This document shows, in pieces, positions 1 to 28,943 of a stretch of DNA of 28,943 nucleotides. The position numbers and the translations under genes are program-made. Below the pieces are notes generated by a model, which made no database searches, was not told where the DNA came from, and was given only the letters and a program-made list of their open reading frames with translations. Within the stretch, counting starts at the first letter, position 1, and every line of letters starts with the position of its first letter. This stretch comes from Octopus sinensis (taxonomy: Eukaryota), in contig NW_021833201.1 of NCBI RefSeq assembly GCF_006345805.1, positions 1-28,943 on the forward strand. Direction: 5' to 3'.

Positions 1-96
1 AGCGATGATTAGAGGACAAACACAGACACACAAACAAGGCTTTGGTCAGCCCAAGGCTATAGTAGAAGAGTTTTGGCCAAATTGAACCCCGAACCA
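1..96 (-). mobile_element. Deleted fragment of octopus OR-type tRNA/CORE SINE
   Basis: GGACAAACACAGACACACAAAC..AAGGCTTTGGTCAGCCCAAGGCTATAGTAGAAGA..TGAACCCCGAACCAT matches the fuller copies at 16081-16528 and elsewhere, with internal deletions. Confidence 0.8.
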
Positions 97-544
97 TATA
101 TATATATATTATATATATATATACGCATACACGCACATAGATGGATAGGATAGATAGATACATATTGATATGGTAAACTCAAGTTTGATGGCCATTATTT
201 CCTGGAATGCAAACATGTTCTTAGCAAGGTGGGAATTAATAATAACAGCTCATATGAAGTAATTAAATGGAACAATTAGAGAGTTAATTACTTTGTTTAC
301 GATGTATATTATTTCCTCAAGTGGGCGACTGACATGCATTTAACAATGACCAAATTTCTGAGACTCAATCTCTCATACTCTCACGCTTACTCACTTTTAT
401 TCTCTAACACACACGCTCCCTGTCTGTCTGTCTGTCTGTCTCACGTATGTAAACATATACATATATGCATATATTTATACATACATACATGTATGCATAT
501 ACTTATACATTCTACACATCCTACACATGCATACCCACTCTCTG

Positions 545-588
<44 letters not shown>

Positions 589-642
589 ACATATATATAT
601 GTTTGTGTGAGTGTGTGTGTGTGTGTATGTATGTATAAAGGC

Positions 643-960
643 TAAAGACACCCTTCGGTCTTGAATGAGCATGAGATTGCACCTAGAAAGTTCCCCTCGG
701 AGGCATAAATCCGAGTAAGGCTGTTTATGGAAGATCAGAAGCCGCCCATGCATACTGGCCCCTCCCCTCTACGCCACCGATGTTATCCAAGGCAAAGGCA
801 AAGAGGGCCGATATAGCTTGGCAGCAGTGAGGGGTCACAGCTCATTTCTATCGATTAGTGAACTGGCGTAACGTGAGATAAAGTGTCTTGCCCAAGAACA
901 CAACACACAGCTGGGACCAGGATTCGAACTCACAACCTCATGATTGTGATTCCAATGCTC
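643..960 (-). mobile_element. tRNA-derived SINE, second family (5'-truncated head)
   Basis: Minus strand has a Pol III B-box (GAGTTCGAATCC) followed by TGTGTTCTTGGGCAAGACACTTT, a CORE-like central motif, and a GC-richer body. It sits between microsatellites. Confidence 0.7.
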
Positions 961-1504
961 ACACACACACACACACATACATACATAAGCACACACAAGA
1001 GTCAGCTGAAAAGTTCATTAGCTGATCAAAAATTTACTTGTGAGATATTTGCTACCCTGGTAACTATTTATTTAAGTTTTCCGTGTTAATTGTTAACAAG
1101 GTAAAAATACACTCATCTATTTATAATACATATATATGTATAAATATATATATATACGCATATAGGCACTCAAACGTACATGTATAAATAGTTGTGTGTG
1201 TGTATGTCTTGATAAAAAGTGAGAGAAAGCGAAATCCCGAGACAATAAGGGATAGCTGGCATTTCTTAAATACAACAGAATGTTGGCTAATTAAGGCACA
1301 CACAGGATTCTCTTTCAGCACAAACATTGTAATTATCTTTTTAATTATATCGAATGAGTAGTAATTATTTGATTTTAAGAAAGTTTTGTTCAGCAATCAA
1401 ATAGTGGAGATATTTGATATCGTTAAACCAAACAGAAATAGTAGCTTGACAATCCCGTATTTGCATAATGCATATATAGTTTTATGTATGTGTGTATATC
1501 GAAT

Positions 1505-1541
1505 CTATATATAGATATTTCAATATACATATATATACATG

Positions 1542-1582
<41 letters not shown>

Positions 1583-1797
1583 TATATATATACATATAAT
1601 ATATATGTTATATTTTATATATATATATATATAATAGTATATATATATATACATATAATATATATTATATATATATATTTATATATATATATATATATTA
1701 TAAAAAATGAAGTTCGAAATCTGCTATATTATACATTTTTAATTTTTATATATACATTATATCTATATATTATATATATATATATATAATATATATA
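1505..1797. repeat. Degenerate (TA)n microsatellite field
   Basis: Direct reading. Confidence 0.9.
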
Positions 1798-1820
1798 GAA
1801 AGAAAGATAGAGAGAGAGAG

Positions 1821-1945
<125 letters not shown>

Positions 1946-2135
1946 TGCGTTAGTGTGTGCAAAAATATTGGTTCGTTTCTTGTTAAATAAATAACATTGT
2001 ATTTCTGTGATACAAAATTTATCCACCCATCCTATGCTAAACAACCACTTGAGTTTACAGGCAAACAAATCACGTCTGTGTTTGTGTGTGTGTGTGTGTG
2101 TCTGTTTCATGTGTGTGTGTGTGTTTAATACTCAC

Positions 2136-2289
2136 AGCATATGGCATCCGTTTAATAGCAGATCGGGGAATGTTAAGGTTCGCATTTTGTTTTTCCTTCT
2201 TAAGTGCTGACACTCCAAATTTGACCAACTGGTGGATGCTGATAACTATTCCATCGACAAATTCTGGCCATCTGAAGTGTTTTGTTTTT
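2136..2289 (-). CDS. Candidate internal coding exon of an unidentified host gene (KTKHFRWPEFVDGIVISIHQLVKFGVSALKKEKQNANLNIPRSAIKRMPYA)
   Basis: Unique-looking open frame ending exactly at a canonical donor (GCT|GTGAGT, plus-strand ACTCAC 2130-2135). Possible acceptors are TTGTTTAG (exon start 2289) or CTTCAG (start 2271), with an in-frame stop just upstream of both. Protein not recognised. Confidence 0.45.
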
Positions 2290-2726
2290 CTAAACAATTG
2301 TTTTCAAGTATTTTTATATTTTTCAGTATAAAACTGAATACATCCACCCCACCCCCGTCACTACCATTATAGTTGTCATCACCATCATCAACATCATCGT
2401 GTCATTACATGAATTATTAATTAATATTAATATTGTCCGTTCATTAAAGATTTTCCAGTATTATGCAAATTTTATTCTATTAATATATATTTCAATTGTT
2501 AAAAGGCAAATTTACAGCAGTTACACCGTGGTGAGAATTCTCCCTTCACCTAAAAGTATATAAAAACGCCATTTCTGTCCAGTGCCAGGATCAGAGACGT
2601 TGATGTTTCTAGCACCTTCGCTGTCGAGATGGCGGCACTGGACACATATCTTGTTTTAATACCTTTTCACCTTGTCGATCAACAGTGGATATATATCAGA
2701 AACATATTTCAACTAACCTAGATACA

Positions 2727-2758
<32 letters not shown>

Positions 2759-2793
2759 AATATATATGTGTATGTATTTATATATATATATAC

Positions 2794-2857
<64 letters not shown>

Positions 2858-2869
2858 ATATGTATACAT

Positions 2870-3053
2870 TTTCGTGCTAGGGAAAGTGCCACTGAAGCTA
2901 TATTCCTGGTAAGGCAGCTGCAGGAGAAACACCTACAAAAGATAAGCCCCTGTGCCTGGCTTTTGTTGACATGGAGAAAGCTTTCGACAGGGTCCCCCGA
3001 TCCCTTATCTGGTGGTCAATGAGGACACTAAGGATAGATGACTAGTTAGTCGG
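2870..3053 (+). mobile_element. RTE-clade LINE reverse transcriptase fragment (frameshifted)
   Basis: Translates to SATEAIFLVRQLQEKH / DKPLCLAFVDMEKAFDRVPRSLIWWSMR, the STxDAIF..RQLQEK..AFVDxEKAFDRVPR motif typical of RTE RTs. Confidence 0.88.
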
Positions 3054-3617
3054 GACTTGTCGATCCTTAATTTGTGTTTTTGTGTTTCATTTACTTTGCT
3101 AGGTAGTTGTTGTAGGATCGACTAGTCACGACTAGCTAGCGAGGATGCGTGAGTATGCGAGGGCGCGCCCCAGGACCACTCTTCTTAAATAAATGGTATC
3201 CTGTTTCCACAGCGGAGAATCCACCCTTGTTAAAACATATACACAAAACCCTACCAATTCAGGCTAATTGAACAGAGACCCTACTCTGTGTTACCTCCAT
3301 CTCTGTCCCCAACAAAGCGGCCACGCCCTTGTAAGTTTCATAACGTACAAAAAAAACATTAATTTCCTGATCTCATAATTTGGATCACGCACATCTACGA
3401 TAATTAATATCGTATTATTAATTTATAGACACACAGACAGAGTTTAAGATGAAAGGATGTTCATTCAAGCGTTAAATGGTCCCAAATGAAATTAAATGCC
3501 TTACCTCAGTTTAGTTTTAAACGGTAGCAACGTATCCAGGGTTCCAATTAATTTCAAATTTTCTTTTGCCGGATTTAATTTCGATAGCAAGAAAGCGGAG
3601 ATAACTCTCGAAATATA

Positions 3618-3786
3618 GGCGGGGTTGGGGTATGTGTTAAATAGCTTACGTACCAAGCACATGGTTACGTGTTTAGTCCCACTGCGTGGCACCTTGGGCG
3701 AGTGACGTCTACAATAGCCTCGGCCGACCAAAGCCTTGTGGGTGGATGAGGTAGACGGAAACTGAAGGAAGAACCGTCGTAAATAT
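3618..3786 (+). mobile_element. OR-type tRNA/CORE SINE, 5' half, diverged
   Basis: AGTCCCACTGCGTGGCACCTTGGGCGAGTG..GGCCGACCAAAGCCTTGTG..GGTAGACGGAAACTGAA is the reverse complement of the SINE copies at 13563-16528. Confidence 0.85.
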
Positions 3787-3796
3787 GTACATGTTT

Positions 3797-3896
3797 GGCC
3801 CGAGAAAACACTTGCCCAAGCTGCCACACAGTGGGACTGATCTCGGAACCAGGTGGTTGGTAAGTAAGCTACTTACAACTCAGCCACTCCAACGCC
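3797..3896 (-). mobile_element. OR-type SINE head, inverted relative to 3618-3786
   Basis: ACACTTGCCCAAG..CAGTGGGACTGA..GGAACCA..CAGCCACTCC..GCC. Confidence 0.85.
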
Positions 3897-3999
3897 TAGA
3901 GTCTCAAAGATTGAAAATTATTTTAGTATTCTCTATCTTATCTTTTCCATACACGTCCCCATACATACATACATACATACATATATAATATATATATAT

Positions 4000-4056
<57 letters not shown>

Positions 4057-4341
4057 ACCCTTTTAGCTGATGGCAGAGATTTATTGTACAGATTAAATTA
4101 AAGTATATGAAGAAGACAGGGTTTATATTTTTTATTTCAGGAAAAAATTGATTCACAAATTTTGAACTTCCTTGAAATATAAAAATCCAAAACATTTTCT
4201 TTCTTTCAAATTTATCAACTATTTTTGAGATTCTTTAAAAACATATAAACATTCTCTTCTTGTAAACATACTTGAAATCCTGGACACAATTTTTATTGTT
4301 TATAAAATGATTTGAGAAAACCAGTATATATGTTCGTGTTC

Positions 4342-4755
4342 ATGTATGTATGTATGTATGTTCGTATGTATGTATGTATGAATGTATGTTCATGTATGTA
4401 TGTATGTATGTATGTATGTATATGTATGTATGTATGTATGTATGAATGTATGTTTGTAAGTATATATGTATGTTCATGTATGTATGTATGTATGTTCGTA
4501 TGTATGAATGTATGTATGTTCGTATGTATGAATGTATGTATGTATGTATGTATGTATGTTTGTATGTATGTATGTATGTATATATGTATGTATGTATATA
4601 TGTATGTATGTATGTATGTATGTTTGTATGTATGTTTGTATGTATGTATGTATGTATGTATGTATGTATGTATGTATGTATGTATGTATGTCTATCTCTC
4701 TGTATGTATGTATGTATGCATGTATGTATGTTTGTATGTATGTATGTATGTATGT
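4342..4755. repeat. (TATG)n microsatellite with variants
   Basis: Direct reading; source of MYVC ORFs. Confidence 0.95.
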
Positions 4756-5727
4756 GAAGTATATAAAAATTTATATAATAAGCAAACTATAAACATATAC
4801 AATAATAAAAATTAGTGTGTAAAATCAGATATACAGTAAATATATAATTACACATTTATTGGATGGGTGTTGATACTCAAGAAGTCCTCCGCCCTTTAGC
4901 GGATTTTGTTTTTCATCCCTTAGGGAGTTCAGTAAAAACCCTCCTCACCAAGCAAGCTTTGTGTACGTATGTATGTATGTATAGAAAATCCATCATTGAA
5001 GCATGCTGTAAATGTGTTAGTACCTGATAAACTTGCTACATTTCCGAATATAGTAGTTCCACAAATAGATACACTTAAAATATGCGCCAGACTTAGAGAG
5101 AAATAGTGGGGTTCATATGATCGATCAAATATACCAATTTAATGCTCCTGGATGGCCACGCCTCAATGATTAAAACATCTAACTCACATATTATATAGCT
5201 TGAAATCTCTCCACTGCCACCACCATTTAGTCTGTTAATTTATATCCATCTACAAACGTCACACTCACCCTTCAATTATTATTCATGTCTTTCTTTCTCA
5301 TCTACAATCTACACTTTTACATAATTATTTCCATTTCTCTTTCAATTCACTGGACAATTTCACAGAATTCATCAATAATATTTCGAAATTTAACAAATTA
5401 TGATAGATTATTTTTCTCAAATACAATACTTAAATGTAATCTATAAACTATAATCTTCTTAAACTTAATTGTATGTTTAACTTAAGTTAATTCTTATCCA
5501 GTAACACTAAGACCAAAGGCGTTCTAACCATGACCTTCCCATATTCTTTTTTATCTAATATGTTAACCTCACGCTACATTTCAGACACTCCATTCTTGAT
5601 TCATATTACTGTTTATAATTATTCACATTATAAAATTGAAATAAAATCATTAAAAAAATTTCATTGATTGAAAGACCAAGAAGATAAAATTAGTAGAGTT
5701 GTTATTGGTATTAATGTAACTCTTTGT

Positions 5728-5830
5728 ATTCTGGGTTCAAATCCTGCTAAGGTCAAATTTGATTTTTATTATGAAAGTGTTTTAAAAAAAAATATCAGTC
5801 TGAAGTGGTGGTGTTCTGGAATTAGATATT
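5728..5830 (+). mobile_element. Highly decayed Nin/Deu-type SINE remnant
   Basis: TTCTGGGTTCAAATCCTGCTAAGGTCAAATTTG resembles the B-box/GGTCAAC region of 12614-12820. Confidence 0.4.
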
Positions 5831-6271
5831 GGACGCGAGGCCTTAAAGTATTTAATGTAGTCCTATATTTTGTGAGTTGAAATCACTATATTAACGTAGA
5901 CCTATATTTTATAAGTTGAAATGCGTGGATAGTAAAATTCTCGCTTACTAAGCTTTGAAAAAAAGAAGTTATCAAAAAACAATATTTTAAATTTCACTCG
6001 AGAGTTAGAAATCCAGTGTTAACTACCTAAAATATTGTATCATTAGATGAACATTTGTGTTAAACAAATATATATCAAAAGAAAATTATTTACCAAATTC
6101 GAAGATTATGTCCTGGTTCGAGTTGAAGTCTTTCTCTCTCAGAAAATTTCAGCGTCCGCTTTGTTCAAACGACGATGAAAATGTGACACTGCCAACAGTT
6201 AAAAGGAAACTTCTAATGAAACAGGATGTAGTAGGCACGACCTCCTCATGTATATGTGTCTGTATGTGTCT

Positions 6272-6441
6272 ATATATACACACACGCACACACATATATA
6301 TATATATATTTATATATATTTATATGATATATATCTATAGACATATATATATATATATACACACACGCATGTATATATATTTATATATATATATTATATT
6401 ATAGATTTATATATACTATATAATAGTATACATATATATAC

Positions 6442-6472
<31 letters not shown>

Positions 6473-6755
6473 GATTTTATATCTATATATATATGTATAC
6501 ATATATACATTATATATATATATAATATTATATATTATATATATTATTATTATATATACATATATATATTATATACATATATATATACTATATATTACAT
6601 ATACATATATATATACATATATATATACATATACATATATATATACATATATATATACATATACATATATATATACATATATATATATATACATATATAT
6701 ATATACATATATGCATATATATATACATACGTACATATATGTATATATGTATGTA
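6272..6755. repeat. Degenerate (TA)n/(CATATA)n field
   Basis: Direct reading. Confidence 0.9.
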
Positions 6756-7048
6756 TTCTGTCAGCCGGCCACCTTAATTATGATAATGATGATGATGATG
6801 ATGATGTTGAGTATGACGACAATGTCAACGGCAAACAAGATGTAGGAAGAATCTCGTTGATTAGAGTCAGATTGATTATATTAAAGAAGTGTTTGCTGTT
6901 GTTTGAAGATGCTAAAATATTTTGTTACAAATAGTCACACGGGTTTATATCTTTCAACGTATTATATTTTATTTTCTTTAAAAGTACATATCTTTGTTAT
7001 GGAGGCTGAAATATTCAGAGTGATTTGTTAAAATCTTTGAATTCTTCA

Positions 7049-7264
7049 TTACTCTTTTACTTGTTTCAGTCATTTGACTGCGGCCATGCTGGAGCACCGC
7101 CTCTAGTCGAGCAAATCGGCCCTGGGACTTATTCTTTGTAAGCCCAGTACTTATTCTATCGGTCAATTTTAACGAACTGCTAAGTGACGGGGACGTAAAC
7201 ACATCAGCATCGGTTTTCAAGCAATGCTAGGGGGACAAACACAGACACACAAACTTATACACAC

Positions 7265-7309
<45 letters not shown>

Positions 7310-7413
7310 TATGATGAACTTCTTTCTGTTTCTGTCTACCAAATTCACTCACAAGGCCTGAACACGGAACAATGTGGTTCGTAAGCAAGCTAATTACCAC
7401 ACAGCCACTCCTA
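7049..7413 (-). mobile_element. OR-type tRNA/CORE SINE with internal deletion
   Basis: Tail TTACTCTTTTACTTGTTTCAGTCATTTGACTGCGGCCATGCTGGAGCACCGCC, central (CA)/(TA) tract, and head ..ACCACACAGCCACTCCT; the CORE segment is missing. Confidence 0.88.
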
Positions 7414-8247
7414 CACACACACACATATATATATATGTATGTATGTATTTATGTATGTATGTATGTATATTTAATTTTCAAAGAAAATTATCTCTCTCTT
7501 ATATATTTCGTATAAGTGATCGTGTGTAAAACCAAAACAATGCGAAGTAAATGCAAGGTAAATCACAAGAAAACAAATATGTGCATCAATGTAGAATTAT
7601 CTTGTACTCAATATTTCAGGGTTATGACTCCATTTTCATATATGGGGAGATATGTGTATCCCTACATTTGTGTATATAGTGTTTGAACTAGTTCTCGTGG
7701 ATATTTAACGATGTTAATGAATTATTAAACCATGTTTTAATTAGAATAATTACTTAAAAATATAAACAAAAATGAAATATTTACCAGCAAAGTTGATCGT
7801 TGAGTTTTAGTTTTAGTTTAATGTGTTTGTCTCAGGAACGCTTGGTCAGCTCCGTTAACTTTAAGAGCAACTGCAATTTAAAAATATTAAATGTCATCTC
7901 CTCATATAAGAATGCGTGTGTTTCTATGTGTGTGTGTGTGTTAGTGTTTGATATCATGTATATCTATATGTCGTAGTGTGTATGTCGTCGTGTACATGTA
8001 TAATGTAGTGTCTATGTACATATTTGTATGTCACAGAGTGTGTGTATATGTCAGCCAACTAACGCTTGCCTGCTCTCTGTAAAGAATAACTGCCATGCCA
8101 AAACACTTCTAAACACTCCTTCCTGTCTGCGTCTCATATTACTATATCACCAAACTCACCAACATTTCTCCGTCATTTGACCCATTTTCTTTTCCTTAAT
8201 TCTTTTCGTGGAAAAGCATTTGTAACGTGCACACAGACACAAACACA

Positions 8248-8288
<41 letters not shown>

Positions 8289-8468
8289 ACATACATATAG
8301 ACACTGCGTGCATATATTCAGAGGTATTGGTAGATACATGCTCTATACACATACATGCAGACACATACGTGCACACAGATACACATAGACATACAAACAC
8401 ACACACAGACGCACATACACACACAGACGCACATACACACACAGGCACACACACACACATACATACAT

Positions 8469-10461
8469 GTTAGTTAGTTAGTTAGTTAATTTTTTGGCTC
8501 AAAAATCACAAAGCAAGGCCATGTATGGGGACATGGAGTTATATACAGGGTGGTGTTCATGCAAAGAGTTCAGGCCACTTGAGGTTAAGGGAGAATTTGA
8601 AATGAGCGGTCGTCGGCATCTTCACTATCTCGTCTTGCAGCTTCTTCCACGGATCCGCAACCCGGACGGAGAAAGCCCCTCTCCTTCGATTGAGATGAAA
8701 TCGTCGCAGATAGAGCTTTTCGGAATGACCCCGCAGCCGACGCTCTGGAGCAGGAGTGAAGAACAGCTTTTTCGAGAGGTTACACTTTCCGCTTATGATG
8801 TTGTGGGCGAGAATGAGATCACCACAGCGTCATCGTTTTTCTAGAGAATAAAGGTCGAGCGTCTTCAGGTTTTCTTCATAAGACAAATACTTGAGACCAA
8901 GAACCATGCGGGTAGCCAGCTTCTGGACTTTTTCGATATGCTGTATGTCTTTGAGGAGATAAGGAGAAGAGGCTTGAATCCCGTACTCCAATATGGGTCT
9001 CACCAGCATGACATAGAGCGGTAGGAATATGGCTGCTGTGAGCATTCCGAATGACCATCGAATCAAGAACAGAACTCCGCGTGCTTTGTTGGTAGCATGG
9101 ACGCACTGGGCCGAAGGCGGAAAGGAGGGATCCACCAAGATACCCAGGTCCTTTACCTGATCGGTCCTCTCCAGCAGCAGACGACCCGGTTCGAAATCAA
9201 GTTGAGTTGCAGGAGGAGAGCCAACAGGCAGATGACAGCACTTTGACACGTTCAGACACAGGTCCCATTCGTTAGACCATCTCCAAATTTGGTGGAGGCA
9301 TCGACGAAGATCCTCTATATCACCGCGAGGAGCGACCAGTTTGACATCGTCGGCAAATAGAAGGGCAAATCATTTATGAAGACTAAGAACAATAACGGCC
9401 CAAGCACTGAACCTTGAGGCACGCCACTGCTTGCACTGGAGACGTCGGACCGCGAACCATTAACTTGGACTTGGAAGGAGCGATCTGAGAGGAAGGCACC
9501 AACCCATCGTACAATATCCGGATGGAAACTATATGCTTGAAGCTTGACAAGTAATAGGCGGTGGTTTACCGAGTCAAAAGCTTTGGCAAAGTCCAATAAA
9601 ACGATGTCAACAGCATCACTATCATCGAGGATGCGCGTCACCAATTCTTCCATTACCAGTAAGCTGGTCAAGCATGATCTTTTCGGCACGAAGCCGTGTT
9701 GGGAATCAGTGATCGAGGCTGTGTTTAGGAGGTGGAGCATCATACTTTTCTAAGGATGGTTTCGAACATCTTGCTGATTATTGATGTAAGAGAAACCGGT
9801 CTGTAGTTAAGCGGGTCTTCGCGGCTCCCTTTTTTGAAAATTGGGCAGATTATCGCTGTTCTCCAGTCCGCAGGTATAACACCCGTCGCCAATGACATAT
9901 TGAATAGACGTGTTAAGGGCTCGCAGATGACCAGAGCCAACGCTTTGATAACCCTTGGGTGTATGCTGTCAGGGCCGTGACCCTTGTTGACATCGAGGGC
10001 TTGAATAACGCGTTCGACTTTGTCCCGCGTGATGACCAATCAAAGCATTGGAGGTACTGATCTATCAAATGGAGGGGGTTCAAAACCATCATCTTGTTTG
10101 AAAATAGTTGAAAAAGCCTCGGCAAATAATTGACTCTGTTGATAAGGGTCCTCAATCGATACGCCTGTTGAGTCTACCAACGTTGCAATTTGGTTGCTCA
10201 AGCGGGAATTCCGTTGGACATGGGCAAATAAGGTTTTTGGATTGCTACTGGCGTTTGCCGCGATTCCGCATTCATATCTGAAGCGTTCTTCCTTTTCAAT
10301 TTTCACGGCTCGGTCACGTTGAGTTTGTACACCTTAAAAGCTGCAGTCGAATCCAGATTTTTTAATTCAGCCCAAGCAATATCTCTGAGTTGAAGTTCTC
10401 GTTTAACCTTCTTCGTCAGCCAGGGCTTGTGTTTCTTCTTCTTGGGAAGCCCAACGGGAAC
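8469..10461 (-). mobile_element. 5'-truncated, decayed CR1-clade LINE (ORF2 RT pseudogene, 3' UTR and (TAAC)n tail)
   Basis: Broken ORFs 10306-8830 give KPWLT, GPDSIHPRV, PIFKKGSREDPLNYRPVSLTS, QHGFVPKRSC, LDFAKAFDSVNH, SGVPQGSVLGPLLF, LFADDVKL, KDLGILVD and LVRPILEY. The C-terminus reads RGDLI-like..LRGHSEKL..FSVRVADPW with a stop at 8557-8559. The 3' UTR has a stem-loop (CCATGT/ACATGG) and a GTTA tandem tail at 8469-8488. Several frameshifts and stops are present. Confidence 0.93.
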
Positions 10462-10471
10462 TAAATATATA

Positions 10472-11378
10472 TGTAGCTGGAGGAAATCGATTAGTAAACA
10501 ATATTATTTTATGTCGGAGTTAGCAGTTGTAACGATAAAAATTATATATAATTGCATACTGTAGGATGTGAAAGATGAACAATGCATGAAATTTGAAGGA
10601 AATATTTATTTACCATTACGAATTGTAACGTAACGGTAAATAAATATTCAGATATTGCTTGGGCTGAATTCAAAAATCTGGATTCGACTGCAGCTTTTGA
10701 GGTGTACAAAACTCAATGTGACCGAGCCGTGAAAATTGAAAAGGAAGAACGCTTCAGATATGAATACAGAATCGCGGCAAACTTTATATCGCATGCTTTT
10801 TGATCTATTATAACCTGTTCGACGAAGCATGCAATATAAAGTTTGTGCTTGTGTCCTTTTCATTGTTTAGTAGTAATTACCGAGAGAGATAGAATGATGT
10901 CGTAAGAAAACAGAATTAGAGCTAGTGGGAGTTGTAGCGTGTTGCCTCACAGTTGCTGACAGTAAACTTCATTTCTCGCTCTGACCAAGGTTCTAGGTGG
11001 TCAGCCAGACTTCGTTGTCACCAAAGTGACTAACTGATTGAGTCGTCACCATATGACTGGACAAGTTGCGTCGTCACCGACTGATTTTTGCTTGGGGTAT
11101 CCTTGCGTTTATCCAGAAGGATAGATATATCATTGAGAACAATAGATTTAGTTGGTGCTCTTGTTATCCATATTCTAGCTTTTGGTGATGTAGAATAGGT
11201 TAGAAAGGGTCAAGTGATGAAGACATTATTTCGGACTAGCTAAAGGCATCTGGAAAATGTAAAACTGCTGTCACAGAAAAACCATTGTTCTACTATGTGG
11301 AAAGATCTGTTGCACCGTTAGTTTAAATTTAGTTATGGTGGATCGAATCCACTTCATGCATGCAAGATCCCCTATTCA
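10472..11378 (-). mobile_element. Solo-LTR-like interspersed repeat, copy with internal rearrangement
   Basis: Colinear with 26214-26928; begins with TGTAG; minus-strand AATAAA near one end; no ORF. The LTR identity is inferred. Confidence 0.5.
10650..10782 (+). repeat. Inverted copy of CR1 LINE segment 10253-10384
   Basis: The reverse complement matches with only a handful of differences over ~132 bp; reads DIAWAEFKNLDSTAAFEVYKTQCDRAVKIEKEERFRYE in frame. Confidence 0.93.
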
Positions 11379-11534
11379 GACATGTGTTTGTTTGTTAGAA
11401 ATGTTGAGCTGATGAACAATAAAATACGGTTTTTTTTCCACAAGTTGAGTCGGGCAGACATATTTAAAGAAACGCATGAATAAATCTTTGCAGTTCACTG
11501 TTATTTTTTATTCTTAAATTCTTGTGTACAAGTA

Positions 11535-12606
11535 CCGTAATTGCCAGTGTATAAGCCTCACTCACGATTTTCAGTCCCCGACTGGAGAAAACGTGGGGAA
11601 ACCGGGAGATAACTGGGACTTATGAAAATAGAGAAATGCGAGATGAATAGAAACTTCAATTTCATGATGATTTCATACTTAACAAACATTTCCGACTGCA
11701 ATCATTGATACTCATAATTATTAATGGAAGAAGATAAAGTCCAGGTTTTAAATAAGAGAACGTCTTTTTATTATGTGTATTTATTATGAATTATTCATAT
11801 TGCGATCTTTATATTCTTTCTTGAAAATGGGTGGTCCTGAAAAGGACCGACCCTAATGGGTAGAGACTTCACTCAAAGTCTAAGAACTCTTCGTCGTCAG
11901 ACCTCGTGGGGTTGATCGTCTGCCAGTTCATCCTCGTCATCGCTGGAGTCAGACGAGTCGGTAGAGAGAGCTTCGCCTTCCCATAACATGTCATCTTCTT
12001 CCCGTCGAGCGCATTGGAGATGCAGCACTTCAGGAAAGCCCATTTTTCTGGAATCTCCTCCACTAGCAGATCGTCTGGAATTTCCTCCACTAGCAGGATC
12101 CATTTGCAGATCGTCCCCAAGTCTTTCTTCGTACGCCCGGTCGTTGGCCATCCAATCCTCCCAGCGGTGTTTCAGACGGTCCTTATACGGTTCGCTGATT
12201 GCAACATCAAGGGGTTGAAGAAAGGATGTCATTCCCCGGTAATCATTGTCACGTCGATGTTCAGACGACGTATCTTCACCTTGGTTTCTTCTGACTTGTG
12301 GCATCTGAATGCATCCAGGACCAGGAGACTCCTTCTCTGATGCAGTCCACTGATGCGCCGAACCCACACTACAAGAAACCAGTCCTCGATGAGTGCCTCG
12401 CCTATCCAAGCTTTCGCGTAGGCTTCAACAATGATCCCCTTCCTGAAACTTGGCGTCTTTGGATAGTATCTTCCTCTTAAAAATGACCTACGGTAGCAGC
12501 TTTCCCCTATCAGCCGTGCAAGCCAGGATCATCGTAAAACCGACTTTCTAGTGGCCCTTCGTGACGATTTCTATTGTCTTCTCCCCTTTCTCAGAAATAG
12601 TTCTTT
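11535..12606 (-). mobile_element. pogo/Tigger-family DNA transposon relic (DDE_1 transposase pseudogene plus 3' TIR)
   Basis: RTISEKGEKTIEIVTKGH*KVGFTMILACTADRGKLLP*VIFKRK, SLLVLDAFRCH, LQPLDVAISEPYKDRL and FLKCCISNALDG/EDDMLWE motifs. The end TA|CCGTAATTGCCAGTGTATAAGCCTCAC (11533-11561) resembles pogo-type TIRs. Stops, frameshifts and an internal 27-bp tandem duplication (~12047-12100) are present. Confidence 0.88.
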
Positions 12607-12613
12607 CTACTAC

Positions 12614-12820
12614 GGCTGCCAGCTGGCAGAAACGTTAGGACACCAGGCAAAAGTGCTTAGCGGCATTTCGTCCGTCTCAAAGTTCTGCCTTCAAATACCG
12701 CCAGGGTCAACGTTGCTCTTCATCCTTTCGAGGATGATACATTAAGTACCAGTCAAGTTGTGGCGTCGAAGTAATCGAAGGACCCATGCCCCCAAAATTT
12801 CAGGTCTTGTGCCTATTGTT
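12614..12820 (+). mobile_element. tRNA-derived Nin/Deu-domain SINE
   Basis: Head AGCTGGCAGAAACGTTAG, B-box-like TTCAAATACC, and the Nin/Deu-like core GGTCAACGTTGCTCTTCATCCTTTCGAGGATGATACATTAAGTACCAGT. Confidence 0.8.
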
Positions 12821-12825
12821 ATTGC

Positions 12826-13034
12826 TTTCAAGATTTGGCACTAGTCAAGAAATTTGGGGCAGTGGTTAATTCTACTACATCGATCTCATTATTGAACTGG
12901 TACTTAATTTGGTGACACCCAAAACAATGAAAGGCATATTCAACCTAGGCGGAATTTCAAGACAGAACTCTGAAACGGACAAAATGCCGCTAGGCATTTT
13001 TCTAGGCGTCCAAACAATTTCGTCAGCTCGACGG
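12826..13034 (-). mobile_element. Nin/Deu-domain SINE, inverted partner
   Basis: ACTGGTACTTAAT..ATGAAAGGCA..GGCGGAATTT..ACGGACAAAATGCCGCTAGGCATTT is the reverse complement of the same family. Confidence 0.8.
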
Positions 13035-13284
13035 TTGAAGGCAAACAAGATCGGAAATCGAGTTTCTAATTGGCTAAAATATCTGAAATTTAATTGCTTG
13101 AAATTCTTAGAAAATGTAAACTAGATTTTCATCTTGAGCATGCAAACCTGCACGAGTATTTCAGATTCTGATTGGCCGTTTTACTTTTGAAAAGGGATTT
13201 AGACAAAAAAATGAAAGAGATTGGTTAGAAACATGCAACTTTGTTGCCATGGAAATAGACAGAATGACGCTATTAAAACTTCTG

Positions 13285-13316
<32 letters not shown>

Positions 13317-13459
13317 TGTATGTATGTATGTATGTATGTATGTATGTATGGTTATATATGTCTGTATGTATGTAATGTATGTATGTATGTATGTATATAG
13401 TATGTATGTATGTATGTATATATTATGTATGTATAGAATGTATGTATGTATTATGTATG

Positions 13460-13493
<34 letters not shown>

Positions 13494-13562
13494 TGTATAT
13501 ATGTATGTATGTATGTATGTTGTAATATATGTATGGATGTATGTATGTATGTATGTATGTAT
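13285..13562. repeat. (TATG)n field
   Basis: Direct reading; much shorter in copy 2 (~20359-20416). Confidence 0.92.
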
Positions 13563-13805
13563 GTTGTCAAGCAATGCTACTTACAACACAGACACACAAA
13601 CCTATACACACATATATATATATATATATATATAAATGTATATACGACAGGCTTCTTTCAGTTTCCGTCTAGCAAATCCACTCACAAGGCTTTGGTCGAC
13701 CCGGGCTATAGCAGAAGACACTTGCCCAAGATGCCACGCAGTGGGACTGAACCCGAACCATGTGGTTGTTAAGCAAACTACTTACCACACAGCCACTCCT
13801 GCGCC
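13563..13805 (-). mobile_element. OR-type tRNA/CORE SINE, 3'-truncated
   Basis: Minus strand GGCGCAGGAGTGGCTGTGTGGTAAG (A-box-like), GGGTTCAGTCCC (B-box-like), CTTGGGCAAGTGTCTT (CORE-like). Confidence 0.9.
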
Positions 13806-14507
13806 TGTATGTATGTATGTGTGCATGTATGTATGTGTGTATGTTGTAGTATGTGTGTTTGTGTATTGTATGTATGTGTTTGTGTGTATGTATGTATGTA
13901 TGTAATTATGTATGTATGTATGTATGTATGTGTGTATGTATGTATGTAAGCATGTATGTGTGTATGTATATATGTATATATGTATGTATGTATGTGTATG
14001 TATGTATGTATGTATGTATGTATGTATGTATGTATGTATGTATGTATGTATGTATGTATGTACGTGTGTATATCTGTATGTATGTATGTATGTGTGTATG
14101 TATGCATGTGTGTGTATGTATGTATGTACGTATGTGTGAAAGCATGTATGTGTGCATGCATGTATGTATATCTGTATGCATGTAAGTATATCTGTATGTA
14201 TGAATGTACGTATGTGTGTAGGTGTGTATGTATGTATGTATTAATGTATGTGTGTATATCCGAATGTATGTATGTATGTATATATATGATGTAGTATTAA
14301 TGTATGTATGAATGTATGTCTGTATATCTTTTTGTGTGTATGTATGTGTCTAAGTATGTACGCATATCTGTATGTATGTATGTATGTATGTATATATATC
14401 TGTATGTATGTATGTATGTATATCTATATGTATGTATGTATGTATGTATATCTATATGTATGTATGTATGTATGTACATCTGTATGTATGAATGTATTCT
14501 GTATATC

Positions 14508-14539
<32 letters not shown>

Positions 14540-14607
14540 TGTATGTATATATGTATGTATATATTTCTGTATGTATGTCTATCTATATGTATGTATGTAT
14601 GTATTTA
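13806..14607. repeat. Complex (TATG)n field
   Basis: Direct reading. Confidence 0.92.
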
Positions 14608-15010
14608 TACTCTTACTCTTTACTCATTTAATTGTTTCAGTCATTTGACTGCGGCCATGCTAGAGCACCACCTTTAGTCGAGCAAATAGACCCAGTGAGT
14701 TATTCTTTGTAAGCCCAGTACTTATTCTATCGGTATCTGTTGCCGAACCGCTAAGTGAGGGGTATGTAAACACACCAGCATCGGTTGTCAAGCAATGCTA
14801 GGGTGACAAACACAGACACACAAACATATACACACATACATACATATATATATATATATAATATACATATATACGACAGGCTTCTTTCAAGGTTTTGGTC
14901 GGCCCGGGGCTATAGCAGAAGACACTTGCCAAAGATGCCACGCAGTGGGACTGAACCCGGGACCATGTGGTTGTTAAGCAAACTACTTACCACACAGCCA
15001 CTCCTGCGCC
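14608..15010 (-). mobile_element. OR-type SINE, near full-length (26-bp deletion at ~14889)
   Basis: Head, CORE, central microsatellite and AAAGAGT-repeat tail. Confidence 0.92.
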
Positions 15011-15579
15011 TGTATGTATGTATGTGTGTATGTATGTATGTATGTGTTTATGTATGTATGTATGTATGAACTAAAGCCAGCTGGGAATGAAGTAGGGATA
15101 CTTAAATATCTGATATTTACTTGCTTGAAATTCTTAGAAAATATAAACTAGATTTTCATCATTAGCATTTCAGGTTCTGATTGGCCATTTTACTTTAGAA
15201 ACAGGATGTTGCCATGGAAATAGACTGAATGACGCAATTGAAACTTGCTGAATTTTATCTAAACTGGGTAACACCCACACATACCTAGACATACACACTA
15301 TAGCACACACATACATAAACCCATCAACATACAAACTACAACATACACACGCATATATCTAACTACAACATACACACATGGCACACCGGAATGTGTATAG
15401 AAATCGTCTTATCTGGTTACATGAGAATAATTTGCTTTTCTGTGTGTCGTTAGGGTGGGGGTTATTCAGGGTGCAGTATTACTCAAATGCATGACTTGAC
15501 CCACTTCTCACTTGCCAATTAAATTTATTCAGAATTACAAGTAGATTTCTCAGAATAAGCTTTTTGTTGTTTTATGTAG

Positions 15580-16080
15580 GTATGTATATATATGTATGTA
15601 TGTAATGTATGTATGTACATCTGTATGTATGTATGTATGTATATCTTTATGTATGTATGTATGTATGTATGTATGTATGTATATCTTTATGTATGTATGT
15701 ACGTATGTGTGTATGTATGTATGTATATATGTGTATGTATGTATATCTGTATGTATGTATAACTGTATGTATATATGTATGTATGTGTGTATGTATGTAT
15801 GTATGTATGTACGTATGTGTGTATGTGCATATGTATGCATGTATGTATGTGTATGTATGTGTATGTATGTATATCTGTATATACGTATAACTGTATGTAT
15901 GTATAACTGTATGTATGTATGTATGTATGTATGTATGTATGACATCTGTATGTGCGTATGCACATCTGTATGTATGTGTGTATGTATGTATATGTGTATC
16001 TGTATGTATGTGTGTGTATGTATGTATGTATATCTGTATGTATGTATATCTATATATATCTATATGTATATATGTATGTA
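15580..16080. repeat. Complex (TATG)n field
   Basis: Direct reading. Confidence 0.92.
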
Positions 16081-16300
16081 TACTCTTCCTCTTTACTCTT
16101 TTACTGGTTTCAGTCGCTTGACTGCGGCCATGCTGGAGCACCGCCTTTAGTCCAGCAAATCGACCCCGGGAGTTATTCTTTGTAAGCCCAGTACTTATTC
16201 TATCGGTCTCTGTTACTGGACCGCTAAGTGACGGGTATGTAAACACACCAGCATCGGTTGTCAAGCAATGCTAGGTGGACAAACACAGACACACAAACAT

Positions 16301-16363
<63 letters not shown>

Positions 16364-16528
16364 TACGACAGGCTTTTTTCAGTTTCCGTCTACCAAATCC
16401 ACTCACAAGGCTTTGGTCGGCCCGAGGCTATAGCAGAAGACACTTGCCCAAGATGCCATGCAGTGGGACTGAACCCGGAACCAAGTGGTTTTTAAGCAAA
16501 CTGCTTCCCACACAGCCACTCCTGCGCC
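16081..16528 (-). mobile_element. OR-type SINE, full-length
   Basis: A/B-box head, CORE-like block, internal (TA)n(TG)n, 3' domain and AAAAGAGT tail. Confidence 0.93.
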
Positions 16529-16562
16529 TGTATGTATGTATGTATGTATGTGTGTATGTATG

Positions 16563-16918
16563 TACTAAAGCCAGCTGCGAATGAAGTAGGGATATTTCCA
16601 GAGAAGCACTCAACCCGAATACTGCCGGCATCAAATACTCTTCTACGAATTGTTCTTTGGTTAGGAACCTTGTCTTCTTGCGTTCAACCAGCTTGAATAG
16701 CTTCGGAAGAATTTCTGGTAAACTGGCTACAATGATAGCGTCATCCATTCGCTTGGTAGAGATTTGGGGGCGATCTGTACGCATATCAAATCCATATTTT
16801 AAATGGGTTTCGAGTTGTTTATTGACTTTGAAACAGTTCTCTGTGTCAGTTTTAATCTTTCACCAATTTGTCGAGTGCTGCATACTTCTTCGTACAGAAT
16901 ATTTATTTCAGCATTAGT
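16563..16918 (-). pseudogene. Decayed coding fragment of unknown, probably TE (gag/ORF1-like) origin
   Basis: Non-repetitive ~100-codon frame KIKTDTENCFKVNKQLETHLKYGFDMRTDRPQISTKRMDDAIIVASLPEILPKLFKLVERKKTRFLTKEQFVEEYLMPAVFGLSASLEISLLHSQLAL, cut by (TATG)n, with a probable frameshifted upstream part. Family not recognised. Confidence 0.35.
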
Positions 16919-17069
16919 TCACGACGAAAATCTTTGACTAGCTATTCTTTACAACGACAGGAAGATGACTAACAAGAAGGAAGAATATGTGTTTGTGACA
17001 ACCTATCAGAGATTGGATCGGTCAATCAGAAAACATCAACAGATCAAGGCTCACGCAGAAATCACGATC

Positions 17070-17501
17070 ATGACCAATCAAAGCATTGGAGGTACTGATC
17101 TATCAAATGGAGGGGGTTCAAAACCATCATCTTGTTTGAAAATAGTTGAAAAAGCCTCGGCAAATAATTGACTCTGTTGATAAGGGTCCTCAATCGATAC
17201 GCCTGTTGAGTCTACCAACGTTGCAATTTGGTTGCTCAAGCGGGAATTCCGTTGGACATGGGCAAATAAGGTTTTTGGATTGCTACTCTGGCGTTTGCCG
17301 CGATTCCGCATTCATATCTGAAGCGTTCTTCCTTTTCAATTTTCACGGCTCGGTCACGTTGAGTTTGTACACCTTAAAAGCTGCAGTCGAATCCAGATTT
17401 TTTAATTCAGCCCAAGCAATATCTCTGAGTTGAAGTTCTCGTTTAACCTTCTTCGTCAGCCAGGGCTTGTGTTTCTTCTTCTTGGGAAGCCCAACGGGAA
17501 C
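17070..17501 (-). mobile_element. Duplicated 5' piece of the CR1 LINE
   Basis: Identical to 10032-10461 except for a 2-bp insertion near 17287. Confidence 0.92.
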
Positions 17502-17511
17502 TAAATATATA

Positions 17512-18439
17512 TGTAGCTGGAGGAAATCGATTAGTAAACAATATTATTTTATGTCGGAGTTAGCAGTTGTAACGATAAAAATTATATATAATTGCATACT
17601 GTAGGATGTGAAAGATGAACAATGCATGAAATTTGAAGGAAATATTTATTTACCATTACGAATTGTAACGTAACGGTAAATAAATATTCAGATATTGCTT
17701 GGGCTGAATTCAAAAATCTGGATTCGACTGCAGCTTTTGAGGTGTACAAAACTCAATGTGACCGAGCCGTGAAAATTGAAAAGGAAGAACGCTTCAGATA
17801 TGAATACAGAATCGAGGCAAACTTTATATCGCATGATTTTTGATCTATTATAACCTGTTCGACGAACAGGTTATAATAGATCAAAAAGCATGCAATATAA
17901 AGTTTGTGCTTGTGTCCTTTTCATTGTTTAGTAGTAATTACCGAGAGAGATAGAATGATGTCGTAAGAAAACAGAATTAGAGCTAGTGGGAGTTGTAGCG
18001 TGTTGCCTCACAGTTGCTGACAGTAAACTTCATTTCTCGCTCTGACCAAGGTTCTAGGTGGTCAGCCAGACTTCGTTGTCACCAAAGTGACTAACTGATT
18101 GAGTCGTCACCATATGACTGGACAAGTTGCGTCGTCACCGACTGATTTTTGCTTGGGGTATCCTTGCGTTTATCCAGAAGGATAGATATATCATTGAGAA
18201 CAATAGATTTAGTTGGTGCTCTTGTTATCCATATTCTAGCTTTTGGTGATGTAGAATAGGTTAGAAGGGTCAAGTGATGAAGACATTGATTTCGGACTAG
18301 CTAAAGGCATCTGGAAAATGTAAAACTGCTGTCACAGAAAAACCATTGTTCTACTATGTGGAAAGATCTGTTGCACCGTTAGTTTAAATTTAGTTATGGT
18401 GGATCGAATCCACTTCATGCATGCAAGATCCCCTATTCA
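17512..18439 (-). mobile_element. Solo-LTR-like repeat (duplicate), containing inverted LINE piece 17690-17822
   Basis: Paralog of 10472-11378. Confidence 0.5.
17818..17906. repeat. Near-perfect hairpin: 43-bp arms (2 mismatches), 3-nt loop
   Basis: CAAACTTTATATCGCATGATTTTTGATCTATTATAACCTGTTC-gac-GAACAGGTTATAATAGATCAAAAAGCATGCAATATAAAGTTTG. Confidence 0.95.
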
Positions 18440-18594
18440 GACATGTGTTTGTTTGTTAGAAATGTTGAGCTGATGAACAATAAAATACGGTTTTTTTCCA
18501 CAAGTTGAGTCGGGCAGACATATTTAAAGAAACGCATGAATAAATCTTTGCAGTTCACTGTTATTTTTTATTCTTAAATTCTTGTGTACAAGTA

Positions 18595-19678
18595 CCGTAA
18601 TTGCCAGTGTATAAGCCTCACTCACGATTTTCAGTCCCCGACTGGAGAAAACGTGGGGAAACCGGGAGATAACTGGGACTTATGAAAATAGAGAAATGCG
18701 AGATGAATAGAAACTTCAATTTCATGATGATTTCATACTTAACAAACATTTCCGACTGCAATCATTGATACTCATAATTATTAATGGAAGAAGATAAAGT
18801 CCAGGTTTTAAATGTAAGAGATAATAAGAGAACGTCTTTTTATTATGTGTATTTATTATGATTTATTCATATTGCGATCTTTATATTCTTTCTTGAAAAT
18901 GGGTGGTCCTGAAAAGGACCGACCCTAATGGGTAGAGACTTCACTCAAAGTCTAAGAACTCTTCGTCGTCAGACCTCGTGGGGTTGATCGTCTGCCAGTT
19001 CATCCTCGTCATCGCTGGAGTCAGAAGAGTCGGTAGAGAGAGCTTCGCCTTCCCATAACATGTCATCTTCTTCCCGTCGAGCGCATTGGAGATGCAGCAC
19101 TTCAGGAAAGCCCATTTTTCTGGAATCTCCTCCACTAGCAGATCGTCTGGAATTTCCTCCACTAGCAGGATCCATTTGCAGATCGTCCCCAAGTCTTTCT
19201 TCGTACGCCCGGTCGTTGGCCATCCAATCCTCCCAGCGGTGTTTCAGACGGTCCTTATACAGTTCGCTGATTGCAACATCAAGGGGTTGAAGAAAGGATG
19301 TCATTCCCCGGTAATCATTGTCACGTCGATGTTCAGACGACGTATCTTCACCCTGGTTTCTTCTGACTTGTGGCATCTGAATGTATCCAGGACCAGGAGA
19401 CTCCTTCTCTGATGCAGTCCACTGATGCGCCGAACCCACACTACAAGAAACCAGTCCTCGATGAGTGCCTCGCCTATCCAAGCTTTCGCGTAGGCTTCAA
19501 CAATGATCCCCTTCCTGAAACTTGGCGTCTTTGGATAGTATCTTCCTCTTAAAAATGACCTACGGTAGCAGCTTTCCCCTATCAGCCGTGCAAGCCAGGA
19601 TCATCGTAAAACCGACTTTCTAGTGGCCCTTCGTGACGATTTCTATTGTCTTCTCCCCTTTCTCAGAAATAGTTCTTT
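18595..19678 (-). mobile_element. pogo/Tigger transposon relic (duplicate)
   Basis: Paralog of 11535-12606. Confidence 0.88.
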
Positions 19679-19685
19679 CTACTAC

Positions 19686-20106
19686 GGCTGCCAGCTGGCA
19701 GAAACGTTAGGACACCAGGCAAAAGTGCTTAGCGGCATTTCGTCCGTCTCAAAGTTCTGCCTTCAAATACCGCCAGGGTCAACGTTGCTCTTCATCCTTT
19801 CGAGGATGATACATTAATTACCAGTCAAGTTGTGGCGTCGAAGTAATCGAAGGACCCATGCCCCCAAAATTTCAGGTCTTGTGCCTATTGTTATTGCTTT
19901 CAAGATTTGGCACTAGTCAAGAAATTTGGGGCAGTGGTTAATTCTACTACATCGATCTCATTATTGAACTGGTACTTAATTTGGTGACACCCAAAACAAT
20001 GAAAGGCATATTCAACCTAGGCGGAATTTCAAGACAGAACTCTGAAACGGACAAAATGCCGCTAAGCATTTTTCTAGGCGTCCAAACAATTTCGTCAGCT
20101 CGACGG
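19686..20106. mobile_element. Inverted pair of Nin/Deu-domain SINEs (duplicate)
   Basis: Paralog of 12614-13034. Confidence 0.8.
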
Positions 20107-20387
20107 TTGAAGGCAAACAAGATCGGAAATCGAGTTTCTAATTGGCTAAAATATCTGAAATTTAATTGCTTGAAATTCTTAGAAAATGTAAACTAGATTT
20201 TCATCTTGAGCATGCAAAACTGCACGAGTATTTCAGATTCTGATTGGCCGTTTTACTTTTGAAAAGGGATTTAGACAAAAAAAATGAAAAGAGATTGGTT
20301 GAGAAACATGCAACTTTGTTGCCATGGAAATAGACAGAATGACGCTATTAAAACTTCTGTATATATGTATGTATATATGTATGTATG

Positions 20388-20416
<29 letters not shown>

Positions 20417-20418
<2 letters not shown>

Positions 20419-20656
20419 TGTCAAGCAATGCTAGGGTGACAAACACAGACACACAAACATATACACACATATATATATATATATAAATATATACGACAGG
20501 CTTCTTTCAGTTTCCGTCTACCAAATCCACTCACAAGGCTTTGGTCGACCCGGGGCTATAGCAGAAGACACTTGCCCAAGATGCCACGCAGTGGGACTGA
20601 ACCCGGAACCATGTGGTTGTTAAGCAAACTACTTACCACACAGCCACTCCTGCGCC
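20417..20656 (-). mobile_element. OR-type SINE, 3'-truncated (duplicate)
   Basis: Paralog of 13563-13805. Confidence 0.9.
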
Positions 20657-21362
20657 TGTATGTATGTATGTGTGCATGTATGTATGTGTGTATGTATGTA
20701 TGTGTGTACGTATGTATGTGTTTGTGTGTATGTATGTATGTATGTAATTATGTATGTATGTATGTATGTATGCATGTATGTGTGTATGTATGTATGTAAG
20801 CATGTATGTGTGTATGTATATATGTATATATGTATGTATGTATGTGTATGTATGTATGTATGTGTGTTTGTATGTGTGTTTGTATGTGTGTGTGTATGTA
20901 TGTATGTATGTGTGTATGTATGCATGTGTGTGTATGTATGTATGTACGTATGTGTGTATGTGTGAAAGCATGTATGTGTGCATGCATGTATGTATATCTG
21001 TATGTATGTATATCTGTATGCATGTAAGTATATCTGTATGTATGAATGTACGTATGTGTGTAGGTGTGTATGTATGTATGTATTAATGTATGTGTGTATA
21101 TCCGAATGTATGTATGTATGTATATCTATATGAATGTATGTATGAATGTATGTCTGTATATCTTTTTGTGTGTATGTATGTGTCTAAGTATGTACGTATA
21201 TCTGTATGTATGTATGTATGTATGTATGTATGTATATATATCTGTATGTATGTATGTATGTATATATATCTGTATGTATGTATGTATGTATGTATATCTA
21301 TATGTATGTATGTATGTATGTATGTATATCTATATGTATGTATGTATGTATGTATGTATATC

Positions 21363-21394
<32 letters not shown>

Positions 21395-21532
21395 TGTGTG
21401 TATGTATGTATGTTGTATGTATGAATGTATTCTGTATATCTATATGTATGTATGTATGTATGTATGTATATCTATATGTATGTATATATTTCTGTATGTA
21501 TGTCTATCTATATGTATGTATGTATGTATTTA

Positions 21533-21959
21533 TACTCTTACTCTTTACTCATTTAATTGTTTCAGTCATTTGACTGCGGCCATGCTAGAGCACCACCTTT
21601 AGTCGAGCAAATAGACCCAGTGAGTAATTCTTTGTAAGCCCAGTACTATTCTATCGTATATCTGTTGCCGAACCGCTAAGTGAGGGGTATGTAAACACAC
21701 CAGCATCGGTTGTCAAGCAATGCTAGGGTGACAAACACAGACACCAAAACATATACACACATACATACATATATATATATATAATATACATATATACGAC
21801 AGGCTTCTTTCAGTTTCCGTCTACCAAATCCACTCACAAGGTTTTGGTCGGCCCGGGGCTATAGCAGAAGACACTTGCCCAAGATGCCACGCAGTGGGAC
21901 TGAACCCGGGACCATGTGGTTGTTAAGCAAACTACTTACCACACAGCCACTCCTGCGCC
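21533..21959 (-). mobile_element. OR-type SINE, full-length (duplicate, without the 26-bp deletion)
   Basis: Paralog of 14608-15010. Confidence 0.92.
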
Positions 21960-22017
21960 TGTATGTATGTATGTGTGTATGTATGTATGTATGTGTTTAT
22001 GTATGTATGTATGTATG

Positions 22018-22049
<32 letters not shown>

Positions 22050-23049
22050 CTAAAGCCAGCTGGGAATGAAGTAGGGATATGTAAATATCTGATATTTACT
22101 TGCTTGAAATTCTTAGAAAATATAAACTAGATTTTCATCATTAGCATTTCAGGTTCTGATTGGCCATTTTACTTTAGAAACAGGATGTTGCCATGGAAAT
22201 AGACTGAATGACGCAATTGAAACTTGCTGAATTTTATCTAAACTGGGTAACACCCACACATACCTAGACATACACACTATAGCACACACATACATAAACC
22301 CATCAACATACAAACTACAACATACACACGCATATATCTAACTACAACATACACACATGGCACGCCAGAATGTGTATAGAAATCCTCTTATCTGGTTACA
22401 TGAGAATAATTTGCTTTTCTGTGTGTCGTTAGGGTGGGGGTTATTCAGGGTGCAGTATTCCTCAAATGCATGACTTGACCCACTTCTCACTTGCCACTTA
22501 AAGTTATTCAGAATTATCAGCTTTTTGTTGTTTTATGTAGGTATGTATATATATGTATGTATGTAATGTATGTAATGTATGTATGTACATCTGTATGTAT
22601 GTATGTATGTATATCTTTATGTATGTATGTATGTATGTATGTATGTATGTATGTATGTATGTACGTATGTGTGTATGTATGTATGTATATATGTGTATGT
22701 ATGTATATCTGTATGTATGTATAACTGTATGTATATATGTATGTATGTGTGTATGTATGTATGTATGTATATCTTTATGTATGTATGTATGTATGTGTGT
22801 ATGTGCATATGTATGTATGTATGTATGTGTATGTATGTATATCTGTATATACGTATAACTGTATGTATGTATAACTGTATGTATGTATGTATGTATGTAT
22901 GTATGTACATCTGTATGTGTGTATGCACATCTGTATGTATGTGTGTATGTATGTATATGTGTATCTGTATGTATGTATGTGTGTGTATGTATGTATGTAT
23001 ATCTGTATGTATGTATATCTATATATATCTATATGTATATATGTATGTA

Positions 23050-23265
23050 TACTCTTCCTCTTTACTCTTTTACTGGTTTCAGTCGCTTGACTGCGGCCAT
23101 GCTGGAGCACCGCCTTTAGTCCAGCAAATTGACCCCGGGAGTCATTCTTTGTAAGCCTAGTACTTATTCTATCGGTCTCTGTTACTGGACCGCTAAGTGA
23201 CGGGTATGTAAACACACCAGCATCGGTTGTCAAGCAATGCTAGGTGGACAAACACAGACACACAA

Positions 23266-23343
<78 letters not shown>

Positions 23344-23512
23344 TATATACGACAGGCTTCTTTCAGTTTCCGTCTACCAAATCCACTCACAAGGCTTCGG
23401 TCGGCCCGAGGCTATAGCAGAAGACACTTGCCCAAGATGCCACGCAGTGGGACTGAACCCGGAACCAAGTGATTTTTAAGCAAACTGCTTCCCACACAGC
23501 CACTCCTGCGCC
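23050..23512 (-). mobile_element. OR-type SINE, full-length (duplicate)
   Basis: Paralog of 16081-16528. Confidence 0.93.
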
Positions 23513-23590
23513 TGTATGTATGTATGTATGTATGTATGTATGTATGTGTGTATGTATGTGTGTATGTATGTATGTATGGGTGTATGTATG

Positions 23591-24206
23591 TACTAAAGCC
23601 AGCTGCGAATGAAGTAGGGATATTTCCAGAGAAGCACTCAACCCGAATACTGCCGGCATCAAATACTCTTCTACGAATTGTTCTTTGGTTAGGAACCTTG
23701 TCTTCTTGCGTTCAACCAGCTTGTATGGCTTCGGAAGACTTTCTGGTAAACTGGCTACAATGATAGCGTCATCCATTCGCTTGGTAGAGATTTGGGGGCG
23801 ATCTGTACGCATATCAAATCCATATTTTAAATGGGTTTCGAGTTGTTCATTGACTTTGAAACAGTTCTCTGTGTCATTTTAATCTTTCATCTTTCACCAA
23901 TTTGTCGAGTGCTGCATACTTCTTCGTACAGAATATTTATTTCAGCATTAGTTCACGATGAAAATCTTTGACTAGCTATTCTTTACAACGACAGGAAGAT
24001 GACTAACAAGAAGGAAGAATATGTGTTTAGTGACAACCTATCAGAGATTGGATCGGTCAATCAGAAAACTTCAACAGATCAGGCTCAAGCAGAAATCACG
24101 ATCATACTGACTGATAAAAGAGATTTGAAGCATCGACTAATGATTAGATATAGCATCATTTGGGTGGATTGTTGTTTATAAGTCCGTGAGTCGTCCATTC
24201 CGGCCA
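23591..24206 (-). pseudogene. Unknown decayed coding element (duplicate, with native upstream flank)
   Basis: Paralog of 16563-17069, continuing to 24206 where a (TA)n tract begins. Confidence 0.35.
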
Positions 24207-24229
24207 TATATATATATATATATATATAT

Positions 24230-24638
24230 ATTGTCGTGCAGTTAGTGTTTATACCTTGTTCAGAGATTTATTGTTGCTTATATACACTTTTTAAAAATCA
24301 GTGATGAAATGTTACTGGAAAAAGGATATAAATATTTGCATTGGGACTCCTTTCATCGAAAACCGGTGATTGTAGTGCGCTGATGACGGGTCACAACCCA
24401 GAAACTGCAGTCGGTGCGTATCACTTAGCTTATCGAGAGAAGCATGACCGCCCTACGCAAATACTGATAGGGCACAGAAAGTGTGCCTATAGCCAGCTGG
24501 AGGAGATGTTCTGCTGGGGCTACAAGCTACAGTAACACCCACCCTTAGTGGCTAGCCATATTGAGATTGCAAATATACCTCACATTGTCGTGTAGTTACT
24601 GTTTATATACCACGTTCGAGATATATTGTTGCGTATAT
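24230..24638 (+). mobile_element. Retrozyme-like / Penelope-associated non-coding element: 354-bp unit with ~55-bp terminal direct repeat, in (TA)n
   Basis: ATTGTCGTGCAGTTAGTGTTTATACC..GAGATTTATTGTTGCTTATATA (24230-24284) is repeated at 24584-24638; a hammerhead motif lies inside. Confidence 0.6.
24366..24424 (+). ncRNA. Type I hammerhead ribozyme motif (slightly degenerate)
   Basis: CTGATGA 24380-24386; stem II GGGT-caca-ACCC; GAAAC 24401-24405; palindromic stem III ACTGCAGT; GTC site 24410-24412; stem I GTGAT..GTGC / GTGC..ATCAC with an internal loop. Mismatches at the core-proximal pairs of stem I (G-G) and stem II (C-A). Confidence 0.68.
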
Positions 24639-24690
24639 ATATATATATACAAAGATATTTATATATATATATATAAATATATATATATAT

Positions 24691-25447
24691 ATTATATAAA
24701 AGGGCTTAGTAAAATAAATTACTTTGCCGCATACTGAACTCATTAGAAATAGCAGCTAAAAAACTTTTTTAAGGCTATTTCTAATACTTAAAGAAATCTC
24801 TCTCATATATAGTGTTTGCATAATTTAACTCACAAAAGTTTGGGGGTAATGACATCGAAAAATCAAATGCTAAGGTTATTCGAGAACGTACGTTTCAAGA
24901 TTAGTCAAAACAACATTTCTATCATCGGCTCGGAAATTCCTTGGTTTGGATTTGGAAACACTGAAAATAAGAACATACCCTCTCGAAGATCTGCTCCCAA
25001 CTAACAGTGTCAACAAATTCAAAATAAGCAAGCGAAGAATCTCTGTTCTCCCCTTTCCACCAGCGTTTAACCCACGCTGGTGGAAAGGGGAGAACAGAGA
25101 TTCTTCGCTTGCTTATTTTGAATTGTTGACACTGTTAGTTGGGAGCAGATCTTCGAGAGGGTATGTTCTTATTTTCAGTGTTTCCAAATCCAAACCAAGG
25201 AATTTCCGAGCCGATATAGAAATGTTGTTTTGACTAATCTTGAAACGTACGTTCTCGAATAACCTTAGCATTTGATTTTTCGATGTCATTACCCCCAAAC
25301 TTTTGTGAGTTAAATTATGCAACACTATATATGAGAGAGATTTTCTTTAAGTATTAGAAATAGCCTTAAAAAAGTTTTTTAGCTGCTATTTCTAATGAGT
25401 TCAGTATGCGGCAAAGTAATTTATTTTACTAAGCCCTTTTATATAAT
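24691..25447. repeat. Large palindrome: ~375-bp arms (24691-25066 / 25074-25447), 7-nt spacer
   Basis: The arms are reverse complements differing only by a few 1-bp indels. Confidence 0.95.
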
Positions 25448-26092
25448 GTAATAATTTGAATTCGCCTTGAATGGTCCCTTTGCATACTGAACACTTGGTG
25501 AAATTGATTAATAATTAATTAATTTTGCCCTCAATTGTTGAATTATAATTAATCTCCCTCTGATTAATGCTTCGACTTTACCGAAATAAGCATAGAGTTT
25601 GATGATTTTAACCCACGCTGGTGGAAAGGGGAGAACGAGATTCTTCGCTTGCTTATTTTGAATTTGTTGACACTGTTAGTTGGGAGCAGATCTTCGAGAG
25701 GGTATGTTCTTATTTTCAGTGTTTCCAAATCCAAACCAAGGAATTTCCGAGCCGATGATAGAAATGTTGTTTTGACTAATCTTGAAACGTACGTTCTCGA
25801 ATAACCTTAGCATTTGATTTTTCGATGTCATTACCACCAAACTTTTGTGAGTTAAATTATGCAAACACTATATAATGAGAGAGATTTTCTTTAAGTATTA
25901 GAAATAGCCTTAAAAAAGTTTTTTAGCTGCTATTTCTAATGAGTTCAGTATGCGGCAAAGTAATTTATTTTACTAAGCCCTTTTATATAATGTAATAATT
26001 TGAATTCGCCTTGAATGGTCCCTTTGCATACTGAACACTTGGTGAAATTGATTAATAATTAATTAATTTTGCCCTCAATTGTTGAAATTATA
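25066..26092. mobile_element. 541-bp unit in partial tandem (25066-25606, 25607-26092); with the inverted arm this gives a Penelope-like pseudo-LTR arrangement
   Basis: TTTAACCCACGCTGGTGGAAAGGGG starts at both 25066 and 25607; the whole structure is flanked by (TA)n. The PLE assignment rests on architecture only. Confidence 0.55.
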
Positions 26093-26213
26093 TATATATA
26101 TATATATATATGTATAAATAATAAATATATTATATAATATATATATGTATAAATATATAAATATATGCGTATGTATATATATACATACATACAAAGATAT
26201 ATAAAAATAAAAT

Positions 26214-26928
26214 TGTTAAGGGTAAGATTGATTGGTAAACATTATTATGAAAATGTCGGAGCCAGCAGATAAAAATTTGTTGTTCTAATCGCATACCGTA
26301 GGATGTGAAAGATGAACAATGCAGGAAGTTTCAAGGAAATCTTTATTTACCGTTACGTTACAATACCTTGCCTCGATGAACAGGTTATAATAGATCAAAA
26401 AGCATGCGAAGTAAAGTTTGATAGGGTAGCCCGCTTCTTTACATAGTTTGGCGTATACGAATAGTTAGTAGTAATCCACAGATAGCGACAGAATGATGTT
26501 GTAAGAGAAGAGAATTAGAGCTGGTGAGATGTGTAGGGTATGGGACGTTGTCTCACAGTTGCTGACAGTAAACTTCATTTCTTCCTCTGACCAAGGCTGG
26601 TCAGCCAGACCTCATTGAGTCGTCACAGACTGTGACTAACTGATTTTTGCTTGGGGTATTTTTGCCGAAGGATAGACATACCATTGAGAACAATATATTT
26701 AGTTGGTGGTCTTGTTATCTCTATTCTAGCTTTTGGTGATGTAGAATTGGTTAGAAAGGGTCAAGTGGGAAGACATTATTTCGGCCGAGCGAAAGGGCAT
26801 CTGGAAAATGTAAAAACTGCTGTCAGAGAAAAACCATTGTTTCACCGTGGGAAAAGTTCTGCTGCAGTTTTAATTTAGATTTGACAGTGGTGGATCGAAA
26901 CCACTTCATGCTTGCAAGATCCACTACA
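26214..26928 (-). mobile_element. Solo-LTR-like repeat, uninterrupted diverged copy (~715 bp)
   Basis: TGT...CTACA termini; minus-strand AATAAA at 26342-26347; colinear with 10472-11378. Confidence 0.55.
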
Positions 26929-26950
26929 TATATATATATATATGTGTGTG

Positions 26951-26988
<38 letters not shown>

Positions 26989-27046
26989 TGTGTATGTGTG
27001 TGTGTACGGCTGACCACCTAGTGGTTTTTGCCCTTTAAATATACAA

Positions 27047-27108
<62 letters not shown>

Positions 27109-27170
27109 ATAGACAGATAGATAGATTGAGAGAGAGAGAGAGGGAACGAGAGACAGACAGGCATAGGGAG

Positions 27171-27437
27171 ATAAATTATCATTTATTGGGATCCTTGCAG
27201 AATTCTCTTAATGGGGAGAACTTTGATTGTTTAAAAGAGTGTAGAAGCTACTTAGACAAGTTAATGACCCAGAAATATAGCAAGTTCTGGAAGGACAGGG
27301 TCATGAAGCTGCCTCAAAGATGGCGAAAGGTAGGGGAACAAAATGGGAAATATTTGATTTGAGTAAAGCTATGCACGGCATCTAAGACTATAAAAATTTT
27401 ACTTACAAAATGCTAGAAAGTTTTTTGCAAACCGAAC
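27171..27437 (+). mobile_element. mariner transposase C-terminal relic with degenerate 3' TIR
   Basis: NYHLLGSLQNSLNGENF..KFWKDRVMKLPQRWRKVGEQNGKYLI* matches the DYHLF.SLQN.L.G..F / GI.KL..RW.KV...NG.Y mariner C-terminus. Confidence 0.88.
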
Positions 27438-27474
27438 AAACACAGACATACATAATATAACGGTATTCATAATG

Positions 27475-27533
<59 letters not shown>

Positions 27534-27669
27534 TACACATACACACAAACACACACACATACACACACACTTTCAAATGCACACGCATACACACACACAT
27601 ACTCACATACATACACATACACACACACACATACATACACATACAGGCATACACACACACACACATTGG

Positions 27670-27800
27670 TTTTAAACTTTGGCACTCGACCAGCAATTTC
27701 AAGTCAGGATTTAAGTGGATTATATCAACCCTTGTGCTTAATAAGTATTTATTTTATCGAGCGAAACGATGACATGTAACAGCAACCCAGGCGACAGTAA
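27670..27800 (-). mobile_element. Decayed Nin/Deu-type SINE remnant
   Basis: AACTTTGGCAC..CCAGCAATTT..GATTATATCAACCC..GTATTTATTTTATCGA resembles 12826-12950. Confidence 0.5.
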
Positions 27801-28174
27801 CGGTTCTGCCGGCTCAAACTGTATGCATGCATGTGTGTGTGTGTGTATGTACCCCTATGTGTATAGGTTTGTGCATAAAGAGAGAGAGTGAGAGAGAGAG
27901 AGAGAAAGAGAGAGGGAGGAAGGGAGCAAGTTATAAATTCTTGGTATTTATAAAATACATCCCAAATTTCCCAGTTTAGACAAATTGAGGACACAACATA
28001 AACATAGTAATTATATCTTTAATTACTTCTAATTAGCTGTAATTATGCAATTTCAATGTGCTTTACTGCTCACACGCTTAATTTCAGCCTGTTCATATTT
28101 AAAAACTATTCTTTATTTCATTTACGAGATTATTATATATCTGGAAAGGCATTATTACCCTCTCATCTCACCTT

Positions 28175-28565
28175 GTATTCTCCCATTTAGAGGTGCCATA
28201 ATCAACTGCATTTTATATTTCATTTATATTTAGGGGAACAGGACAATTGAAGGAGACTTTTGGTATCGCTAAGCCTAACAGAAATAGCAGTTGACAAATA
28301 TGCCAGGAAAAGATCGTTTGGAATTCGTATTAAAGATTTAGGACGAGAAATAGGGAAAGGGTTAAAATATCAGTTGTAGCTATGGGTATTCTCACATTTA
28401 CAGGTTCCATAATCAACTGCATTTGAAACTTATTTTAATAAAGTTTAGGGGAACAGGACAAACGAAGGGACATTTGATATGGCTAAACCTACAGAAACAG
28501 CAGTTGACAAATGTATCAGAAAAAATTCTTTTATTAGGGATTTAGAACGAGAGAAGGGTTTAAAA
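28175..28565. repeat. Diverged two-copy tandem repeat, period ~211 bp
   Basis: GTATTCTC.CATTTA.AGGT.CCATAATCAACTGCATTT..TTTAGGGGAACAGGACAA..GCAGTTGACAAAT at 28175 and 28386. Confidence 0.85.
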
Positions 28566-28671
28566 GAGAGGCCAAGTGTTTGAGTTTTTAGGTTAGGGTT
28601 TAAGTTGTAGGTATTGGTTAGGTTTAAGGGTTACGGTATACAGGTTATGTTTAGAAATACGTGGGGAAACT

Positions 28672-28706
<35 letters not shown>

Positions 28707-28825
28707 CAGTGTGAACATATGAGAAAAAAATAAGTATTTTTGTAATATCCAATGAGTAAAATGTAGAATTGTGAAACGAATTGCGTGAATAAGAAGATAC
28801 AGCTTTTCTTCCACCCCCACCCACA

Positions 28826-28943
28826 TATATATATATACACATATATGCATATATGTATGTATGCATGTATGTATGTATGTATGTATGTATGTATGTATGA
28901 TGTATGTATGTATGTATGCATGTATGTATGTATGCATGTATGT
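28826..28943. repeat. (TA)/(TATG)n microsatellite
   Basis: Direct reading. Confidence 0.92.

What the first reader, a model, noticed from the sequence alone, without database searches (positions are those of the whole stretch)
24230..24638. Hammerhead-ribozyme-carrying 354-bp retrozyme-like element in a (TA)n site
Seen: a complete type I hammerhead topology (GTGAT-tgta-GTGCg CTGATGA cGGGTcacaACCCa GAAAC TGCA GTC gGTGC-gt-ATCAC) inside a non-coding 354-bp unit bounded by a ~55-bp direct repeat, with further hairpins (GCCCTA/TAGGGC, GGCAC/GTGCC). Known: type I hammerheads with a very short palindromic stem III occur in Penelope-like pLTRs and in animal non-LTR retrozymes, whose tandem monomers self-cleave and circularise. 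Inference: a monomer-plus-overhang insertion is what reverse transcription round a ~354-nt circular RNA would leave, so this may be a cephalopod retrozyme/circRNA family. This copy has G-G and C-A mismatches next to the core and may be inactive.
Basis: partly seen in the sequence, partly recalled or inferred. Interest (0 to 1): 0.8.

Follow-up and report, generated by a model that had tools for sequence, protein, structure and literature searches.

The report
Penelope-driven hammerhead retrozyme family
This is an old, damaged copy of a 353-base repeat, present in thousands of pieces in this genome, that carries a conserved hammerhead ribozyme fold and whose insertions bear the same two-ended footprint as Penelope jumping genes, so it is likely a non-coding hitchhiker copied by their enzyme, possibly from a circular RNA that was not shown here.

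Summary
Observation confirmed. 24230-24632 is one decayed copy (89% to the family majority) of a ~353-bp non-coding family with a type I hammerhead. A 27-nt motif occurs 3,225 times in G000, the ribozyme core 1,833 times (controls 0). Stems covary between subfamilies, and helix III stays self-complementary in 111 of 124 copies, fitting a dimer ribozyme. The G-G mismatch is this copy's own; the C-A is subfamily-wide.

Copies are not randomly permuted. They end at two fixed sites ~44 nt apart (173 and 217 nt past the cleavage site) and are 5'-truncated at variable points. They sit in AT-rich or (TA)n targets and often form head-to-head pairs with one arm at each site (64 of 65). That is the Penelope 'tail' signature of two-site internal reverse-transcription initiation. 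Young Neptune-like elements in the genome show it too, and two direct PLE-unit junctions were found. Arms run through the cleavage site without pile-up, so the template is a circle or an uncut tandem transcript; the overhang alone does not prove a circle. Cleavage, circles and expression are untested. Verdict: new member of the known non-LTR retrozymes, with footprint evidence for PLE mobilisation. The scan held no look-alike sequence; similar ideas were noted in other genomes.

The parts
24206..24231 (.). (TA)n target tract, left flank
24230..24632 (+). Single-arm insertion of subfamily SF1: 1.13 units, 3' end at fixed site E2 (219 nt past the cleavage site), 5' end 180 nt before the cleavage site
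   Evidence: 89% to the column majority of 65 copies
24230..24276 (+). First copy of the E1-E2 'tail' segment (belongs to the preceding, truncated unit)
24366..24424 (+). Type I hammerhead: stem Ib/Ia, CUGAUGA core (24380-24386), stem II (24387-24400), GAAA, helix III, GUC; lesions at 24374 and 24413 in this copy
24404..24411 (+). 8-nt palindromic helix III (ACTGCAGT), predicted to pair between two ribozymes
   Evidence: self-duplex -11.1 kcal/mol, no hairpin on its own
24412..24413 (+). Predicted self-cleavage site (GUC)
   Evidence: topology plus Rfam alignment of a young paralog; cleavage not tested
24583..24586 (+). Fixed family 3' end E1 (about 173 nt past the cleavage site), inferred reverse-transcription start site 1
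24584..24632 (+). Tail E1 to E2 (~44-47 nt); E2 is the inferred reverse-transcription start site 2 and this copy's 3' end
24633..24692 (.). (TA)n tract, right flank, shared with a younger 546-bp-unit element inserted next to it

Best explanation
The stretch is a decayed copy of a ~353-bp non-coding, hammerhead-bearing repeat family (a non-LTR retrozyme) that is likely copied into AT-rich and (TA)n sites in trans by the reverse transcriptase-endonuclease of Penelope-like elements (PLEs). Shown: family size, subfamilies of different ages, covarying ribozyme fold, two fixed 3' ends, variable 5' ends, one-of-each pairing of ends in head-to-head insertions, target duplications, the same footprint in resident PLEs. 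Inferred: tandem copies are transcribed; two ribozymes pair through the palindromic helix III and cut out a 353-nt monomer that would be ligated into a circle; a PLE protein dimer binds near the tail, nicks both DNA strands about 9-14 bp apart and starts cDNA at E1 on one strand and at E2 on the other; synthesis runs through the ribozyme site for a variable length (0.1 to 7 units) and the two cDNAs join through microhomology. On the template I put about 50% on a circle, 40% on an uncut tandem transcript and 10% on other routes. The window copy is probably catalytically impaired.
For: In 72 loci chosen by a 3' motif, not by the ribozyme (first 100 of 3,225 hits, all on contig C1), 106 of 117 arms end at 165-179 or 210-229 nt past the cleavage site. 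Head-to-head insertions with two canonical ends: E1+E2 64, E2+E2 1, E1+E1 0 among 188 insertions; 33, 0, 0 in the unbiased subset. 5' ends: 2 of 107 within 5 nt of the cleavage site (about 3 expected locally), 59 pass it, 9 pass it twice. Duplications of 7 bp or more that are not pure TA in 41 of 169, TA tract at the 3' flank in 103 of 169. PLE literature describes the same partial tandems, inverted 5'-truncated arm, one-sided tail and microsatellite bias, and ties the tail to two internal RT start sites, both-strand cutting and a predicted dimer (PMC11167929). G000 holds young PLEs with 775- and 781-aa RT-GIY-YIG frames and a CX4CxxC linker. PLE family D has two ends ~44-45 nt apart and is as young as SF3. 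Direct PLE-unit junctions with 2-nt overlaps at L167 and L194. Covariation score 0.292 against 0.193 shuffled (0 of 500) and at most 0.147 slid. Young units fold as circles far better than shuffles (z -10.4 and -4.4).
Against: No parent PLE sharing sequence with the unit was found in 109 PLE loci (the loci are redundant, about 7 families). Only 2 of 188 insertions join a PLE directly, and in L167 the PLE arm stops 25 nt short of its own E1, so insertion plus deletion is not excluded. 22 of 88 multi-arm insertions have at least one non-canonical end. The count of pairs with a double change (9) does not exceed the shuffles (245 of 500), and the 91 sequences are related and were chosen for an intact core. 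The window copy and an SF1 array unit fold no better than shuffles (z -0.3, -0.7). No cleavage, circle or transcript was shown; in a recent test only 1 of 9 predicted retrozyme dimers cleaved in vitro.
Confidence: 0.8

Rival explanations
1. One reading: the template is always a self-cleaved, ligated ~353-nt circular RNA, and every overhang or array is rolling reverse transcription round it.
For: Arms cross the cleavage site up to 7 times with no pile-up. Units within an insertion are more alike than the median between loci (SF1 0.948 vs 0.897, SF2 0.963 vs 0.928, SF3 0.993 vs 0.973). Young units form a long stem that brings the two cut ends together. Circles are shown for coral, mussel and axolotl retrozymes (PMC7229834). 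Inference: long arrays arise more easily from a circle than from mostly short donors.
Against: The best between-locus identities equal the within-insertion values (0.964, 0.971, 0.992) and most private variants are unshared, so single-template copying is not shown. Uncut RNA was the dominant substrate for an anole PLE and ribozyme mutants did not affect insertion. Natural arrays exist to serve as linear donors.
Confidence: 0.4
2. The ribozyme is a passenger: uncut read-through transcripts of tandem arrays are the only template, and no circle is involved.
For: PMC11167929; Naiad PLEs spread without a hammerhead; SF1 spread with a C-A pair at the base of stem II; resident PLE hammerhead-like motifs have non-canonical cores (CCGAAGA, TTGAAAA).
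Against: Core, stems and palindrome are kept across subfamilies 70-88% identical, with compensatory changes, which implies selection on the fold in source copies.
Confidence: 0.3
3. The units are orphan pseudo-LTR fragments of an autonomous PLE not yet sampled, that is 5'-truncated insertions made in cis, later expanded by DNA-level unequal crossover.
For: Same ends and target bias as PLEs; Xenopus retrozymes are homologous to PLE pseudo-LTRs and local amplification is proposed for them.
Against: Arms longer than one unit run on into the next unit, not into an ORF. Arrays have a fixed 3' end, a fractional 5' unit and often an inverted partner arm. No homologous PLE in 109 loci.
Confidence: 0.08
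4. An ordinary SINE, MITE or satellite with a chance hammerhead-like match.
For: Rfam misses this copy and the copy has no unusual folding energy.
Against: 1,833 core matches with control 0, covariation, Rfam Hammerhead_1 at E 3.9e-6 in young copies, and PLE-type ends.
Confidence: 0.02

Closest known systems
Metazoan non-LTR retrozymes (Cervera and de la Pena 2020, PMC7229834; Li, Clavereau, Pollet 2026 preprint 10.64898/2026.07.22.740005)
   Same: Non-coding unit of 150-450 bp (mussel 350-390 bp), type I hammerhead in each unit, monomers to tandem arrays, GC under 50%, target duplications longer than 4 bp, PLEs in the same genome.
   Different: Expression, cleavage and circles are untested here. 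Those papers argue for PLE mobilisation from co-occurrence and pseudo-LTR homology; here the evidence is the insertion footprint, and no homologous PLE was found. Neither main text mentions octopus or cephalopods; the 2020 supplement could not be read.
Endonuclease-bearing Penelope-like elements, Neptune/Nematis type, and the anole Poseidon element PAc (Craig et al. 2021, 10.1101/2021.04.23.441226; Frangieh et al. 2024, PMC11167929)
   Same: Partial tandems, inverted 5'-truncated arm, tail on one end, two fixed ends, AT-rich or (TA)n targets, hammerhead with palindromic helix III upstream of the ends.
   Different: No ORF; tail ~44 nt against the usual 30-40; near-canonical rather than minimal hammerhead; near-strict one-E1-one-E2 pairing is counted here, whereas PAc in vitro showed no strand difference in start site.
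Newt/axolotl satellite 2 hammerheads (as described in PMC7229834 and PMC4209133)
   Same: 330-350 bp repeats, short palindromic helix III, dimer cleavage; one axolotl family also has a mismatch at the base of helix II.
   Different: No sequence relation tested; this family is dispersed, with mostly 0.2-2 units per site.
Plant LTR retrozymes (PMC4918200, search listing only; features as summarised)
   Same: Non-autonomous retroelement with a hammerhead and a proposed circular RNA stage.
   Different: Type III hammerhead, LTRs, PBS/PPT, 4-bp duplications and Gypsy helpers in plants; here type I, no LTRs, 9-14 bp duplications.

Membership tests
Non-LTR retrozyme | Type I hammerhead with conserved core and covarying stems | tested here: met
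   the window copy itself has two stem I lesions
Non-LTR retrozyme | Short non-coding unit (150-450 bp), low GC, no LTR | tested here: met
   352-354 bp, GC 0.43-0.44, no ORF of 100 aa in the window unit
Non-LTR retrozyme | Tandem copies, each with a ribozyme | tested here: met
   5-unit array L019, 7-unit array L155; the window copy is a monomer
Non-LTR retrozyme | Dispersed insertions with target duplications longer than 4 bp | tested here: met
   41 of 169 insertions with a non-TA duplication of 7 bp or more, mostly 9-14; not readable in the window copy, which sits in (TA)n
Non-LTR retrozyme | Self-cleavage in vitro (monomer or dimer) | not testable with these tools
   needs transcription assay
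Non-LTR retrozyme | Expressed as abundant linear and circular monomer RNA | tested here: inconclusive
   no holder on record as RNA; contigs cannot show ends, strand or circles
Non-autonomous PLE-dependent element | Two fixed 3' ends with a tail, variable 5' truncation, inverted partner arm | tested here: met
Non-autonomous PLE-dependent element | Intact, young RT-GIY-YIG PLE in the same genome | tested here: met
   family D open frames up to 595 aa within 3.6-kb loci, full length not checked
Non-autonomous PLE-dependent element | Sequence homology to the pseudo-LTR of a resident PLE | tested here: inconclusive
   none in 109 PLE loci from about 7 families, a small sample of 5,029 first-look candidates
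Autonomous Penelope-like element | ORF encoding RT and GIY-YIG endonuclease | tested here: not met
   unit is non-coding; long arms run on into further units
Plant LTR retrozyme | Type III hammerhead within LTRs and 4-bp duplication | tested here: not met
   type I topology, 9-14 bp duplications
Rfam Hammerhead_1 (RF00163) | Score at or above gathering threshold 34 bits | tested here: not met
   32.2 bits for SF3; no hit at E up to 10 for the window copy or L006. Lowers formal Rfam membership, not the fold.

The most novel reading that the evidence does not exclude
These arrays are the genomic record of a PLE protein dimer reverse-transcribing small circular ribozyme RNAs, one subunit starting at E1 and the other at E2 on opposite DNA strands, with two RNA templates (held together through the palindromic helix III, and sometimes one PLE RNA plus one retrozyme RNA) consumed per insertion. 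This genome would then host at least two PLE-parasitic circRNA lineages with recent activity (353 nt and 546 nt), each with its own tail length.
Probability: 0.2. Interest if true: 0.75.

Novelty: new member of a known kind. Interest (0 to 1): 0.5.

Why it matters
What mobilises animal retrozymes is still inferred from co-occurrence and pseudo-LTR homology. This family carries the PLE-specific two-start-site footprint in thousands of pieces, with near-strict pairing of the two ends and young candidate helpers in the same genome. That makes two open questions directly testable: whether a PLE enzyme copies a retrozyme in trans, and whether it uses a circle or an uncut multimer. The element class itself is known, and the window copy is an old, damaged one; the young subfamilies are the ones to assay.

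Tried and rejected
Rfam at gathering level on the whole window: 0 hits; at E up to 10 on 24100-24800 only unrelated weak hits. Folding of the window unit: z -0.76 linear, -0.27 as a ring, uninformative because the copy is decayed.

A unit-like copy upstream of a 775-aa PLE ORF (L087) looked like a shared pseudo-LTR. Rejected: none of the other 39 scored copies of that PLE carries it; it is an independent SF2 insertion in a TA tract. Search for a parent PLE: no homology in 89 + 20 PLE loci apart from L087/L095/L195, where a unit is inserted beside or joined to the PLE. PLE fragments near units at L004, L010, L011, L137, L168 and L191 are separated by TA tracts or other DNA and were not counted as chimeras.

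A linear monomer cut at both ribozymes as main template: rejected, no 5' pile-up at the cleavage site. Shared-private-variant test for one circle read repeatedly: inconclusive (5 shared vs 67 unshared in SF1, 8 vs 46 in SF2, 35 vs 65 in SF3, 31 of the 35 from one array).

Expression: no RNA holder listed. Four runs only guessed to be RNA were laid as contigs at 80% likeness; contigs cover 25-27 of 30 bins and summed depth is lower 5' of the cleavage site. Contigs cannot show ends or levels, 5' truncation alone gives a 2-3-fold skew, and subfamily divergence adds more, so I draw nothing from it.

L002-L004 are not independent insertions: they share flanks with the window. Literature: four searches pairing retrozyme, hammerhead, ribozyme or Penelope with octopus or cephalopod and two on tail or initiation found no description of this family or of tail footprints in retrozymes. 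Two cephalopod repeat papers do not mention ribozymes; a squid genome paper lists 235 Hammerhead_1 hits. The library lacks most subscription papers and Repbase/Dfam, and the supplements of PMC7229834 and the preprints could not be read, so the family may exist there under another name.

Full report
OBSERVATION. The stretch is non-coding. Rfam finds nothing relevant on this copy. In the own genome G000 (2.72 Gb) the 409-bp query gave 3,539 first-look candidates, of which 40 were scored, yielding 86 matches on many contigs including a tandem array with 352-bp period. Exact-pattern counts: 195 for this subfamily's ribozyme core, 1,833 for a wider core, 3,225 for a 27-nt motif in the 3' part; reversed controls were 0 each time.

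THE WINDOW COPY. Against 65 segments spanning the ribozyme it is 89% identical to the column majority, fifth lowest. G24413 and A24374 break stem I where the family has C or T. The C-A at the base of stem II is shared by the subfamily. The same insertion recurs at L002-L004, which share flanks; L004 has the pairing C. The copy runs from 180 nt before to 219 nt after the cleavage site, 1.13 units.

THE RIBOZYME. Subfamilies: SF1 (the window's, old), SF2 (95-98% among top hits), SF3 (youngest, 7-unit array L155 at 96-100%) and older ones. SF1 and SF3 are about 73% identical. Among 124 intact-core copies from 114 loci, helix III is CTGCAG 49, CTCGAG 36, CTCGGG 22, others 17, and is self-complementary (G-U allowed) in 111. 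The inner pair swaps G-C to C-G, which keeps the palindrome but cannot close a hairpin, so I infer a two-ribozyme helix as described for metazoan type I hammerheads (PMC4209133, passages). On 91 distinct sequences 91.8% of cells pair (85.9% shuffled); covariation score 0.292 against 0.193 (0 of 500) and at most 0.147 for slid structures. The number of pairs with double changes (9) is not above the shuffles (245 of 500), and the sequences are related and pre-selected for an intact core. The first pair of stem II is the weak spot (62 of 91 unpaired). Rfam Hammerhead_1 scores SF3 at 32.2 bits, E 3.9e-6, just under the threshold, and misses an SF1 copy. Folded as rings, SF2 and SF3 units beat 40 shuffles (z -10.4, -4.4) through a long stem extending helix I; SF1 and the window copy do not.

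INSERTION ANATOMY. To avoid selecting for the ribozyme I took the first 100 of the 3,225 motif hits (72 loci, all on contig C1). Of 117 arms of 35 nt or more, 59 end at 165-179 nt (E1) and 47 at 210-229 nt (E2) past the cleavage site; 11 end elsewhere. In young copies the modes are 173 and 216. 5' ends are spread out: of 107 arms, 2 lie within 5 nt of the cleavage site (about 3 expected), 59 pass it and 9 pass it twice. Over all 176 loci (18 duplicate fetches dropped; 188 insertions) head-to-head pairs were E1+E2 64, E2+E2 1, E1+E1 0, 22 with a non-canonical end, 1 other arrangement; single arms were E2 51, E1 40, other 9. The unbiased subset gave 33 E1+E2, no same-end pair, 8 with one odd end. 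Arms meet with 0-4 nt overlap in most cases. Duplications of 7 bp or more that are not pure TA flank 41 of 169 insertions, mostly 9-14 bp and AT-rich; 103 of 169 have a TA tract at the 3' flank.

WHAT THIS MATCHES. Craig et al. describe PLE insertions as 5'-truncated partial tandems, often with an adjacent inverted arm, a 30-40 bp tail on one end and microsatellite bias (passages). Frangieh et al. show that an anole PLE protein cuts both strands at AT-rich sites and starts reverse transcription at two internal RNA sites that bound the tail, is predicted to be a dimer, and uses uncut RNA preferentially (PMC11167929, parts 1-2 of 4). The unit therefore behaves as a PLE substrate. Because both arms of a pair cover the same unit sequence, they need two RNAs or two passes over one (inference).

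CANDIDATE HELPERS. A GIY-YIG search gave 5,029 candidates, 150 scored. Family A (775 aa; copies mostly 99-100% identical) and family B (781 aa) carry RT and GIY-YIG domains (RVT_1 just under its cut-off) and a CX4CxxC linker, the mark of the Neptune/Nematis clades; no tree was built. Their 3' regions hold hammerhead-like motifs with palindromic helix III. Tail lengths read from alignments are about 30 nt (A), 36-38 nt (B) and 44-45 nt (D), the last matching the unit. At L167 an inverted family D 3' arm and a D RT fragment join an SF3 arm directly with a 2-nt overlap; D copies are 96-98% identical to that fragment, the age of SF3. At L194 a family C 3' UTR runs straight into a unit. These are 2 of 188 insertions, and insertion with deletion is not excluded. 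No PLE homologous to the unit was found in 109 loci.

CIRCLE OR NOT. A cut linear monomer is excluded as main template by the absence of a pile-up. Circle and uncut multimer both fit. For the circle: selection on the ribozyme and the end-joining stem, arrays up to 7 units with fractional 5' ends, and circles shown in coral, mussel and axolotl (PMC7229834, parts 2-4 of 6). Against: the PAc result, the inconclusive private-variant test, and only 1 of 9 predicted dimers cleaving in the 2026 preprint (parts 1-3 of 5). RNA data gave no usable answer.

NOVELTY. The class is known: non-LTR retrozymes, proposed to depend on PLEs. I found no description of this family or of tail footprints in retrozymes (passages of PMC6962438, PMC13282606, PMC8967140). 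The library is incomplete and some supplements were unreadable (one of the files was not searched). The scan's index had no look-alike sequence and two related notes on other genomes. Verdict: new member of a known kind, interest 0.5, carried by the footprint evidence and the young subfamilies rather than by this copy.

Noticed in passing
window 24688-26092: A second, much younger family sits in the same TA tract: ~546-bp unit, copies 98-99% identical, many tandem arrays on many contigs (749 candidates, 40 scored, 258 matches). Head-to-head two-arm layout (centre ~25066) with ends 197 and 293 nt past a putative cleavage site, so a ~96-nt tail. It has a hammerhead-like motif with a CCGATGA core, 4-bp stem I and palindromic helix III ACGTACGT (putative sites 24885 on -, 25253 and 25795 on +). 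No similarity to the 353-bp unit, no Rfam hit, no stop-free frame. Likely a second, recently active retrozyme-like family; deserves its own study.
   Followed up: partly
L087, L081, L196-L219, L168: Resident PLE families carry hammerhead-like motifs with non-canonical cores (CCGAAGA, TTGAAAA, TTGATAA) but intact stems and palindromic helix III, fixed across many young copies.
   Followed up: partly
G000 contig C1, 72 loci: 5' stop points cluster about 42-98 nt past the cleavage site, and again one unit further on (-297 to -255), a region of hairpins; possibly structure-induced RT stops. Not tested statistically.
   Followed up: no
window 24230: The 5' end of the window copy falls almost exactly at E1 of the preceding unit, so the element is one unit plus exactly the tail; no general pile-up there, probably chance.
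   Followed up: partly
L020:2185-2684: A 50-bp piece of the unit (covering the 5' half of the ribozyme) is repeated about ten times in tandem upstream of a full copy.
   Followed up: no
window 10032-17071 and 17070-24105: Large tandem duplication of about 7 kb (98% over 3.3 kb, 89% over the microsatellite-rich rest); real duplication or assembly artefact.
   Followed up: no
window 8830-9749 (-): Two frames of 179 and 144 aa that look like fragments of a LINE-type reverse transcriptase (judged by eye from recalled motifs, not searched).
   Followed up: no
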